This document shows, piece by piece, positions 1 to 64,000 of a stretch of DNA of 64,000 nucleotides; the first letter of the stretch is position 1; the number at the start of each line of letters is the position of its first letter. Origin of the DNA: a virus (Duplodnaviria; Caudoviricetes); the IMG/VR virus record IMGVR_UViG_3300029288_000065, positions 169,960-233,959 of that record. One strand, given 5' to 3'. The notes below the pieces were generated by a model. It was given only the letters and a program-made list of their open reading frames with translations, was not told the DNA's origin and searched no databases. A program made the translations under genes and the position numbers.

Positions 1-150
1 TGCTCTACTCTTGTGAATCAGTGCCGTGACTCCGTCCTTGTCCTTGATCTTGATCGCGTTCTTGTCAATCTCTTTAACTATTTCGTATTCATCATCAAGT
101 GTTCCCTCTGGGCCTTTGAGCTTGATCCTGGTTCCCGCTACGTATTCCAT
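1..150 (-). CDS. Hypothetical protein, 5' part only (runs off the window)
   Basis: Manual translation MEYVAGTRIKLKGPEGTLDDEYEIVKEIDKNAIKIKDKDG...; purine-rich RBS (AGAAGAGG) upstream. Confidence 0.7.
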   Translation of the reverse strand, partial: MEYVAGTRIKLKGPEGTLDDEYEIVKEIDKNAIKIKDKDGVTALIHKSRA

Positions 151-245
151 GATCGCCTCTTCTGCTGTCGCTGCGCGCACCAATAATTGCGCATTACGCT
201 TGTATCAGCATGAAGTCATTTGTCAATGGGTCAGAATGTGACTTC

Positions 246-551
246 TCAGCGACGCGAATTACTCTTCCTAAGACGCGTAAGCCAGCGCTTGGGCCGATCC
301 AAACACCTAACTTGGCTATGTATCTTCCTATAGGTATCGGCTTCATGCTTGTGGCTTTTTGGTATGAACTCAAGTCCAGATTGACCAGTAGTAACAGTAT
401 AACAATACCAATCAGTCGGTACAATACATTCACCATGCCTATTCTTATATTGTGGATATTCAGGGGTATCAGAAATATCCCCACCAGTAATAACTTGGAC
501 AGAAGATGAAGACACATTATAAGCAGGATATATATTCATGAGAAGCTCCAA
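246..551 (-). CDS. Hypothetical protein
   Basis: 101-aa ORF on the dominant strand; no motif recognised. Confidence 0.4.
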   Translation of the reverse strand: MELLMNIYPAYNVSSSSVQVITGGDISDTPEYPQYKNRHGECIVPTDWYCYTVTTGQSGLEFIPKSHKHEADTYRKIHSQVRCLDRPKRWLTRLRKSNSRR

Positions 552-623
552 TACTTAAATACATTTCTCATTATTATTCCTCCTAATGGTTATTGTCAAA
601 AATATCTAAAACAGGAGAGAACC

Positions 624-908
624 ATGAAACTAGACGCTATACAATCTGATCAAAGAAAAGTTGAAAATCTCATCAAAGAAAATGTCATAACCGAACAAGA
701 TGTCCAAGAAAAAGGTAATCTAAATACCGTAAAAAAACTATCAGACTGGGTTGCAAAATATAACGAAGACATGAAAAAAGCCCTGGACCTGAACGATATT
801 CGTAATGCCAGATTACACTTGGCAGAAGTTAAGTACGCTTGCTCACAAATGGAAGATCACTTGACGATGCTGGCGAAGGAGATGGGATTGCCAGACTTTG
901 ATTTCTAA
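624..908 (+). CDS. Helical hypothetical protein, possibly head-packaged (LIKE/VITE motifs)
   Basis: Strong RBS (CAGGAGAG); 94 aa; first gene of the only plus-strand island. Confidence 0.75.
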   Translation: MKLDAIQSDQRKVENLIKENVITEQDVQEKGNLNTVKKLSDWVAKYNEDMKKALDLNDIRNARLHLAEVKYACSQMEDHLTMLAKEMGLPDFDF

Positions 909-915
909 GGATACC

Positions 916-1299
916 ATGGAACCCTCTCAAATAGCATCGTTGATCACCGAAGACATCCATGATAATAATGGACTTATACTCGAACATAAATGGAAAGATA
1001 TTAAATATTTGTTGTCAAATTGGAGACAGATACCAGTATTGGCTGATAGATATGGGAGACCATTATATAATCCTGAACTTATAAATGATAATGATTTTAT
1101 GACCAATATTGTAGAAATACTCAACAAAGATGAATATTATCATGGTACATTTGGTCAAGAACAAAATCTACAACTACTTGCTGATCGTTTGGCAGATGCG
1201 AAGAAATATCATAAGCCAGGTCTGATGGGTGCTGGACATTCTCCAGGTCGTTTGGAACGAAGCGGTTATGAGAAACGTCATCCAGTAGAGCGTGTTTGA
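916..1299 (+). CDS. Hypothetical protein with N-terminal IASLITED/LILE, a putative head-targeting or protease-cleaved leader
   Basis: RBS AAGGA before ATG at 916; MEPSQIASLITEDIHDNNGLILEH. Confidence 0.7.
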   Translation: MEPSQIASLITEDIHDNNGLILEHKWKDIKYLLSNWRQIPVLADRYGRPLYNPELINDNDFMTNIVEILNKDEYYHGTFGQEQNLQLLADRLADAKKYHKPGLMGAGHSPGRLERSGYEKRHPVERV

Positions 1300-1502
1300 A
1301 TTTCCAGAACCAATTCTTCTTCAGATTTAAATTCTCTAAGTTCTCCATTGAAGTAGAAGATTATATCTTCGCTTTCTGGATTTCCGTTTTGGTCTATTTT
1401 TATGATTGCTTCTTTACAGACGTTGTACTTTACATCTCTAAAGAGGATATTATATGTTCCACCGAGATCTTTGGCGCAGCATTGTTCCCAGGTGAATGTC
1501 AT
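1278..1502 (-). CDS. Hypothetical protein
   Basis: RBS AAGGAGGA; 74 aa; converges on the plus-strand island. Confidence 0.6.
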   Translation of the reverse strand: MTFTWEQCCAKDLGGTYNILFRDVKYNVCKEAIIKIDQNGNPESEDIIFYFNGELREFKSEEELVLEIQTRSTG

Positions 1503-1523
1503 TTTATCCTCCTTTCAAGACTT

Positions 1524-1865
1524 CTATGATGACACCGTTCTGTATGGATCTTCCATTATCATCTTATCAATTACTTCCGAAATATATCTTGGGTTACAAT
1601 CTGGGTCTGAGAAATCTTTTTCAAAAATAATTTCTCCAGGTTCTAATACTGGTTGGATAGAAAATTTATCCCTCCTAATAGTAATCCCACTATCAGTTAT
1701 ACTAAGGGAACCAAGGACATAATGGTTTTGTCCATCTTTGATAATGAATATATCATGGTTATTGAAATGATTATTCGTATTATGAAACCAGATATATCCT
1801 TCCGTAAGTCTGATATGGTCCATAAAATCTCTAAGGATTACTCTGGACATTTCCATCTTTTTCAC
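1524..1865 (-). CDS. DP-motif family protein
   Basis: C-terminal EKDFSDPDCNPRYISEVI. Confidence 0.7.
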   Translation of the reverse strand: MKKMEMSRVILRDFMDHIRLTEGYIWFHNTNNHFNNHDIFIIKDGQNHYVLGSLSITDSGITIRRDKFSIQPVLEPGEIIFEKDFSDPDCNPRYISEVIDKMIMEDPYRTVSS

Positions 1866-2247
1866 CCTCCGACTTAAATTGCTCTAGAATAATATCGATA
1901 GATTTGGGGTCATTGAGATTGGTTAATGGCAATTCTTTGGACCATCCAGATGGCATTGTGTGACTTTCAATCCATTTTTGGTAAGAAACTTCTCCATTTA
2001 TATGGACGACTACAATTATATCATAATAACAGATATTAAATCCTATTGCTGGCCCAAGAGTTATACCACCTGGTCTTTCATATTCAACGTTTAAGAAGAC
2101 TTCTCGCGTATTAACTTTTTCTATTACTTGTGTTACTAATTTTACTGCTAATGATGCTATTTCTTCTCCAAAAGATTTTCTGATCTCTACGTAACGGAGT
2201 TGGTTTCTTTTAAGCATATTTGGTCTTGCTGGTGATTTGTTCCACAT
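1831..2247 (-). CDS. DP-motif family protein
   Basis: C-terminal LTNLNDPKSIDIILEQF; RBS GGAGG. Confidence 0.7.
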   Translation of the reverse strand: MWNKSPARPNMLKRNQLRYVEIRKSFGEEIASLAVKLVTQVIEKVNTREVFLNVEYERPGGITLGPAIGFNICYYDIIVVVHINGEVSYQKWIESHTMPSGWSKELPLTNLNDPKSIDIILEQFKSEGEKDGNVQSNP

Positions 2248-2276
2248 GATGTATTCCTCCGAAAGCTTTTAGTATA

Positions 2277-2420
2277 ATTTGGGCTGGTGGGTGCCGCTTC
2301 CTTGTCCCGAGATGACTAGTATCGCAGGTCATTCCCGACTCAATGAGTTAGGTAGCCCACGCAATCGCCTTTCGGCTCTCATGGTGCGGGACGAGTTTGA
2401 AGAGGTCCACCAGCCCAAAT
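2277..2420 (-). ncRNA. Candidate structured RNA (~144 nt) closed by a 14-bp stem; 6S-like architecture possible
   Basis: Perfect inverted repeat ATTTGGGCTGGTGG (2277-2290) / CCACCAGCCCAAAT (2407-2420). Further pairings CUUC/GAAG, CUCGUCCCG/CGGGACAAG, AUGAG/CUCAU, a GCC-GAAA-GGC GNRA hairpin and an AUGAC/GUCAU hairpin. GC-rich island in AT-rich context. Confidence 0.5.
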
Positions 2421-2990
2421 GAGTATGTTCTTATCTTTGTGCCCTGTCTTATCAATCGCATAAATCGAAGCCAACTTCCAAAGTGGTTTCCTTTGTTTTA
2501 ATATTCCCTTTATTTCTAGAGCAAACTCTGGATCTTTCATTTTCTCAATATTATTTTCATATCTACCAATATATAATGACTTTAATTCGTCATTTTCATT
2601 ATAAGCCCATGCCTTAACTTTTAAGCCAGAATGACTGATTTCTTCTGATTTTAACGGTACGTATATTGGTGCTGCTTTTCGTTTGTTTAGGTGACGGTCC
2701 AGACAAATCTCAACTGTGACAATCATAGCATTCCAGACAACAAATGTGAATAGTCCCGATCTGAAAAAGATTGTATCATTCCCATATCTTTTTAATCGGA
2801 CTTTGTCTTTCGCAGTTAAATTGATAACTTTGTCAGCTTGATGGAAGCGTTTACAGAATTCTTCAAGCATATTGGTTTTCTTCCCGTTGGGGAATAACCT
2901 TGCCCAACGAGAAGAAAACCGCCACATTGCATGGTCTGTAATTCCAAGTGTAATTATTTTCCCTTTTTTGTTCTTGTAACTCGGAAGCAT
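2379..2990 (-). CDS. Putative RelE/DUF4258-like fold protein with a C-terminal DP-like motif
   Basis: ITDHAMWRF..R and FVV....IVTV motifs typical of T-x-H-A-x-x-R RelE-like proteins; KMKDPEFALEI. Confidence 0.5.
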   Translation of the reverse strand: MLPSYKNKKGKIITLGITDHAMWRFSSRWARLFPNGKKTNMLEEFCKRFHQADKVINLTAKDKVRLKRYGNDTIFFRSGLFTFVVWNAMIVTVEICLDRHLNKRKAAPIYVPLKSEEISHSGLKVKAWAYNENDELKSLYIGRYENNIEKMKDPEFALEIKGILKQRKPLWKLASIYAIDKTGHKDKNILIWAGGPLQTRPAP

Positions 2991-3094
2991 AATTACCTAT
3001 CCAGGAGGTAGCGCTCCACCAACCATCCTTCCTTACCTTTTTGTGGACCGGTTTGGACACGGACGTAGTAATCACGCCACACATCATTACTGTA

Positions 3095-5059
3095 TCAGCA
3101 GCGGATTGCGCGAAGAATCTTCATCTTCGCATTGTGGAGAACCTGCCTAACATGCTTTAGATTAACGTCTCTTGCGGCTGCAACAGTCAAGACCCCAGGA
3201 ATGGTCTTTTCCTTGGTACCGGTATCATCCTTCTCCTTAATAGGAGACTTGAATACCAGAGGATACTGGTGAGCAATTTCCTCTACTTCCTTGATTTTCT
3301 GATGATCAAGGCCATAAGCCTGAGCGAACACCAGATTCTCTTCCAGAGTCAAACCAGCAAACTTCCTGGCCGTCTGGACCAGAGGGTAAAACTTCGGATC
3401 TTCCTCCAACTCCTCGAAAGAGAGATCCTGGAGCTTCTTGTCGCCAGCTTCCTGGAACTGGGCAATCCTCTGACGAGAAACGGTCCTGTTCTTGTTGGTA
3501 TCATTGGTCAACTTGCCGAAGTTATTGGCTATCTCAGAACCAGCCAATTTCTCCTTCCCGTTGATCCCATAGATGTGCTCCAACACCACACGCTGCTTGT
3601 CAGAAAGGACTACTTGGGAAGTAAGCCTGCTTACCAGTTCTACCATCTCATTCTGGCTAGCAATCTCATCCGGCTGAGCGAACGGAATACCAGTCTGGAA
3701 TCCACCATCAGTCCTCTTGGCGAGCAAGTCAGCCTTCTGAGAATAGCTGACCGTACCAGTCAGGACTCCACCCTCTTCAGGATCTTCTGCCCCATCCAGA
3801 CTCACAGGATTCCCATGGAAATCAGGATTAGTGGCGAAAAGCTGAACCAGGTCAGCCACGCATTGGACACGGTCAGAACTACTGGCATTTAGTGATACCT
3901 TCCTGGACCCAGGAGTATTGTTGAACTTCAAGTTTAGATAATCAACCAGGTAATCCAGAACATCGCCATCCAGGTTTCTGAGGTTAAACTTCCCAGAAAC
4001 TACCCAAATGTAGACGTTCTTCTGACCAAGTTTCTGGATCAGTCGGTATTGCCAGTTGGGAGGAGTACCGATTCCCAGACCATCAGTCCCGTTGATAATT
4101 TCATAGGACTTGTCAGACTTTGACAGTTCAAGATATGAATTGAAACCCTGGTCCTTAGCAATTTCGTCCAGTTCTCTGGACCCGATAGGCCCCAGGAAGT
4201 TCTCTTCCCAATAAATTATCTCGTCGAGATATTCATATACTTTGTCCTTTATTTCTTGGATCTTTGTCTCGGATTTTACATCTTCGAAGGATTCATATTT
4301 TAGCGTCTGGGCATGCCTGTCCATTTCATGTTGCTTGACTTTTCCAGTCAGATAGATGGTGATTGCTTGTAGAACTTCGGTCACGGACGGGCGTTTTTCA
4401 GGAGTTTTTACGATTCCTGATTGGGCTGACGGGCGGCGTGTACTGGTTCTGATTCTGCTGTAGCCGTGCTTGGCGAATGGTGCCATTCCTGCATCGGTCT
4501 TGATTGCGAACATCAGGCCTATTGCGCCGTTCTGTTTGCATTCGTCCACGTCGCAGCGCTTGGAGTAGTAGCGTTTGGCGTTTTCTCCAATATAATTGCT
4601 CATTGCCTCTACGAGTTCGTCTTGTGTCCAGTTGTAGAGGAGTGGATGTTTGATCTTGTTGAGGGAGTCGAAGGTCTTGGGGAGCTTGCAGAATTCTTCG
4701 TATTCTTCCTTGGTCGGGAGGCCTTGGTAGCGGGTAATCTCGACTCCGTTCACTTTGACTTTTAGGATTTGTGTAATCTTCTTTAGAGTCTTGACTGAGC
4801 GTTGGACGTTGAAGAAGATTTGGATTTTTTCTTCCGGGACGCCGATGGAGAGCAGGTGGTCGCGGATGACTTTTTCGAGTTCTTGGTTTTTGCTGTTGTC
4901 TTCTTTCTTTTGTTTCTTGATGCTTTTCTTGTCATAGACGATTTCGGCGCGGATGAATTGTTCTGCTTCTTTGTTTCCGATATTAGCCGTCAGGTTCTGA
5001 CGGATTTCCTCTAGCAGAAGGGCATGATCAGAGACGATGAGGGGTGGTTCTTTGGACAT
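3095..5059 (-). CDS. Phage sigma-70-family RNA polymerase sigma factor, large, with two region-4-like HTH domains
   Basis: Region 2-like DVDECKQNGAIGLMFAIK...FAKHGYSRIRTS; region 4 LSDKQRVVLEHIYGI...EIA...VSRQRIAQFQEAGDKKL; second region 4 LTLEENLVFAQAYGL...EEIA...VRQVLHNAKMKI; RBS AAGGAG before ATG 5059. Confidence 0.75.
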   Translation of the reverse strand: MSKEPPLIVSDHALLLEEIRQNLTANIGNKEAEQFIRAEIVYDKKSIKKQKKEDNSKNQELEKVIRDHLLSIGVPEEKIQIFFNVQRSVKTLKKITQILKVKVNGVEITRYQGLPTKEEYEEFCKLPKTFDSLNKIKHPLLYNWTQDELVEAMSNYIGENAKRYYSKRCDVDECKQNGAIGLMFAIKTDAGMAPFAKHGYSRIRTSTRRPSAQSGIVKTPEKRPSVTEVLQAITIYLTGKVKQHEMDRHAQTLKYESFEDVKSETKIQEIKDKVYEYLDEIIYWEENFLGPIGSRELDEIAKDQGFNSYLELSKSDKSYEIINGTDGLGIGTPPNWQYRLIQKLGQKNVYIWVVSGKFNLRNLDGDVLDYLVDYLNLKFNNTPGSRKVSLNASSSDRVQCVADLVQLFATNPDFHGNPVSLDGAEDPEEGGVLTGTVSYSQKADLLAKRTDGGFQTGIPFAQPDEIASQNEMVELVSRLTSQVVLSDKQRVVLEHIYGINGKEKLAGSEIANNFGKLTNDTNKNRTVSRQRIAQFQEAGDKKLQDLSFEELEEDPKFYPLVQTARKFAGLTLEENLVFAQAYGLDHQKIKEVEEIAHQYPLVFKSPIKEKDDTGTKEKTIPGVLTVAAARDVNLKHVRQVLHNAKMKILRAIRC

Positions 5060-5103
5060 GTTCGGCTCCTTTCGTCGCACGAACGGCACGAGATGACACG
5101 AGA

Positions 5104-5132
5104 ATTTTACCACATTTGGTGGTTTTTGTCAA
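5104..5132 (-). promoter_or_regulatory. Consensus host sigma-70 promoter driving the phage sigma gene
   Basis: Minus strand TTGACA-17 nt-TAAAAT with TG extended -10 (TGTGGTAAAAT). Confidence 0.75.
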
Positions 5133-5159
5133 GTATCGAGTTTGTGCGAATACCAAGAG

Positions 5160-5846
5160 TTATTTTTGATTATAACTTACATTTAACTCTGATAACAGTG
5201 TTTCCCAGTTCGAACTGAAATATTTAATCAAAGTCAACAAGTGGTCAAGAGTTTTTCCTTTCGGATCTGCTAAGTCCGTTGGGATTATATGATCTGGATT
5301 ACGGTGATTCTGTAACCTAAAGACGACATTCCCATCAACAATCAGGATGAAGAAAGGCATAATAGTTGGACTTACGATAAGGTAAGGAACTTCTGAGTTA
5401 TTATAATCCCGATAAGTGTATCGAGATACTTTGTAACCTTGTTCTTTCAAGAAGAATTTGATTACATTTAGGGTATCTGGGTTTTCCTTTAGTTGTTTCT
5501 TCTTTAGGATTTGTTTTCGGTCATCTTCGATATGTTCTATAATCTTGTCACATAATCCGATATGTCCGTTGGTGTAGATTCTATCATGCCAGATATCTCT
5601 AAACCGTGCTGTTTGGATAGCCATATATAAGTTTGTTTCCGTTTCCGTAAAGATCACGAAATACTTCTCATTCTTATACTTTATAGTGAAGATATACTTG
5701 GTTTCAGTCCAAGTAGCACCTGGATATTTTGGTTCAGTAATTACTCTAAAATCAGTAGTTTGAAACGATTTGCTGTCGTCCAGCCAAGTTTTAAATTCCT
5801 GCAATTTTCTCAGCTGTTCAGGATCTTCTTTTATGACGCCACCCAT
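5160..5846 (-). CDS. DP-motif family protein
   Basis: PTDLADPKGKTLDHLLTLI near the C-terminus; likely start ATG 5846 with GGAG. Confidence 0.7.
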   Translation of the reverse strand: MGGVIKEDPEQLRKLQEFKTWLDDSKSFQTTDFRVITEPKYPGATWTETKYIFTIKYKNEKYFVIFTETETNLYMAIQTARFRDIWHDRIYTNGHIGLCDKIIEHIEDDRKQILKKKQLKENPDTLNVIKFFLKEQGYKVSRYTYRDYNNSEVPYLIVSPTIMPFFILIVDGNVVFRLQNHRNPDHIIPTDLADPKGKTLDHLLTLIKYFSSNWETLLSELNVSYNQK

Positions 5847-6040
5847 TCTCTGATCTCCTGTATGCTTTTCTTTGAACCCATGACAGTAAATCTCCAAACA
5901 CCATTCCCAAGGTGCGTCGGATTTAATACCTTCACTCTGTACCTGGGCCATCCCTGCACATCCATGATATTATCCTGTATTTCTCGTTTTCTGTTTTCAG
6001 TGTCGAATGTCCATTTCTGTTTCCAGGAGATTCTTTTCAT
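5831..6040 (-). CDS. Hypothetical protein
   Basis: ATGA-coupled to the upstream gene; 69 aa. Confidence 0.55.
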   Translation of the reverse strand: MKRISWKQKWTFDTENRKREIQDNIMDVQGWPRYRVKVLNPTHLGNGVWRFTVMGSKKSIQEIREWVAS

Positions 6041-6537
6041 GGTGCTTCTCCTATCGCGAACATCTTCAAGAGTTTTCTGTTTTCTTCTGGAGATGGAGAA
6101 TTCTTCCCAGCTTCATGAAGTGCTGTCCAAACTTGAGCATAAATTCCATTGCTCTTCCAAGCTTCCAGGATTGACATCAAACCATCAATTGAAATCTCAT
6201 TGGCTGATTCAGCGGTCATTTGGGCATCAAAGAAAGCGCATCCGAATGGTGCGTTTTTGTGAATCTTGCAACTCATATCATCACAGAAGAATCTACAACT
6301 CCCCTTTGCGTTTCTGGCAGGGACAAGAGTTGGTATCTTTACAATTTCTCCATCCATTACTACTGTTGCTCCTGGACTAGCCAGTAGATTTTCCATCGCC
6401 CATTCCATAATCGGCTTCTTCCCGGCCATTCTCGGAAGATCATTGGGAATAAGGTAGCCTGGGATGAAGACGCAATTCAGGATGTCATTCGTACTCGCGC
6501 TGCTTGTTCTAGTGTATCCGAATTCAGTCCTGGCCAT
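6037..6537 (-). CDS. YkgJ/CxxCxxCC-like Zn/Fe-chelating domain protein, N-terminal cysteines degenerate
   Basis: PGYLIPND...CRFF....CKIH...PFGC..F pattern. Confidence 0.6.
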   Translation of the reverse strand: MARTEFGYTRTSSASTNDILNCVFIPGYLIPNDLPRMAGKKPIMEWAMENLLASPGATVVMDGEIVKIPTLVPARNAKGSCRFFCDDMSCKIHKNAPFGCAFFDAQMTAESANEISIDGLMSILEAWKSNGIYAQVWTALHEAGKNSPSPEENRKLLKMFAIGEAP

Positions 6538-6812
6538 GTTACCCCCAATTCTTTGAGTCTGTCGTAGTTGACTTTATAAAATCCAGGTATATTACTCTCA
6601 AATGTATGCAATATTCTGGATTTCAACCACACTAATATAATGTTGTCGACATCTTGATCCAATTCTTCAAAATCATCATAATGGGATTTATATTTAAAAA
6701 CCCAATAATTTTCAAATGATGTTTGGGTGAACCAAGTGCTGAAAGCGATATATTCCCAATATTCTTCAAAGATCTTGAGTAAATCACAGTTTGGATCGTG
6801 TATGTCTACCAT
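6477..6812 (-). CDS. N-terminal DP-motif protein, winged-helix-like subfamily
   Basis: MVDIHDPNCDLLKIFEEYW...VWLKSRIL. Confidence 0.65.
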   Translation of the reverse strand: MVDIHDPNCDLLKIFEEYWEYIAFSTWFTQTSFENYWVFKYKSHYDDFEELDQDVDNIILVWLKSRILHTFESNIPGFYKVNYDRLKELGVTWPGLNSDTLEQAARVRMTS

Positions 6813-7162
6813 CGGCCTAACCTCGTTAGAAATTTCTTGTGGCTCATAATGTCTTTTGTAATATATCTCTTCATATTCTTAATTGAATTGGGATCTGAGA
6901 GTGGAAATAGATATGACCTATTTCCACACCATAATTTAAAATTATCATCTTGGAAACATATATCCCAGTAGATTTCAGTATTACTCTTACAAAATCCTAT
7001 CGATAATGTTGTTGGTCTTTGCATGAATGATAATTTATCGACAAAAAAGAGCTTTGACTCAACTTCCCAGAATTTAAATTTCTTTTGACGATAATGTTTT
7101 TCCATGTCCTTCCTCAATTCATCCAATATCTTGTCTTCTGTTTTCATTTGATCGTACCACAT
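6806..7162 (-). CDS. DP-motif family protein
   Basis: LFPLSDPNSIKNMKRYI. Confidence 0.7.
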   Translation of the reverse strand: MWYDQMKTEDKILDELRKDMEKHYRQKKFKFWEVESKLFFVDKLSFMQRPTTLSIGFCKSNTEIYWDICFQDDNFKLWCGNRSYLFPLSDPNSIKNMKRYITKDIMSHKKFLTRLGRW

Positions 7163-7683
7163 TTCCCAAGGAATTGTTGGACACTTGTGTTCAACTCTTT
7201 AAAGAATTTCTCATGTTCAGTCTTTTTCTGGTATGCCAGATCAATAAGTCCAACTATCTTCTCTGGATCGAAGCATGGGTCTGATATAAGACATGTGTCT
7301 ATATTCCAGTCGATTGATCCTTCGTCATCAGTGAAGATATTAATCTCTATATTAATAATATTATCATCATTTGGGTTTAAAAAGATGCGCATATCACTAT
7401 CTCCATTATCTTTATGCCCAATATCTATGGAATAATTATTCCAATCTACATCATATTTAATTTTACGATTCTTGCAAATCATAACTATCTTAGAAAGAAT
7501 CAGTTTCTTTACATCAGAATATTTAACAGCTTTATTTATGTGTAGTTGTTCATATTTCTTGTTCAACTCATCATTGTGTTTTAAAAGGGCTTCTGCAAGT
7601 TCTTTCATAGCTGTTGGTGAATATGGAATAGCAACATGTACTCTCTTATTGTAACATAATTTTAAATCTACTGGTTTTCCCAA
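7144..7683 (-). CDS. DP-motif family protein
   Basis: TCLISDPCFDPEKIVGLI followed by a helical tail. Confidence 0.7.
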   Translation of the reverse strand: MGKPVDLKLCYNKRVHVAIPYSPTAMKELAEALLKHNDELNKKYEQLHINKAVKYSDVKKLILSKIVMICKNRKIKYDVDWNNYSIDIGHKDNGDSDMRIFLNPNDDNIINIEINIFTDDEGSIDWNIDTCLISDPCFDPEKIVGLIDLAYQKKTEHEKFFKELNTSVQQFLGKCGTIK

Positions 7684-7907
7684 TTATCGCAATTAATATT
7701 CCACCTCCGACTATTTATAATAATTCTAATTGTATGATATCCGTTATGGGTCTCAGTACCATAATTTGCTTTAAAGGCGGGTTTACTTTCGTCGTCGATC
7801 CAATAACATAGCCTATCAAAAGCTATATCCCCAAAATTCCCCAATTCTTTTGAAATTCGCAGCGATATTTCTCTTGCTCTACGCCCATCAGCATCTATTG
7901 TCTCCAT
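7668..7907 (-). CDS. Hypothetical protein
   Basis: RBS GGAGAGAAAGGG; overlaps neighbour. Confidence 0.6.
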   Translation of the reverse strand: METIDADGRRAREISLRISKELGNFGDIAFDRLCYWIDDESKPAFKANYGTETHNGYHTIRIIINSRRWNINCDNWENQ

Positions 7908-7918
7908 CCCTTTCTCTC

Positions 7919-8119
7919 CTAATCACACCATGGACCAAAATGTTGTATCTTTTTGTCTTTATGGAGTTTGTGTAGAGATTCACTTAATGCATCCCAGAGT
8001 TGACGTTTTAGTTTTCTTGCCCCTGTCGTCGTTTCAATTTCAACCGAGAAGTCTTCAAAAATATTATCATCTTTTTCTGAGGACACAGTAACGTTGACGG
8101 TAAAATTTTTCTTTTTCAT
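7919..8119 (-). CDS. Hypothetical protein
   Basis: RBS AGGAG; 66 aa. Confidence 0.6.
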   Translation of the reverse strand: MKKKNFTVNVTVSSEKDDNIFEDFSVEIETTTGARKLKRQLWDALSESLHKLHKDKKIQHFGPWCD

Positions 8120-8128
8120 TTTATTCTC

Positions 8129-10045
8129 CTAACCAAGAAGCTTCCGGAAATCCTCCAAAGACACAACAGTGACACCCAAAGAAGCAGCCTTCTGCATCTT
8201 ACTACTACCACTACCAACATCCTTAGCAACCAAATAATCCAGACCCTTAGCAACACCAGACTTCTCCTTGGCACCAGCAGCCTGGAATTTGGTAATCTCA
8301 TCACCCTTCAACCGAACACCAGTAAAACAGACCGACTTCCCACTCAGAGGATGACTGGTATTGACCTGAACCTTCTCAGGGAGGGTGATTGTAACATATT
8401 TAAGCAATTTCTCGATCTGTGGCTTGGCCTTCTGAATACCAGCCACAATACCAGGAGCCTTACTCCCTTCCTCACTGAAACCAGCCATATTCCTCAATTG
8501 ATCAACCGTCACTGCCATAAACTTCTCCAGAGTATCAATCCCTTGACCCATCATAATCTCAGCTTGACGGCGACCCATGAACTGAATACCCAAGCTACCA
8601 ATGAAATCGTTTAACTCACAAGACCTGGATTTGTTGATCTCCACCATAATCTGCTTACTTGCAGTACCAACAATCCCCTGACCCCTCTTGACCTTGTACA
8701 GATCTTCTTCCTTGATTGTGTACAGGTCAGCAGGAGTTAAGATACTATGGTGGTTGAACAATTCAGCAAGAAGTTCATCGCCAACAAACTTAATCTCCCT
8801 TTTGGTAACCCAGTTTTTGAGCCGCTGGAAGGCTTTTCCATCGCAGGCGTCATTCTTACAGGTCCAGTGGACTCCTTCCTTAACTAGGTCAGAGTTGCAA
8901 ACGATACACTTGGTGGGAGGAACAATTGGTTTATTGGTAATGTCGATCACCCTATTAACGTGTGGGATGACATCACCAGCACGTTCAACTTCGATTTGGC
9001 ATCCTTCCGTGAGACCGAGTTCTTTGATATAGTCATAATTGTTCAGGAGTACATGGGAAATTGTAACACCGCCGACACGGACTGGCTTCAGGACGCCGGT
9101 AGGAATCATTGCCCCTGTGTGTCCCTGGGAAACCATGATCCCTTCAAGGATGGTGATTGCTTTCTGTGATGCAAATTTGACGCATCTTTGCCCCTTTGGC
9201 CGCATATCAGAACTCGCTCCGAGTGCAGCCTGGACGAAGAGATAATTCGCTCTGACAATTACTCCGTCAATTTCAAAATCAACGAATTCTCGTTCATTCT
9301 CAAGATCTTTATAGGCTTTCCAGACTTCTGCTCCGTTGTTGAATTCTTTATGGTCAACTGTTTGGAATCCCAGTCCTTTGATGAACTCGATTCGTTCCGA
9401 TTCTGTATCCCATTCTTTCCCGTTGCAGACATCGTAACAGATGATATTGAAGTGCTTCTGGAGATCTCCACCTTTCCTGTCTCGGAGGAGTCCCGAGACG
9501 GTATTTCGTGGGTTTTGGTATCCCAGTGGTTCGAAGATTTCTTTAAATTTCTTGACTGCCAGGATGCCTTCGCCACGGATAGAGCCTGTGAAGTTGCTCT
9601 TGAGTTTCTTGGGGACGCCAGGGATTTTGAGGACGTTTTCTGTGATATCCTCTCCCTTGTACCCGTCTCCTCGTGTAACGGCGTTAATTAGTTTGCCGTT
9701 TTCGTAGTTGAGAGCTACGGAGTTACCGTCCAGTTTCCATTGCATGACCAGGATAGGTTTGTTTTCTCCTGTTGCGGAGACAATTCCGTCTACCCATTGG
9801 TCGAATTCTTCTCGGTCTTTGAGTTTCTCTTGGGAGCCCATTGGGATTTTGTGTTCTACAACTTGTCCGAGTGGGGGCGCTCCGATTTCTTTTAGGACTG
9901 TATTTTCGGGGTCCAGGATTCGGAGTTCGTCTACCAGGATATCGAAGTCTGAGTCTTGCATGATTGCTGTACCAGTATTATAGTAGGCATCAGATGCTTC
10001 TTTGATCTGTTTGGATAGTTGGGCGATGCGTTCTTTCTTTTCCAT
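8129..10045 (-). CDS. ligA: NAD-dependent DNA ligase
   Basis: Domain Ia AYYNTG..IMQDSDFD, KLDG adenylation motif, TRGDG..GEDIT, EIDGVIV, RAGDVIP, C4 zinc finger, HhH (LGIQFMG), C-terminal BRCT (LSGKSVCFTG). Confidence 0.97.
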   Translation of the reverse strand: MEKKERIAQLSKQIKEASDAYYNTGTAIMQDSDFDILVDELRILDPENTVLKEIGAPPLGQVVEHKIPMGSQEKLKDREEFDQWVDGIVSATGENKPILVMQWKLDGNSVALNYENGKLINAVTRGDGYKGEDITENVLKIPGVPKKLKSNFTGSIRGEGILAVKKFKEIFEPLGYQNPRNTVSGLLRDRKGGDLQKHFNIICYDVCNGKEWDTESERIEFIKGLGFQTVDHKEFNNGAEVWKAYKDLENEREFVDFEIDGVIVRANYLFVQAALGASSDMRPKGQRCVKFASQKAITILEGIMVSQGHTGAMIPTGVLKPVRVGGVTISHVLLNNYDYIKELGLTEGCQIEVERAGDVIPHVNRVIDITNKPIVPPTKCIVCNSDLVKEGVHWTCKNDACDGKAFQRLKNWVTKREIKFVGDELLAELFNHHSILTPADLYTIKEEDLYKVKRGQGIVGTASKQIMVEINKSRSCELNDFIGSLGIQFMGRRQAEIMMGQGIDTLEKFMAVTVDQLRNMAGFSEEGSKAPGIVAGIQKAKPQIEKLLKYVTITLPEKVQVNTSHPLSGKSVCFTGVRLKGDEITKFQAAGAKEKSGVAKGLDYLVAKDVGSGSSKMQKAASLGVTVVSLEDFRKLLG

Positions 10046-10102
10046 GGTTTCTCCCTTGTTTGTTGTCTTATTGGAAGTATCGTTTGGAAGTCTTTAAGTA
10101 AG

Positions 10103-10435
10103 CTATTTCTTTTTGAGTCGTGATATTGGTTCTGAAATTATTTTGATAAATTCTGCTGGAGTACATTTGGGATCTTCTAATTCAAATGATACTTTGGGAT
10201 CCCATTTTGATTTTCCGTTTATATAAGTAACTCGTCTTATATGGTCATCAAATATTAATCTACCTATATCCTTCCCTCTCCAGGTTAGTTTCCATACTGT
10301 TACGTAATATGGTTTTGCTTCTCTGTTTTCGCTATGATCCCTAAAGGCAGAGAATCCAAATCCAGGTGGCATTCCTTCGATAATTTCATCCAAGAAATAA
10401 TCTTTCCATGAGATATCAAGTATCGCTTCACTCAT
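10103..10435 (-). CDS. DP-motif family protein
   Basis: VSFELEDPKCTPAEFIKII. Confidence 0.7.
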   Translation of the reverse strand: MSEAILDISWKDYFLDEIIEGMPPGFGFSAFRDHSENREAKPYYVTVWKLTWRGKDIGRLIFDDHIRRVTYINGKSKWDPKVSFELEDPKCTPAEFIKIISEPISRLKKK

Positions 10436-11115
10436 TATGCTGCACCTTTGTAAACCTCGCGTCTTCCATCATCGCCCGAACGCCACTTAATCTTGATCAG
10501 AGTTGCCGACTTCTTACACTCAACTCTGTCTCCAACGATCGTATCATTTTTATGACGGAGGACTATACCTTCCGTCCATGAAATACTCTTCATCTCCTCA
10601 AAAAATTCACTGAATTTTTGACCTTCCTTAGGTCGGATTGGAAGTCTTACATGATTATTTAGCTTGTTGACAGAGAAGAAAGTTTCTTTCCTCATAAACC
10701 AAGGAGTAGTACCCATCCACATATCCTTCCACCAAAGAACATCCAAAAGGAACAAAGACTCAGGAATCTCACCAATAGTCCGACGATCCAACCACTCACT
10801 ATCCAACATAGACAAATCAGGAAGCATCAAATTCTCGACAGTTTCAACAATCTCCTCCTTGACTGGGATATTAGTAGGACCACCCTTATCAATCCCACGC
10901 CGGCTAAGGAAGAAAAGATCCTTATTCTTACCACGTGCCCAACTCAGATTTCCACCAGGATAGGACTTGATAATCCCCTGCGAAGCATCCCTACAAATCA
11001 GAGTACGCCAACCATCAACTTTGGAAGTACAATCCCATAGATTTAGTTCCCCATCCATCTTGGGGAAGACCTGACGGAACATTTCGAGAGGCTTCATGGG
11101 AAATCGCAGAATCAT
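10435..11115 (-). CDS. ATP-dependent ligase/capping-type nucleotidyltransferase core without an OB domain
   Basis: Motif I SKVDGWR, III LDSEW, IIIa FLLDVL, IV TEGIVLR, V IKIK; the protein ends shortly after motif V. Confidence 0.8.
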   Translation of the reverse strand: MILRFPMKPLEMFRQVFPKMDGELNLWDCTSKVDGWRTLICRDASQGIIKSYPGGNLSWARGKNKDLFFLSRRGIDKGGPTNIPVKEEIVETVENLMLPDLSMLDSEWLDRRTIGEIPESLFLLDVLWWKDMWMGTTPWFMRKETFFSVNKLNNHVRLPIRPKEGQKFSEFFEEMKSISWTEGIVLRHKNDTIVGDRVECKKSATLIKIKWRSGDDGRREVYKGAA

Positions 11116-11125
11116 GTCTTTCTCC

Positions 11126-11398
11126 TTACCACTCGTTGAATTGTTTCAAGCCACCAAACTTTTTGAAAATCGGTGGTAGCTCCAAACCCAACTCTCTATC
11201 CATATCACCAGGCTGTAGATCAGGAGCTCTCTCGATAAATCTTTCCATTGTATTCAAAAGAATACGAAATTCTTCCTTTGTAAGATTCACGACCGTCACA
11301 TCAGATTGGTTACACCCCAATTCTGATGCAGTTACACCTGCAATCTCATATTTGGAACTCTTACCCAACTTGTTTGACAGGACTATGACTCTTTTCAC
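11126..11398 (-). CDS. Hypothetical protein
   Basis: 90-aa ORF coupled within the operon. Confidence 0.6.
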   Translation of the reverse strand: MKRVIVLSNKLGKSSKYEIAGVTASELGCNQSDVTVVNLTKEEFRILLNTMERFIERAPDLQPGDMDRELGLELPPIFKKFGGLKQFNEW

Positions 11399-12107
11399 TG
11401 TTCACCTCAAGTAATTTCTTGGTCATGTCATCATATTGCTGAGCAAACTCTCTTGCTTGTGCAAGAGACATATTTCGTGGACAATATGCCCGAGGATTAC
11501 CGTATTTCTTATCAATGGTCCCTGGAATTGCCTGTAATCCTGTCACCAACTTTAACCATTGTTCATCTGCCCAAGGCGGAGTCCAGGAAGGCGATCTACA
11601 AATGAATACTACGTCATATTCACTCTTCGGAGGAAGACCGTAATGTACTTCGCATTTCTTTGAACCTTCCTCTTCGTGTCCTTTTCGCCATTCTGGGTAG
11701 TATAATTTGTATTTAGAGATAATTTTCTTCTTGACACCATGGTAGGCCCAGTTACTGCAGTCCAGGACTTTGGTTTGTTGGTAACCATAGTCGTGGTGAG
11801 CGTCTAAGTTGATTAGTTCGATTCCTCGTAGTTCTCTAAGTAGTCCGTAGATGTCTCGGTGTGATTCTGTTACGCAGATATGCATTGGTCGTGGTTTTAC
11901 CACTTTATTCCAGAAAGTCTTTATTACTTCTGGATCTGGGTTGAAGATTTCACAGGCGTTGTTTTTGCCGTTTCTGTCTTTGGTGTTGGTTCTGGTTACC
12001 CAGATTAGTTCGTAGAATAATTCTCTGTCTTCGTGACTTCCCCAATCATACCAGGTTGGATCTGGGAAGAACCAATCCCAATCTACACTAAGGACTTTGA
12101 TTGGCAT
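11361..12107 (-). CDS. UPF0489-like (arginase/deacetylase-fold) metallohydrolase
   Basis: VLSVDWDWFF, ESH, NLDAHHD, DCSNW, FICRSPSWTPP motifs. Confidence 0.7.
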   Translation of the reverse strand: MPIKVLSVDWDWFFPDPTWYDWGSHEDRELFYELIWVTRTNTKDRNGKNNACEIFNPDPEVIKTFWNKVVKPRPMHICVTESHRDIYGLLRELRGIELINLDAHHDYGYQQTKVLDCSNWAYHGVKKKIISKYKLYYPEWRKGHEEEGSKKCEVHYGLPPKSEYDVVFICRSPSWTPPWADEQWLKLVTGLQAIPGTIDKKYGNPRAYCPRNMSLAQAREFAQQYDDMTKKLLEVNSEKSHSPVKQVG

Positions 12108-13026
12108 GTTTCACCTTTTGTTTGAAGCTCTTTTCTGCGTCTGATAATGCTTGCTTTTTGGTAAGCAAGTTTTCTAACTCTTTGTTGTGTTCTTTCAATT
12201 CTTCTTGAGCATTCTTTATAGCTTCTTCATCGTCTTTAATATCTCTTTCTGTATTGTCAACGTTCCATTGGTTTGACTTTTTGATTCGTTTGAAGATTAG
12301 GGATGCAAATTGTTCGAAACATTTTGGATCAGAAATATGGATATCTACATTATCGAATTGTATTAAGTCATTTACCTGTTGGATATCATCAGAGATTTCA
12401 TCTGTTGTCCAAGGGCTATTCAAGACTAAAGTGTATCCATATGTTTTACATCCATCAGTAGACCCAATATTTCCATTTCTTAATCCGATCTTGACTTCTG
12501 GTATTAGTTTGGATACCTCTTCCATGAAGTCTTTTATAATGTTTCCTTCTGTCGTTGGTACTCTTTTCTTGGCTTCTTCTATTACTTTTTCAATCTCTTC
12601 CCATGGGAAAATTAGTTTCGATGTTTTTCGTCCTTCATCTTCACCATAACTATTATATCTGAAATCAAAGAAATTTATGATCAGTTTCCAGGTGTTGGTT
12701 GGCGGATTTTCTTTATCATGATAATGATAAACATCTTTCGCTACCCTAATTCGTACAAGTCGTGGAAGGTTAATTCTAAACTCTATTTCTTTCCATATTT
12801 CTCTTTTATCACCCCATGTTTCATAACTTAATCGTTCGACGGTTATTCTTCCACCAAATCGATCATAAATTATCTTTACGATTTCTTTACCCCGTTTATC
12901 AATTTCTTTACTGATTTGTTCTCTAATTGGTTGGTCTAAATCGTAATTCTTACTCTTCTGATCGGGATCTTTTGTATAAGCTGTCATCTTGGGGAACGGT
13001 TTATCCAGGATTTCATCAATGGTCAT
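12088..13026 (-). CDS. DP-motif family protein with C-terminal coiled coil (paralog of 60406-61179)
   Basis: DIHISDPKCFEQFASLI followed by a heptad-rich tail. Confidence 0.75.
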   Translation of the reverse strand: MTIDEILDKPFPKMTAYTKDPDQKSKNYDLDQPIREQISKEIDKRGKEIVKIIYDRFGGRITVERLSYETWGDKREIWKEIEFRINLPRLVRIRVAKDVYHYHDKENPPTNTWKLIINFFDFRYNSYGEDEGRKTSKLIFPWEEIEKVIEEAKKRVPTTEGNIIKDFMEEVSKLIPEVKIGLRNGNIGSTDGCKTYGYTLVLNSPWTTDEISDDIQQVNDLIQFDNVDIHISDPKCFEQFASLIFKRIKKSNQWNVDNTERDIKDDEEAIKNAQEELKEHNKELENLLTKKQALSDAEKSFKQKVKHANQSP

Positions 13027-13043
13027 GTTTTCTCCTACGTATA

Positions 13044-13068
13044 GGGCGGGGGAAACTATCCCCCGCCC
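13044..13068 (-). terminator. GC-rich hairpin, probable intrinsic terminator
   Basis: GGGCGGGGGA-aacta-TCCCCCGCCC. Confidence 0.6.
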
Positions 13069-13079
13069 GTCTTTCCTTT

Positions 13080-13244
13080 CTATACCAAGAACAATCCACG
13101 TCGTGCTTTTCTATCCACAATATTTAGTGGAGAAGGAGGCACAATACAGGGACGAAACTTGGATTTCTCAACCTTATCTTTCTCATATTCCCTGGCCTTC
13201 TGAGCGACTTTGGAAATCCCAAAATCTCTCTGGAAAATCATCAT
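13080..13244 (-). CDS. Small hypothetical protein (54 aa, not in the ORF track)
   Basis: MMIFQRDFGISKVAQKAREYEKDKVEKSKFRPCIVPP...; RBS AGAAAGG. Confidence 0.5.
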   Translation of the reverse strand: MMIFQRDFGISKVAQKAREYEKDKVEKSKFRPCIVPPSPLNIVDRKARRGLFLV

Positions 13245-13265
13245 GGTTTGCCTTTCTTCAAAGGT

Positions 13266-13940
13266 TTAAGCTACGAAATGAGGAGTCTGGGGTTTGATAA
13301 CACCATCGTCAACCAGCTTCCGGTAAACCTGCGCCAGCTTCGGATCCAGCATCTGGTTGGCATGCAGGAAATTCGTCGGCTTGAGATTCTGAGCAACCTC
13401 GAAAATCTCAGTCCACGAATCAGCCTTGCCAGTAGCCTCGTCCGCAGCCTTCATCAGCAACGGAAGCAACGTCTCAATAAGCTTGAGACCCTTCTCCGTC
13501 AGAGTGATCTCAGTGTCAGTAATGACGCACTTATCGTACGCAGCCGCAGCCGCTTCCTTCCCGTAGACCGCTTCGAAAGCAGCCTTGATCTCATCTTCCT
13601 TGTCCACGCCGATCTTACTGTACTTCTCGACCTGGACGAAGGTGATGGGGCCTTCTTCACCGGCCTTGACCTTGACACTGGGGTGGAACTTGCCGGCTTC
13701 CTGACAGTGTTTGGTCTTGACATCGATACAAGCGGGTCGGAGGACAGCTTCAGCCTGCTTACGCAGGGATTCGGCGGTCTTTTCGACTTGCTTCTGTTCG
13801 ATGATGGTCTTGATTGCAGAAACGATTTCGGGGGACTGTGGGAGTTCCAGAACCGGTGCCGCGTCCTTCTTGGGAGCGGGAGGGGCTGCCTTGGCAGCAC
13901 TCTTCAGTAGACTTGCGACGTTCGCCTTCGCCATTGTCAT
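13266..13940 (-). CDS. Hypothetical protein, GC-rich, probably highly expressed
   Basis: Strong RBS AAGGAG; Ala/Lys-rich N-terminus. Confidence 0.8.
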   Translation of the reverse strand: MTMAKANVASLLKSAAKAAPPAPKKDAAPVLELPQSPEIVSAIKTIIEQKQVEKTAESLRKQAEAVLRPACIDVKTKHCQEAGKFHPSVKVKAGEEGPITFVQVEKYSKIGVDKEDEIKAAFEAVYGKEAAAAAYDKCVITDTEITLTEKGLKLIETLLPLLMKAADEATGKADSWTEIFEVAQNLKPTNFLHANQMLDPKLAQVYRKLVDDGVIKPQTPHFVA

Positions 13941-14314
13941 GTCTCCTTTTGGTTTTCGTCTTTTTGAGTGATATCGTTTGCTGAGGTCTCTGTCAACATC
14001 TGTTTCGCTTCTCGGAGTACATCATCATAATTTAATATATCAAATTTCTTTCCCTTCCATATTAGGGTATCATTCTCCAATGTAATAACCCTGGATACAC
14101 TGGTAGTAACTCTACCTACTACATGTTGCATACACTCACAGAAGAATCTTACTTTCACCTCCTCTTTTGGGTTTGCGAGTTCCTTACTCCTAATCTTGAG
14201 TGAGATATTCATTACATAAGTTGCTTCCATGAAATGAGTTTGTTTGATGGTAATTCCTGCTGAGGCAGATCTTTCCTCTCTTTCAGTCATCACTGTCTGC
14301 CTTTGTACAACCAC
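13937..14314 (-). CDS. ELAxP-subfamily protein
   Basis: SKELANPKEEVKVRF...ITLENDTLIWKG...NYDDVL. Confidence 0.65.
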   Translation of the reverse strand: MVVQRQTVMTEREERSASAGITIKQTHFMEATYVMNISLKIRSKELANPKEEVKVRFFCECMQHVVGRVTTSVSRVITLENDTLIWKGKKFDILNYDDVLREAKQMLTETSANDITQKDENQKET

Positions 14315-14525
14315 CAGAAACCTTCTCCCACCTACCCAATCTTCCTTCGTCTGGTTTGAACTGCTCTACCGTGACTCCACCACCGATACGGCACAACCAT
14401 ACCCGAATGGTTCCAGTATCAACCTTACAACTACAACATTGTCCTTGAAATAATGTTGGGAGATCCTTCAGTGCTTTCGCATCCCATTTAGCCATTTGGC
14501 GTCCCTTTCTCAGCATTTGACGCAA
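14283..14525 (-). CDS. Small Cys-containing hypothetical protein
   Basis: Likely start MAKWDAK with RBS AAGGGA. Confidence 0.55.
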   Translation of the reverse strand: MRQMLRKGRQMAKWDAKALKDLPTLFQGQCCSCKVDTGTIRVWLCRIGGGVTVEQFKPDEGRLGRWEKVSGGCTKADSDD

Positions 14526-15642
14526 TCATAAAGTGCTCAAACGTCGGGAATTCTTCACAGCTACCTTCAAGATCATATTCCTGAGAAACCAGATCACCGA
14601 TATACCCCTGAAAGCGACGACTCGCCTCAGGATTCAGAATATGGGTTGCCAACTCGGTGGTGAAATTCTGGATCGTATAAACCGTTGCCTTAGTCGGCAA
14701 TGTCCGCATCCTCTTCTTGCTGATAGCGTCCAACTGAACCACGCCATAAATTTCTTTAATATCACCACTTCGCTTGTAAAGATCAGCCAGGACTGCATTC
14801 CTCATATCGTCCTTTTCTGGCTTGGTATTCCCACAGATTTCTTTCATCATATCAGATTTGAAGTCATTCAGATTCAGCTTCCAGATGAATTGGGCCAGTC
14901 TAACAACCTCATTCACGGAGGCCCATGACTTCTGAGCCGACTCAATTCTATTCCTAAGAGCAACAAAACCATCCTCATTACTATAACTCTCCAAAATCCG
15001 TTGGAGAGTCCCACCAATCTGGGTATCCCCAATGTTGATCCCGCTGTGGAATGCCTTACTGTAGGCAACCAGACCATTCTTACAGGCTTGTCGGAGAAGA
15101 GAGAGATATACTGACGGTTTTCCATAGCCGTCGATTGGGGCTTCCAGAGTTAGGCGCGGCTTGTGATCATCTTCACCGATCTTGAAAAGGACATCACTCC
15201 GTGGAGGGTGACGACTTACGATTACCCCACTTCGATACTCTACGCCACGGGTATCCAAATTATTGAGCGTTGTGATTAGAGTCGTGCAGTCCAGGATATT
15301 CTTGTCAGGACCAGATACTCCAAGTAGGGTTGGCTTGAACGTCTTGGAGTCCTCTTGTTCTGATGGGGTTGTTTGGATTGCCACTCGAATATTGTCGTTC
15401 GGTACAGCGGCAGTGATCCTTGCGAATACTTCTGCATGGGTGAAGTATCGGAAGATTGATGGGCCGAATCCGAATCGGCTGCAGAGACTATCCCAGAATC
15501 TCTGGGATGGTTCGCAATATTGGCTGTCAATCTGGACGGAAGTTACTTCTTGTCTGCCTTTCTCGTCCTTTTCGACATTGACTTTGAAATCCTGGATGGA
15601 CTTGATCTTGTAGTCGATCGCAGGAATCGTGACTTGTGCCAT
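14488..15642 (-). CDS. DUF932-like protein
   Basis: LLRQACKNGL (R-x-x-C-x-N-G) signature preceded by a DG motif; late TVY...N..TE.ATH helix. Confidence 0.65.
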   Translation of the reverse strand: MAQVTIPAIDYKIKSIQDFKVNVEKDEKGRQEVTSVQIDSQYCEPSQRFWDSLCSRFGFGPSIFRYFTHAEVFARITAAVPNDNIRVAIQTTPSEQEDSKTFKPTLLGVSGPDKNILDCTTLITTLNNLDTRGVEYRSGVIVSRHPPRSDVLFKIGEDDHKPRLTLEAPIDGYGKPSVYLSLLRQACKNGLVAYSKAFHSGINIGDTQIGGTLQRILESYSNEDGFVALRNRIESAQKSWASVNEVVRLAQFIWKLNLNDFKSDMMKEICGNTKPEKDDMRNAVLADLYKRSGDIKEIYGVVQLDAISKKRMRTLPTKATVYTIQNFTTELATHILNPEASRRFQGYIGDLVSQEYDLEGSCEEFPTFEHFMIASNAEKGTPNG

Positions 15643-15645
15643 TGT

Positions 15646-16809
15646 TTACCCTCCAAATCCAGAAAGCCTTGTGGACATATTCTTCTTCACCATTACCCCT
15701 TGTCTCTTTGTATACCGGATCGTATTTCCATTCCCTTCCAGAACCTTCGGTAACATTACTGGTTTGGGTAGAATATTCCGAATTACCACACTGGAAATTA
15801 ACTCTATCTGATGGCCTCCTTTGATGGAGCGCCATTCCGTGTTATCCCAGATATATTGTTCTCTTGGCTTGGCTGTTTTGGCATAGGGATATGGGGTTTT
15901 GTCAGATTGTACGATTCTTGCTACTTTGGTCGGGTCTGCTGGATTCTTTCTTAGGACTCGACCTGACATCTGCATTGTTGGCAACTTCCCACTATCCCTT
16001 ACCCAGACTGTCTGTAGATCTGGAGCATCAAATCCTTCGGTCAAGAGGTAAACATTGACGAGTGCTTTGAGTGCCCCCTCTTCGAACCTTGTATAAATAT
16101 CGTCTTTTTGGGTTTGGGACAAGTTACCAAGAATTACTTCACATTGCAGTCCTTTGTCTGCGACGTGTTTCTTGAATTCATAGCATTGGTCTGCGTTTTT
16201 GAAGTAGAAGATTGATTTCCCCCATTCGTCTGGTTTTTCCAGGTATCGTTGGGCGACGAAGTAGGGCGTCCATTCCGGGACTACGTATTGGTCGAAGTTG
16301 GCAAGATATCCTTGTTCGATTAGGAATCTGACACCACAGTCCGAAATTATTTTCTCGAATGCCAGTTTGATTTTGTCTGTTCGGAATGGTGTGGCTGTTA
16401 GTCCTAGGAAGTATAGTGCTTTCATATTATGGTGGAGTGCCAGGCACGTGTCGGCTGCGTCGTGTTGTGCTTCGTCGGTGATCATGAATTCCGCTTGGGG
16501 CGGGTTCTTGTCGAACATTGAAATAAATTTAATATTCTTAACACCAATACGCTCATTTTCTTTCTTTGCCTGGTCTAGAAGTTTGCGGCGCATTGCCACC
16601 CAGTTTATTCGTATATTTAGTTCATCCTCCAGGAATTTACATATAATAAGTCCCATAGAGCTTTTCCCTGATCCTGTTGGGCTTTCGATTAGAACTGATT
16701 TATTTATTTGGAATGCATCAAGTGCTTTTCCGATGATTCTAATTTGATATTCTCTTGGTTCCAGGGTTGTGTTTTCTCTGATGAAGTTAAGAATTTTGTC
16801 TTGGTTCAT
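15646..16809 (-). CDS. Superfamily II (DExH, ResIII/SSL2-like) helicase
   Basis: PREYQ, SPTGSGKS, DEAQH, GLTATPFRTD, LTEGFDAP, QMSGRVLR; RBS GGAGG before ATG 16809. Confidence 0.92.
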   Translation of the reverse strand: MNQDKILNFIRENTTLEPREYQIRIIGKALDAFQINKSVLIESPTGSGKSSMGLIICKFLEDELNIRINWVAMRRKLLDQAKKENERIGVKNIKFISMFDKNPPQAEFMITDEAQHDAADTCLALHHNMKALYFLGLTATPFRTDKIKLAFEKIISDCGVRFLIEQGYLANFDQYVVPEWTPYFVAQRYLEKPDEWGKSIFYFKNADQCYEFKKHVADKGLQCEVILGNLSQTQKDDIYTRFEEGALKALVNVYLLTEGFDAPDLQTVWVRDSGKLPTMQMSGRVLRKNPADPTKVARIVQSDKTPYPYAKTAKPREQYIWDNTEWRSIKGGHQIELISSVVIRNILPKPVMLPKVLEGNGNTIRYTKRQGVMVKKNMSTRLSGFGG

Positions 16810-17404
16810 TTTCTTCCTCCTTCTGGTGTGGACAATATCCGAATAAACCAATCGAGTAATTGCAATTTATACAAAGAACTCTGAAACCATCTGGCCATTT
16901 TTTGTTTCTAAGCCATCTATAAATTCCACCACTTCCACCTCCTATTTCTTTCCTGTGTACATTTCCTCCTCCATTCATATGATCAATCGTAAGGAATTCT
17001 AAATGGCATTCACCGCAACATGCACATTTGGGAGGAATACCACCATATTTTTCTAATGCGTTCTTCTTATCACGGATATTCCTCTTTTTCCTAGCTTCAC
17101 AATATATGGGTTTCATACACTTTTTACAGATATTATGTCTTGTTTCGGTTTGTGAATCTTTTTTGAAGAATTCTTTAATGGGCAATAACAATTTGCATTT
17201 TTTACAAATAATCTTATTTTTCTGTTTTTTACTCTTTTTCAAGCAACCACAACTCCGGATGCCACCTAATTGTGTTAAATGGTGACTTCTACATGTTGTT
17301 ATCACACCACAATCGCAACGACATTTCCAAAGGGCTGTTTTACCCTTTGACCCTGCGCGGCAAAGGACAAACAATTTTCCGAATCTTTGTCTTGTCAGAT
17401 CCAT
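16787..17404 (-). CDS. Free-standing HNH homing endonuclease with an N-terminal WxCxCDCG DNA-binding module
   Basis: DLTRQRFGKL...WKCRCDCG...SCGC; C-terminal CACCGE..EFLTIDH.NGGG...LCINCN...CPH. Confidence 0.85.
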   Translation of the reverse strand: MDLTRQRFGKLFVLCRAGSKGKTALWKCRCDCGVITTCRSHHLTQLGGIRSCGCLKKSKKQKNKIICKKCKLLLPIKEFFKKDSQTETRHNICKKCMKPIYCEARKKRNIRDKKNALEKYGGIPPKCACCGECHLEFLTIDHMNGGGNVHRKEIGGGSGGIYRWLRNKKWPDGFRVLCINCNYSIGLFGYCPHQKEEENEPRQNS

Positions 17405-17412
17405 GGTTTTCT

Positions 17413-17458
17413 CCTACGGTAAATGGTATGACACCCATTGCCTACCATCTACCGTAGG
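17413..17458 (-). promoter_or_regulatory. 16-bp RNA hairpin overlapping the HNH gene RBS
   Basis: Minus-strand CCUACGGUAGAUGGUA pairs with UACCAUUUACCGUAGG (one G-U); the 3' arm ends in the AGG of the AGGAG Shine-Dalgarno. Confidence 0.65.
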
Positions 17459-17504
17459 TTTGCCTTTCTACTTGTTGATATCGTGGTGAGACGCGGCATA
17501 AAAG

Positions 17505-17741
17505 CTAGCAGGTGATCGAATTCGTCCCGTTACTACAAAAGTAGCCACCTACTGGTGATACCGGTCCCCAAATCTCCGGAGGGATTGGTAATTCTCTGTT
17601 TCTTTTGATGTCCCATACTCGTACTTCTTCGGTCTTATAAAATTTCTTGACGGCATCTACCTGGGCTAGTGCTAGTCCAGGTAGTGTTGCGGTTACTTTG
17701 TCTTCCCAGCCAGATTCTGTTTTGATCTGGATCTCGTACAT
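17505..17741 (-). CDS. Hypothetical protein
   Basis: 78 aa, operon context. Confidence 0.6.
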   Translation of the reverse strand: MYEIQIKTESGWEDKVTATLPGLALAQVDAVKKFYKTEEVRVWDIKRNRELPIPPEIWGPVSPVGGYFCSNGTNSITC

Positions 17742-17745
17742 TTTA

Positions 17746-17958
17746 TTACCCTTGTTTGGGAGGTGATGTTCTCAACAATAATGACATTGGAATCCAACGG
17801 AATTCCCCTGCAACATTTGCCATAAGGAATTCCGTCCTGGTCTTACCATCATCAAGATCAATAACTGAGGTGTCGAAAACTGGATAATGACCATTCTCCT
17901 TGAAGCCGTCTGGGATTTGTACACCTTTCTTAAAGTGTACGAAAAGTTGACCCGTCAT
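17746..17958 (-). CDS. Hypothetical protein
   Basis: ATGA-coupled; RBS AAGGAG. Confidence 0.7.
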   Translation of the reverse strand: MTGQLFVHFKKGVQIPDGFKENGHYPVFDTSVIDLDDGKTRTEFLMANVAGEFRWIPMSLLLRTSPPKQG

Positions 17959-18278
17959 GCGCTCTCCTTGATTACCATCGGGTGCTTACTGGCCCCGCGA
18001 ACAATACCACAAAACTTTGTGGTATAAATCCCAAGCTCGTCAAACAACTTTGCTGTTTTGGATGTCCTGACCAGGATAGGAATCCTCTGCTGTTCTCGGA
18101 TTTGCCTCATTAGGAAAGCATCGGGACGCTCGTTAGTCTGAACTCCCTTCAGATCCAGACGAGTAATTTCGTCCCATATATATTCAAAGGATTCCTTGTC
18201 TACCACCAGCGAGGTGATTGGCTCTTCTTCAGTTGGCTCCGAAACCAGGTGGGAGGTGATAGATTCAAGCTTCAGCAT
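17955..18278 (-). CDS. Hypothetical protein, possibly related to 46693/49029/56908
   Basis: LVVDKESFEYIWDEI...RIPIL; RBS AAGGAG. Confidence 0.7.
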   Translation of the reverse strand: MLKLESITSHLVSEPTEEEPITSLVVDKESFEYIWDEITRLDLKGVQTNERPDAFLMRQIREQQRIPILVRTSKTAKLFDELGIYTTKFCGIVRGASKHPMVIKESA

Positions 18279-18300
18279 GTGATTCTCCTTGGCACGTCAT

Positions 18301-19038
18301 TTAGAGGTCAAGGACCCGATGCCCCAACGCGGCGAACTTGGCAACGACCTGCTGGCTAGCGCCAGCTTCTGCGACAGTAGAATAGACCTCCTGCATGACC
18401 GGAGCGACGCTCTGCTCGTTCTCGTCTTCGTCGTCTCCGAGGTTAAGTTTGCGTGCCCCGATAGCAGCAAACTTAACCGACATTACTTCCTTGACCTTAC
18501 TGTACAACCGCTTGAGGTAGGCACGTACTGCTTCGACAAACTTATGCCCTTCTCCGGAGGCTACGTCTGCTCTACCAAATTTGATCTTTCGTCCTTCTTC
18601 TTGTATCTCACCCTCGAGAATCAAGGAATCGGTCTTGTTCAGCAAGAGCCGAGTAGTTTCCTTGGTCCAACTATTAAGGATTTCTACGTAGACGTACCTG
18701 GTGGGATCATAGTTACCAATAAACGTGAGATTATTCCCCATCCTGGACACCCATTGAATCCGACCGATCTTGTTCTGGGTACCCAATTCCTGGGCAGTCT
18801 TGACTTCCTGCTGAAGCTGTTCAGAGGTGACCAGCTTGTAGCCCTTTGCTTCCTTTTCAGCTACTTTCTTGTCAATGAATCGGTCGCGGGCGCTTTGGCT
18901 TCCGAAGTCTTTGATTTGTTCTTGGCCGGTTTCTCCGACTCGTCCCCATTGGATTCGGACTTGGTCGCTGCCGATTTCTTCATAACTCCATGACTTGTTG
19001 TGATGGTCCTCCTGGCAGACGTAATTGTGTTTTGCCAT
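18301..19038 (-). CDS. WGR domain protein with a repeated KFAA.G.R.L.L tail
   Basis: HNKSW...VRIQWGRVGETGQ...KVAEKEAKGY; KFAAIGARKLNL and KFAALGHRVLDL. Confidence 0.85.
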   Translation of the reverse strand: MAKHNYVCQEDHHNKSWSYEEIGSDQVRIQWGRVGETGQEQIKDFGSQSARDRFIDKKVAEKEAKGYKLVTSEQLQQEVKTAQELGTQNKIGRIQWVSRMGNNLTFIGNYDPTRYVYVEILNSWTKETTRLLLNKTDSLILEGEIQEEGRKIKFGRADVASGEGHKFVEAVRAYLKRLYSKVKEVMSVKFAAIGARKLNLGDDEDENEQSVAPVMQEVYSTVAEAGASQQVVAKFAALGHRVLDL

Positions 19039-19393
19039 CTTCCTGTCTCCTTTTTTCGTGTGGACAAATACCATAAATATTCTTGGCACAGTTACAATTC
19101 CAACATAATGGTTGGAGATCTTTTGGAAAATTATTCTTAATTACCCACCTATAGAAAGCATCTCCTCCAGCTTTTGGTCTTCCTAATTGCTTCCTGTGTT
19201 CGGCACCATTGTTGTTTATATGGTCCAGGGTTAAGAAGTCAATTCCCTCTCCACAACAAACACATTTTCTTCCATAATGATTAAAAACTATTTCTCTCAA
19301 TTTAAAAAGATGGAGGAAAGAACATCCAGAAGAGTTTTGTCTTATTTCTCCAAGACCTTGTTTTCGTCCAACTTCTTCCCATCCTTTACCCAA
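18980..19393 (-). CDS. HNH endonuclease paralog, nuclease domain only (start uncertain, possibly truncated)
   Basis: HYGRKCVCCGE..DFLTLDHINNNG..HRK...LCWNCN...CPH; similar to the C-terminal half of 16787-17404. Confidence 0.75.
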   Translation of the reverse strand: MGKGWEEVGRKQGLGEIRQNSSGCSFLHLFKLREIVFNHYGRKCVCCGEGIDFLTLDHINNNGAEHRKQLGRPKAGGDAFYRWVIKNNFPKDLQPLCWNCNCAKNIYGICPHEKRRQEDGKTQLRLPGGPSQQVMEL

Positions 19394-19593
19394 TAAACCG
19401 AATTCTGTCCAGGCAATGATTGCTGACTATACCCCTGCTCCATGGCCTTCTCTCTAATCATCCTCTCCCCATGATTATAAGAGATAACTATTGCGGTAAT
19501 GCATACGCCAATAATAAGAATACCAAACACGACCCAAAATTCTTGTTGTTTGACGAGAGAGTTCCAAAATCCCTTTTCTTCTTCTTGTGCCAT
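19342..19593 (-). CDS. Small membrane protein
   Basis: Single hydrophobic segment FWVVFGILIIGVCITAIVI. Confidence 0.7.
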   Translation of the reverse strand: MAQEEEKGFWNSLVKQQEFWVVFGILIIGVCITAIVISYNHGERMIREKAMEQGYSQQSLPGQNSVYWVKDGKKLDENKVLEK

Positions 19594-20066
19594 TACTTCC
19601 TCACTTTCTTGGCTTGTTCCATCAGAATCTCTGAAACTTCAGCGATGTTTCCTACGTTTATTACCTTCCCTTTCATGTCCCAGAAAGTCTTCGTCTCAGG
19701 GTCAAATAAAAAAGGCATCCTGGTAATATTGCACTTCCCTTTCAGAACAATCAACAATAGTCCAGCAATACCAAGAGAAGCATCTGGTGATGCCAATTCC
19801 TCCGTTACAATCCTTAGATTGGTTAATCCTACTATATTGTCGTTGCCGAAGTTCCTTCCCTTCAGTTTTAATGCCGTTCGTTTCTCTAAGAACTTTAGGA
19901 AATTGCTTTTGAGACTCACCTCATAAAATGGTGCATCAATATCACTTTTGTTTAAGGTAATAACAGAATCGGCTCCGTATCCTAGTTTCTTGAGACTTAT
20001 ACTAACCTTTCCATTCCCCAAGTCCTCATAACAAGACATATATTCTTCAAGGAGCTTCGGTCTCAT
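19593..20066 (-). CDS. ELAxP-subfamily protein
   Basis: TEELASPDASL...FLFDPETKTFW...NIAEV. Confidence 0.65.
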   Translation of the reverse strand: MRPKLLEEYMSCYEDLGNGKVSISLKKLGYGADSVITLNKSDIDAPFYEVSLKSNFLKFLEKRTALKLKGRNFGNDNIVGLTNLRIVTEELASPDASLGIAGLLLIVLKGKCNITRMPFLFDPETKTFWDMKGKVINVGNIAEVSEILMEQAKKVRK

Positions 20067-20739
20067 CTTCCCTCTCCAATCCCAAGTATTGTAGACCGAA
20101 TGGATGTTTCATTATACCATTGTCTACGCAACCGTTGGGGTCAGGAAGGATAACTCTCAGGATTGGGCGGTCGGTCTCAGTGAAACCAGCTTTGAATGTG
20201 ATTGGATATTCACCAAGTAACGAGTAGTCACGTTCACCTGGCAGAAAAACTTTTCCATTCTTGATTTGGTTTGTGAGATTATGGAGAATCTCATTTGCCA
20301 TCTTATTTGGTAGTGGAACTACGATTTGGAGATCAAGATGATTCCATTTCTCCTTGATACCATGAGTATGGATATTTACCATTTGATGTTTATAACCTTC
20401 GCCTACATAATGGGCAAACCATCCAAACTTTTCAATACATTCTTTTTCCCATCTATCTTGTTCTTCATTTCCATACTTGCAGCGTGCACATTCACATTCC
20501 TCTTTTTCACACCCACATTCTTCTTCAGGTGCTTCTTCCAGGACAATTTTGCTGTTGACTTTTACAGCAATGTCGCCCATTGTCTTGGCTACCAAGATTT
20601 TATTCCCGTTTGGCATGACTACCATAACGGGGGAAGTATCAATTGTTTCTTCTGTAACTGGAGCTGCCAATCTTTTGAATTCGTTGATTTCGTCCAGTGT
20701 GAATCCTGTTTTCCTTAGGTTTTTAATGTTTACCTTCAA
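20047..20739 (-). CDS. DUF4262-like domain protein
   Basis: IEKFGWFAHYV...NIHTHGI...HLDLQIV...LRVILPDPNG. Confidence 0.55.
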   Translation of the reverse strand: MKVNIKNLRKTGFTLDEINEFKRLAAPVTEETIDTSPVMVVMPNGNKILVAKTMGDIAVKVNSKIVLEEAPEEECGCEKEECECARCKYGNEEQDRWEKECIEKFGWFAHYVGEGYKHQMVNIHTHGIKEKWNHLDLQIVVPLPNKMANEILHNLTNQIKNGKVFLPGERDYSLLGEYPITFKAGFTETDRPILRVILPDPNGCVDNGIMKHPFGLQYLGLEREDETEAP

Positions 20740-21382
20740 GCTTTGTCCCTTTCTTCTTTTGTTTTTGAAGGGTCTTTCTAAGTGCCATGATATCCTTAAA
20801 CCACCGTTTACTTCCGCCGTGAGACAATATCCATTTTGAATCTTCGTCGAAATTAATATCCCCTAGTGATGTATCACTTACCATGTTTTGGAATGCGGAA
20901 ATAACTCCCAAATTTTGTATTTGTTCCAATATCCAGTCACAGACTATTAAATCAACTTTTGGGTCTGCCAAATAGAATGATATTTCTTTTAATTCATGAC
21001 TTTCGCCTTGTCCATCCTCTGCTTCTCCAGAAAAGGTTATACATCCGTTTTTGAAACAGACGTCGAACTTTATATCTGTACCATCTTTACTGTTATATTC
21101 TACACCCCACCAATTTTCGTCTCGATCGTCATCAAATCCAAAATCAACTTTTCTCAGTGGAGATAATAGATACTCAAGGATCTTTCTTTGTTGCCCTCTT
21201 ACTTTCTCCCGTTCTTCTTCTTGTTTCCTTTTAGCGTCTTCTTTACATTTCGGACATACCTGTATATGGTGTCCGTCTTGCGTGACTCTCTGATATCCGC
21301 ATTTTGTGCATTTGAAATATCGTAGTGATAATTCTCCGTGTTTTTTTAGTAATTCGATTGCTTGTGTGATTGGGTCGACCAT
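20723..21382 (-). CDS. Zn-ribbon plus DP-motif protein (paralog of 62140-62799)
   Basis: CTKC...CPKC; ISFYLADPKVDLIVCDWI. Confidence 0.75.
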   Translation of the reverse strand: MVDPITQAIELLKKHGELSLRYFKCTKCGYQRVTQDGHHIQVCPKCKEDAKRKQEEEREKVRGQQRKILEYLLSPLRKVDFGFDDDRDENWWGVEYNSKDGTDIKFDVCFKNGCITFSGEAEDGQGESHELKEISFYLADPKVDLIVCDWILEQIQNLGVISAFQNMVSDTSLGDINFDEDSKWILSHGGSKRWFKDIMALRKTLQKQKKKGTKLEGKH

Positions 21383-21390
21383 TTTCCCTC

Positions 21391-21888
21391 CTAGCGGTAC
21401 TTATCCCTGAGTTCCTGCAGCTCAAGAATGGCCTTGTCTAACTGGGATATAACATATTCCTTGGCGATACCATCTATTCTTGGATGGATAGACTTTACAT
21501 CAAATAATACTCCGTTCGCTGAAATGGTCCCACCAGAATGTCCAGCTGATCCGGCACCACAAGTGGTAACTGTTGTAACTCCGGAAGTGGTGGTGACTCC
21601 TCCAGGCAGGTGTTGTGTATATTTCTTCTTGTGACTCTTCTCTGAATCGAGGAACATATATGAGATTCCATTTAGGTTAGAGCCGAAGCCTGTGTTTTTG
21701 AGATCGAATCTTGGCCAATATCTCTTTTGATGACCATTGGCATTTCGTGGTCCATGGTACTTGGCTGCGACTTGGTAAGTCTCGCCCTTGTAGATGACCT
21801 TGTCACCAACGGTGATGTGGCTGGCTTGATTTCTCTTCATTCTAGTCTCCTTTTCAGGGGTAATACCACCGTTGGGTTTGATTAGCAA
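21391..21888 (-). CDS. Hypothetical protein with an SH3-like N-terminus
   Basis: ITVGDKVIYKGETYQV; likely start MKRNQ with AAGGAG. Confidence 0.6.
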   Translation of the reverse strand: MLIKPNGGITPEKETRMKRNQASHITVGDKVIYKGETYQVAAKYHGPRNANGHQKRYWPRFDLKNTGFGSNLNGISYMFLDSEKSHKKKYTQHLPGGVTTTSGVTTVTTCGAGSAGHSGGTISANGVLFDVKSIHPRIDGIAKEYVISQLDKAILELQELRDKYR

Positions 21889-22436
21889 TTAAATGCGTTG
21901 ATGAAGAAATCCTGATTTGATGCGGTAAATAGTTTACCTCTACTAGTATAAAATTTTCCATCTTTTAGGGTTAGATGGCATTTCCTCCTTGACATTGTTA
22001 TAGTTCCATATGGTGTTTGGGATGTCATATATCTTGTCATGAATACCAATTCTGGATTAGTCTTGGGATTGGCCAGATCTTCATTCTCTTTTACTGATAA
22101 TCTCATTTTCATTTCAAGAATGAAATTGGTACCATTTGGCACCTTTAGAGTCTGGAGGATTTTGTGTTGTTTTCGTTTGAGTGTCACTATAATTCCATTT
22201 TTGATCTTTTGAATCTTTGCATTATATTTCCTTTGGTAATCCGGACCGGTTGTAGATCCCTTAAATCCTGATTCGAATACCCATCTCTCTTTTTCTTGAA
22301 GTCCTTTTACATTATGAGGAGTTATGATTTTACATCTATAAATATCTCTTCCTCTTGGTGCTATTTTACTTACAACTGTATTGATACACATTTCAGAATA
22401 ATCAATCGTAAACACAGCATCAAATTTTTCTTCCAT
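21882..22436 (-). CDS. ELAxP-subfamily protein (paralog of 41465-42127)
   Basis: EDLANPKTNPELVFMTRYM...LTLKDGKFY...FTASNQDFF. Confidence 0.75.
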   Translation of the reverse strand: MEEKFDAVFTIDYSEMCINTVVSKIAPRGRDIYRCKIITPHNVKGLQEKERWVFESGFKGSTTGPDYQRKYNAKIQKIKNGIIVTLKRKQHKILQTLKVPNGTNFILEMKMRLSVKENEDLANPKTNPELVFMTRYMTSQTPYGTITMSRRKCHLTLKDGKFYTSRGKLFTASNQDFFINAFNC

Positions 22437-22446
22437 TTTTAAACTC

Positions 22447-22725
22447 CTACAACCAGGTTTCTACTATGCGTGGGTCATCTCCTTCCTGACGTGGTATACA
22501 GGTGAGACCATATGGTTCTAGGAAAGCGCGTACTTCTGCGAGTGTTTTACCAGTTAGGCACAGAGTCATTGGTCTTGCGGTACCATTACCAATTATGAAT
22601 GGTCTTGCTACGAATAATTCTGGGAAATCGCTTGGTTTCTCATAGACTGTCCAAATCAGCATCCGAGGGGCAGCGGGATCTCCCGCTGCCCCTCCATCTT
22701 TGCTACTAGCTGGCTGCAGCGCCAT
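22447..22725 (-). CDS. Conserved phage hypothetical protein
   Basis: WTVYEKPSDFP..FVAR...R...DDPRIVETWL pattern recalled from phage proteins. Confidence 0.7.
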   Translation of the reverse strand: MALQPASSKDGGAAGDPAAPRMLIWTVYEKPSDFPELFVARPFIIGNGTARPMTLCLTGKTLAEVRAFLEPYGLTCIPRQEGDDPRIVETWL

Positions 22726-23683
22726 CCTTCTTTTCCTCTTCCTTTACCTGGACAGATTCATCGTCGCCCAGATCGATGTGCCGCACGCCGAGAATCTTTT
22801 TCTCCATATCAGCCAACGACGTCTGATAGGAGCTGATGTCGGCAACGACGCCACCAGCATGGAATCCTTCAAGACGATTCAGCAACTTCTTGAGGCGGTT
22901 TACCCGCGTGGACGACCACACCTTCGTCACTTCCTTATCGTCCTTCAGGACAGCCTCAAGGTCCTTTTCCAACTGGCCGAACTCGTCGTTGAAGTCCTCA
23001 ACGAGGGCATTCTTCAGGATCTGTTTGCTCGCTTCGACTGCCGGGATGGGCGCGAAGTCCAACCGCGAACCACCACCGAAATCAGCAATCAATGCCGCTA
23101 CGTTGTCCAGGACAGACTTGTAACCAGCCGGGACAAAGTAGACTGATCCTTGTGTTCGGAGGGAGATGATATCAGCAGAGTCACGGAAGATCTTCTGGAC
23201 GTATCGGGTAACGTCAGAGGACTTGTAGGTCTGCTTGTGTTGGTCAAAGAGCTTGACAATGGCATCCTTGATTGCAGGCTTGCCCTTGATGATTGACTTG
23301 GCGAAATCACCGTTGTTCCGGTATTCCACCTTATCAATGACGATCAGGGTTTCCTTGTCATATTCCAGTGCCTTGTCACCACCGACTTCCTTGATGACTT
23401 TCTCGGAAGTGAATTGGTAGGTGAGCCGGAAGTCGTCTTCTTCGACCTTCCGGATGATTCGGTTTGCTTCCATTTCGCGGAGGGCGCGAATGAAGGCAGA
23501 TCGGTAATTATGCTCCCTGGCGTATTTCTTGTTGATGCCGTGGTCTTCCAGGAGTTTTTCGAATTGGGCTTTGGTCATGTGGACGTTATTGACATTCCAC
23601 CAGACCATGAAGCCATAGATTGTAAAGTTTTGGGTTCCTTGCTGGAGGGTGTCCAGCAACATACTCTTTGCTGCGTTTGACAT
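22706..23683 (-). CDS. DUF6744/DUF3150-like helical protein
   Basis: GFMVWW...AF.RA...SLR..GSVYFVP; tail LGVRHIDLGDDE; RBS AAGGAG. Confidence 0.55.
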   Translation of the reverse strand: MSNAAKSMLLDTLQQGTQNFTIYGFMVWWNVNNVHMTKAQFEKLLEDHGINKKYAREHNYRSAFIRALREMEANRIIRKVEEDDFRLTYQFTSEKVIKEVGGDKALEYDKETLIVIDKVEYRNNGDFAKSIIKGKPAIKDAIVKLFDQHKQTYKSSDVTRYVQKIFRDSADIISLRTQGSVYFVPAGYKSVLDNVAALIADFGGGSRLDFAPIPAVEASKQILKNALVEDFNDEFGQLEKDLEAVLKDDKEVTKVWSSTRVNRLKKLLNRLEGFHAGGVVADISSYQTSLADMEKKILGVRHIDLGDDESVQVKEEEKKDGAAAS

Positions 23684-23749
23684 TTCTGTCTCCTTTTCTT
23701 GAAAACATTTTGTATCATTCAATTTTATAGAAACAATTTTCTCTCGCTG

Positions 23750-24460
23750 TTACTTCCTCCTTTCTTTGTTCCCGAGTAGGATAGGTATAGCATTTTGGAA
23801 ATTATATATGATATCAAACATATCCTTTTCGAAATTGGGGCTAGCCATCTCGATCTGGCATACATCCTCCAAATGGACATAAGAACTCCTACCACCACCA
23901 GAAGTATACTGAACCTCGACCTTGACGAAAGTCGAATTATCAATTGGAGAGAATTTCAATTCAAACCAATTACATTCAATCAAGAAACCACCAGAATGCC
24001 GCCTGAAGCCCATTTTATGCTGATCGAAAATATTCCGGAGAACATCAATTGGTGTCTTGATCGTTTTCCGGCGCTTTTCTCTTTCTGCTTCCAATTCTTC
24101 GTTTTTGAGTTTACATAATTGCCTATACTTTCCAATCGTGATCAATTTTGGTGTTACCAGGAGAGTACTATTTGATGCCCAAAAATAATAATATATTCCT
24201 TTTACTTTGAAGAATCTGTTGTGCCATTTGTCACCAATAAATCCTTCATCATATTCATTGTGGGATCTACTATAGTAGCCGTCATTTTTGCATCGTTTGA
24301 TTTCTACTTCTTTAACTCCAGCATAGAAAGTTTGGGCTTCTGGCATAAGTTCCCAACTTTCATTTCGTCTGCCTTCGAACTTTAGTTCTAAGATAGTAGT
24401 TATTCCTAATTCTTTCATCAAGGCGGCGGTTGTCATGTTAGTATCTCCCAGACCGTCCAT
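23750..24460 (-). CDS. DP-motif family protein (SP variant)
   Basis: QIEMASPNFEKDMFDII. Confidence 0.65.
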   Translation of the reverse strand: MDGLGDTNMTTAALMKELGITTILELKFEGRRNESWELMPEAQTFYAGVKEVEIKRCKNDGYYSRSHNEYDEGFIGDKWHNRFFKVKGIYYYFWASNSTLLVTPKLITIGKYRQLCKLKNEELEAEREKRRKTIKTPIDVLRNIFDQHKMGFRRHSGGFLIECNWFELKFSPIDNSTFVKVEVQYTSGGGRSSYVHLEDVCQIEMASPNFEKDMFDIIYNFQNAIPILLGNKERRK

Positions 24461-24744
24461 TGTTTAGATTCTTCGTTGTAAAACGACTTTTTGATAAATT
24501 TGGATTTCTCAAAGATTTTTAATATTTGTTCACAGATTATTAGATCTTCTCCACCTACTTTTACTCTAAACTTAAAACTATAAAACCAGAGATAGAATTC
24601 TGCTAAGTTAAACTTCTTTTCACCATATTCTTTATTGGTACCCAATGATCGTAATTTCTTAACATGATTCTTCAACGTTTGGAATAATTTCTCTGGATCC
24701 CAGTTGGGATTTGCAAAATCACAAATATCAAAATCATCTATCAT
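24433..24744 (-). CDS. N-terminal DP-motif protein
   Basis: ICDFANPNWDPEKLFQTL...IFEKSKFI. Confidence 0.65.
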   Translation of the reverse strand: MIDDFDICDFANPNWDPEKLFQTLKNHVKKLRSLGTNKEYGEKKFNLAEFYLWFYSFKFRVKVGGEDLIICEQILKIFEKSKFIKKSFYNEESKQWTVWEILT

Positions 24745-24961
24745 TTTTTACCTCATTTAGTAACCAGGCATTCTTTTGTTCGATACCCTTAAAAAGGGGT
24801 AAAACCGTACCAATGATATAGGAAACCGCCTCTTTCCACCCAAGAATATAAAAAGGTAAGACGATAATCGCCGATGCGAGTGTAATGGTCCAAAAGAGAA
24901 GAAATAAAAGTAATGCACAAATGACACAGAAAATGCAATATAAAGAATTTATAATATTCAT
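24734..24961 (-). CDS. Small membrane protein
   Basis: Long hydrophobic N-terminal half. Confidence 0.55.
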   Translation of the reverse strand: MNIINSLYCIFCVICALLLFLLFWTITLASAIIVLPFYILGWKEAVSYIIGTVLPLFKGIEQKNAWLLNEVKNDR

Positions 24962-25248
24962 TATAGTTTCCTGTAGATAAGAGTATTCCCGATGACATAT
25001 TCCAATTCTTTAACGGTATCAGAACCATAACCGTAGCCAGTACCCCTCCGGTGGATACCCTTGTCCTCCACGTAAGTTGCCTCAATAGCAGTTGCTGCCA
25101 GCATTGTGATCTCATCAATCTGGTTTTTACTTACGTAGAACAATCTCACATAAGCACCAGATTTGTTAAATTGGACCAAATAATATACTTCACTGTGTGG
25201 TGGGAGCCACTCTTTGAGGATTTTTCGTGCTTCCTCTTTTGTCTTCAT
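24961..25248 (-). CDS. Phage hypothetical protein
   Basis: RBS AAGGAG; G.G.G.G motif near the C-terminus. Confidence 0.65.
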   Translation of the reverse strand: MKTKEEARKILKEWLPPHSEVYYLVQFNKSGAYVRLFYVSKNQIDEITMLAATAIEATYVEDKGIHRRGTGYGYGSDTVKELEYVIGNTLIYRKL

Positions 25249-25256
25249 GCGTCTCC

Positions 25257-26807
25257 TTAGAGTGACATCTGTCGACCAAATGACCGAGTGTCAACAGGAG
25301 CCTTGTCATCCCCTTCCAGGCGGCTTGCAGGGACGGCATTCTTCGCTGCCCAATTGGCCATATTGTTCAGTTGAGCAGTTGCCGACTTACTGAGAGGATT
25401 GGTACCATTAATACCACACAAAATGAAGTCAGTCGTCAGATCCTTATCAGCAGCAAACGCCTTATACAGGGCAGTGACAACCGATTCTTCCAATTCAGCA
25501 CCAGAGAAACCTTCGCTCTTCTTGCTCAACTCCTTGTAGTTGATCTTGGAAATCAGAGCTTCCCGTTTGAACTTCCTGGTGTGGATCTTCAGAATTTCTT
25601 CCCGTTCCTTATCCGAGGGGAGGCCGACGAAGAAGATCTCGTCGAACCGGCCTTTTCGGAGCAATTCGGGCATTGTATCCAGGATCGATTCGATCCTGTT
25701 GACGGTTGCCACGACGAAGGAAGGACTCTTCTTGTCTTGCATCCAGGTCAGGAAGGACCCGATTACGCGTTGAGTGGTGCCACCATCCGTGGACCCGCTC
25801 CCACCCATCCCGGAGAATGCCTTCTCCATTTCATCGACCCACACGACACAGTTCCCGATTGCGTCGATTGTGGAGAGGGCCAGTCGCATATTCTGTTCTG
25901 ATGCACCGACAAGGCCAGCGAAGATTCGTCCAATATCCAACCGAATGAGGGGAATCCCCATGATGTTGGATGCCACCTTGGCAGACAGGGACTTTCCGCA
26001 ACCAGGGAGACCAGCCAACACGATTCCTCGTGGCTTCGGCAATCCAAATTCTCGTGCTTTCTTGGTGAAGGCCTGTTTGCGCTCTGTGAAGAATGTCTTG
26101 ACATTCTCCAAGCCACCGATATCTCCGACATTCTCGGTTGCTTCGTAATACTCCAGGATGCCGCTCTTCTTGACGACCTGAGCCTTCTCTCGCATTACCA
26201 ACTTTGCAATTGACGGCTTTGGCTCTGGCATATCTTTCCTGCTGACCAGAGCTTTGGCGAAGGCATTTTCAGCTTCGATGGTGGTCAGACCCATTGCAGC
26301 TTGAATGATTTCGTCGTGCTCTTCCTGCGTGAGATTTCCGATTTTCTTCTTGTAGCCATCATAGATCAGCTTCCAGACTTTCTCGATTTCTTCCTTGGTG
26401 GGGAGTTCGAATTCGATCACGGTTACGTCGTGTTCGATGTCCGGAGACACCTTGTTGATTGGGGACACCATGATTAGGGTCTTGGCGTTCTGCTTGAAGT
26501 CCATTGCGATGTCTCGGAGGAGTCGGAGGACTCGCGGGACGTCGAAGTATTTGTGCAGATCGCGGAATACCCAAATCGATGATTCTTTGCTGTTCTTGAT
26601 GCTTTGGAGGGCTTCGATCGGGTCTTCAGTCGCTTCGTGATATTTGTTGTCAGGCGAGAAGAATCCGTCTGTGTGGGACCAGATGATGAGTGGTCGCTTG
26701 AGCGCTTGGGCTACGCCGAGAATGTTGAGTTCTGCGCGGCCTTCTTCGGGGGTGACGAGGTAGAGGACGGGGTAACCGGCGGACACGTAGTGATTGAGTT
26801 CTTGCAT
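25257..26807 (-). CDS. Ycf46-like AAA+ ATPase
   Basis: Degenerate N-terminal AAA (YPVLYL.T.EE.R, DLH), DIGGLENVK, Walker A GLPGCGKS, Walker B WVDEMEK, PELLRKGRFDEIFFV, FSGAELE. Confidence 0.9.
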   Translation of the reverse strand: MQELNHYVSAGYPVLYLVTPEEGRAELNILGVAQALKRPLIIWSHTDGFFSPDNKYHEATEDPIEALQSIKNSKESSIWVFRDLHKYFDVPRVLRLLRDIAMDFKQNAKTLIMVSPINKVSPDIEHDVTVIEFELPTKEEIEKVWKLIYDGYKKKIGNLTQEEHDEIIQAAMGLTTIEAENAFAKALVSRKDMPEPKPSIAKLVMREKAQVVKKSGILEYYEATENVGDIGGLENVKTFFTERKQAFTKKAREFGLPKPRGIVLAGLPGCGKSLSAKVASNIMGIPLIRLDIGRIFAGLVGASEQNMRLALSTIDAIGNCVVWVDEMEKAFSGMGGSGSTDGGTTQRVIGSFLTWMQDKKSPSFVVATVNRIESILDTMPELLRKGRFDEIFFVGLPSDKEREEILKIHTRKFKREALISKINYKELSKKSEGFSGAELEESVVTALYKAFAADKDLTTDFILCGINGTNPLSKSATAQLNNMANWAAKNAVPASRLEGDDKAPVDTRSFGRQMSL

Positions 26808-26843
26808 TGTTCGCTCCTTGTGAGTGTTTCTTCTATCGCGGTT

Positions 26844-27179
26844 TTAAAGAGGAATAATTCCATTCGACTTGCGACGTTCTTGCATCTTGCGTAATCCTTC
26901 TATATGTCTTGCCCGAAATTCATTGACCTGGAATAAATCGTTTATAACCGCATCCACTACTTTCTCTACACTAAAATCATTGGGGTCTCTAATATCAAAA
27001 TCTATAGTATTATAACATCCACAACGACATACCGAAAAAGTTGGTGGGTCTATATTCAATTGCCATTCTTCATCCATAAATCCTATAATTATATCACATC
27101 CTTCAGTATCACCGAGATCAAATCCATATTTCAATAGTTCCTTGACACATGCTTTTAAAATCTTTTTGGAGTCGCTCAC
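26844..27179 (-). CDS. DP-motif family protein
   Basis: IDFDIRDPNDFSVEKVVDAVI. Confidence 0.7.
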   Translation of the reverse strand: MSDSKKILKACVKELLKYGFDLGDTEGCDIIIGFMDEEWQLNIDPPTFSVCRCGCYNTIDFDIRDPNDFSVEKVVDAVINDLFQVNEFRARHIEGLRKMQERRKSNGIIPL

Positions 27180-27412
27180 ATGCTGAGATGAGGATCTTCC
27201 TCATCTTGTCTCCGAATAGTAATTTTTCTACCCCAGACGTTATCAAATAGTTCAGGTTCTTTTGATTTTTCCAACATTCTTAGAACTACCTGAAGTTGTT
27301 CAACCCCTCCCATTTTTTCAGCGAATTCCTGCACTGCTTGAATATATTCCTTTGATTTTGGGTCACGAACTTTGGTGTGTACTCTGACTAAACTTATTGG
27401 TAATTTGGTCAT
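27176..27412 (-). CDS. Hypothetical protein
   Basis: Translationally coupled ORF. Confidence 0.6.
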   Translation of the reverse strand: MTKLPISLVRVHTKVRDPKSKEYIQAVQEFAEKMGGVEQLQVVLRMLEKSKEPELFDNVWGRKITIRRQDEEDPHLSM

Positions 27413-27666
27413 TTGATTTTCCTTTTCTTCCCATTTGGCATGATCACAAATAAATGGTCGTATCTGTCTTTTACGTCTTCAGCAAGTTCGTTGATTTCTA
27501 TCAATGATTCCCTTTCATCAATAGGAATGACGTTGTTGTTTACGTCGTCCATACCTATCAACTTATAAGTACCGTCCGATACTCTCCCTCCTCGTTTTTC
27601 TAGCGCGTCGGCTATTCTCCTTAGTAGGGCGTTGTTTTCTTCCAACAATTTTATGACTTTGTCCAT
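27409..27666 (-). CDS. Hypothetical protein
   Basis: Coupled ORF with N-terminal coiled coil. Confidence 0.65.
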   Translation of the reverse strand: MDKVIKLLEENNALLRRIADALEKRGGRVSDGTYKLIGMDDVNNNVIPIDERESLIEINELAEDVKDRYDHLFVIMPNGKKRKIK

Positions 27667-27672
27667 GTGTTC

Positions 27673-28026
27673 CTATCCCTTCATTGCCGATGCAATCGTT
27701 TCTGCTATTTGTTTGAATACTTTGGGATCACCTAGGTAGAACGTTATTTCAATTTTCTTACCAAATTCTCTTGTGAATATTTCATCGACCGTTTCTGCTG
27801 GCTCACGATCTCTAAATGGAAATTGTTTCTTTTCTCTATAATCAAGAATTATTTGATCTTTTCTGAATGATAGGAAGAATGCTATTCCGTCCATATAGAA
27901 TGCGGCGCTGGTGTCGCCAATATTAGCGGCATAATCTTCGATATCCAATTCCCTCATTGATTTACGAATTTCTGCTATTAGTTTATCCCAAATTCTTTGA
28001 ATAGACATTAATTCGTCGTAGTTCAT
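27673..28026 (-). CDS. DP-motif family protein
   Basis: ITFYLGDPKVFKQIAETI. Confidence 0.7.
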   Translation of the reverse strand: MNYDELMSIQRIWDKLIAEIRKSMRELDIEDYAANIGDTSAAFYMDGIAFFLSFRKDQIILDYREKKQFPFRDREPAETVDEIFTREFGKKIEITFYLGDPKVFKQIAETIASAMKG

Positions 28027-28427
28027 GATTTTCCTTCTAGAATCTTTTGGTATCCTTCGATAAAGACTTGGGATTCATTTATAATATTCTGAAGATTCTT
28101 ATTTCTATCTTCTAACATAGTCTTAAACATGCGAATAATTGATTTAACGACTTTTTCGAAGAATTGTGGTTCTGCCATATCGAAAAATTCCTCGTATAAT
28201 GCTTGTGTTTCATTTCGGATATAGACGCAAGCATTGCCACTATTAAATGTTAATATAACTTCATAATGTTTGTCAAGTATGGAGGATGGTGTAAGCCTTA
28301 CGTTGGAAACTACAGTCTCACCAACGTTTACTTCTTTAACAAAGAAACCGGACGTTTTCATACTAAGTTGATTAATTATTTCATCTACACACAAAATTTC
28401 AAAGTCGTTTTTTGTGTCAATTGACAT
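28023..28427 (-). CDS. DP-motif family protein (EP variant)
   Basis: EFFDMAEPQFFEKVVKSI followed by a coiled tail. Confidence 0.7.
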   Translation of the reverse strand: MSIDTKNDFEILCVDEIINQLSMKTSGFFVKEVNVGETVVSNVRLTPSSILDKHYEVILTFNSGNACVYIRNETQALYEEFFDMAEPQFFEKVVKSIIRMFKTMLEDRNKNLQNIINESQVFIEGYQKILEGKS

Positions 28428-28604
28428 GGTATTTCCTTCCAGGTACCCCTATTGTATCATCTTAAGAATACCTGGAAATGGGGCGTAACAATCCCACGCC
28501 CCAAAAGGGAAGCTGATCAAAGGACGGAGGTTGGTCCTTCTCAACTTGCGGCTGATTTGGGCAGAAACAAGGGGTATTAAGTAAGACACCCTTATCGAGA
28601 CGCC

Positions 28605-28922
28605 TCAAGAAGCGTCCTGCCGCTGCGCTTTCTCTCTTGTCTCTGTAGCAGATAAATCTGGTATAACTATCTCACCAGAAAAGAAAGCAACATCCTCAAT
28701 CCAAACCCCCTTACGCCAAGGAGATAAATCATTTCGACTAGATTCTTTCAAATAACCAATAAAACTCTCAAACTCTTCATAGTTACCACGTTCATATTTA
28801 TACCAATAATTTCTGAGAACTTCTCTTATTTCATTCTCAGTCGGTTCCCTATCAAATATGGCAAGATTTATTTTCTCTTGCCAATCTTGCCCGCATATTA
28901 CTAATAATTTTTGATATTTCAC
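28605..28922 (-). CDS. Hypothetical protein
   Basis: Coupled ORF. Confidence 0.6.
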   Translation of the reverse strand: MKYQKLLVICGQDWQEKINLAIFDREPTENEIREVLRNYWYKYERGNYEEFESFIGYLKESSRNDLSPWRKGVWIEDVAFFSGEIVIPDLSATETREKAQRQDAS

Positions 28923-29230
28923 CAGATTTCCTCATGGTGTTTCCAGGTGTTACGACCCATATCTTCATCAAATTCAACTTTGACCTTGTTATCTTTCAGA
29001 ACTGTGACGAAACTACTATAGGTGATTTTGTTTCCTTTTTCCTGATCATAATAATTTACTCTGAAGCAATGTGGGAAGAGCCAATTAATCTTCCTGATAT
29101 AGCCCCACCGTTCTGGGAAGTGAGATTCAACTAGCTTAGTAGCGGCAATTTTTTCTTTCTCTTCCGCAGTTGGTTCTGGCGTCTTGACGGCTTTTGGTAC
29201 TTTGGGTTCTGGAACAGTTGCTGTGCTCAT
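28919..29230 (-). CDS. Hypothetical protein
   Basis: FRVNYY...I..S.FV.V pattern. Confidence 0.65.
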   Translation of the reverse strand: MSTATVPEPKVPKAVKTPEPTAEEKEKIAATKLVESHFPERWGYIRKINWLFPHCFRVNYYDQEKGNKITYSSFVTVLKDNKVKVEFDEDMGRNTWKHHEEIW

Positions 29231-29271
29231 GATTTATCTACCCCTTTGACCTTTGGTTGGGAGGGTATATT

Positions 29272-29643
29272 TTATGATCTAAAGTGGAAAATTAGTTGTT
29301 TCCAATATGGGTATTCCTTTAACTTCTCTACTACATCAAATATATGGTTCAATTGTTCTGGAGTAATCTTATATGTCTTCATTGCTTCTTCGATTTTTTC
29401 TAGCCAATATTTATGGCTGAAAGTTTCCCAGGTAATATTTGGGTCTTTCTTATCTTCTTCATAACCCCAGGCACAACCATCTGTGTGGTTGTATTGGCAG
29501 AAAAGTTCGTGTGCGCGTTCTGCCAATTTCCTAAGTGGGAGTCGCCGTTGGGTTCTCTCTTCTCTGAGTTCTTCAGCGAGCTTTTCTTCAAGTTCCTTGA
29601 CCTTTTCTCTTGCTTTGTCGAGTTCGTTGGAAGTTTCTGTCAT
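29272..29643 (-). CDS. Phage hypothetical protein
   Basis: LAE..H...C.YNHTDGC.W.YE motif. Confidence 0.7.
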   Translation of the reverse strand: MTETSNELDKAREKVKELEEKLAEELREERTQRRLPLRKLAERAHELFCQYNHTDGCAWGYEEDKKDPNITWETFSHKYWLEKIEEAMKTYKITPEQLNHIFDVVEKLKEYPYWKQLIFHFRS

Positions 29644-30389
29644 TCTTCGTCCTTTTTCTTTTCTCTGAGGCTTAGTTTGTTGTATAGCTCGATAGCCGCT
29701 GTGATAACTACTTTATCATTCGTCGTCAAAGCGCCTTTCACAGTCCGTGTTTGTCGCAATACTTCCTGATCAGTGCCGAAGAATTTGGCATGCACAGGAA
29801 TCCATGTTGTCACTTCTGGATTTACAGCAGCCAAGAAGTGCCCATATCTACCTTCAATATGAACAAGATACCATACATCGGCATTTGCAATTGTAATATA
29901 TTCATGCGAAACTGAAGTCCCCGAGATAGCCACCAACTTCTTAACTTGAGCGTAATTACAGGCATCACTCCAGGACGCGTATCCACTCTTGTTTGTGTAA
30001 ATTGTTGATTTGACAAAACTATATCTGTTGGTAATCTCTCTGATCGTCTCTGGTTTCTTATAATTATCAATGAATTCAAGTTGTTCCTTCCAGGTGGTAT
30101 GCGTACAATTTCCATTTATATATGTCCAACTCTTAATCTTCTTATACCCACCGGTATCATCCATATAGAAGACATCAACACCATCGTTTTCACTGTCTCC
30201 CCTTACCGAAATACCTTCTCTTGTAGCTTTCCAATAAAATCTATAGTCTCTCTCACTAACAATAGTAATTTCAAACCCACGCTTTTCCAAAAGATTTAGA
30301 ATATTAACAATTTTGGTGTGTATAAACCTGTCAGTGCCCAATATTCCTGCTTTCTTGTTTAGTCCAGAGACTTGTTCTCTCCAAGTCAT
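29640..30389 (-). CDS. Hypothetical protein, L[TN]xxD-tail family
   Basis: ANADVWYLV...LTTNDKVVITAAIELY. Confidence 0.7.
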   Translation of the reverse strand: MTWREQVSGLNKKAGILGTDRFIHTKIVNILNLLEKRGFEITIVSERDYRFYWKATREGISVRGDSENDGVDVFYMDDTGGYKKIKSWTYINGNCTHTTWKEQLEFIDNYKKPETIREITNRYSFVKSTIYTNKSGYASWSDACNYAQVKKLVAISGTSVSHEYITIANADVWYLVHIEGRYGHFLAAVNPEVTTWIPVHAKFFGTDQEVLRQTRTVKGALTTNDKVVITAAIELYNKLSLREKKKDEE

Positions 30390-30781
30390 TTCTTTTTCTT
30401 CTCCTCAATATCCTCGTTCATCTTCTCTCTAATTTGAGCCAATACAATCTCAGCATTAGCTATTGGGAATTTCTGATGCAATCTAAAAGTCCCAGTGCTC
30501 ATTTCCGTATAATTGATAAATTCACCTCGCGTAACATCAATCCAAACGTTATTATAATCCTCCGTGTACGGCATCAACCAACCTTTGTCCTTCTTCCCAG
30601 TCATGACTGTTACTGCACAATGGATAGACAGAACACATTCTGGGTCGCTCCATTCCCTGTCAGCGTAGAGCGTGATTTTTCGGACTTCAGTGATATACCA
30701 TTTCCCGATCTTGAATCCTGGTGTGAAGTTATATTTCTTAATATCACCATAATCGATCTTGTCAAACACTTTAGTCTTCAC
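30386..30781 (-). CDS. ELAxP-subfamily protein
   Basis: REWSDPECVLSI...WIDV...FPIANAEIVL. Confidence 0.6.
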   Translation of the reverse strand: MKTKVFDKIDYGDIKKYNFTPGFKIGKWYITEVRKITLYADREWSDPECVLSIHCAVTVMTGKKDKGWLMPYTEDYNNVWIDVTRGEFINYTEMSTGTFRLHQKFPIANAEIVLAQIREKMNEDIEEKKKK

Positions 30782-31619
30782 GTTTCACCTCTATCTTATG
30801 CCATTCTTCAATGGCTCTCTTAATAAGACTCTGATCCGTTGCATTTAATATATTATCTTGGTGGACTACGGGAGAAACTCTATAAACTTTTCCAGTCGTG
30901 AAGAATGTTAGATATTTCTCACCATCAGTAATTATTTCAAGATTTGGATATATTCTACAGAAATACCATGGCTTCTCGTTGGGCTTCTGCAAATCAGCTG
31001 TGTTTACAACACCATCAGTGCCGATTGCAACCAACATGTGGACGCGTACACTTTTGATTTTTCTGGCATCACCAACCGATATAGTTTTTACTGTCTTGTT
31101 ATTCAAAGGACAATATTCAGATTCAATCTGGGAAATAAAAAGACCTGCTTTATTGAATTCTGTCGCATCTGGGAGATATCTATTCTCTTCACAGATCCTC
31201 TTACACAGGTTCATTAGCGTGGGGACCTTCCCTTCCAAAATATTAATACCATCTAATGTCATTTCGAAATATCTCTCATACCCACTTCCCTTACTTCTAC
31301 CAAATAATTCCCATCTTGGATGTAGTACACAGTTCCTTAATGAAAATTCCTTGAATCTTGCAATCATAGAAATTTCATAATCCATACCATATAACAAATC
31401 GCTTGGATTTGTTGGGGCTTCTGGTAGTTTATCATTCAATTTAATATCAAAACCAAATTCATCCAAAATTTCCAATAATTCTAATTTAAATTCGAACTTA
31501 TCCTTTAGATCTACAAGTCTTTTCTTTTTATCTTGGTCATCCAAAGATGATTTTCTAATAAAATTAAGATATCTCTCTTTTATTACGTCGTAATCACTTC
31601 TCCACTTTTTGCGTTCCAT
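30771..31619 (-). CDS. Hypothetical protein, L[TN]xxD-tail family
   Basis: ADLQKPNEKPWYF...LNATDQSLIKRAIEEW; likely start MERKK. Confidence 0.65.
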   Translation of the reverse strand: MERKKWRSDYDVIKERYLNFIRKSSLDDQDKKKRLVDLKDKFEFKLELLEILDEFGFDIKLNDKLPEAPTNPSDLLYGMDYEISMIARFKEFSLRNCVLHPRWELFGRSKGSGYERYFEMTLDGINILEGKVPTLMNLCKRICEENRYLPDATEFNKAGLFISQIESEYCPLNNKTVKTISVGDARKIKSVRVHMLVAIGTDGVVNTADLQKPNEKPWYFCRIYPNLEIITDGEKYLTFFTTGKVYRVSPVVHQDNILNATDQSLIKRAIEEWHKIEVKRED

Positions 31620-32667
31620 CTTCTTTTTCTCTCCATGCCTTGATGTGAGTTTCAAAGACCCAATTGACAAATTCATCGTTGTCTGAAAGGGCCTCGTCAA
31701 TCCTATAGGTCTTATGTATAGAATGTAAATTATTGGGATCACCCAAAACGGTCGCTTTATCGAAATCATAAGTATTATTATACTTCTCATCGTCACGAAC
31801 TATATAAATTTTATCTTTCGGATTATTAACACTTTTACAATAACCAAAGATTTTTCTATTTCCATTCCCCATATCGAATGCCAAGAATACGTAGAGATCA
31901 AGATTTGGATCACATAATTCATCTTTGGTAATGAGATGAAGTGTTTTACCCTCTTTTCTCATAAGAATGAGAGAAAATTCTTTATTCTCGGCGAAGATAC
32001 TCTTATTTAGAGGTAATGCTGATACTTTTTGGAAGATTTCTGTTCCATTTGCTTTTATAAAATCAAACACTATATTTATATAATTCATGAATATCAATGA
32101 CACGTTCGGAGGATCTGCCTCATCACAACTTGGAGACATAGTATTAATGTCTTTAGCTAATTCATCCTTGGTCTTCTGGAACAAAATATCATCTCGATTA
32201 AAGAACAACCTCATGTATTGGGTATGAGAATTCCTAGCAGTAACTCCAAACCATACATATCTAGTATATCCAAGATTTGCATATTTACATTTCCCTGTTG
32301 TAAATCCAATATACTTGAATTCACCAGGTTTTGGTTTTTTCTCAGACAAGATTAATTTGTGTTTATCATGGAGGACTTTATATTCAACTAAATAATCTTT
32401 GAAAGCAGCAATTACTTCATCCAGCCATCCTCTGATATCTTCAATTTCCCAAAACTTACAAGTGTGCTTGAACATTTCTTCACGATGATTTAATGTAAGG
32501 GAAAATCCCATTCTATTTTCATAATCAATATGATATGAAAAATTGGTATATTTTAATTCATCCTTTATAACTTGTATCCTTGTTTGTAATGTTTTATTTA
32601 GAATACGATCAATATCTCTGACACTCCATGGTTTTGTCAAGTTCCGTACGATGTTTTTGTCTTCCAT
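31594..32667 (-). CDS. Hypothetical protein with an ELCDP motif
   Basis: KDELCDPNLDLYVFL; RBS AGGAG. Confidence 0.7.
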   Translation of the reverse strand: MEDKNIVRNLTKPWSVRDIDRILNKTLQTRIQVIKDELKYTNFSYHIDYENRMGFSLTLNHREEMFKHTCKFWEIEDIRGWLDEVIAAFKDYLVEYKVLHDKHKLILSEKKPKPGEFKYIGFTTGKCKYANLGYTRYVWFGVTARNSHTQYMRLFFNRDDILFQKTKDELAKDINTMSPSCDEADPPNVSLIFMNYINIVFDFIKANGTEIFQKVSALPLNKSIFAENKEFSLILMRKEGKTLHLITKDELCDPNLDLYVFLAFDMGNGNRKIFGYCKSVNNPKDKIYIVRDDEKYNNTYDFDKATVLGDPNNLHSIHKTYRIDEALSDNDEFVNWVFETHIKAWREKEDGTQKVEK

Positions 32668-32687
32668 TGTATCTCCTATTTGTATTC

Positions 32688-33083
32688 TTATTTGAATGTA
32701 CTCAATAATTCTTGTCTTTTCTTTATTGAATTTAATAATTCATTGTTTCTAAAATTGACATATTCAATTGTGAATTCTTTTACAAAAAGAATAACTTTTT
32801 TGAAGAATTCTGGGTCTGCAATATCTAGAACAGTTTTATACTTATCTGTTTTAGTTGGGTAATGTCCATCAACATTGGTATTATTGTTAATCCAAATTTC
32901 AACTGTACCACCGTTAATAAGTATAGTAATACAAATACGATCGGCTTCCGGCTCACCCAAAGCAATTTCACAACTAACATATTTTTCGTATGCGACAGAA
33001 TAACATTTATCACAAAAATATTCATCCAAATTCTTCTTGATTTCTATCAAAACCTTTCTTTCATCTGACATTTTGTTGTACAT
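32688..33083 (-). CDS. DP-motif family protein
   Basis: VLDIADPEFFKKVILFV. Confidence 0.72.
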   Translation of the reverse strand: MYNKMSDERKVLIEIKKNLDEYFCDKCYSVAYEKYVSCEIALGEPEADRICITILINGGTVEIWINNNTNVDGHYPTKTDKYKTVLDIADPEFFKKVILFVKEFTIEYVNFRNNELLNSIKKRQELLSTFK

Positions 33084-33112
33084 TCAACCTCCGTCCGATC
33101 AGGGATTCACTT

Positions 33113-33142
33113 CCGCCCCCTCCAACGCCGCAGAGGAGGCGG
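33113..33142 (-). terminator. GC-rich hairpin after the 33150-33461 gene
   Basis: CCGCCCCCTC ... GAGGAGGCGG imperfect inverted repeat. Confidence 0.45.
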
Positions 33143-33149
33143 CTTAGAA

Positions 33150-33461
33150 TCACTGGTCTTGTTTAGCCTGTTCTTGGATAATTACATCACCCTGAAGAAC
33201 GCCAAATTTACTTTCCTCTCGAAAATGATATGTCTGCGGTTTCTCCCCAGGTTCCGCCTCCCTGGTAACAAACCACAAACTGGCAGGTTCTTTCCAGGTT
33301 ACATTTACGAATTTCTCACCTGGCTTGAGCGTAACCGTGAGTGAACCACCCCATTCCTTAGCACGTCTACTGGCAGGCATCCATAGGCTAAACACAAGCC
33401 AGAAAACGCCTATAAACACTACTATACCGCATAATACCAAAACCAAATCTTTAAATTTCAT
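33150..33461 (-). CDS. Conserved phage membrane-anchored protein
   Basis: N-terminal TM followed by AK.WGG...L.PG.K.VNVTWK...LW..TR...F.E.S.FG. Confidence 0.7.
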   Translation of the reverse strand: MKFKDLVLVLCGIVVFIGVFWLVFSLWMPASRRAKEWGGSLTVTLKPGEKFVNVTWKEPASLWFVTREAEPGEKPQTYHFREESKFGVLQGDVIIQEQAKQDQ

Positions 33462-35179
33462 GTCGTCTTCTTCCTCCTACTCTTCTTCTGGCACTCGACG
33501 CACCTCTTGACCTGGTGGACATCTTGAGGCTTTACCTCACGCTGTGCACCACAATCAATACAGGTAATGAAAAGACTCTTTGTCGGAAGGACCTTCTGTT
33601 CTGCAGCATGAGGGATCTGATCCTTATACTTGAATATGACCATAGCCAATTTTCCTGCAATTTCTTCCAGACTATCAACAAAATTCATGTCGTGTTCTGA
33701 TGCCTTGTTGTGTGCCAACTCATGGCACAATATACCAAGGTTCCTGGAACACAGTGGTTTGCTGAAATCTGTTGTTTCCTTCGTATTCCAGCTAACGAAG
33801 CATTTCTCTTCGTTGGCCTTGAAATGAGCAATCATAGCACGACCAGTATGGTCGCGTTCCTGAATAAAGAAATCAACTTCTACGTTCCGTTCCAGAACCT
33901 TTTCGCTCAAGAATTTGATAACCTCAGCGAACTTCTTCTGGTCATCGGTAAGTGTAGTGACCGATTCCATTTTGTTCTTGGCGATTTCGGTCGAAACCTC
34001 CTCAGAATTCTTGACATATTTGGCAACTGCCTCAGTAATAGAAGCTGCCATGTGTTTGACATCCAGAAGCGAATATCCGTGTTGAGCTGCAACGTCATTC
34101 GCTTTCCGGTTCTCAGTCTTGATTACCATAAGTTTGCCATCTGTAATCTTGTCAACGACTCTCTTCTTCACCTCTTCAGTTGTCCATCCCATACCTTGGA
34201 TTACCCATTCTTCCTTGGCAATCTCATTGGAATTAATATTATCAATCTCATACTTCAGCACCTGACCGAAGAGATATTTAAGATACCATTCACTGACGGT
34301 ATCCCGATTGTCGTTCAGTGGGACACGTTGCTGAACATCTACATGCCAAGGAGCCACGATCTTCTGGATCGGTACTCCCATTTCGAAAAGCCAAGATTCA
34401 CCCTTCTTGGACTTCCGAATGACAACATCGGTAATTCGGTATTCATTTTTCTGAACACCCTGAACGATTACCTGAGTTTCAAGACAGAGACCACGGTAGG
34501 TCGTGATTGCATCTGGACGACGAACTTCCTTACCATTGATCTTGAGGATGAGATTCTCCGGAGGAATTACCTTTTTGAGATATTCAATGGCATCTTCCGG
34601 ATTCTTCCAGGTATCCAGAGAGGACCAGATTTCTACTTTGGTTCCTACTGTCCTGGTATTTTTACATTCTTTTCGACCGTCCTTGTCGAATTCGATTGTC
34701 AGTCCGATGGTTTCGACGATGGCACGGTCTGCAGCGGAGATCAACTCTTTGAGGCCACGACCTTTTCGGCCTCGTTTGGTGGGTTGGTCTTCTTTGTCTG
34801 TCATGAATACAGTGGTGATTAGAGAAGGGTCGCTGAAGCCGTGTTTGCTGTTGTCGCAGATGATGACGTGACCTTGTTCGAGAGTCACTTCTGCGAGGGT
34901 GGCATCTTCCAGGTCCAGGACATTGGAGATGCCTTCTCTGATGAGGAAGGACATGCTTCGTCCTGCATTGAGACGACGCCAGCCGTCGTTGCTGATTTCA
35001 AACCAGGTTTTACTGGTCTTGATTTCTTCAGCTTTGGGTTGTTCCACAGGCGCTTCCGCCACCATTACTTCCTTTTTCTCGACTTCGAACGTCTCCTCCT
35101 TGATGGGAGGGATGGGGAGATCATCGTTGGGTGGTGGAATTCCAAGATCGTCTTGGGGGATTGGGGGAATGTCACTCAT
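33458..35179 (-). CDS. GHKL (HATPase-like) ATPase fused to an HExxH metallopeptidase-like domain and a C-terminal zinc ribbon
   Basis: LIREGISNVLD (N box), ICDNSKHGF (G1), RGRKGRGLKE (G2), GTKVEI; LCHELAH; CIDC...CVEC; Pro-rich acidic N-terminus. Confidence 0.75.
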   Translation of the reverse strand: MSDIPPIPQDDLGIPPPNDDLPIPPIKEETFEVEKKEVMVAEAPVEQPKAEEIKTSKTWFEISNDGWRRLNAGRSMSFLIREGISNVLDLEDATLAEVTLEQGHVIICDNSKHGFSDPSLITTVFMTDKEDQPTKRGRKGRGLKELISAADRAIVETIGLTIEFDKDGRKECKNTRTVGTKVEIWSSLDTWKNPEDAIEYLKKVIPPENLILKINGKEVRRPDAITTYRGLCLETQVIVQGVQKNEYRITDVVIRKSKKGESWLFEMGVPIQKIVAPWHVDVQQRVPLNDNRDTVSEWYLKYLFGQVLKYEIDNINSNEIAKEEWVIQGMGWTTEEVKKRVVDKITDGKLMVIKTENRKANDVAAQHGYSLLDVKHMAASITEAVAKYVKNSEEVSTEIAKNKMESVTTLTDDQKKFAEVIKFLSEKVLERNVEVDFFIQERDHTGRAMIAHFKANEEKCFVSWNTKETTDFSKPLCSRNLGILCHELAHNKASEHDMNFVDSLEEIAGKLAMVIFKYKDQIPHAAEQKVLPTKSLFITCIDCGAQREVKPQDVHQVKRCVECQKKSRRKKTT

Positions 35180-35523
35180 TAAAAACTCCTTGCCGTTCTT
35201 CGGGGCATGCTTAGAATATCCTGGAGGAATTTTACTCCTCCTCGTTCGATTAGGAAGACAAATGCGTCGTCCATTGTATCGAACTTTTTAGTCCCTTGAA
35301 TTTTGAAGGTTGCATCTCCGATGTGTGGGATTGCATCTTCATATTGTCCGACTTGGAGTGCTGCTTTTCCGTTTGCTAGGTAGACGTGTGCGTAATGTCC
35401 TTTTTCTCCTCCTATGTAGAGTAGCAAGTCCCTGTTTTGGTCGGAGTGGATTCGATCCACTCTCCAGTGATCTTTACTCTTTGCTGTTTCTTCTTTCCAG
35501 GATTTTGCTTCTTCTGGGGTCAT
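35179..35523 (-). CDS. Hypothetical protein
   Basis: G.YEDAIPHIGDATF motif; coupled ORF. Confidence 0.65.
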   Translation of the reverse strand: MTPEEAKSWKEETAKSKDHWRVDRIHSDQNRDLLLYIGGEKGHYAHVYLANGKAALQVGQYEDAIPHIGDATFKIQGTKKFDTMDDAFVFLIERGGVKFLQDILSMPRRTARSF

Positions 35524-35735
35524 TCAAATGCTCTCCACTTGTAGCCGCATGATTGTATAAGTTCATCGAGTGCTCCTGATGCATCAAAAAGGTCACTACA
35601 TACTTTCTGATCCCAGTTCTGTTCTACTGCTAGGTCATATAATTCCTTGACTTTTTGTGCTCGTTTGATTATTTCATCTGCGTTTCTGGAAAGGTTTTCA
35701 TGCATTTCGATTTGTAGGTCTTTCATTGCACCCAT
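35520..35735 (-). CDS. Hypothetical protein
   Basis: MGAMKDL start typical of small phage ORFs. Confidence 0.65.
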   Translation of the reverse strand: MGAMKDLQIEMHENLSRNADEIIKRAQKVKELYDLAVEQNWDQKVCSDLFDASGALDELIQSCGYKWRAFE

Positions 35736-35737
35736 AA

Positions 35738-35956
35738 TTATCCTCTGAAACTTCTGGCTTCAACTGCTTTGTCTATAATTGCCTGTGCGACTTTTACTGC
35801 TGTTTCTGGTGGCAAGCCAATCCAAGATATTTGTTTTCCGAAGTTGATAATTACGTTTCCATTATAAGTTGTTATTCCGATATTTAGTTCTCCTTCATCT
35901 CCAGGTGTTAATTTCCCTTCTGGGAATTTTCCTGTTGGGCCTGGTTCTTCAGCCAT
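35738..35956 (-). CDS. Conserved phage hypothetical protein
   Basis: G.TG.FP.GKL...DEGEL...V.INFGK...WIG.PP..A. Confidence 0.7.
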   Translation of the reverse strand: MAEEPGPTGKFPEGKLTPGDEGELNIGITTYNGNVIINFGKQISWIGLPPETAVKVAQAIIDKAVEARSFRG

Positions 35957-36103
35957 TTCTATTCCTCGTCGTCTATTGAGATCTCATCAAAACAATAAAC
36001 TAGTACAAACATGGCCCAAAAAGCAGCTGCCCACCAGATTTGGAAGTATACAAACAATCCAACAGGAACAGCGTTGGTGGCTGCCTGAAACCACCGATTT
36101 CCT

Positions 36104-36379
36104 TCACTCCACTTCTTTTTCCGCATCTTTCTCCTCTACAAGTGAGTCAATAACCTTCTTTGTCTTCATTATCTGGTTATTGACTCGCTTCTCTTTCGCC
36201 AACACACGTACCTCATTGGTCAGAAGTCTTGAAATTTCCATATTTCGTTCGTGGATTGCTTTTTCGAAATGATTCCCAGCCATACCCAATAAAATGAATG
36301 ATTCTGCGACTGTTTCACCTTCCCAGACTTGGCGAACATACCCAAGTCCTTCTGGAATCTCGCAAACCAGTTTGACCAT
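36104..36379 (-). CDS. Hypothetical protein
   Basis: Coupled ORF. Confidence 0.6.
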   Translation of the reverse strand: MVKLVCEIPEGLGYVRQVWEGETVAESFILLGMAGNHFEKAIHERNMEISRLLTNEVRVLAKEKRVNNQIMKTKKVIDSLVEEKDAEKEVE

Positions 36380-36748
36380 TTATTTCTCGCCTTCGCAGAG
36401 ATCCTTGTACTTGTCAGAAACTGCCTTTAGATCCTTAATAACCTCAGTCGCTCGACCTATATCGAAATTCGGATCAGTAATGTTGAATACTAATTTCTTG
36501 CCAACTTCATAATGCTTATTTTCTGGATGATATTTGGCCACCAAAAGTGTTTCTTTTTGATCGAAAATTATATAAAGGTTTTGAGTAATGAGTCCACGAC
36601 ATGAGATCATAAGATGATCTTCGTCAGTACCATTCCATACTTTCCTGATCTTAATCTTTTGCAATACAGTCGTGACACCATAGGACTTAATGGTGTCACG
36701 AATGTTCTCCATGAGCGTGCGGTTGAGATTCTCTTCCTTCTTAGCCAT
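36380..36748 (-). CDS. DP-motif family protein
   Basis: LVFNITDPNFDIGRATEVI. Confidence 0.7.
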   Translation of the reverse strand: MAKKEENLNRTLMENIRDTIKSYGVTTVLQKIKIRKVWNGTDEDHLMISCRGLITQNLYIIFDQKETLLVAKYHPENKHYEVGKKLVFNITDPNFDIGRATEVIKDLKAVSDKYKDLCEGEK

Positions 36749-38066
36749 TAACCGTCATGTCCACGCAATTACCCCATTCAGGAGCCTTCGCCTTCTCTCC
36801 CGTTTTCTCACGAGCAATCACGAAGATCATCGGGAAAGCACGCTTCTCAGGCCAATTACAATAACCATCGGTCAGCATGATACACGCATTCCCGATCAAA
36901 CCCTGATCTTCCAACCATTTCACAGGAGCCGCCATGTCGGTACCCCCACGACCTCGGACCTGGATACGCTTCCAATCACCGCGACGATACCTTCCATACC
37001 CCTGGAAGGCATGGTCCCATTGGAGTACATTGACCTTGGCACGATAGCAGACTGCCTCGATTTCAGTAAAGAATTGCTCCAGCATCCGGCTGCTCACTGA
37101 ACCAGAAGTATCAACCACTACCGAGACCGTACAAGCAGCATGATGGGAGATTCCCGGTTTCCCAAAGAAATCATGACGCCGATTCCGTCGAGAATAAGTC
37201 CACCTCCGATTACCAACATAAGTTCCCATCAGACGGCGGAGAAGTTCTTTCCACCGAACGACGGGCTTATCCAGAGATTTAAGGATTTCCTTCAGGTGAC
37301 CAGGAACATGACCTTGGCTCTTCTGGCTGGCCTGGTCACAGATGTCCTTGACCACCTGGCGGGCTTCGTCTTCACTGACGTCACTCTGGCCCCAGGTACT
37401 GTGATCATCAACGGTATCCCCGAATCCGTCATTGGGTGCGCCGCCGTCACCAGAACCAGGTTCGTTACTTTCTTCCTCGCCCTGCCCTTGGCCCTGACCC
37501 TGTTTCTGCTGTTGTTTCTGTTTGCCTTTCCCGCCACCACCTTGTGGCTGGCCTTGGCCCTTTCCCTTCCCTTGCTTCTTTCCTTGCGGACCCATCTCGT
37601 TCTGTTCCAGCATTTTGTAATATTCTTCTGCAGATAGACTTTCGTCTACATCACTTGGGCAGTAGATCATGTCTTCTGCTGGCGGGAGGACTTTGCCTTT
37701 CTCTTTATATCCTACTCGTGGGTTGTTCTCGCGGCCATTGACTGACATGTCTGCCGCGACACCCCAAGTTCGCCGATCCCGTCCACCGGTCCTTACTGGG
37801 TGGAGTCGGACGAGGTGTTCGATCAGGTGCTGGACTTGTCCATATAGTTCTTTGAGGTTGTGTTTTGCCACGAATGGGGGATAGAAGAGGGCTTGGATTA
37901 CGCCTCCCTGGACGATTCGGATTCCAAGCTTTCGCTTGCTTTCGTCGGGGATCCAGCTCATTTGGTTGGGGATCCATTCCATGGACATGGCGACGTGGCC
38001 ATACCATGGCTCGCGGACCATCAGCCGGCACCTTGCTTCCATGAGTTTGTCACTGGTTTCACTCAT
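36741..38066 (-). CDS. DUF2201-like metallopeptidase-related plus vWA domain protein (MoxR partner)
   Basis: N-terminal P.YG...HLIEHLVRLH...W.VAAD..VN; Gly/Gln linker; DDHSTW; vWA MIDAS VVVDTSGSV, GRGGTD, MLTDG. Confidence 0.85.
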   Translation of the reverse strand: MSETSDKLMEARCRLMVREPWYGHVAMSMEWIPNQMSWIPDESKRKLGIRIVQGGVIQALFYPPFVAKHNLKELYGQVQHLIEHLVRLHPVRTGGRDRRTWGVAADMSVNGRENNPRVGYKEKGKVLPPAEDMIYCPSDVDESLSAEEYYKMLEQNEMGPQGKKQGKGKGQGQPQGGGGKGKQKQQQKQGQGQGQGEEESNEPGSGDGGAPNDGFGDTVDDHSTWGQSDVSEDEARQVVKDICDQASQKSQGHVPGHLKEILKSLDKPVVRWKELLRRLMGTYVGNRRWTYSRRNRRHDFFGKPGISHHAACTVSVVVDTSGSVSSRMLEQFFTEIEAVCYRAKVNVLQWDHAFQGYGRYRRGDWKRIQVRGRGGTDMAAPVKWLEDQGLIGNACIMLTDGYCNWPEKRAFPMIFVIAREKTGEKAKAPEWGNCVDMTVNG

Positions 38067-38129
38067 TGTTCGGAAGATCCTTTCTCTGTGTTTTATCTTT
38101 TGAGACTTTGGACATAATTCGGTGCGACA

Positions 38130-38642
38130 TTATTTTGTTAGATAGTTGATTAAATTTTCGATACTGTTGGGGTCGTTATATTCTCCTTCGAATTTCTTAC
38201 TTTTGCTGTATATCCTCGCTGTAATCTTTTCATTCCAAAATTCTACAGTGGTTGGACTCGCCAAAAACGTTGTTTGCGTTGGTCGAACTTGGAAATTACA
38301 AAGCCATGGAGTACTATTATTAAATCTAATTTCACTGCATATAAAATTATGTTTCAATAATTCATTCTTTATACCCTCATAGATTTTTCTTAACGTTACT
38401 CTTCGCTTCTTTGTTTCTTGCCCTCTCTTTTGTACTGCGTCCTTCTGTGCTTTTGTAAAGACAGGAGCCATGTCTTTTGGAGGTAATGTTAATGCATTTT
38501 CGAATTCTTCTTTGGTTACAATATAAATTTCTCCTGTTGTTCGGTCACTGCTTAGGCGGATTGCTTCGTCGCCTTTCTTTAATATCTTACCAGTGACGGT
38601 TTTGCATTTCGCAGCTACTTTGACAAGTTGGATATATTTCAT
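38130..38642 (-). CDS. DP-motif family protein
   Basis: FEGEYNDPNSIENLINYL at the C-terminus. Confidence 0.7.
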   Translation of the reverse strand: MKYIQLVKVAAKCKTVTGKILKKGDEAIRLSSDRTTGEIYIVTKEEFENALTLPPKDMAPVFTKAQKDAVQKRGQETKKRRVTLRKIYEGIKNELLKHNFICSEIRFNNSTPWLCNFQVRPTQTTFLASPTTVEFWNEKITARIYSKSKKFEGEYNDPNSIENLINYLTK

Positions 38643-38663
38643 TGGAACCTCCTCTTTTCAGTA

Positions 38664-39029
38664 TCATTCTTCTTTGATTAGAAAATCGTTAATTTCTGGA
38701 ATAATTTTCTCTGGGTCAAAAGATGGATTATTGATATCATAAACCTTGTACTTTTTATACTTCATCATACCGCCTTCACCAAATTTATGAATATCATACA
38801 TCACGATTAAATCCTTATTATTCATACATTCTTCTGATATAGGGGTCACATCTTCTTCCCATCTGGTTCTTCTCAAAAATGGTGGATATATCTCATTTAG
38901 ATATGTTACTATTACTCGCCTTTCAATTTTTGATCTTACTAATCTCTGTATCCATAGATTATTGTAATGTTGATAAACGAAAATATCCTTTCTCCAACCA
39001 TCTACGAATCGGTTAAGTAGGCTGTCCAT
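38664..39029 (-). CDS. DP-motif family protein (tandem copy 3)
   Basis: MDSLL...KKYKVYDINNPSFDPEKIIPEI. Confidence 0.75.
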   Translation of the reverse strand: MDSLLNRFVDGWRKDIFVYQHYNNLWIQRLVRSKIERRVIVTYLNEIYPPFLRRTRWEEDVTPISEECMNNKDLIVMYDIHKFGEGGMMKYKKYKVYDINNPSFDPEKIIPEINDFLIKEE

Positions 39030-39363
39030 CTTTCCCTTCCAGGTATTCTGTAATCTCTTTGATCACTGATTCAGGGTCAAAGGATGGATCTGCGATGTCA
39101 TATATTTTGTATTTCTTATATTTCGCATTACAAATGAAGAATAATATTAGATTCCTTTGAAGGTTACATGATTTAGGTAAGTCGAATTCGGCAGTTGTTT
39201 CTATAAAGTGTTCATGGAGATGGTCGGTATACATTAATGAAACCTGATAACATTTGGACTCGAATGATATCCATTGTGTTCTTATAGACAGAAAAGAATC
39301 ACCTAGTCTAATTATATGAGTATCCCAGAATCTCTCAGAGAAGATTTTAAGTAGGCTGTCCAT
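39013..39363 (-). CDS. DP-motif family protein (tandem copy 2)
   Basis: MDSLL...KKYKIYDIADPSFDPESVIKEI. Confidence 0.75.
   Translation of the reverse strand: MDSLLKIFSERFWDTHIIRLGDSFLSIRTQWISFESKCYQVSLMYTDHLHEHFIETTAEFDLPKSCNLQRNLILFFICNAKYKKYKIYDIADPSFDPESVIKEITEYLEGKDGQPT
39013..39363. repeat. 17-bp direct repeat TTAAGTAGGCTGTCCAT at both gene junctions (39013-39029 and 39347-39363)
   Basis: Identical sequence read at both positions. Confidence 0.8.
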
Positions 39364-39631
39364 TGTTTTCTCGATTCAGGAATTTCCTAACCTCTCTGAC
39401 CACACTATGTGGGTCAAATGATGGATCAGCAATATCAAATTCTCTAACCCGCATCTTCAAACGTCGTTTCCTATATTTCTTAAATGCTACCTTGAGAGAT
39501 GTTTTCGAAAGAGAAATCCGTATATTTCTCTTTTTGGATACTGTTCCAATTGTAAGACTACCGGGGGTAAGAAAACGTGAAGTATCAAGAAATTCGCTTG
39601 TGAAGAAAAGTAACAACTTATCCACCATCAT
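39347..39631 (-). CDS. DP-motif family protein (tandem copy 1)
   Basis: VDKLL...REFDIADPSFDPHSVVREV. Confidence 0.75.
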   Translation of the reverse strand: MMVDKLLLFFTSEFLDTSRFLTPGSLTIGTVSKKRNIRISLSKTSLKVAFKKYRKRRLKMRVREFDIADPSFDPHSVVREVRKFLNRENNGQPT

Positions 39632-39909
39632 TTTAGGGTCACAATCTTCTTGTCACCGGCCAACTCCTGAATCCTCAGGAAAAAGTTGGGGTGGGGCCTA
39701 AACTCCCAACGATTCTTCTCGTGATATTCTTTCGTTTCTTTGATAAATTCCTCTGCGGCAGAAATATATCTATCATATTCCTTGTGTGTCAATTTCCCAA
39801 CCACTTTTGCATAAAAATCAGCACATCCAGCGCCATATCTGGTGTCACATTCCACTGGGTCCCATACTTCTTGGAATGTGTCTTCAACCTGTTTTCTGGT
39901 TACTTGCAT
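39628..39909 (-). CDS. Hypothetical protein
   Basis: RBS AAGGAGG. Confidence 0.65.
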   Translation of the reverse strand: MQVTRKQVEDTFQEVWDPVECDTRYGAGCADFYAKVVGKLTHKEYDRYISAAEEFIKETKEYHEKNRWEFRPHPNFFLRIQELAGDKKIVTLK

Positions 39910-40696
39910 CGAAGTCCTCCTTCAATGCTTGTGCCATCATGCAGAAGTTATCCCTATCTGCTGTGTTTAGTTCTTTTGTTTCAATATAAGGGGACGCAAA
40001 CTTTTTTGTAATCCTAAGATTGTTCTTCTCAAAACAACCCTGGACAGGATAGAATTTGTCAACGCCATCGAACAATAGTTGCCCGTATCTTTGGGTCATA
40101 GTGATGAAATTGATGTAGAACCACATCTCGGATCCACTATTTGGGTCTGCCAAACCTTCTTTACTGGAATCTATCTTGCCGCCTTCTTTTAGACCAACGA
40201 TAGTGATGGTTCCAGATGCAACATAATTTGGTTGGCAGAATCTGAGTCCTTTCTCACTTCTGGTAATTGGTTCTCCAATTTCCGAGAAATTATATGGTTC
40301 ATGCGGTATATTCTTGACTTTTTTGGGTCTTTCTTCGAATTTGGTAATAACCGGCGTCTCCGCGATTATTGGTTTGAGTGCTTGGGGGATTAATTTGTTT
40401 GGGATTTCCGAATTTGGGAGAGTAGTCCTTTCAAGTTCATAACCACCAAATTTCGTAATCTTATAGAAAGACAATTCTTTCGAAATACTATTATTCCAAT
40501 GATAAAGTCTTATATGAATCTGCGCTCTGAAATGATTCTTTCGCTTTATAATAACGTAATTTTCTTTTAATTCACATTCGCATCCTTCGAAATCTGGTTC
40601 TTCTTTGATACATTTTTGGAATACTTTTAAAAGGTCTTCGGCTTTGGCCTGAACTTTTGCATCAGTCACTTCTTTTCCTCCTGGAGGAATGCACAT
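39884..40696 (-). CDS. Hypothetical protein (paralog of 55620-56345)
   Basis: PYNFSEIG...KEGLADPNS..WF.I.F...YG.LLFDG.DKF.PV...LNTADRD. Confidence 0.72.
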   Translation of the reverse strand: MCIPPGGKEVTDAKVQAKAEDLLKVFQKCIKEEPDFEGCECELKENYVIIKRKNHFRAQIHIRLYHWNNSISKELSFYKITKFGGYELERTTLPNSEIPNKLIPQALKPIIAETPVITKFEERPKKVKNIPHEPYNFSEIGEPITRSEKGLRFCQPNYVASGTITIVGLKEGGKIDSSKEGLADPNSGSEMWFYINFITMTQRYGQLLFDGVDKFYPVQGCFEKNNLRITKKFASPYIETKELNTADRDNFCMMAQALKEDFDASNQKTG

Positions 40697-41097
40697 GTAT
40701 CACCAGCAATAACCTTATCAATTAACATCTTTCGTGTAGACGAATCTGGGATGGATGAATAATATTTCTTATAGAGACACAAAAGATCCTCATAACTAAT
40801 TTCCTGTAACAGAGGTGTTAGCAACCCAACCAATGCTCCTCTTGCGAATATTTCACCGACTGTTTTTCTGAGATTATCCAGAGATTTGGGATCATTAAGA
40901 TCAATTTCAATTTTATCTGCATATTTTATTCTTGATCCAGTTACGAAGATTTTGGCGTCTTTTAATTCCAATGATAAAGATGATCCCAATTTATCAGAAA
41001 TACCAGCTGCTGGTATTTCTCCATAACCTGTAGTAAAATCACCCAGTCTTGCATTTCTGATTATTTCACAAAGAAGTTCTCGTTCCAACTTGGACAT
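40666..41097 (-). CDS. DP-motif family protein
   Basis: IEIDLNDPKSLDNLRKTV. Confidence 0.7.
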   Translation of the reverse strand: MSKLERELLCEIIRNARLGDFTTGYGEIPAAGISDKLGSSLSLELKDAKIFVTGSRIKYADKIEIDLNDPKSLDNLRKTVGEIFARGALVGLLTPLLQEISYEDLLCLYKKYYSSIPDSSTRKMLIDKVIAGDTCAFLQEEKK

Positions 41098-41468
41098 TAT
41101 TCTTCCCTTTTCAGGGCATTAAAATGTGACAATATCTTTTTTAGAATTCTATCAAACGACGTTGGATCAGCAAGTTCGAACCTCTCACCAAAACGCCATC
41201 CCATACATTGTGTAACTTTTGGGACCGAAATATTATCATCTCCCCAAGTAACCCTCTCCATATTATCCCAAAACCATAATCTAACATTATATTCGTCATC
41301 TGGATCAATCAACGCACATTCCATTTTATTAATACAAAAACGGAAACAGTCATCTTTTGTCTCTAGAAAATCGCAGGTCAATAATTGCTTTTCTATTTCG
41401 TCCTTTAACCATATTGCCAGTTCATGAAAAACAGACTTGGTAAGTGGGCTTAATGTTCGTATGGTCAT
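41097..41468 (-). CDS. DP-motif family protein
   Basis: RFELADPTSFDRILKKI. Confidence 0.72.
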   Translation of the reverse strand: MTIRTLSPLTKSVFHELAIWLKDEIEKQLLTCDFLETKDDCFRFCINKMECALIDPDDEYNVRLWFWDNMERVTWGDDNISVPKVTQCMGWRFGERFELADPTSFDRILKKILSHFNALKREE

Positions 41469-42127
41469 AATATCTCCTTTAACTTCTCTTCAAAGAACTC
41501 GACATTATGAGCAGTGAAAGGAGCATTCTTCCAATAGAGTTTCCCATCTTTAATATTGAGAACTACAGATTTCTTGTGGGTACCACCACCAGGCTTGACA
41601 GTCATTAGTCTGGCCATGAAATTCATCTTAGGATTGGTCTTTGGATCAGCCAGTTCCTTATTTCCTCTGGTAATCACACGAGCCGAAAGCGTTAGAATCA
41701 GAGTCATTGGGAATTTTTCATACTTGATGTTGATTAGTTCGTTGACGACTTGATATTTGATCTTTTTGAATGTAACAATATATCCGTCTTCAGTTTCTTT
41801 ATATTGGTGATTAAATATTCTTTCCCCGTTCTGCCATACCCAAGTATAAGCAGAATCACGGATTATTCCATACAAATCTGCTGGAACGTCATCCGAGACA
41901 TGTATATCATAAACTTTGGTATAATCAAGATAAGTTGGATTATTCCATTTTCTCCTATAATAGAGATTTTTGGAAATTATTTTTACTTCAATAATATCAT
42001 TGCTACCTCCAACGAATTCACCGGTTAGAATACTTGTCAATTTCACTCTAATTTCGCTTAAATCATATTCATTTATTGGCTTATCAAATCCGAGTTTTTT
42101 CATATCTCTCAAGTCGATCGTGATCAT
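41465..42127 (-). CDS. ELAxP-subfamily protein (paralog of 21882-22436)
   Basis: KELADPKTNPKMNFMARLM...LNIKDGKLYW...FTAHNVEFF. Confidence 0.75.
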   Translation of the reverse strand: MITIDLRDMKKLGFDKPINEYDLSEIRVKLTSILTGEFVGGSNDIIEVKIISKNLYYRRKWNNPTYLDYTKVYDIHVSDDVPADLYGIIRDSAYTWVWQNGERIFNHQYKETEDGYIVTFKKIKYQVVNELINIKYEKFPMTLILTLSARVITRGNKELADPKTNPKMNFMARLMTVKPGGGTHKKSVVLNIKDGKLYWKNAPFTAHNVEFFEEKLKEIL

Positions 42128-42441
42128 TTATTGATTTCCTCTATCATCTTCATCACTTTTCCAAACATTTCATCGTGATTAATAGCTTCATACTTGCCAG
42201 CAATATATTCCCACCAGAGTCTCTTCTTTTCTACATCTACTCTTAGAACTCTGGTTCGACTTTGGATTTCAAATGTTCGTCCCGGTTCATATTCCAGGCA
42301 GATTGCTTCTGCCTTGAAGATTACTTCTGCTGTTGGGTCTTCCAGCATTTTGTTCACGTGGATTGTTGAGACTGATAGTTGGATCTGACAGATAAACTTG
42401 ATCGTCTGGCTACTTTGGATTACTCCAAGTTCTTGCTTCAT
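42124..42441 (-). CDS. ELAxP-subfamily protein
   Basis: KMLEDPTAEVIFKA...VDVEKKRLWW...AINHDEMF. Confidence 0.68.
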   Translation of the reverse strand: MKQELGVIQSSQTIKFICQIQLSVSTIHVNKMLEDPTAEVIFKAEAICLEYEPGRTFEIQSRTRVLRVDVEKKRLWWEYIAGKYEAINHDEMFGKVMKMIEEINK

Positions 42442-42471
42442 GTTGTCTCCTCGCCTCTAGGAAAGACACAG

Positions 42472-42500
42472 AGGCCCCCTCTGGCAGGTAGAGGGGGCCT
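42472..42500 (-). terminator. Intrinsic terminator hairpin after the MoxR gene
   Basis: AGGCCCCCTCT / AGAGGGGGCCT perfect 11-bp stem. Confidence 0.7.
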
Positions 42501-42523
42501 TTAGTACTTCCTAAGAAGCTAGA

Positions 42524-43771
42524 TTACTCGTCCTTGTCCTTACCCCACGCGGTCTTGGACAGGAGATCCTGCAGTTGAGGACGCTCAAGCAGCCGGTCCA
42601 AGAATTTCTTCTTGCCACCGGGGGAGCCGCCAGCCTTACCCAACAGCTTGGCCAACTTCGGATTGGAGATTGCTGCCGCCCGGACGTGATCGTCCACGCC
42701 CGCTCCGCCACCAGACACCAAAGCCTTGCAGAACGCAACCACAAGGTCCTTGTCCGGATTCTGCTTGCACATCCATTCCGCAAAATCCAGAGCGACTTCG
42801 CCAGGCTTGTCCTCTTCGATCTTGGGCTTGATGAAGCCCACGAGGCCCCACATCAGACCTGTCATCTGATTTCGGTTCAGCTTGCCAAGCTGGCCTTCCT
42901 TGGCCTTGACACCGGTCTGAACCAGCTCGCGAGGCTTGACAGGGCAGGAATACCGGCTATACGACATCGCCAGTTCTCGACCGATCAGACCAGCGATGAC
43001 TTCGATTCGGGCTTCCTCGCTATAGCTTCCTTCCTTGCAGGCTTCCTCCACCCTTACGATTGCTTCCCACGACCGCCTTGACGGCTGGATACCGAAGCCA
43101 AGTTCGCCGTCCACGTCACCATCAAGGTGCTTGACGTTCTGCGTGGCGAACTCGATTACCTGGGATGCCCGACCTTCGTGCTTCATACCCATGTAATCGA
43201 CCCATTCATCCAGGGTCGTCTCACCGTCACTCAGAGTGACGTGACAGAATCGATTCAGGAAGGCCGGATCGGTGAATCCGTTCACCATGTAGCCTTCCAT
43301 GAAATTTCCCGCGCAGACCACGGACCAGCCAGGCGGGAGGGTATACTGACCGACCTTGCGGTCCAGGATCAGCTGGAAGATTGCCTGTAGCACGTCGTCC
43401 TGGGCTCGATTGACTTCGTCCAGGAAGAGGATTCCCTGCTTGAGGCGGGGTTGCATTTGGTTCCAATATGCTTCCTTCTTTTCGTCGCCAAGTTCGTTAT
43501 ACTTGGTGATGAATTCCTTGAATTCGATATCGGCGATGGGCATGTCTGCCGGTGGGAGGTAGATGGTTCGTCCGTTTTGTCGGTCAGGGAGGCCACGGAT
43601 GTCGCTGGCTTCAAGCTGCGAGCATCGCATGTCGATCATTCCCATTTCGTCTTCCATTGAGGTCTGTTGGACCACGCTGGATTTTCCGATGCCTCGGTGT
43701 CCCCAGATGAACAGCGTCACATTGGACTTTTTGCAAATCCTGATAGTTTCCTTCAAAGTCTTGATCTTCAT
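42524..43771 (-). CDS. MoxR-family (AAA_5) AAA+ ATPase
   Basis: IWGHRGIGKS, DIRGLP, LFLDEVNRA, LILDRKVG.Y.LP, AGN, DPAFLNRF, PSRRSW. Confidence 0.9.
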   Translation of the reverse strand: MKIKTLKETIRICKKSNVTLFIWGHRGIGKSSVVQQTSMEDEMGMIDMRCSQLEASDIRGLPDRQNGRTIYLPPADMPIADIEFKEFITKYNELGDEKKEAYWNQMQPRLKQGILFLDEVNRAQDDVLQAIFQLILDRKVGQYTLPPGWSVVCAGNFMEGYMVNGFTDPAFLNRFCHVTLSDGETTLDEWVDYMGMKHEGRASQVIEFATQNVKHLDGDVDGELGFGIQPSRRSWEAIVRVEEACKEGSYSEEARIEVIAGLIGRELAMSYSRYSCPVKPRELVQTGVKAKEGQLGKLNRNQMTGLMWGLVGFIKPKIEEDKPGEVALDFAEWMCKQNPDKDLVVAFCKALVSGGGAGVDDHVRAAAISNPKLAKLLGKAGGSPGGKKKFLDRLLERPQLQDLLSKTAWGKDKDE

Positions 43772-43825
43772 TACTGCCTCCTCGCGGAAAAGGGTTTCTT
43801 ATCCATGTTGGTGATATCGGCGTTG

Positions 43826-44437
43826 CTATTTCTGGGAATTGTTCACGAATTCCACGAACGCCTTGTGGCTAGCTGCTACCAGTTCGTCGGCTCTTGCTGA
43901 ATTCCACCCCTCCAAAAGCACATTGTGCAGAACTATAGTCTTGGTTTCATCACGCCACTTGTCATTATTCCAATGACTTGTCTTACCAACAATTCCATAA
44001 ACAATCCACCACTTATTATCCCACTTCATCATACTGGCAGCACCACCTGCACCACTAACATACACAATATCAGGAGAATAACTTGGATTTGACAATACCT
44101 CGACACGAATTTTATATGTATCACCATCACGGAAATATTGACTAGTTGGGCATAGAACATGCCAACTAGTCATCTTTTCCTTGGAATGGGTGGCACACCC
44201 CATATAACAAGTACCACTCCTGAACCAAGCTACAGGTCCTTGAGTGACTTTTACCATAGCAATCTGGCACTTAGAACCACAACTCTTCTGGATAGCGGAG
44301 AGACGCGTTTTGTTCAAAGTAGTAATATCACATATCTCAACAACGTTGATCCATTGCATCTCTGAGATTGATTTATGAATTTCCAATATTGGCTTGTACA
44401 GCTTTCCATGATTATAATTATTTGGTCCTCCAGCCAT
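43826..44437 (-). CDS. Hypothetical protein
   Basis: RBS GGAGG; 203 aa. Confidence 0.65.
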   Translation of the reverse strand: MAGGPNNYNHGKLYKPILEIHKSISEMQWINVVEICDITTLNKTRLSAIQKSCGSKCQIAMVKVTQGPVAWFRSGTCYMGCATHSKEKMTSWHVLCPTSQYFRDGDTYKIRVEVLSNPSYSPDIVYVSGAGGAASMMKWDNKWWIVYGIVGKTSHWNNDKWRDETKTIVLHNVLLEGWNSARADELVAASHKAFVEFVNNSQK

Positions 44438-44439
44438 GA

Positions 44440-44670
44440 TTATTCTACCTCCAAAACTGGAAATTCTGATAAACTTATACGACCGAACCCGTCTGAGCAG
44501 CGGACTGAAATGCCAAGCTCCTTAGCCCTATGTAGAGCTTGTTTCAACTCCCGTTCTGCAGTTTTAATTCTATCACCCTTTGAGCGATAGAAATTCTTAC
44601 ACTTTGGACACACATCTCCGAAAACAAGTACATTTCGCCGTGCATGAATGTGACATTGACAAACCATCAC
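44440..44670 (-). CDS. Small Cys-rich protein
   Basis: CQCH...CPKC. Confidence 0.55.
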   Translation of the reverse strand: MMVCQCHIHARRNVLVFGDVCPKCKNFYRSKGDRIKTAERELKQALHRAKELGISVRCSDGFGRISLSEFPVLEVE

Positions 44671-44857
44671 TCACCTCTTTTCTTTTGGGGCGATAGGTTT
44701 TTCACAACCCGCCTGGAATATCCTTCCACACTTGGTACACAAGTAATATATGGGCTTGTTAATGTGTTCAAGCCTGGGTCCAAGAAGATGTAGACGTGAG
44801 CCACAGGGGCACCATGATTTGGAATCATGTTGTAGTGCGTAGTGGCTTAGGTCTATC

Positions 44858-45526
44858 TTAGGCGCTCTGCGCATTTTCCACGTCCAATTTCTGGGTACTC
44901 TCGACAAACTGTTTGAGAACAACTTCACCAATTGCGTCCATATTTGGATTGGCGATGTCAATATCAGTGGTCATCTTTTCCAATTGTTTTTCTACATCGG
45001 TTGCCACAACCTGGACATATTTGTCATAGACTCTGAAGATCTCTGATTTCATTCTACTTTCTAATTCCCATTTAATTTTAGCCTTTAACTCAATCAATAC
45101 AGCATCCTTAGCTTCCTGAATAACAGTGGCTATATTGCTTTCACTCATAATTTCTTCCAGTTTTGTGGCCACTACTAATCTTGCTTTATCAGTTACATAT
45201 TTGTTGATTGTTGTCTCTCGACCGTTACAATGGTCGACTCTCCATTGTCCCCATGATCTATCAAATCCAAGAACTTCAGCTATACTAGCTTCAAGTCGTT
45301 CTCTCACCATTTTGTCAACTTGACCAATAAAATGTGCTGCGGATTCGATTATACGCTTGTTGATTTCCTTTCCTGCTGTTTTCATAAGATTTTCTCTTGA
45401 TTCGTTTGCTGCTTCTGCTAGGACTTTGACTTGTTCCCGATCACTGTTTTTTGTTTCCAGTGCATAGATTCGATCTGTTAGTGCCCGTATTTCACTTTCA
45501 AGTTCTGCGATTGTCTTTCTTGGCAT
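44858..45526 (-). CDS. Coiled-coil protein with a C-terminal DP (NP) motif
   Basis: W.VDHCNGR; DIDIANPNMDAIGEVVL. Confidence 0.72.
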   Translation of the reverse strand: MPRKTIAELESEIRALTDRIYALETKNSDREQVKVLAEAANESRENLMKTAGKEINKRIIESAAHFIGQVDKMVRERLEASIAEVLGFDRSWGQWRVDHCNGRETTINKYVTDKARLVVATKLEEIMSESNIATVIQEAKDAVLIELKAKIKWELESRMKSEIFRVYDKYVQVVATDVEKQLEKMTTDIDIANPNMDAIGEVVLKQFVESTQKLDVENAQSA

Positions 45527-45528
45527 TA

Positions 45529-45912
45529 TTAAACTTTCTTGTATTTGGCAAAGAGACTAACATCGAATACACCAGGTGAGTCAGAAGTACCACCTGTCAA
45601 TATTTCCTTCACGCATTCAAAGAACTCTTTGTTATTAGATGGTACGACCTTGGTATGTTGCTGAACCTTTTCTTTATTTTTCCAATAATAATCGATCTCA
45701 TCTGTATCCAAATTCAATAGGGTACTTGGATAATATGTGATTGCTACTTTCCCAAAGGTGAATCGTCCTGTACTTAGTTTGTTGGCTGTCATCCATAGGT
45801 CAGCCCGTACTTCTACGGTTTTGTCGGGGTTGGCCAGTTCTTCACTTACCAGGAATAGTTTGAATTTGGTTATTGAACCTGGGATAAGGAAGGTTCCGAT
45901 TTGTTTTCGCAC
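45529..45912 (-). CDS. ELAxP-subfamily protein
   Basis: SEELANPDKTVEVRADLW...NNKEFF. Confidence 0.68.
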   Translation of the reverse strand: MRKQIGTFLIPGSITKFKLFLVSEELANPDKTVEVRADLWMTANKLSTGRFTFGKVAITYYPSTLLNLDTDEIDYYWKNKEKVQQHTKVVPSNNKEFFECVKEILTGGTSDSPGVFDVSLFAKYKKV

Positions 45913-46295
45913 ATGTCTCTCTTTATTTGGTTTACCAATTTTCTGAATATGGCAGCGTGGAGTATATTTAATTCAAATGATTTGTGTGTAAAACATTGCA
46001 ACTTTTGAATCGATAAATTTCCATTCATCATCTCTGGCGTGGATCCAGGATTATATGCGAGCCAATATTGGTCACTACCATCAACAGCAATATAGAAAGT
46101 ATTATTTGATAAAACGACAAAAAACACGAATAAACATTTCGTACCTTTTTTACAGATTGATTCTCTTGTTAATGTGGAGGAAGGCACTTCTCCTTCATAA
46201 GCTGGTTCCAGACCAAATATCCCCATATATTGAATGTTGACAATACTTGCCATAGAGATTGGGTGACCCAGATCTACTTTTTGGAATTTGCACAT
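45870..46295 (-). CDS. Hypothetical protein
   Basis: Coupled ORF. Confidence 0.55.
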   Translation of the reverse strand: MCKFQKVDLGHPISMASIVNIQYMGIFGLEPAYEGEVPSSTLTRESICKKGTKCLFVFFVVLSNNTFYIAVDGSDQYWLAYNPGSTPEMMNGNLSIQKLQCFTHKSFELNILHAAIFRKLVNQIKRDMCENKSEPSLSQVQ

Positions 46296-46759
46296 TTTTC
46301 TTGCATCAACCTTTCTTCAAGCATACGAGTCCAACAATTCCTATAACTACTCTTATTGTCACGCATAATCATACAAATGGTGTCAATCATCTTTGGGTCA
46401 CACAGGAATATTTCCATTAGATGTGTTTTCCATTCCCATCTACCACAATAATTTAAATATATTCTTACTCTATCATCACCATATTCATATGATACAACTG
46501 TCTTACCTATTTGAGCGATATTGAAACCTTTACCATGAAAGGTATTTGCATTAAAACGGAGATCTTGCCCAGTACGCTTACGAATATCATTATATAATGC
46601 CAGTGCGAAAACAGCCATTTCCTCGTTTGAATCTTTCAATATTCTATCAAATTTGTCTTTAACTAGATGATGTTCTCTACCAAGAGAACGCATCAGAACA
46701 TCCCAGAGGGTTCCTGAGGACCAGGACCACCCTCTTTCGGAGGACCCTTCTTCCACCAA
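46274..46759 (-). CDS. DP-motif family protein
   Basis: EIFLCDPKMIDTICMIM. Confidence 0.65.
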   Translation of the reverse strand: MVEEGSSERGWSWSSGTLWDVLMRSLGREHHLVKDKFDRILKDSNEEMAVFALALYNDIRKRTGQDLRFNANTFHGKGFNIAQIGKTVVSYEYGDDRVRIYLNYCGRWEWKTHLMEIFLCDPKMIDTICMIMRDNKSSYRNCWTRMLEERLMQEKCANSKK

Positions 46760-47538
46760 TCCGGGTCTTCGTGCTTATCTTTCCAGAAATCAGCATCATC
46801 TACGTCCTGTTCCTGATCCATCCCAAGAACAGGAGTCAGAGTTGCATCCGGTTCCTGAACGATCCTACTAACCACAAAATCAATCATTTTCTCAATATTC
46901 TCGCACTTAAGACGATCCTGGAAGCGGAAACCACGCTTCTCACCATGTTCCTTCTCAATGGTGATGAATTGCTTGAGTTCCAGGTCGATCTTTACTGGAT
47001 GCATATTCTCGACAACATTGAAGAATCCACCAGTTTTCTTGCATGTAGTCACGTAGACTTGACCGTAATATCCTTTACCCTCGACCATGAAGACCTGGAC
47101 TCGGGTAATGAAGTTCTTTCCAGATTTATTGAGATCTGGTCGGAATTCATCTACGATATCTCCGAAGAACATAATCTTTGTTTTCTTGCCTTCTTCTAGT
47201 GCTTGTTGGCCGATGGTGGCTGCCAAATCTACGTTTTTGAATTCCTGGACAAGGAATTCTTTGCCGCTTTGGCAGATCAGGACATTCTTTGTACCACATT
47301 CTCCGATGATTGGTTCCAGGGGAGTACCTTTTATAACTTCGATATTCATTGGGATTAGGCCTTGTTGTGTGATATTATCTCGGAGGCTCTGTTTTGCTTC
47401 TTCTGGGACTTGCTGTTGTTGTTCCATTGTTTTGATCATAAGTTCTGCTAGTGCGTTTGTGAATTGTGTCCATTCTTCATTTGTGAGACTTACGAGTGTT
47501 GCTTCACCGCTCGGCAGATCAACTTTGGACTTTTCCAC
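46693..47538 (-). CDS. Hypothetical protein with an acidic-aromatic DDADFWK/DPDWWK tail
   Basis: RBS AAGGAG; LVSLTNEEWTQF N-terminal family motif. Confidence 0.75.
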   Translation of the reverse strand: MEKSKVDLPSGEATLVSLTNEEWTQFTNALAELMIKTMEQQQQVPEEAKQSLRDNITQQGLIPMNIEVIKGTPLEPIIGECGTKNVLICQSGKEFLVQEFKNVDLAATIGQQALEEGKKTKIMFFGDIVDEFRPDLNKSGKNFITRVQVFMVEGKGYYGQVYVTTCKKTGGFFNVVENMHPVKIDLELKQFITIEKEHGEKRGFRFQDRLKCENIEKMIDFVVSRIVQEPDATLTPVLGMDQEQDVDDADFWKDKHEDPDWWKKGPPKEGGPGPQEPSGMF

Positions 47539-47818
47539 GTTTTCTCCTTTGTTTAATCTTGTTTGCTATCTTGATTCCTTCTGGTGTTAAATTCCACCAG
47601 GCAAATCCATTTACACCACCGTGTGGTTTTACCCATCCTATCAACTTCCAGGATTGTAATATCTTTAGTGCAGTTTCGGTATCAGCATACAACTTTATAG
47701 ATGATGTTAAAAGGTCGAAACTCATATCGAAAGGCATCCAGACTTGCCATCGTTTTATAAATTTCGTGAATACTTTCTTTGGGTCGTAATTTGGATTATT
47801 TATGTCAAGTTCTAGCAC
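47519..47818 (-). CDS. N-terminal DP-motif winged-helix protein (array member 5)
   Basis: LDINNPNYDPKKVF...SWKLIGWV...LTPEG. Confidence 0.7.
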   Translation of the reverse strand: MLELDINNPNYDPKKVFTKFIKRWQVWMPFDMSFDLLTSSIKLYADTETALKILQSWKLIGWVKPHGGVNGFAWWNLTPEGIKIANKIKQRRKRGKVQS

Positions 47819-48153
47819 TTTTTAAGTACCTTAATCCCTTGGTCGGTAAGCATAAAATTACCATTTTTCTTTTCTTCTATCCATTTGAAGTCTTTCCATG
47901 AATGAAATATTAATATGATGTTTGCAATATTATTAACTTCAAATTTTTTACTTTCTATTAATATTAATGTGTCCATAACACCAATTTCATAAATACGCAG
48001 CTTTTTCTTACTTAATGTATGGTGACAATTGAACTTCATTTCGAAAAATTTGCGGAATATTTTCTCTGGGTCATGATCTGGGTTTTCTATTTCTAGTTCC
48101 AAGGTTAACTCCTGTATGACCAGAGAAAAGAAATTCTCGTAATGGCATCCCAT
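47812..48153 (-). CDS. N-terminal DP-motif winged-helix protein (array member 4)
   Basis: LEIENPDHDPEKIF...SWKDFKWI...LTDQG. Confidence 0.7.
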   Translation of the reverse strand: MGCHYENFFSLVIQELTLELEIENPDHDPEKIFRKFFEMKFNCHHTLSKKKLRIYEIGVMDTLILIESKKFEVNNIANIILIFHSWKDFKWIEEKKNGNFMLTDQGIKVLKKC

Positions 48154-48526
48154 ATCGGTTTATCTGTCGTTTTCTGATTTTCTCTTGTTTATCCTTCTTT
48201 TTCCATTCTCTGGCTACTTTGATTCCTTCTGGTGTTGCCCTATAGAAACCTGATTTTACTGTTTTGTTTATATTCATGAAATGGGTTTCGCTTTTAATCC
48301 ACCCGCATTGTTCCCAGCTTTTCAACAATAATTCGTACGTATGGTCAACTGCAATTATATCTTGGACTTTGTCTTTTCGGACTCCCCAGAATGTTGCTAC
48401 GTCTTCAACAATAAAACCATGTTTAGAATGTATGGAGAAAAAATGTTGTTTCTTGTCATAATTAAAATAGAATTTACCCCATATTTCCTCTGGGTTATGT
48501 TCTGGATTGTTTATGTCTAAATTCAA
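48071..48526 (-). CDS. N-terminal DP-motif winged-helix protein (array member 3)
   Basis: LDINNPEHNPEEIW...SWEQCGWI...ATPEG. Confidence 0.7.
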   Translation of the reverse strand: MNLDINNPEHNPEEIWGKFYFNYDKKQHFFSIHSKHGFIVEDVATFWGVRKDKVQDIIAVDHTYELLLKSWEQCGWIKSETHFMNINKTVKSGFYRATPEGIKVAREWKKKDKQEKIRKRQINRYGMPLREFLFSGHTGVNLGTRNRKPRS

Positions 48527-48783
48527 AGTTTTTCTCCTTCTTGCGTAATAATATATCCACTATTTTTCTTTCTTATCCAACCAAGTGAGACCCATGAATC
48601 AACCAAATAATATTTGTTTTGATCAAAGATGGTGTATATATTCCCAATTGTATATGCTATCCAACATTCGACATTACAATCCCAGAATATTCGTCCATTA
48701 GTATGTTTATCATACCACCAATCACGAAAAGAAATAAATACCTCTTTTGGATTATGCTCTGGATTAGAAATATCAATAATCAT
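48523..48783 (-). CDS. N-terminal DP-motif winged-helix protein (array member 2)
   Basis: IDISNPEHNPKEVF...SWVSLGWI...ITQEG. Confidence 0.7.
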   Translation of the reverse strand: MIIDISNPEHNPKEVFISFRDWWYDKHTNGRIFWDCNVECWIAYTIGNIYTIFDQNKYYLVDSWVSLGWIRKKNSGYIITQEGEKL

Positions 48784-49078
48784 TTTTCAGCATTCCCTCT
48801 CTAGTTATTGAATAACAATTATCCCATTCTTTAACCCAACCAAAAGAAACCCATGATTGTACAATAGCCTCACCAAGTTCCCAAGATGCGCCCAAGCATT
48901 TTGTATGAAACCAAAATACAATGGAAGAAATACTAAATGAATTTTCGACCCTATCACCTCTCCAATCCAGAAATGATTTAAAAACCTCCTCTGGATCATG
49001 ACGAGGATCATTTATATCAATCACCAGATCAATTGTTTTGTTTTGTGACTGCATCTTTCCAAGCTCCGGCAGCTCCAA
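48773..49078 (-). CDS. N-terminal DP-motif winged-helix protein (array member 1)
   Basis: IDINDPRHDPEEVF...SWVSFGWV...ITREG. Confidence 0.7.
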   Translation of the reverse strand: MELPELGKMQSQNKTIDLVIDINDPRHDPEEVFKSFLDWRGDRVENSFSISSIVFWFHTKCLGASWELGEAIVQSWVSFGWVKEWDNCYSITREGMLKNDY

Positions 49079-49718
49079 TTAACAGACGATTAATATAACC
49101 AGGCCACAATTCAACGACCTTCTCAGGAGAAAGAGAACTACTATACTTCATCCCGGTAGAAGCAATAGAAATAATCATCTGCTGCAAGAATTCCATCGTG
49201 TCAAAATTGGTCATGAAAGCAGAATTTAAATGACCAAGAAATTCATTTATAACCCTTGGTACATCACCAATCTCACTCTTAACAATCTTATCAGTAAAAG
49301 AATCAACCAATACCTTAACCTCTTGCGGAAGAGAATCATAAGTCTTCTGACATTGCTTAATAAAATCATCGTCAACTACTATATTCGTGACATCAATATT
49401 TGACATCACCTTCTCTGCAAAACCTTGTTGGCAGATTGACATATATTCTTTATCAACTTTGAGATAGGTGAAGAGCTGCTCGGTAAGTTCTCCTCGTCTG
49501 ATCAGTGGGACTTGCATTGCATCTTTACATCTTTGGACTTGTTCATCCGTCATTGGTTCCAGGGTCCGTATGTCCTTGCTACTGCATTTTCGCATTTCTT
49601 GGAGAAATGCGTCAAATTCCTGTTCTGTGAGGACGCATACTGTGATTTCTCCAACTTCTGGGATTATATGTTCATGCTTGGTCATGGAGTTTCCTTTCGA
49701 TGGCCTGAAAGACTTCAT
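49029..49718 (-). CDS. Hypothetical protein (related to 56908-57285)
   Basis: IPEV....VCVLTEQEFDAFL. Confidence 0.7.
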   Translation of the reverse strand: MKSFRPSKGNSMTKHEHIIPEVGEITVCVLTEQEFDAFLQEMRKCSSKDIRTLEPMTDEQVQRCKDAMQVPLIRRGELTEQLFTYLKVDKEYMSICQQGFAEKVMSNIDVTNIVVDDDFIKQCQKTYDSLPQEVKVLVDSFTDKIVKSEIGDVPRVINEFLGHLNSAFMTNFDTMEFLQQMIISIASTGMKYSSSLSPEKVVELWPGYINRLLIGAAGAWKDAVTKQNN

Positions 49719-50010
49719 CCAGGTTCTTGGCTGAATTTATTCGTTTTACTATCTTAATTTCCTGTGTATCTCTTTCCAGGATGAATTTCTTGTTTTTTAT
49801 GTCTACTGTTAAGCTTGGTACGAAATCCCTATTGATGACCATATCAGCACATGCTGTGACAAACCAGATATCAGCCGTTATCTTGACGGATGTGTTTGGG
49901 TTTGATAATTCTTTCCCTCGTGGTGTACTTATATAGAGTATGAAGTTGGATATCGATCCTTTCAACCATGAAAGGTCGAACATGTTTGTTATTCCAAGAT
50001 CAACTCTCAT
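49672..50010 (-). CDS. ELAxP-subfamily protein
   Basis: KELSNPNTSVKITADIW...VDIKNKKF...NLDEVF. Confidence 0.68.
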   Translation of the reverse strand: MRVDLGITNMFDLSWLKGSISNFILYISTPRGKELSNPNTSVKITADIWFVTACADMVINRDFVPSLTVDIKNKKFILERDTQEIKIVKRINSAKNLDEVFQAIERKLHDQA

Positions 50011-50160
50011 GGTCGTCCCTCAGAAGGAGTGGGTTTAGTCCTGTCATTTGAATAAAATTCTCAACCCACAGTTCTTCTTCGTCTGGTGGTTTTAGTTTTG
50101 GTACCTTTTTGGGTTTCTTCTTTAATTCTTTTTTCAGGATGTTTACTATGTCTTTGTTTT

Positions 50161-50544
50161 TCATGATTTCCTTTCACAGTAGTTGGATCTGGCGTCCAGG
50201 AGTAATCTCTGATACTTTAGAGCTGTCTGTATTAATTCTATTAGCCATTTGTAAGCGTTTGGGTTGTCCAACTCTTCTTCAATTTCCCAGATTTCATAAT
50301 CACCACACATATTTAGCCAGAATTGGATTCTTGATTTACCATCTTTATCCAGACCGTAGTTGGTACCGTATTGGTAAATGCAAATAAAACAACATGCATC
50401 ATTTCTTCCATTACATTTATGGGATAACCTATATGCATGTCCATCTTTATCATCACGATAAATTCGATATTGTATTCCATTTTCCTTTAGTAGGTTTAAT
50501 ATATAATCTCTATGGAGTTTGAATTCATTTTTGGTCAGGATCAT
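50161..50544 (-). CDS. DP-motif family protein (paralog of 63166-63453)
   Basis: LHRDYILNLLKENGIQY...ELDNPNAYKWLIELI. Confidence 0.72.
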   Translation of the reverse strand: MILTKNEFKLHRDYILNLLKENGIQYRIYRDDKDGHAYRLSHKCNGRNDACCFICIYQYGTNYGLDKDGKSRIQFWLNMCGDYEIWEIEEELDNPNAYKWLIELIQTALKYQRLLLDARSNYCERKS

Positions 50545-50553
50545 GAATGCACC

Positions 50554-50934
50554 TTACAAGTAAACATGTTTTTTATCGCGGAGAGCGTTCTGGTCTATTC
50601 TCCGTGGTTCTACTAATATCTTGAGTTTATAAATCTTACTACCATGCCAAATTTTTCTTAGAAAACCATATTTTATCCAGAGGTGAACAAAAGGAACGAG
50701 AATATTTTCTTTTACTTCCATCATCTTTACCGCCCAATAACCAGCATTGAACTCCTGTTTTTCACTCAATATTGACGGATCATTCAACAAATAAAATTTC
50801 AGCATCCAATCCAATAAAGAAATCTGATCAATAATTTCATTCTTCTTATTCCCAATAAAGATTAGGTGATATAGGAATTCAGGATCACATTTGGGGTCTG
50901 CTAGTTCCCATGAGATTCCAAGTCCATTTTTCAT
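50554..50934 (-). CDS. N-terminal DP-motif winged-helix-like protein
   Basis: WELADPKCDPEFLY...LWIKYGFL. Confidence 0.68.
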   Translation of the reverse strand: MKNGLGISWELADPKCDPEFLYHLIFIGNKKNEIIDQISLLDWMLKFYLLNDPSILSEKQEFNAGYWAVKMMEVKENILVPFVHLWIKYGFLRKIWHGSKIYKLKILVEPRRIDQNALRDKKHVYL

Positions 50935-51272
50935 TTTATTGCCTTAATTATCCACGTTTTGATCTTCTCAAAACTCTTGGGATCAGACATATCAATCGTG
51001 AACTCAGGACCGCTAACACAGGAAAAGAAAGCAATAAGATCACCATTTTCATTAATCATAATCTTAATATCTCTTGGGGCATCCAACCCAAGAGCAGACG
51101 GAGTAATCCTGACAGTTGGTAATCCTCGTATAGATCCTGGTATTGAGTGTAGCATCGGATGTTCTACTTTAATTGATCTGAATATTTCCCAAAGGATATT
51201 AGCTTTCATTGCGTACGATTCTCTATATTCGTCATGCTGACGTTGAAATTCTTCGTTCGTCAGTTTTGGCAT
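50931..51272 (-). CDS. DP-motif family protein
   Basis: TIDMSDPKSFEKIKTWI. Confidence 0.72.
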   Translation of the reverse strand: MPKLTNEEFQRQHDEYRESYAMKANILWEIFRSIKVEHPMLHSIPGSIRGLPTVRITPSALGLDAPRDIKIMINENGDLIAFFSCVSGPEFTIDMSDPKSFEKIKTWIIKAIK

Positions 51273-51296
51273 GAATTCCCTCCAGTGTTCTCATGA

Positions 51297-51320
51297 CTGC
51301 CCCCTCAAGGGAAGGGGCAG
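51297..51320 (-). terminator. Hairpin, probable terminator
   Basis: CTGCCCC ... GGGGCAG. Confidence 0.5.
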
Positions 51321-51329
51321 ATTGAGGCA

Positions 51330-51857
51330 CTAGGATTTATTTGACCAAGACGCCAAAATAATAATACAACCTAAGAATCCGACAATAAGGCCAGACCAAA
51401 GAAGAATATGCATCAGAAGAACATGAGGATAAAATGAAATAGCTGCTGGAAGCGTAACCTCCTTACCATCAAGGAGAGTCTCACGCACCCGGATCAAGAC
51501 GTTACTCCGTTCCAGGGCCGTAGTCTTCGACTCGGTTCCAGTATTCTCAACCTCCTTCAAAGCTTCACGGGCCTTGACCAGGTTTTCATACCAGAACGAA
51601 ATATCATTTGACGGGGTACTAAAGATAATACCAGTATTTCCAGTTGTCAGCCCGTTATCCTTGGCATACTTTAATGCCAAATCTAACTGTTCACCACACT
51701 TCTCAGGTGAAGCTGAATCTGCCGCTCGTTTAAGATACTCCTCACAGTTCCATGAGAATCCAAAACTCTTAATAACCGGTGCCATCAGCAAAATAATACC
51801 AAGTAATGCACCGGTTAGCCCTACGAAAAAGATACCACCGTTACTTGGTTTCCCCAC
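51330..51857 (-). CDS. Two-TM phage membrane protein
   Basis: N- and C-terminal hydrophobic helices; YLKRAAD...GLT.G.T....TP.ND..FWY.NL; GTG start with GGAGG. Confidence 0.7.
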   Translation of the reverse strand: MGKPSNGGIFFVGLTGALLGIILLMAPVIKSFGFSWNCEEYLKRAADSASPEKCGEQLDLALKYAKDNGLTTGNTGIIFSTPSNDISFWYENLVKAREALKEVENTGTESKTTALERSNVLIRVRETLLDGKEVTLPAAISFYPHVLLMHILLWSGLIVGFLGCIIILASWSNKS

Positions 51858-52269
51858 TTTTCTCTCCTCCCTTTGAGCAACTTGCTTGGGTTTGGATCTG
51901 GTAAATTCGGTGATAACAATAATGATACAGAATAGTAGCAACATCTGCAATGCTGGCAGTAACGATCCACCCTGGGTTATAACCAACTAGGTATTCTCCT
52001 CCATTTTCAGTACCAACGTTCTGGAAATTCATACACGGGATAGATGTGTCCGGTACGAATTTCCAATTCTTCATAAGATCCAAGAACATTGGAGTTTCAC
52101 CAGGCTTGTCAATGTACAAATGTGTTTTTGCCCGTAAAATCTTTTTGTTTGCCCGCTCTTCTGGAGATGATGCCACTGGTCCCAAGTTGGCTCCACAATT
52201 TGGACAGGTTTCCCATCCATCATCGTGGAGCCAAGCATGATCACAGCTCTCGAAAGGATCTCTCATCAA
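51841..52269 (-). CDS. Zn-ribbon hypothetical protein
   Basis: CDH...CPNCG. Confidence 0.55.
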   Translation of the reverse strand: MMRDPFESCDHAWLHDDGWETCPNCGANLGPVASSPEERANKKILRAKTHLYIDKPGETPMFLDLMKNWKFVPDTSIPCMNFQNVGTENGGEYLVGYNPGWIVTASIADVATILYHYCYHRIYQIQTQASCSKGGEKSGETK

Positions 52270-52460
52270 CCACCCAGAGTTTGCTTCTGTTGGTTCTTTT
52301 CCTCAATCTTGTAGAAGTCAGCGGTCTTCTTGTCGTCGACAGTGGTTCCTAGCGCAGATTCGATGGCCTTAGTCAGAGCGCCACAACCAGAGCCACTGAA
52401 TCCTTCGACCTTGACTTCAGTCTTTCCACCCTTACCAATCTTGATCTTTAGCTTGTGCAT
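52266..52460 (-). CDS. DUF2997-like small protein
   Basis: I.I.K.G.T...V.GF.G..C...T..IE.ALG......KT..FY. Confidence 0.8.
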   Translation of the reverse strand: MHKLKIKIGKGGKTEVKVEGFSGSGCGALTKAIESALGTTVDDKKTADFYKIEEKNQQKQTLGG

Positions 52461-52469
52461 CTTTCCTCC

Positions 52470-53615
52470 TTAGTGGCCTTTGTAGTCAAGCATCTTGACT
52501 TCCCAATCAATTATACTACCATCTTCATTCCATCTAGAAATTAGTACTGGTGCATGTCGTTCGCGGGTATTCCAGCCGGTCTTTCCGTGGATATATTCCT
52601 CCTCGAATCCATACAATTCTCCACCATATCTGATACCATACTTATCCTTATCGGGTTTGAAACAGAAGAACCCCAATGTAACAATACCATCCTTGAATCC
52701 CTTACTACGGAAAGGTTTCCCAATCCAATCGGGTTCCCACTTCTTATCTTTCCGTTTCTCCAGGAATTCATTTGCCACTTCTTCGGCCTTCTTACAGGCC
52801 TTCGCCCACACACCTGATTTCTTCAACTTATCTAGAAAGTCATCAGGTTTGACGTGGTTTGTCGCCTTCTTTCCCGGTTCAGGGGCAACTTTACCATACT
52901 TTTCCGCGCATTCATAAAATGCTTCGGCGATTGCTGCACAGCGTTTCTTGTCCACCTTGTGCTGGCTTTCCTGATAATCAGTAAGGTAGACAGGAGTATT
53001 AATGTCTTCCATGCTGTCTTCATCAACAACCAATTCCTCCATCTCCAAAACGTCACCCTGCTTCAGGAGGGCATGAATCCCTTCACACATCTTGAAGAGA
53101 TCATTGTTCTTATATGCCGACATCCCATCCACGATACCAAAGGCGGGGTCATTTTGACCAGCCTTGGCTTTGGCTGTCCCTCTGAGTGCCTTCACAAGCG
53201 CTGAGGAAGCAAAAGACGGAGGAAGGATTGATCGGAGTTTGATTGCTGCTGCAGCAACCTTGAAGTCGAATACTGTCGGGTTTGGGCCGAAGTGTTTCTT
53301 GACGAAGTCTACTACTACCTTATCAGGGATTACCTTCCCCTTTTCTGGGATCGGTACTTTCACAAGGAGTGGTACTGGCGAGAATCCTTCTGCTACCACC
53401 ACCTGGACTGATGGGGTTACTGGAAATTGACAATGATTTGAACCAGAAACTGTCAGGACGCCGTTGTGTTCGGTGATTGTCACTTCTTTATCACCGTCTT
53501 GGAACACACGTACGATGCCGGTTTGGGCGTTTCCGGATTTGGAAATACGTTTCCAGTTTCCTGGATAGGTCTTGCGGATTTCCTTTACGCAATCTTCGGT
53601 GGTGATCTTACTCAT
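52470..53615 (-). CDS. Hypothetical multi-domain protein
   Basis: 381 aa, coupled; no motif recognised. Confidence 0.75.
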   Translation of the reverse strand: MSKITTEDCVKEIRKTYPGNWKRISKSGNAQTGIVRVFQDGDKEVTITEHNGVLTVSGSNHCQFPVTPSVQVVVAEGFSPVPLLVKVPIPEKGKVIPDKVVVDFVKKHFGPNPTVFDFKVAAAAIKLRSILPPSFASSALVKALRGTAKAKAGQNDPAFGIVDGMSAYKNNDLFKMCEGIHALLKQGDVLEMEELVVDEDSMEDINTPVYLTDYQESQHKVDKKRCAAIAEAFYECAEKYGKVAPEPGKKATNHVKPDDFLDKLKKSGVWAKACKKAEEVANEFLEKRKDKKWEPDWIGKPFRSKGFKDGIVTLGFFCFKPDKDKYGIRYGGELYGFEEEYIHGKTGWNTRERHAPVLISRWNEDGSIIDWEVKMLDYKGH

Positions 53616-53823
53616 TCCTTCCCTCGCTTGATTTTCTGGTAACAGTATTGTAGAATTCGATTACGTCTTCTTTGTTTACTCTTTCTTTATGCCCGTTGAA
53701 TTCGAAGTCAATATCGCATCCGAAATCCAGGCATGCTTTGATCGCCGTTAAGAATGCTTCTCTGATGGAGCATCCTTTGTCGATTTCGATGGTCACTTTT
53801 GCGAGGTTGTATTCGTTACGCAT
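53608..53823 (-). CDS. Hypothetical protein
   Basis: G.SI..A...A......F.FNG pattern. Confidence 0.65.
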   Translation of the reverse strand: MRNEYNLAKVTIEIDKGCSIREAFLTAIKACLDFGCDIDFEFNGHKERVNKEDVIEFYNTVTRKSSEGRNE

Positions 53824-54148
53824 GTTTGGTCCCTTCCCTTATCAATCTCACGTGTGAGAACCCATGCCATTCTGGACCATAATGGGTCTCAATACAAACC
53901 GAAGGGAAAGGGCTCCAATAAGGCCAACCATCATACATCCCTATTTCCAGGACTTTGTGTCTGATACCATATACTTCGACAAAGTCACCTACCTTCATTT
54001 CTTTGAGATCTTCTACTGCCTGTTTGACTACCTCAGGATTGGTGCCGCCACCTTGGTTTCTGTCCCAAGAGATCGACATGAAGTCGAAGGACCAGTCGAT
54101 CGGTCCTAGGAGTTCTCCTATTCTTTTGGTGACTTGGATCAACTTCAT
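53816..54148 (-). CDS. Hypothetical protein
   Basis: GMYDGWPYW motif; coupled ORF. Confidence 0.65.
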   Translation of the reverse strand: MKLIQVTKRIGELLGPIDWSFDFMSISWDRNQGGGTNPEVVKQAVEDLKEMKVGDFVEVYGIRHKVLEIGMYDGWPYWSPFPSVCIETHYGPEWHGFSHVRLIREGTKHA

Positions 54149-54840
54149 CGCATCATTTCCAGCTCGATATTCCCCTCAGAGTCTACAGTTTCTTTGATAC
54201 CGTAGTATCCAAGGGACTTGACCTTCTTGAGGACTACTCCCTTGGCGTACTGTTGGATGACCTTTTCGAATTCGGTCATTTTGCCCCAGTGGCCGTTGTA
54301 GTTGTCGAAGTATGCCTTGCCGTTTTTGATGGCAATGGGGTAGTTCCAGCCGGGGAGTTTGATGCTGAGATCACAGGTTACTGTTTCTGAGAAGAGTTTG
54401 ACTTTTTGGTTCTTGGTGGTGTTGATTGTTACACCCTTCATTTGCTTGCATACTTCTTCAAGGACTTTGATGTCTTTGAATTCGACGTCTACGGTTGCTG
54501 TGTGGCTCACGTGGCCTCCTATTCCTGTACGGACTATTATCTCTCTTGCTTGTTTGAAGAATTCTGGGTCTGCCAGTTCAAAGCGGTATTTATATATGTT
54601 ACCGTTTAGGTTGTGAAGAAGATACAACGCAACTTCTGGTTTGATATAGAATACTACATCGCAGACTTGCAAATGTGTATTTTGATCGGGAGCTAAAGCT
54701 ACTACTGCATACACGACTCTTTCTCCTCCTATATGTCCTGGTACTTGATATAAATCTGGTCGTTTCCATATTTTGATATCAATTCCTCTGAACATTTCTT
54801 TTATAATTTCTTCATCGACCATTAAGGAAGTATACTTCAT
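54145..54840 (-). CDS. DP-motif domain fused in frame to DUF1257 (Ycf35-like); internal GTG start at 54510
   Basis: RFELADPEFFKQAREII then VSHTATVDVEFKD...L.LPGWNYP...FDNYNGHWG...Q.YA; AGGAGG before GTG 54510. Confidence 0.75.
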   Translation of the reverse strand: MKYTSLMVDEEIIKEMFRGIDIKIWKRPDLYQVPGHIGGERVVYAVVALAPDQNTHLQVCDVVFYIKPEVALYLLHNLNGNIYKYRFELADPEFFKQAREIIVRTGIGGHVSHTATVDVEFKDIKVLEEVCKQMKGVTINTTKNQKVKLFSETVTCDLSIKLPGWNYPIAIKNGKAYFDNYNGHWGKMTEFEKVIQQYAKGVVLKKVKSLGYYGIKETVDSEGNIELEMMR

Positions 54841-55162
54841 ATGCTTTACCTCTGTGTGTTTCTTTTGGGATCACTGATATAAATCCACATTTCTCCCACG
54901 CACGAATCAACGAAATTACTGATCTCATAATAGCATCGTAATCTGAGTTTTTCTCTCCATTGTCTTCATCAATTAACGAGATACCAGCCCATTCACATAT
55001 ACCACCATATATTACGTTTAGGTCAAAATGGTCTTTTTCTGGGATATTGGACAAAACGAAGCTCCATAAACCAACACCTCTGTCTTCACTACACCATTTA
55101 CGGAAACTTTCATATAATTTCTTTGGGTCAGTTGTTGGATCGTTTAGATCAATATTTTTCAA
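54812..55162 (-). CDS. N-terminal DP-motif winged-helix-like protein
   Basis: IDLNDPTTDPKKLYESF...AWEKCGFI. Confidence 0.7.
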   Translation of the reverse strand: MKNIDLNDPTTDPKKLYESFRKWCSEDRGVGLWSFVLSNIPEKDHFDLNVIYGGICEWAGISLIDEDNGEKNSDYDAIMRSVISLIRAWEKCGFISVIPKETHRGKAYEVYFLNGR

Positions 55163-55641
55163 GATTCCTCCAATTCTTTACACTTAAAAGCTTCCCTTAA
55201 CTGGTCTACGAATTTTGGGTCACTTAAAAAGATAGTGTGTTCTTCTCCATCTGAAGTATGGCAGACTACCGTATTGTCATCTTTGAATTGTATGTAGCCA
55301 AAATATGATTGTTTTCCTGAAGCCCAAGTACTTGTATCTTTTGTAGTAATACTAAATTTATACCTCTCAAATTCCCAACGTTTCTTACCAGCTTTCACAC
55401 ACTTGTTTACTAGAAACTTTGGCATGGCGTCCATGATAATCTTCTTATAGAGATTTTGGTTACGAACTATTTGATCTACTTTACTTCCCAGATCTGTGGA
55501 TGTGGCCTTTAGAACTGCCGCCTTTATGATTTGACACCTTTTTGTGTCAATAAAGCCGTCAAGTTCTTTGGTCGTAAAACCCTTATGGTCACCTTTCAGT
55601 CTTAGAGTTAGTGTCAATTCTACTTCTGTTGTGTAGGACAT
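55159..55641 (-). CDS. DP-motif family protein
   Basis: TIFLSDPKFVDQLREAF. Confidence 0.72.
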   Translation of the reverse strand: MSYTTEVELTLTLRLKGDHKGFTTKELDGFIDTKRCQIIKAAVLKATSTDLGSKVDQIVRNQNLYKKIIMDAMPKFLVNKCVKAGKKRWEFERYKFSITTKDTSTWASGKQSYFGYIQFKDDNTVVCHTSDGEEHTIFLSDPKFVDQLREAFKCKELEES

Positions 55642-56345
55642 GTGTTCATCCTCTTGACCAACCCCCTAAGAATATCTCTGTCTTCTATCGTTAAAACCCT
55701 TGGTGACAGAAGTGGATTTTGGAAATTCTCGGAAATATAACGGAATCCAAGAATACCACCAGTATCCCTTACTGGTGTGAATTTATCACCATCAAATAGC
55801 ATTGTCCCATAACCTGTCTTAGATTCATTGTTATGGAACTTGAACCTAATTAGGAACCAAGCATCAGCTCCAGGTTTGGCAAGAGATTCCTTATCCTCAA
55901 TAATTTTCTCGCCTTCAAGGACAACCACTTTTGCTTTTGCCCAGATAATGCAATTAGAAATATATTGGTTACCTTCGTAGTTGTCTCCTGGTTCACTGAA
56001 CTCATAAGGTGTAACTTTCGGCTTCGATTGTTTCTTCTCAAAACTACTGAATTTCGGAGCCTTCTGCATATATCTATAAACCACATCAGCAACTTTTTCA
56101 ATATTCTCTTCATATAAGCTGATATCATTCTTATAATTATAACCACCATATTTGGTAATATAGTCTATATATATCCAGGATTTACTAATCGAAATCCTAA
56201 ATCGATTTTTCTTACGGAAATAAATCATATCATCATTTCTCTCGATTTTCAGACCTGCCAATATTTGTTTCTTGAATCTGTTCTTAAAATAACAGAGTTT
56301 TTGTGTGATCGATGCTTTAATAAACTGTTTTTTGCCGTCTATCAT
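55620..56345 (-). CDS. Hypothetical protein (paralog of 39884-40696)
   Basis: PYEFSEPG...KESLAKPGADAWF...YGTMLFDGDKFTPV...LTIEDRD. Confidence 0.72.
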   Translation of the reverse strand: MIDGKKQFIKASITQKLCYFKNRFKKQILAGLKIERNDDMIYFRKKNRFRISISKSWIYIDYITKYGGYNYKNDISLYEENIEKVADVVYRYMQKAPKFSSFEKKQSKPKVTPYEFSEPGDNYEGNQYISNCIIWAKAKVVVLEGEKIIEDKESLAKPGADAWFLIRFKFHNNESKTGYGTMLFDGDKFTPVRDTGGILGFRYISENFQNPLLSPRVLTIEDRDILRGLVKRMNTCPTQQK

Positions 56346-56456
56346 TGTTCCTCTTCCTCTCTTCCCTATCCAGGAAGTACCAATATAGCACTAACAATCC
56401 TCTAGCTATAACTAGAGATACTATTGCTACCATGAAGAATACTTCAAATTTATCTT

Positions 56457-56924
56457 TCACTTTTTCAGTTGTTTCCTGTACTTTCGGTTAGCCGCAGTTA
56501 TATGAATCTTATCTTCGAAAGTTAATGATTCTGAATTATAAGCAACAGGAGTCGGCTCACCCTTCTCACTACAAAGAATATACCAATCATCACCATTTGT
56601 TAGAATACAATACTTTGCATGAAGTCTGCCATATGTACAAATGACGTCAAGATAATAGATATCTGCATCTGGGGTCTCGATTCCTATATTCTTATGATTC
56701 TTATCGAGACCAATTAACCCGACACAAACAACATAATCAAAATCTATGAATTTCCCATCATGGTATACTGACCCGCCTTTTGCGAGGATTCCTGTACCTT
56801 GAACATACTTATACTTGGCTTTGTGTGGTATAATCTTTCCTTTTTGGTGTGTCACTTTGATTGGTCGTGGGAATCGGTAGTTTTGAAAAAGCCTAGAGTA
56901 ATCCACGTCACCGCCTCTTTGCAT
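56457..56924 (-). CDS. Hypothetical protein, L[TN]xxD-tail family
   Basis: TPDADIYYL...LTFEDKIHITAA. Confidence 0.62.
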   Translation of the reverse strand: MQRGGDVDYSRLFQNYRFPRPIKVTHQKGKIIPHKAKYKYVQGTGILAKGGSVYHDGKFIDFDYVVCVGLIGLDKNHKNIGIETPDADIYYLDVICTYGRLHAKYCILTNGDDWYILCSEKGEPTPVAYNSESLTFEDKIHITAANRKYRKQLKK

Positions 56925-57285
56925 TTGCCCGTAGGGTCAAATACCTCCGGCAGTATACTTCGTGCTTTTCTGCCACCTTCTCGTGGATGATGACTCCGAT
57001 TCGTTCCTCAATTGAATACCTTCTGGTGAGGAATGCAAAATCTTCGTCATCATTCTTCCACAGGAAGGGTTCTCTGGACTTATCCAGTCCAAGAAGAAAT
57101 TCCTGTTTTTGTTCTTTGGTTGTATTACTTCCTTCCATGTAGCCGCTTAGGGCAATGAGTTCCAGGAACTTCTGGTATTCTGGTTCGTTGAGGACTATTA
57201 CGTCTGCAAGTGCCACATCAGGCACGTATGTTTTGAACTGGAACATGTGTACCTCCTTCTGCATGGCGGTGGTGACCCATTTCAC
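56908..57285 (-). CDS. Hypothetical protein (related to 49029-49718)
   Basis: VPDV....VIVLNEPEYQKFL. Confidence 0.68.
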   Translation of the reverse strand: MKWVTTAMQKEVHMFQFKTYVPDVALADVIVLNEPEYQKFLELIALSGYMEGSNTTKEQKQEFLLGLDKSREPFLWKNDDEDFAFLTRRYSIEERIGVIIHEKVAEKHEVYCRRYLTLRANAKRR

Positions 57286-57400
57286 GGCAACCTCGGAATA
57301 GGAACATGAACGCGATTACTATAATGATGCTGATTACTATAAACATGATTATACTTTTTACTGGATTACTCTTCTCTTCCTCTACCGACAGTGTTACCAT
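57218..57400 (-). CDS. Small membrane protein
   Basis: RBS AAGGAG; single TM. Confidence 0.55.
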   Translation of the reverse strand: MVTLSVEEEKSNPVKSIIMFIVISIIIVIAFMFLFRGCREMGHHRHAEGGTHVPVQNIRA

Positions 57401-57436
57401 TTTGGCTCCTTTTCTATCTTTTCCATGGTATCATGA

Positions 57437-57465
57437 CCACCCCCTCCAACAACGGGAGGGGGTGG
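57437..57465 (-). terminator. Intrinsic terminator hairpin
   Basis: CCACCCCCTCC / GGAGGGGGTGG 11-bp stem. Confidence 0.65.
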
Positions 57466-57482
57466 ATTGACCCACGGAGAAG

Positions 57483-57881
57483 TTACCCGATGGAGATCCC
57501 CAGGGACTTCCCGTCCAGAGCGGCCTTGGAAGCCTCTTCGACTTCCACGGTCACCGGAACTTCGACGCCAAGAGGATCAACAACCTTCCCCTCGACCGTC
57601 TGAGGTTCGGACAATCGTTTATAGAGCTTGTCAAAGACAGCGACACCAGCAGTGTCCTGGTGTTCACGCCGGATTGACGAGCTGGAACCGACTACCAGGA
57701 TCGCGGTCACCGTCTCATCCCCGTTCTTTACGGGGAATTTGATGGTGTCCACGACTCCCTTGGAGAAGGACAAGGGCTTCTTGTCTTCTCGCTGAGGCAA
57801 ACCGAGCAGGGTGATCTGCTGGATGCCTCCTTCCTTGATCTTCCGACTAACCTTGAGTTTGACTTCGACCGACTTGGACAT
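57483..57881 (-). CDS. Hypothetical protein, GC-rich, probably highly expressed
   Basis: RBS AAGGA; followed by a terminator. Confidence 0.78.
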   Translation of the reverse strand: MSKSVEVKLKVSRKIKEGGIQQITLLGLPQREDKKPLSFSKGVVDTIKFPVKNGDETVTAILVVGSSSSIRREHQDTAGVAVFDKLYKRLSEPQTVEGKVVDPLGVEVPVTVEVEEASKAALDGKSLGISIG

Positions 57882-57905
57882 GTGTGTTCCTTTTCGTAGG
57901 GTTAT

Positions 57906-58427
57906 TTAAATGATAAGCCTTCGCTTTCCGAGTAACTTCTCCATAGCCACATCTTTCTTCTCTGGTGGCTTTTCTGGAGCCAGTTCCTCAGGTGTAATAG
58001 TCTGGTCATCTCTGACCCATCTCTTCAATAACGGATGACGATTCCCCCCACCCCCTTTCTTCTTTTCACCTTGTGACGCCTTGAAGAACCATTTGACAAT
58101 GGTCTCAGGCGTCACTTTCTTCGTCTTCTTATTCCCTTTCAACAATTTCTTAGATTCCTCACCATAACAACATTCCACAGCATCCTGGTAAACAGTAAAG
58201 GTAGCAATTACGCCACTACTGTATGGGTCCAGGATGTGAATGTCGGTTGAGAAGTGGATTCTGAAGGTTGCGTACTTATGCATATCGTCCCGGACGATTG
58301 AGAATGTTGGCTTTAGGTATTCCAGGACTTCCAACATAAGTTCTTCTGCTGCGTCTTTGGGTTTGTCAGGGCCGATTACTCGTCCTGAACTACCAAAGCT
58401 CCCCATAGAAATTGGTATCATCGACAT
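57906..58427 (-). CDS. Hypothetical protein with an LGKRRLII tail
   Basis: 173-aa ORF. Confidence 0.68.
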   Translation of the reverse strand: MSMIPISMGSFGSSGRVIGPDKPKDAAEELMLEVLEYLKPTFSIVRDDMHKYATFRIHFSTDIHILDPYSSGVIATFTVYQDAVECCYGEESKKLLKGNKKTKKVTPETIVKWFFKASQGEKKKGGGGNRHPLLKRWVRDDQTITPEELAPEKPPEKKDVAMEKLLGKRRLII

Positions 58428-58491
58428 TTTCGTTTGCCTTTATTAGTCAGCCTTTTGCATATTTGAAAATTAATTTGGGCTTCTTTTTCCA

Positions 58492-58950
58492 TTAGTATTT
58501 CGTCGCCGTAATCTCGATTTCGCCCTCAGCGTTTGTGGTTACTGAAGCCGTGTAGCCAAGGCGGCGAACCTGTTTGACAGCAACCTCCTTGGCATATTGC
58601 CGGCAGAGAAGGTCACAGCTCTTTCCGACCACCTTCTCCAGGCCGTTGCCTCCATTCCAGAAGTCATAGATTAGGTGGTATTTCCCGGTCTTGGGGTTCT
58701 TGACGACGCCGATTTCGTAGGCGTTCTTGTTATTGGCTACGGAAATGGTGTGTTCTGCATCCTTTCCGTAGGTCTTGGGGTCAAAGCCGTTCTTGTAGGC
58801 CGCGTCTTTGCCGTGGTAGTCACCTACCCATTGGCCATACCATTTATAATTCTTCTTTCCTTTGTTGAAGACTAGACCGAGAGCTTTGCATGCTGCTTCT
58901 AGGCATGCGAAATCTTTGATCTCAAGTTCAACGGCTGCCACGTGACTAAT
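58492..58950 (-). CDS. DUF1257 (Ycf35-like) protein with a probable ATT start
   Basis: (I)SHVAAVELEIKD...L..AC..LGL...YKWYG...YEIGVV...L.YDFW..G.GL...Q.YA; AAGGAG 6 nt before ATT. Confidence 0.8.
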   Translation of the reverse strand: MSHVAAVELEIKDFACLEAACKALGLVFNKGKKNYKWYGQWVGDYHGKDAAYKNGFDPKTYGKDAEHTISVANNKNAYEIGVVKNPKTGKYHLIYDFWNGGNGLEKVVGKSCDLLCRQYAKEVAVKQVRRLGYTASVTTNAEGEIEITATKY

Positions 58951-58964
58951 GTTTTTCTCCTTCT

Positions 58965-59276
58965 TCAGCTGACTCCGTAGGAAGTATCAACATTAATGTT
59001 GATACTTGCTGTGTTATCGTTTAAATTGACCAATTTGGTCAATTTAACCAATTTTTCTGGCTTCATTCCCTTATATGCAATTGGATACATCTCCTTCAGG
59101 ATCCCCACTTTTATATCACTAATTTTAGTTTTCTTGGTTGCATGGATATATTCGAATTGTCCAGCAACCACTACGTAATAGAAATCCATTATTTCTTCCT
59201 CATTGGGAGCTTGGGGGTAGGACCCTTCCAGAGGGACTTGTCCTTGGCATTCCGCTTTGCAGTGTTCCAGATACAC
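58965..59276 (-). CDS. Hypothetical protein
   Basis: Likely start MDFYY. Confidence 0.5.
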   Translation of the reverse strand: MYLEHCKAECQGQVPLEGSYPQAPNEEEIMDFYYVVVAGQFEYIHATKKTKISDIKVGILKEMYPIAYKGMKPEKLVKLTKLVNLNDNTASININVDTSYGVS

Positions 59277-59632
59277 TTACCTTGGTTCTTGATCCACTTA
59301 GAGAAATCGTCTTTATTTGGTCCGAAATCACGTGGATAAATCACATAACTCTGTGCGCCTGCGCGTGCCAGGGAAATTCTTCGACCAATTGCTTTGGAGA
59401 AAGTGTCGCGTGGTGAACAAATGGAGAACCCCATTTTCCAGGCCGAACCATATGGTTTCAGACAAACCGTCACACCACCATTATTCAAAATCCCATCCTT
59501 GTTTTTACGCCGGAAGTGGAAATATTGGATCTTTCTGTCCGTCTTCGGCTCAGGAGAAGTGATACCTTTCTTCTTCATTTCCTTCGCAACGGTTGTAGCC
59601 TTCATTCTTTCTTCTCCTCTTGTGGTCCACAT
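59189..59632 (-). CDS. Conserved phage hypothetical protein
   Basis: GGVTV...G.S.CS..D.F.K..GR.I...RA. Confidence 0.68.
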   Translation of the reverse strand: MWTTRGEERMKATTVAKEMKKKGITSPEPKTDRKIQYFHFRRKNKDGILNNGGVTVCLKPYGSAWKMGFSICSPRDTFSKAIGRRISLARAGAQSYVIYPRDFGPNKDDFSKWIKNQGKCIWNTAKRNAKDKSLWKGPTPKLPMRKK

Positions 59633-60021
59633 TGTTCTTCAGGAACTCCCATGATACAAGGGATAATTTGGGTTTCGAAATATTCCTTCATTTCTTTCTT
59701 TGCCAGCTCGCAACCGAATGCCTCTTCGGTCGTCTGTTTTAACCAATGATCTTCCATATAATTCACGATCTCTTTGAAGACTGTATCTGTATCAACTTCC
59801 AAGAGAATTGTATGGCTGTTTGGTGGTACTTCGTCCGGTCTAAGGATCATAGCTGCTGGTCCTGCATTGAGGAGCATATTCTGGCAGCCCATCTGCATAC
59901 ATACTCTTATATCGCAACCTCGTGGACACCCACCATGGCCAAATATTGGTTCGAAGTATAATTTCTTTAGTGATGCGTAAACTAGATCATTATATCTCGC
60001 TTCGCTGATTTTTACAACCAT
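59602..60021 (-). CDS. Hypothetical protein
   Basis: Coupled ORF with a Cys cluster. Confidence 0.6.
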   Translation of the reverse strand: MVVKISEARYNDLVYASLKKLYFEPIFGHGGCPRGCDIRVCMQMGCQNMLLNAGPAAMILRPDEVPPNSHTILLEVDTDTVFKEIVNYMEDHWLKQTTEEAFGCELAKKEMKEYFETQIIPCIMGVPEEQCGPQEEKKE

Positions 60022-60409
60022 ACTTCTCCTCCTCTAGTTTCTCTCTGAGTTTGGCCTGGTATTCACGTCGATAATCGTCGAAATGATTCCATGTTAAATC
60101 TTCGGCACTGTAGTCCCTAAAACACAAATCGTCAACAAATAGAGCTCTCAACTTTTGAAAGAATTGAGGGTCTCCAAGGTTTAAAACTGTATCATATTTT
60201 GGTTCATCGACAAATACGCCATATTTGAATCTTACCTTGACAACGACATCAGATGTCCCATCGAAGACCACTGATCCTAATAACGTTGGGTCATTTCCTG
60301 CTTTTATAGCAAAACGTGTTAATTTTGGGTTTAGACTAAAGTCCAAACCAACATTATAAATGTCGCCTAATGATTCTGCCACTATAATACTGTATTCTGC
60401 TCCTGTCAT
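59990..60409 (-). CDS. DP-motif family protein
   Basis: VLNLGDPQFFQKLRALF. Confidence 0.72.
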   Translation of the reverse strand: MTGAEYSIIVAESLGDIYNVGLDFSLNPKLTRFAIKAGNDPTLLGSVVFDGTSDVVVKVRFKYGVFVDEPKYDTVLNLGDPQFFQKLRALFVDDLCFRDYSAEDLTWNHFDDYRREYQAKLREKLEEEKYGCKNQRSEI

Positions 60410-61179
60410 AATCCATGCTTCTTTCTTAGATCACCAATGATTCCTTCAATATCCTTGGCTTCTTTTCTTAATTTCCTAATACTATGCACAGCATCCTTTA
60501 TTATATCACGCTTGATTTTCTGGGTTCGTTCTTTATGTTTTACCAATAATTGCATGAACGATTCCGCTACCTTCTCAAAGCACTTTGGATCTGATAATAT
60601 GAATTCCTCATGGTCGTTCACCAATTGTAATGTTATAGTGTCACTCTTTTGCTTCAATTCATAATCATGTCCCCATCCAAACATCTTCAACAAGACGCTA
60701 TATCTGAACTCGCCACTTACAAATCCTTCGTATTTATATGTAATCTCAGTATTAGGTAATATTTCTTTGACTTGTTTGATAATTAGAGGTACTACGTTGT
60801 TGTTTTTATTCGGTATTTTCTTTCTGAGTATTTCGATCTCATCCTTAACTAGATCATATGGGAATCCAACTTTTGAAACACTAAAGTTATCATCATTCCA
60901 ATAACATCGAAAACCACGCGCCTCATGGTTATATAAGGATTTGTGAAAAATATCCCAATTATTGCTTTTAAAGTTATATCTTACTTTCATTCTGGACATC
61001 TTTGGGATGGTCCATATAATTCTAACTTCACTATCCCAGATATCAACTTCACTGAACTTGGCGTCTGGTACATTAAATAGTCTGTTCAATAATGGTAGTA
61101 GGACTTTTTCTATCTTGGTTTCATTCAACGGTGGGTATATTTTTCGTATTTCGTTGTCTACTTCTTCAGCTTCAGTCAT
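60406..61179 (-). CDS. DP-motif family protein with coiled-coil tail (paralog of 12088-13026)
   Basis: FILSDPKCFEKVAESF...RDIIKD. Confidence 0.75.
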   Translation of the reverse strand: MTEAEEVDNEIRKIYPPLNETKIEKVLLPLLNRLFNVPDAKFSEVDIWDSEVRIIWTIPKMSRMKVRYNFKSNNWDIFHKSLYNHEARGFRCYWNDDNFSVSKVGFPYDLVKDEIEILRKKIPNKNNNVVPLIIKQVKEILPNTEITYKYEGFVSGEFRYSVLLKMFGWGHDYELKQKSDTITLQLVNDHEEFILSDPKCFEKVAESFMQLLVKHKERTQKIKRDIIKDAVHSIRKLRKEAKDIEGIIGDLRKKHGL

Positions 61180-61424
61180 CGTTGTTGATTCGCAGGTTTC
61201 TTCAGTTGACGGAAAAGGTCCTCGTCCTCAGTAGCAACAAGAGTCGCCACTGCCTTTTCAGTGTAAACCATTACTCCATAGATCTTCTTTGGCTGCTTGG
61301 AACAGGGAATGCATAGAACTGTTCCAATAGCCAGGAACCTTTCGTTTGGTGTGTCAGCTCCACATCCTGGGCATTTGTGGATCCCCTCTGGGTCTTTTTT
61401 GATCTGTTCAAGCAAGTCTTCCAT
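61176..61424 (-). CDS. DksA/TraR C4-type zinc-finger protein
   Basis: CPGCG..TP.ER..A.GT.LCIPC; RBS GGAGG before ATG 61424. Confidence 0.7.
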   Translation of the reverse strand: MEDLLEQIKKDPEGIHKCPGCGADTPNERFLAIGTVLCIPCSKQPKKIYGVMVYTEKAVATLVATEDEDLFRQLKKPANQQR

Positions 61425-61598
61425 TGACCCTCCCTTGGTGCGCTGACACCTTGGTAAGAATTGCTTCAGCTTTCTCCTCATTCCCAGTTGTTGTTAGGTC
61501 AATCGCTTTACACAAGAGTTGCCTGACCGATGTCTTTTGCTCGTTCTGGAGTGCATGCAGAAGCCGAATTGCCAGGTCCTTCATCTGATCATTTCCCT

Positions 61599-62180
61599 TT
61601 AGTTTTCACTCACCATACACTTCATTGCTTCACCGTACTTCTCTCTGGCACCTTCAAACCATCCGCGATAGAAGTGACCAATAATCTGTGGGTCCAAAGT
61701 CCTTTTCTTGTTATCTGAATATTGGATTATATCCCAATTTCCAATAAAGTTAGTATCGTGACTAATTGGGGCATAAGTCATAGCAGCCCTTCCATCAAGG
61801 GTAAGGGCCATTACTTGCAGAACTTCAATCCTATTTGGGTCTTGTGATGGTTTTGGGTGGTCCTTTAGATTCTTTAGATCCTTAGACTTAGACATCCATC
61901 CCTCAGATACGAATACAACTGATATTGGAATCATCTTTTTCTCGAATAGTCCTTTACCAAGTTGAGCTATTAGATTGTATTTCTCAGAGTGAGAGAAAAT
62001 ATCTGACATGATTACCATGTGGATCATAACCTTCTCGCCCTTTTCATCGACAGCGGTCACGTTGAAGGCTGGGACAAAATCTACCAGCCCAACCTCACTG
62101 ATAATCTTGATATTGTTATTGACATCTTCTTTAAACTCTTCATCCGTTATCTTGAGTTTCTGCGGTAGTTGTTGATCCAT
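61599..62180 (-). CDS. Hypothetical protein
   Basis: FVSEGW...PSQDPNRIEVL pattern; RBS AAGGAG. Confidence 0.72.
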   Translation of the reverse strand: MDQQLPQKLKITDEEFKEDVNNNIKIISEVGLVDFVPAFNVTAVDEKGEKVMIHMVIMSDIFSHSEKYNLIAQLGKGLFEKKMIPISVVFVSEGWMSKSKDLKNLKDHPKPSQDPNRIEVLQVMALTLDGRAAMTYAPISHDTNFIGNWDIIQYSDNKKRTLDPQIIGHFYRGWFEGAREKYGEAMKCMVSEN

Positions 62181-62799
62181 CTGTATCTCCTTGAGAATTC
62201 TTCGTATCCTTGTTAATCATCTTAATAATTCTTAACGCACGTTTCTTATGCCTCTCACAACGTTTATCCATTTTCATATTCCGTGACAGGAATTTTATCC
62301 AATCAATATTTTTCTTGATTGTCATTGGAATATCCATGTCGTAATCGCCGTATAGTAATTCATTTACAATGACCAATATATGCCCGTGTGCAAAATATGG
62401 TAAGACAAAATCTCTAATTTGGTCTTGGACATTTGGGTCAGCAATATAAAATTTTGAATCAAACCCGTGCTCTCCATTTGGATAATCAATTTTCCCATTT
62501 AGATTTATAAATTCATTTTCGATATTTAAACTAATAGTCACTCGTGTATCTCCGTCGTCCTGATCACGTCGAATATGATAAACTCTATCAGTTGCTCCAC
62601 GGTTTTCCATTTTAAACTTCGACAATCCATCAAAGAAATGATTATAGATTTTCTCTTCTTTCTCTGCCTTCTCTTTCTCACATTTCTTACAATAATCACC
62701 GCAAGATATAGATCCGCATGTCTTGCATTCATAGAAATTAATTGTCATATTTAGCTCTTTGCTGACTAATTTTATAGCATCCTTAATCTTTTTGTTCAT
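62140..62799 (-). CDS. Zn-ribbon plus DP-motif protein (paralog of 20723-21382)
   Basis: CKTC...CKKC; KFYIADPNVQDQIRDFV. Confidence 0.75.
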   Translation of the reverse strand: MNKKIKDAIKLVSKELNMTINFYECKTCGSISCGDYCKKCEKEKAEKEEKIYNHFFDGLSKFKMENRGATDRVYHIRRDQDDGDTRVTISLNIENEFINLNGKIDYPNGEHGFDSKFYIADPNVQDQIRDFVLPYFAHGHILVIVNELLYGDYDMDIPMTIKKNIDWIKFLSRNMKMDKRCERHKKRALRIIKMINKDTKNSQGDTDGSTTTAETQDNG

Positions 62800-63203
62800 T
62801 TTCTACGCCTTTCGTCAATGATTACAGCATTCCCAGAACTTATAATACTAGTCCCATCATCCCGAAGGATTAGTTGACTATTTATTCCTTCCCTGGCAAG
62901 TCCAACCTGAAGAGCAACGTCAGGATGGATTGAATCTTTCTTGTCGAACCAGACGAAAGTCTCGTTTGGAAACGCAGCGCAGTAGGGTACTTCAGGTACG
63001 CCGGTAGAATAAGCGTTGATACCAAGATCAAGCTTTACCATCTCTATTTCACCGTCTTTTATGTTCATGATCCTAAGGACCATTCTGTCCCAACTGGGCA
63101 GCTCTGATACTTTTGTCTTTTTCCAGGTGATCTGTTGGTCTGCTTTAATTTTCTCGTGGAAGGTATCAATCACCTCCCATTGGGAATCGGTCGGTTTGGA
63201 CAT
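62796..63203 (-). CDS. Hypothetical protein
   Basis: RBS AAGGAG. Confidence 0.65.
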   Translation of the reverse strand: MSKPTDSQWEVIDTFHEKIKADQQITWKKTKVSELPSWDRMVLRIMNIKDGEIEMVKLDLGINAYSTGVPEVPYCAAFPNETFVWFDKKDSIHPDVALQVGLAREGINSQLILRDDGTSIISSGNAVIIDERRRK

Positions 63204-63453
63204 CTTGTGTCTCCTTGATGAGATCTATCAGCCATTTATAGGCCTTTGGGTCACTTAAGTCATCAAGATCATAATTTTGCCCTCTGTGTCCCAATCTGTT
63301 TTTATAGATGACCAATTCAGGGTTATACCGAAGAAGAAAAGTATAGTGACCCCAAAGCTCTATCATACTATAACAATATGGTCGTGGGATATATTCAATG
63401 TTGTTTTCTTTAAATAATTCCATAAGATAATCAACATGTAGTTGTAGGAGCAT
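63166..63453 (-). CDS. DP-motif family protein (paralog of 50161-50544)
   Basis: LHVDYLMELFKENNIEY...DLSDPKAYKWLIDLI. Confidence 0.72.
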   Translation of the reverse strand: MLLQLHVDYLMELFKENNIEYIPRPYCYSMIELWGHYTFLLRYNPELVIYKNRLGHRGQNYDLDDLSDPKAYKWLIDLIKETQDVQTDRFPMGGD

Positions 63454-63715
63454 GTTTCAGATCCAGTGTAGCCAGGTTGGTGTTTAGATAGTTTACTTCA
63501 GCGTCAAGGGCTTCCTGTTTTGTATTGAACGGCCCCAGAATTCCTCCTCCAACTGGTCGCATATCCGCTGTCCACGTCGTACCTTCAATTGACGGCTCAA
63601 CATGGCTTGCTCTTTGGACGTGGGCTGTTCCTTCTACCAGGATTGGCCTGAGTTCATCGTCGTGGATGAATCTGATTTCACCACCTTTGAGGATTGCGAA
63701 TTTTATTGTTTTCAC
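63431..63715 (-). CDS. RASHVEP-family small protein (recalled alongside Ycf46/DUF1257/DUF2997 clusters)
   Basis: G.IR.I.DD...QRASHVEP...WTADM.PVGG..LGPF.....AL.AEV..L; GTG start with GAGGAG. Confidence 0.7.
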   Translation of the reverse strand: MKTIKFAILKGGEIRFIHDDELRPILVEGTAHVQRASHVEPSIEGTTWTADMRPVGGGILGPFNTKQEALDAEVNYLNTNLATLDLKHAPTTTC

Positions 63716-64000
63716 GTAAAACTCCTCTGCTTGGAATTAGCGATATTCCCATTCGAAACCAATCTTACCCCATGAAAACCGAAAGGGAATTTATTTGGGG
63801 CCTCAATACACCAAAGATGATATTGATTTGCCGAATCAACCAGACGAGATTCAGCAGGATACAATTCTACTGCCTCAGCCTCAGGACCGACAAGTAGATT
63901 CTTGATCTCCTGGAGCTCTCGCCAATCATGGATTGTTTCTTTATCAATCCGCTTGATTGAGAGATGAATGATATCAGGCCAATCCTGGATTTTATTCCTT

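Follow-up and report, generated by a model that had tools for sequence, protein, structure and literature searches.

The window analyzed here, which makes up the final 64 kb of a 234-kb IMG/VR record (39.6% G+C, 89% complete according to CheckV), carries a compact inverted repeat of 144 nt close to the gene for a phage sigma-like protein. A sequence-only reading of the window had taken this repeat for a structured RNA and had interpreted it as a possible phage 6S-like RNA, with which the phage could switch off host sigma-70 transcription. The question that the locus raises is whether RNA or DNA is under constraint here, and what such an element could do behind a sigma-like gene. Our analysis partly supports the earlier interpretation. 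The phage that carries the element is an uncultivated jumbo phage, and the RNA biology of jumbo phages that redirect the host RNA polymerase with sigma-like factors of their own has, to our knowledge, hardly been studied. The same proteins are encoded in a longer assembly, of 252,755 bp.

The rod RNA and its relatives

The observation of a structured 144-nt element is correct. The perfect 14-bp closing inverted repeat is present in the sequence, and so are the minus-strand helices CUUC/GAAG and CUCGUCCCG/CGGGACAAG, the latter with one C-A mismatch. The GAAA-tetraloop hairpin is also found on the minus strand, where it reads GCC-GAAA-GGC. ORF 2379-2990 (ORF203 in Table 1) does run into the 5' arm of the element with its last 14 codons and has its UGA stop codon inside the element. 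In contrast, the two inner-junction helices that had been proposed, AUGAG/CUCAU and AUGAC/GUCAU, are not kept in homologs; in the comparative structure, the inner junction is formed by a helix P4 of 4-5 bp, an optional side hairpin P5, and the conserved apical helices P6-P7. We call this element the rod RNA, and its copy in the window copy B.

Table 1. Features of the rod RNA locus, in window coordinates
Feature	Position	Strand	Description
Rod RNA, copy B	2277..2420	minus	144 nt; basal rod P1-P3, P4, side hairpin P5, apical P6-P7
P1 closing stem, 5' arm	2407..2420	minus	contains octamer GCTGGTGG; perfect 14-bp complement of 2277-2290
P1 closing stem, 3' arm	2277..2290	minus	perfect 14-bp complement of 2407-2420
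CAC of 1x3 internal loop	2291..2293	minus	opposite A2406
Apical core	2318..2366	minus	conserved in sequence; P6 with tandem U-G/G-U, internal loop, P7 with conserved U-G
Side hairpin P5	2367..2376	minus	GCC-GAAA-GGC; in B, L010, and A, absent from L017
Helix P4, 5' strand	2379..2382	minus	AUGA; pairs with 2312-2315 (UCAU); contains the UGA stop of ORF203
ORF138	1831..2247	minus	downstream of the rod; GGAGG ribosome-binding site 18 nt past the rod, unpaired with it
ORF203	2379..2990	minus	between sigma-like gene and rod in this phage only; N-terminal ~105 aa form a small conserved domain, family unassigned
Relic of rod 5' arm	3015..3025	minus	TGGTTGGTGGA; upstream of ORF203; direct repeat with 2407-2417
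Early sigma-like gene	3095..5059	minus	654 aa from the ATG at 5059; upstream neighbor conserved with the rod
Predicted sigma-70-type promoter	5104..5132	minus	near-consensus, TTGACA-17-TAAAAT with TG; consensus scan

The minus strand of copy B folds with a minimum free energy (MFE) of -63.9 kcal/mol, compared with -42.6 ± 3.6 kcal/mol for 200 dinucleotide shuffles (z = -5.9), none of which folds as well. The plus strand reaches -65.0 kcal/mol, and both strands lie 5-6 standard deviations below dinucleotide shuffles. A fixed-window fold scan (150 nt, step 40) misses both rod copies of this genome because its windows cut them, and it was replaced by a scan for inverted-repeat stretches of 70-190 nt with a closing stem of at least 9 bp. 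Among the 145 stem-closed stretches of the 234-kb genome, copy B has the lowest energy per base. The element also stands out in composition, as a G+C-rich island (0.54, against about 0.33 in its surroundings).

The second copy in the genome, copy A, is a diverged paralog on the minus strand at genome positions 167737-167884, that is, 2.1 kb before the window and 4.3 kb upstream of copy B. It is matched at E = 5e-4 or better by R1, a single-sequence covariance model built from copy B, and a forced alignment finds the two copies 71% alike. Both have the 14-bp closing stem, which in A contains a single mismatch and a single G-U pair, and they share the 1x3 A/CAC internal loop (replaced by an A-U pair in the ortholog L010), the flanking GUGGAC...GGCACCCA, and the apical region. 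No third copy was found in the 234-kb genome, in which BLAST returned a single exact copy and the covariance models R1 and R2 returned A and B only.

For comparison with other phages, we fetched the contigs of homologs of the sigma-like protein from a large protein collection. In L010/L011, whose sigma-like protein is 60% identical, a 132-nt homolog of the rod lies 9 nt past the stop codon of the sigma-like gene (R1, 55 bits, E = 4e-10). In L017, whose sigma-like protein is about 40% identical, a 96-nt version lies 12 nt past the stop codon; R1 matches it weakly (14.8 bits), and its apex aligns clearly with those of the other members. The proposed link to the phage sigma-like gene is thus borne out. 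No further members were recognized by R1 and R2 in L012-L016, L023-L027, and L024. Among GenBank phages, blastn gave only chance matches of 25 nt and tblastn with the sigma-like protein gave none, and IMG/VR protein searches with ORF138, ORF203, the sigma-like protein, and its alignment returned no relatives. Pattern searches yielded candidates that we rejected: five IMG/VR stretches have the same 10-bp termini as the closing stem, with unrelated, GC-rich interiors and mostly weak folds, and are chance or unrelated matches; two IMG/VR coding-sequence matches to the loop motif and four JGI metagenome matches to the apical core are chance. Altogether, the rod RNA is a real, previously uncatalogued phage RNA family with a narrow known distribution, of which four members are detectable, in three uncultivated phage lineages.

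Strand-specific folding and the apical core

Comparison of the two strands places the constraint on the RNA. In copy A and the orthologs, the gene-sense strand (the minus strand of the window) folds 5-17 kcal/mol more stably than the antisense strand: -68.0 against -63.0 kcal/mol in A, -64.2 (z = -7.1) against -47.5 kcal/mol in L010, and -58.4 (z = -7.3) against -44.7 kcal/mol in L017. Copy B, alone among the members, is strand-neutral, as its two energies given above demonstrate. Each sense structure contains 3-9 G-U pairs, which would become A-C mismatches on the opposite strand; non-standard pairs are absent from the MFE folds of A, L010, and L017, and the comparative structure of B has two. 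Conserved G-U pairs together with compensatory changes indicate constraint on the RNA rather than on the DNA, and, given the strand asymmetry as well, a cruciform or any other DNA-level reading fails to explain the element. As such, the earlier assignment of a structured RNA to the minus strand is upheld by the sense-strand advantage in homologs, by the retained G-U pairs, and by the compensatory changes.

The four sequences (B, A, L010, and L017) have a common plan, consisting of a basal rod P1-P3 with small asymmetric internal loops, helix P4, and an apical P6-internal loop-P7 hairpin, with P5 as an optional addition. Each copy is a long imperfect rod of 38-55 pairs. Its basal stem is 11-16 bp long in each member and perfect except for one mismatch in A, and the sequence of this stem is nearly unshared among the four. 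Helix P4 occurs in three complementary versions, AUGA/UCAU in B and L010, GAUU/AAUC in L017, and AUAGC/GCUAU in A. Its pair probability is 0.64-0.99 in A, L010, and L017, compared with 0.01 in B, where the comparative structure lies 1.3 kcal/mol above the MFE and the thermodynamic ensemble favors another junction. The comparative evidence for the family is good; with four sequences, it is supportive rather than conclusive.

Conservation of sequence is found at the apex. The apical ~50 nt are G-U-rich and have a mean column identity of 72% among the four members. In this core, 89% of the cells are paired, compared with 28-48% when partners are slid by one to three columns; four pairs change on both sides, compared with zero to two in the slid controls, and the covariation score is 0.49, compared with at most 0.20. 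The fixed U-G and G-U of P6 and the U-G of P7 each occur in three of the four sequences of the MAFFT alignment, and the P7 U-G occurs in all four once a one-base shift of copy A is corrected by eye. When run against the genome, R2 matches A and B only, with 53.5 and 50.7 bits. Because the conserved apex includes loop bases and is common to both paralogs, it points to a specific ligand.

Several other features of the rod were considered and set aside. A K-turn at the GCUA/AAUGAC loop is not conserved in A or L017, as judged by eye. Inverted Chi sites in the stem appear to be a by-product: the genome as a whole is enriched in this octamer, the strand on which it lies goes with the direction of the genes, and neither A nor L017 has kept it. 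An 8-mer, GAGCCGAA, that is common to the side hairpin and the ribosome-binding region of the sigma-like gene has a chance expectation of about 0.1 and was dropped.

Transcriptional setting and possible functions

The neighboring genes of copy B are all on the minus strand, so the rod is flanked on both sides by genes of its own strand. Upstream lies the gene for the sigma-like protein, which has homologs (P0002-P0005) and 123 representatives in a large protein library. The family profile matches RpoD/SigA weakly and in region 2 only (E about 1e-3), and one homolog has a faint precomputed Sigma70_r2 match. Consensus scans place a strong predicted promoter before this gene, and the same promoter precedes the sigma-like ortholog in L010; by its position, it would drive the sigma-like gene and, by inference, the rod. 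Corresponding scans of the window and L010 found no promoter-like site beside the rod, and terminator scans of 1200-5400 of the window and of L010 found no terminator-like site on its strand. No U-tract or T-run follows B, A, L010, or L017, which speaks against an intrinsic terminator. The gap between the upstream stop codon and the rod measures 9-12 nt in A, L010, and L017, whereas the distance from the rod to the ribosome-binding site of the next gene varies from 18 to about 55 nt, as would be expected of an element that is part of the upstream message.

More distant relatives illustrate what this position may require. In L024, an unrelated 114-nt hairpin begins 1 nt past the stop codon of the sigma-like gene (z = -8.3; sense -56.9, antisense -44.9 kcal/mol), and in L012/L013 an unrelated 65-nt hairpin follows after 10 nt (z = -6.4). 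Neither is recognized by R1 or R2, and we count them as positional analogs only. In L033, a tRNA-like gene follows the stop codon at a distance of 8 nt, and no hairpin follows the sigma-like gene in L023, L025, L027, and L031. These data suggest that what matters at the site behind the sigma-like gene is the presence of a stable hairpin. That one stable structure has been exchanged for another at the same location speaks for a generic role in cis at the end of the early message.

Our leading explanation, which we put forward tentatively, is that the rod is a stability and processing hairpin of the 3' untranslated region (3'-UTR) or intercistronic kind, of RNase III or exonuclease-barrier type, that sets the end and the lifetime of an early message. 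By analogy with known hairpins, and going by in-silico scans, the rod would be part of an early polycistronic transcript that starts at the near-consensus sigma-70-type promoter, with neither a promoter nor a U-tract terminator of its own, and would act in cis as a 3'-end module. The long basal helix, with its 11-16 perfect pairs followed by small asymmetric loops and more helix, could serve as a substrate of host RNase III, as a barrier to 3' exonucleases, or as both. As at the early RNase III signals of T7, this would give the upstream early message a protective hairpin at its end and uncouple it from the genes downstream. The conserved G-U-rich apical hairpin is probably a specific element, a putative protein contact that tunes processing, and copy A may have the same function where a second block of early genes ends.

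This cis-acting module is consistent with the RNA-level constraint on the gene-sense strand, and with basal stems that are unrelated in sequence yet form an 11-16-bp helix each time. It is also consistent with the strong early promoter upstream in the window and in L010, with the scans that found neither promoter- nor terminator-like sites at the rod, and with the unrelated long hairpins at the same place in L024 and L012/L013. RNase III needs about two helical turns of double-stranded RNA, in which interruption by internal loops is possible, and single-strand cleavage at such loops leaves 3' hairpins that stabilize the RNA; the T7 early precursor has five such signals (PMC3867540). The rod reaches this length (about 22 bp) through its basal pairs and the further helices. 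The main argument against a cis-processing role is that the apical sequence, unpaired bases included, is conserved among phages whose sigma-like proteins are only 40-60% identical; a plain stabilizer would not need such conservation. In addition, two copies per 234 kb are few next to the many RNase III sites of T7. No RNase III or double-stranded RNA-binding domain was found among the proteins encoded by the phage, so that the host would have to supply the enzyme. The absence of a hairpin behind the gene in the four relatives named above, and the translation of ORF203 into the 5' arm in the window, also count against it.

The conserved apex keeps alive an explanation in trans, in which a stable noncoding RNA is cut from the early transcript, its apex binds, sequesters, or guides a protein, and its basal stem is a stalk for excision or protection. 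We regard this as possible, if less probable than processing in cis. It would account for the concentration of conservation in the apical 50 nt, with loop bases and fixed U-G/G-U pairs included, for the retention of the apical core by both paralogs while the remainder diverged, and for the linkage to the sigma-like gene in three phage lineages; T4 offers a precedent in its stable small RNAs RNAC and RNAD (PMC3014915). The rod lacks a promoter or terminator of its own, however, and unrelated hairpins take its place in L024 and L012. A more specific and unlikely variant is a sigma-linked regulatory RNA of a new class, cut out at the 3' end of the early message for the sigma-like protein. Its apex would have RNA polymerase, the sigma-like protein of the phage, or a host factor as ligand, and the RNA would take part in the switch from host to phage transcription; such an RNA would be akin to 6S in function, with a different architecture. 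Slightly less likely still, the rod may act on the transcribing RNA polymerase, as a factor-dependent or unusual terminator or pause site, or as an antitermination RNA of the put/nut type, with one copy per early operon. The two same-strand copies, each with a promoter-like site 2.1-2.7 kb upstream and each at the close of an early-looking gene block, would fit such a role, as would the promoter-like motif TGATAC after copy A and its variant TTATAC after copy B. Yet no U-tract follows any copy, the scanned interval 1200-5400 holds no same-strand terminator-like site to be overridden, and no Rfam family matches. Moreover, the rod is far larger than put and nut sites, which are located close to their promoters.

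The 6S interpretation was attractive for the shape of the rod, with its closing stem, loop-rich middle, and apical stem, and for the conserved linkage to a sigma-like gene, all the more since 6S RNAs are defined by shape more than by sequence (PMC8414754). We nevertheless find it very unlikely that the rod mimics an open promoter and sequesters the host sigma-70 holoenzyme during a takeover by the phage sigma-like protein. The models RF00013 (6S) and RF01685 (6S-Flavo) have no match in the whole phage record or in the homolog loci, while the same models match controls (E. coli, B. subtilis, and others). The wider comparison with Rfam that had been recommended likewise gave no match: Rfam 15 has none at the gathering score in the window, the element, or the homolog loci, and at permissive thresholds returns nothing relevant (E up to 10 in 2150-2550, up to 5 in the homolog loci). 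Weak matches to CRISPR-DR, Ms_AS-8, and SNORA71 (E 2-7) are chance. 6S RNA has an enlarged central loop or bulge between long helical arms and a length of 160-200 nt (PMC8414754). The members of the rod family are, as had been recognized for copy B, shorter, at 96-148 nt. Their middle is closed by the covarying helix P4, in three sequence versions; the longest unpaired run in their centroid structures is 4-7 nt, so that there is no large central bulge; their apical arm measures just 13-18 bp; and the L017 version is a nearly continuous hairpin of 96 nt. The 3'-arm motif GCGGCAC, which had been cited as a 6S feature, is present in copy B and only there: A has GAGGCAC and L010 has neither form. 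Finally, the side hairpin of the rod is on the 5' side, unlike that of 6S RNA, which is on the 3' side, and the rod, unlike 6S RNA, would be made as a 3'-UTR or intercistronic segment. What the two have in common is the succession of closing stem, looser middle, and apical stem, and a thematic link to sigma factors. A relation to Y RNA or YrlA, which combine a long terminal stem and a bulged Ro-binding helix with a Ro (TROVE) protein, was also dismissed, since the phage record contains no TROVE domain (controls positive) and Rfam gave no match.

The rod RNA belongs among phage intercistronic/3'-UTR structured RNAs; it is not a 6S RNA. Within this group, the early RNase III signals of T7 (the R0.3-R1.3 class) resemble it in being paralogous hairpins between early phage genes, with double-stranded RNA of at least two helical turns and small asymmetric internal loops (PMC3867540). 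Transcription by the host polymerase from a strong early promoter (inferred for the rod) and a protective 3' hairpin on the upstream message (expected for it) would be further points in common. The rod differs in being two to three times longer (96-148 nt), with a side hairpin in some copies and two copies per genome, and in that its sequence-conserved part is the apex rather than a loop at a known cleavage site. The likeness is structural and positional; we claim no relation in sequence, and cleavage of the rod is only predicted. Stabilizer hairpins of the REP type are likewise stable hairpins just past a stop codon, without a U-tract and with a possible block to 3' exonucleases, whereas the rod is much longer, has a conserved apical sequence, and is not a dispersed multi-copy repeat. 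The put site of HK022 and the nut sites of lambda also come in two copies per genome, one per early operon, and act as nascent RNA. The rod differs from them in its much larger size and its distance from promoters, and it has neither terminators found to override nor a family match. RNAC and RNAD of T4, stable small RNAs whose role is still undefined (PMC3014915), are phage-encoded, longer than 100 nt, processed from longer transcripts (predicted for the rod), and without known function. They lie in a tRNA cluster, unlike the rod, and the likeness is one of description only.

The rod thus adds a previously uncatalogued structured RNA whose signature consists of strand-specific folding, conserved G-U pairs, compensatory changes, and a conserved apex, and whose conserved address immediately follows an early sigma-like gene. 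Should it prove to be a processing and stability module, the T7 paradigm of early messages shaped by RNase III would extend to a very different group of phages; if its apex binds a protein, it would point to an undescribed regulator of the early-to-middle switch.

ORF203 and the arm of copy B

Copy B differs from its orthologs in that ORF203 separates it from the sigma-like gene, and ORF203 is absent at the equivalent place in L010, L017, and L024. The 104-nt spacer before ORF203 contains an 11-mer, TGGTTGGTGGA, that has no other occurrence in the 234-kb genome. It matches the P1 5' arm of the L010 rod exactly and makes up a direct repeat together with the 5' arm that copy B has now, TGGGCTGGTGGA. 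We roughly estimate the chance of such a match in the spacer at about 0.003. ORF203 is thus an insertion, a cassette that entered at the rod arm and duplicated the arm, as a result of which the ORF now reads into the RNA.

Bracketed in this way by direct repeats of the 5' arm, of which the upstream one still has the L010 sequence, ORF203 indicates that the arm served as a recombination junction at least once. This lends some weight to a DNA-level element, either a MITE, as had been suggested as an alternative, or a junction for gene cassettes, in either case without RNA function. Such an element nevertheless seems highly improbable: a search for multiple genomic copies with target-site duplications found just two diverged copies and no flanking duplication, the element has an orthologous position in relatives, and the strand asymmetry of folding and the conserved G-U pairs (A-C on the other strand) remain unaccounted for. 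The least likely explanation of all is the other suggested alternative, an RNA antitoxin for ORF203. The rod does overlap the 3' end of this ORF, whose N-terminal domain was thought to look toxin-like and RelE-like, an impression with no family match behind it. Against it, the RNA occurs without an ORF203 homolog in L010, L011, and L017, copy A lies beside other genes, the element lacks tandem repeats of the type III antitoxin kind, and ORF203 has no Pfam, PHROG, or PDB match. Homologs of ORF203, of 117 and 145 aa, cover its residues 4-122. As a gene cassette that was inserted at the arm of a structured RNA, ORF203 bears on how such elements seed genome mosaicism.

ORF203 and the Chi octamer at the rod

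ORF203, which lies between the sigma-like gene and the structured RNA (the rod), appears to be a cassette that entered at the 5′ arm of the rod. It is bracketed by two direct repeats, TGGTTGGTGGA and TGGGCTGGTGGA, and relatives lack it at the corresponding place. Its N-terminal ~105 aa have homologs of 117 aa (50% identity) and 145 aa (37% identity), and for its C-terminal half, no relatives were found.

The closing stem of the rod carries the E. coli Chi octamer, GCTGGTGG, on both strands. In the whole genome, this octamer occurs 23 times, versus ~2.6 expected from base composition, and of the 168 sequences that can be made by reordering its letters, it is the most frequent. The strand on which it lies roughly tracks position along the genome. 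Since this strand pattern presumably reflects gene orientation, a codon effect (Ala-Gly-Gly) is likely.

Other structures in the genome and after sigma-like genes

Long hairpins directly 3′ of the sigma-like gene were found in two further cases (L024 and the equivalent loci L012/L013; z, fold energy relative to shuffled sequences), where the sigma-like genes are more distant relatives. These hairpins fold strongly, and their sequences are unrelated to the rod family. In another relative (L033), a tRNA-like gene, to which ARAGORN assigns no anticodon (“tRNA-???”), begins 8 nt past the sigma-like gene stop. L017, a relative phage locus with a rod ortholog, has a second hairpin of ~70 nt (closing stem CCCUGGCUCG/CGAGCCAGGG), located 200 nt downstream of its rod. 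In addition, a genome-wide scan identified further stretches that fold much better than their G+C content predicts, with the excess folding confined to one strand in some of them.

Coordinates of the features
Feature	Location	Strand	Remark
ORF203 cassette	window 2379-3025	minus	
Direct repeat TGGTTGGTGGA	window 3015-3025	minus	
Direct repeat TGGGCTGGTGGA	window 2407-2417	minus	
GCTGGTGG	window 2283-2290	plus	rod closing stem
GCTGGTGG	window 2407-2414	minus	rod closing stem
Long hairpin	L024 4386-4494		z -8.3
Long hairpin	L012 10417-10475 = L013 5847-5905		z -6.4
tRNA-like gene	L033 2797-2869		
Second hairpin	L017 3518-3590		
Strong-fold stretches	genome 51601-51830, 49721-49950, 50582-50758, 30363-30508		genome-wide scan
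Strong-fold stretches	window 57400-57830 and 43442-43630 (+)		genome-wide scan
TTGACR-N13-TGATAC	window 202-226	minus	
TTGACR-N13-TGATAC	L010 3749-3773		
TTGACR-N13-TGATAC	L025 4987-5011		
Radical-SAM protein gene	genome 166820-167647 (L007 6819-7688)	minus	next after copy A

A promoter-like motif and the radical-SAM gene

Three phages share a conserved promoter-like motif, TTGACR-N13-TGATAC, upstream of their homologs of a 229-aa gene. Since its 13-nt spacing falls below the requirement of a standard sigma-70 promoter, the motif may represent a phage-specific promoter class. TGATAC is also present 27 nt upstream of the radical-SAM gene downstream of copy A, the paralog of the rod. The closest phage matches of the radical-SAM protein are found in unannotated gut phage contigs and archaeal Bicaudaviruses (25-36% identity).

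Follow-up and report, generated by a model that had tools for sequence, protein, structure and literature searches.

Several genes are known to be nested in frame within a longer one, so that a long and a short product sharing their C-terminus are made. Lambda C/Nu3, T7 gene 4A/4B, phiX174 A/A*, and E. coli ClpB and IF2 are examples of this arrangement. A different use of joined reading frames is the Rosetta-stone method. This method needs separate orthologues of both halves of the fusion; recurrence of the fusion adds weight, and modules that are promiscuous or abundant give false links. The use of Rosetta-stone fusions as predictors of functional linkage is reportedly due to Marcotte et al. 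and to Enright et al., both in 1999.

The ORF considered here is located in the final 64 kb of a 233,959-bp IMG/VR virus record (hereafter, the window, meaning the whole 64,000-nucleotide stretch of DNA that was analysed). The source is an uncultured jumbo phage, estimated to be 89% complete, with almost all its genes on the minus strand. The C-terminal part of the ORF is related to DUF1257 proteins, which are associated with DUF2997 and with an AAA ATPase. In the searchable literature, this module is represented mainly by the cyanobacterial duf2997-ycf35-fed7 cluster (PMC4284462). In the more distant viral contigs L004 and L006, it forms a tight cassette in the order DUF1257 (120-122 aa, starting with M-S-H), DUF2997 and AAA ATPase. 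Residues 111-231 of the present ORF are a full-length homologue of the stand-alone phage DUF1257 proteins, 86% identical to that of contig L007 (P0002) and 33-44% identical to others. With the phage cassettes and with the cyanobacterial-plastid Ycf35 (PMC4284462), the locus has in common the M-S-H start, the LPGW.YP and DNY.G.WG blocks and the presence of DUF2997 and of a Cdc48-type AAA ATPase in the genome. It differs from the stand-alone cassettes by 110 extra in-frame codons in front, by DUF2997 and AAA genes that are not adjacent but 1.7 kb and 27 kb off, and by a Pfam score just below the cut-off. The locus also resembles nested genes of the lambda C/Nu3 type, in that it has an internal Shine-Dalgarno (SD) sequence with a start codon in the same frame, the short product corresponding to the C-terminal domain. 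However, both forms of those nested genes are conserved, made and needed, whereas the long form described here is found in one lineage, has halves that differ in composition and origin, and is a product predicted from the sequence.

The ORF consists of a DP-type module, a linker, the DUF1257 domain and a TGA stop (Table 1). An AT-rich domain read without interruption into a GC-richer DUF1257-like one had been predicted, and this was borne out over 231 codons. GC3 is 0.30 for residues 1-110 versus 0.64 for residues 111-231 (Fisher p = 4e-7), the overall GC content is 0.373 for the N-domain versus 0.463 for the DUF1257 half, and windowed GC is of about 0.33-0.40 above position ~54550 versus 0.45-0.50 below. 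Because the chance of finding 110 open codons at the composition of the upstream part (37% GC) is about 2e-4, the latter is considered as a real ORF. The linker between the DP motif and DUF1257 has 8 residues, VRTGIGGH, which are encoded by the SD region, and is followed by V/M-S-H-T-A-T-V, the DUF1257 start. The spacing between the internal AGGAGG and the GTG is 4 nt (AGGAGG-CCAC-GTG, 54520-54508). Such an AGGAGG followed by an in-frame start deep within an ORF is unique to this one among about 320 ORFs of the genome. No RNA structure that would gate the internal SD was detected at the junction (z = -0.28). The JGI gene call places the start of the long form at Met7 (54822) rather than at ATG 54840, giving 225 aa. 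Directly upstream, a 116-aa ORF (window 54812-55162) shares 29 nt with the beginning of the fused ORF, or 11 nt if Met7 is taken as the start. It begins with MKNIDLNDPTTDP, a different DP-containing N-terminal motif that is common to the ORFs at genome positions 2467, 58765 and 84213.

Table 1. Positions, in the window, of the elements of the fused ORF and of the other genes of the module
Feature	Position	Strand	Remarks
Whole fused ORF (P0001)	54840->54145	minus	231 codons, no internal stop
GAGG ribosome-binding site	54849..54852	minus	8 nt before ATG 54840, the long-form start
N-terminal module, residues 1-110	54511..54840	minus	AT-rich, GC3 0.30, ORFan
DP motif FELADPEFFKQAREII, residues 87-102	54535..54582	minus	
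AGGAGG Shine-Dalgarno of DUF1257	54515..54520	minus	Encodes Gly-Gly in the 231-aa form
GTG, native DUF1257 start codon (residue 111)	54508..54510	minus	
DUF1257-type domain, complete, residues 111-231	54148..54510	minus	GC3 0.64
TGA stop of fused ORF	54147-54145	minus	
DUF2997 gene	52266..52460	minus	PF11211, 54.6 bits
Second DUF1257 paralogue	58492..58941	minus	PF06868, 28.4 bits; kept in L007 (82%)
Ycf46-like/Cdc48-type AAA ATPase of the module	25257..26807	minus	27 kb from DUF1257

The boundary of the DUF1257 domain is well defined by its homologues. When 1.8 billion cluster representatives were searched exhaustively with phmmer, 559 homologue clusters were returned, the best 150 of which were examined. 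All of these best 150 align solely to residues 111/112-231, and residue 112 is nearly always aligned to residue 2 of a stand-alone protein of about 121 aa. In the same set, the median length is 121 aa and an x-Ser-His start is found in 121/150. Within the DUF1257 alignment (A2), conservation is 90% or higher at M1, S2 and H3, and the domain studied here shares the conserved W55, D69, N70, G73, W75 and G76. Moreover, AlphaFold2 modelling from the GTG with 72 homologues gave a complete domain, with its first strand at residues 4-8 (pLDDT 92, pTM 0.82). Considering the homologue boundary, the x-S-H starts and the completeness of the fold from the GTG, a complete DUF1257-type gene has its native start at 54510. 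The claim that DUF1257 has there its own AGGAGG and GTG start is therefore upheld. In both relatives, the DUF1257 start is a non-ATG codon, GTG in the window and TTG in L007 (L007:8001-8003), each behind a perfect AGGAGG(T).

The match with Pfam PF06868 amounts to 18.0 bits for the whole ORF and to 20.0 bits (E 8.5e-4) for residues 111-231, the gathering cut-off being 22.2. Since 33 of the 72 aligned homologues match PF06868 (E <= 1e-3, best 2.3e-9) although its own score is below the cut-off, we file the domain, by transitive homology, as a putative divergent phage branch of DUF1257. No match was found in PHROGs for the whole ORF or for either half, in NCBIfam, or among GenBank phages by tblastn. 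The fold of the DUF1257 domain had no match in the PDB with Foldseek at E <= 1e-3. With VIA-align wide, the best hit (TBP-like/KA1-like alpha+beta, Z 5.5) was below the level at which a score means more than a common topology, and no fold was named.

All three parts of the module are present in the genome, but they are dispersed. DUF2997 is usually the immediate neighbour of DUF1257, as is the case in L004, L006 and L007. Here, three ORFs (110, 71 and 381 aa) lie between the two genes. The AAA ATPase aligns from end to end with that of the L004 cassette (E 2e-66). As a further observation, core partners that are adjacent elsewhere are pushed apart by AT-rich ORFs (GC3 0.27-0.41; window 36741-43771 and 25257-54840), and a MoxR-type AAA gene stands about 4.4 kb from its vWA/DUF2201 partner through such ORFs.

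The upstream half has a different character. The phage encodes many small proteins with a strand-cap-helix motif, hxhxDPxxFxxh, in a module of about 110-140 aa (DP proteins), and this motif occurs in the N-terminal module as FELADPEFFKQAREII. The layout of the module is also that of the small DP proteins, with an N-terminal helix, a beta-rich middle and a strand-DP-helix end. A leave-one-out HMM of the family matches it with E 5e-5 (20.3 bits), over residues 81-105 only, that is, the motif itself; a full-length match was obtained with a profile that had included the module. Its paralogues in the genome are diffuse (about 21% identity). Apart from the same phage in contig L026, no homologue was found among 5.8 billion proteins, whether of stand-alone or of fused length, nor in IMG/VR, JGI metagenome contigs or GenBank phages. 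The DP-family alignment is too diverged to yield search patterns for IMG/VR. The DP profile gave no match on three other cassette-bearing viral contigs, an uninformative result in that these are just 12-23% complete, and Pfam had no match for the longer DP proteins.

The motif D is located 20 residues before the GTG and small DP proteins end 17-29 residues past this D, so that the module looks like a whole DP-type gene short of just a stop. The residues at its tail result from translation of the ribosome-binding region of DUF1257, and codon 106, GGA, is one substitution away from TGA. Single-sequence models of the module have a low confidence, AlphaFold2 on the whole ORF without an alignment gave an unusable model (pLDDT 37), and the best look-alikes in the ESM Atlas (best score 0.76, TM at most 0.45) are leads only. 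Prediction of a complex between the DUF1257 domain (72-row alignment) and the N-terminal module scored 0.00 with an uncertain fold of the latter, and argues neither for nor against binding.

DP-type ORFs are common in this genome and have a composition of their own. By a motif-or-profile criterion, they account for 17 of the 112 ORFs of the window (about 15%), and the 16 others have a GC3 of 0.24-0.36, with a mean of 0.31 versus 0.41 for the rest (p = 7e-5). Recognisable core genes have a GC3 of 0.5-0.7. A DP gene is therefore expected beside any given core gene about 15% of the time, and finding one next to DUF1257 is unremarkable. The MoxR-type AAA gene and its vWA partner are likewise separated by AT-rich ORFs, of which some belong to the DP type.

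Comparison with relatives shows that the locus is variable. The closest relative of the DUF1257 domain among the best 150 of the 559 clusters, P0002 on JGI contigs L007/L008 (86-87% aa identity), is a stand-alone protein. In L007, its gene starts with TTG behind an AGGAGGT sequence and is immediately followed by DUF2997. Synteny with L007 extends over window 52266-58941, with 81-86% identity for the core genes; the intervening genes either show 40-55% identity or exist in just one of the phages. L007 lacks the 116-aa ORF, the N-terminal module and the three ORFs that separate DUF2997 from DUF1257 in the window. At the nucleotide level, the two sequences are homologous from the start codon of DUF1257 onwards and unrelated upstream of it. 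A stop in front of DUF1257 in a relative, which had been named with the original prediction as a finding that would speak against it, is indeed present there as an in-frame TAA 21 nt upstream. However, L007 carries a different, decayed DP gene at this place, namely a frameshifted remnant (L007:7525-7920) homologous to window 55159-55641, which ends with ...IIIYLSDPKFVEQLREF... As judged from these sequences, DP genes at the spot before DUF1257 appear to be gained and to decay quickly. Only the short form is found in L004, L006 and L007.

The join itself was found twice. Contig L026 (JGI sample 3300037067, 8,028 bp) is 99.84% identical to window 61241-53223. The differences, 3 SNPs and a scaffold N-run, are all elsewhere, and the whole 696-bp ORF is identical, junction included. 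As L026 carries the same junction, an assembly error at this place is unlikely. Beyond L026, the fused locus was found neither in IMG/VR nor in JGI metagenomes, and the search for the fusion in related phages, suggested with the original prediction, had the same outcome. The join is real yet seen in one lineage only. Just two near-identical assemblies carry the junction.

Taken as a whole, we consider it likely that the ORF is a lineage-specific juxtaposition, without a stop, of two genes of different origin. In such a model, AT-rich accessory genes of the jumbo phage would be rapidly gained and lost around conserved core genes, and juxtapositions would arise as a by-product. A small DP-type gene (residues 1-110) would have landed directly against the ribosome-binding site of DUF1257, where its stop would have been either lost or absent from the outset. 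The simplest route may be the change of a TGA into the GGA of codon 106. Ribosomes starting from ATG 54840 would produce a 231-aa DP-linker-DUF1257 protein, and initiation at the kept AGGAGG-GTG would yield a normal 121-aa DUF1257 with a free Met-Ser-His end. Both the free DUF1257 and the fusion that had been foreseen are thus made plausible by the anatomy of the ORF, as far as can be judged from the nucleotides. The free form probably carries the normal function, together with DUF2997 and the AAA ATPase, and the fusion is probably a tolerated by-product. The expectation that the short form is the functional one relies on the free state of the conserved M-S-H end and on the C-terminal position of the recurrent DUF1257 fusions, and the tolerance of the long form on the Gly-rich linker, which separates two self-contained domains. 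It should be kept in mind that, with a spacing of 4 nt between the SD and the GTG, which is short, and with translation coming from upstream, which may hinder initiation at the internal site, the fusion could be the main or even the sole product. In the latter case, the phage would tolerate or use a DUF1257 with a blocked N-terminus, perhaps owing to the second paralogue (58492-58941). The perfect SD could also have been kept through recency and not through selection.

The original prediction had proposed another meaning for the fusion, a Rosetta-stone link between DP proteins and the Ycf46/DUF1257/DUF2997 machine. In its functional version, DP would be a docking handle that recruits DUF1257 to a partner of DP, together with DUF2997 and the AAA ATPase, which DUF1257 would bring along, or DP proteins would be clients or adaptors of the AAA ATPase, with the internal start setting a regulated ratio between tethered and free forms. 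Several observations are in line with such a tether. The ORF is intact in two assemblies, two complete modules are joined by a short Gly-rich linker, and the phage holds many DP proteins as well as all the parts of the module. In addition, modules that are separate elsewhere, in the case of DUF1257, or typically separate, in the case of small DP proteins, are joined in one ORF, and fusions do exist inside the module, since DUF1257-DUF2997 proteins are represented by three homologue clusters (P0075, P0077 and P0095). In these clusters, the C-terminal DUF2997 scores above the Pfam cut-off and the M-S-H end is free, which supports a direct partnership between DUF1257 and DUF2997, as far as it can be deduced from fused sequences. 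The same comparison is unfavourable to the DP fusion: the DUF1257-DUF2997 fusions are recurrent (three clusters less than 50% identical to one another), join near-universal neighbours and leave the conserved M-S-H end free by being C-terminal, all of which the DP fusion lacks. A DUF1257 preceded by a DP module was found in 0/150 of the best 150 of the 559 clusters and in 0 of about 25 related loci fetched. In the closest relative, the genes are separate and an in-frame stop stands between them. Furthermore, the N-terminal module has no separate orthologue, and DP genes are so frequent, splitting the MoxR/vWA pair as well, that their adjacency to DUF1257 is expected by chance.

The DP motif itself brings little to a specific link. 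A DP pattern (hxhxDPxxhxxh) is found at the strand-1/helix-1 junction, residues 9-20, of 5 (strict) to 8 (loose) DUF1257 homologues (P0034, P0040, P0107, P0108, P0116, P0126, P0130 and P0145). The idea that the DP motif mimics this part of DUF1257 was tried and dropped, the DP profile giving 7.8 bits on these homologues and 10.6 bits on shuffles. Because the pattern occurs in unrelated DUF1257 homologues that the profile scores no better than shuffles, it is best seen, from the sequences at hand, as a generic element made of a strand, an Asp cap, a Pro and an amphipathic helix. The link proposed between DP proteins and the module is not supported, as the fusion alone does not demonstrate that they act together, and a functional tether appears improbable to us. 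Its broadest form, in which the fusion and its internal start would be kept for a set ratio of tethered to free protein and an otherwise orphan AAA+ module, akin to plastid ycf46/ycf35, would have the dozens of DP proteins as its clients or adaptors, DP docking onto the AAA/DUF1257/DUF2997 machine or its partner, deserves slightly less credit again. A true Rosetta stone would provide a first functional handle on the abundant DP proteins of this phage clade and on a widespread, uncharacterised AAA/DUF1257/DUF2997 module. A single fusion with an abundant, mobile and AT-rich module is nevertheless weak evidence of linkage, and the mechanism of the module is better approached through the strongly conserved free Met-Ser-His end of DUF1257 and through the C-terminal fusions to DUF2997, which are recurrent.

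At the other extreme, DUF1257 might be the sole functional product, the 110 upstream codons being an accessory gene that is dying or silent and would give rise to an unstable read-through product or to none. The decay of DP genes at the same spot in relatives, as in the frameshifted remnant of L007, would fit this idea, and so would the ORFan status of the N-terminal module and the low confidence of its single-sequence models. However, 110 open codons have little probability of occurring by chance in 37%-GC DNA (2e-4), the module has a GAGG site and the layout of the DP family from end to end, and it is unchanged in L026. This explanation is also rather unlikely. It may finally be imagined that a stop or a frameshift before 54510 was lost in the consensus by a sequencing or assembly artefact. 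The sequence does derive from metagenome assemblies. Moreover, the +1 frame contains a TAA-TAG right behind the DP helix and would create a GTGA overlap at the start codon, 4-nt overlaps being the commonest type of gene junction in this genome. On the other hand, there is no homopolymer at the junction, and L026 is a separate scaffold from a named sample, in which the 696-bp ORF is found unchanged, the 3 SNPs and the N-run being located elsewhere; an artefact is thus very improbable. The chance loss or absence of a stop, which the original prediction had mentioned as the alternative to a Rosetta stone, is the better-supported reading. This stop-less juxtaposition illustrates how the traffic of accessory genes around the core genes of a jumbo phage can generate chimeric ORFs without depriving the core gene of its own translation start.

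Two sets of minor observations may be added. Averaged over 280 ORFs, the third-position G/T fraction climbs from about 0.42-0.46 in the first tenth of the gene to 0.55-0.60 in the last tenths, and this genome-wide rise confirms a skew ramp anchored on genes. In the DUF1257 half, the fraction goes from 0.14 to 0.73, as expected of a gene starting at the GTG. As a test of one gene versus two genes, the ramp was dropped, the N-terminal half having no ramp and single genes being too noisy. Finally, a third relative, L009 (L009:239-1011), is 99% identical in amino acids over DUF1257 residues 153-231 (90.5% in nucleotides). A 76-aa ORF that is absent from the window comes there directly after DUF1257, and is followed by homologues of the 110-aa and 381-aa ORFs of the window, without the 71-aa ORF.
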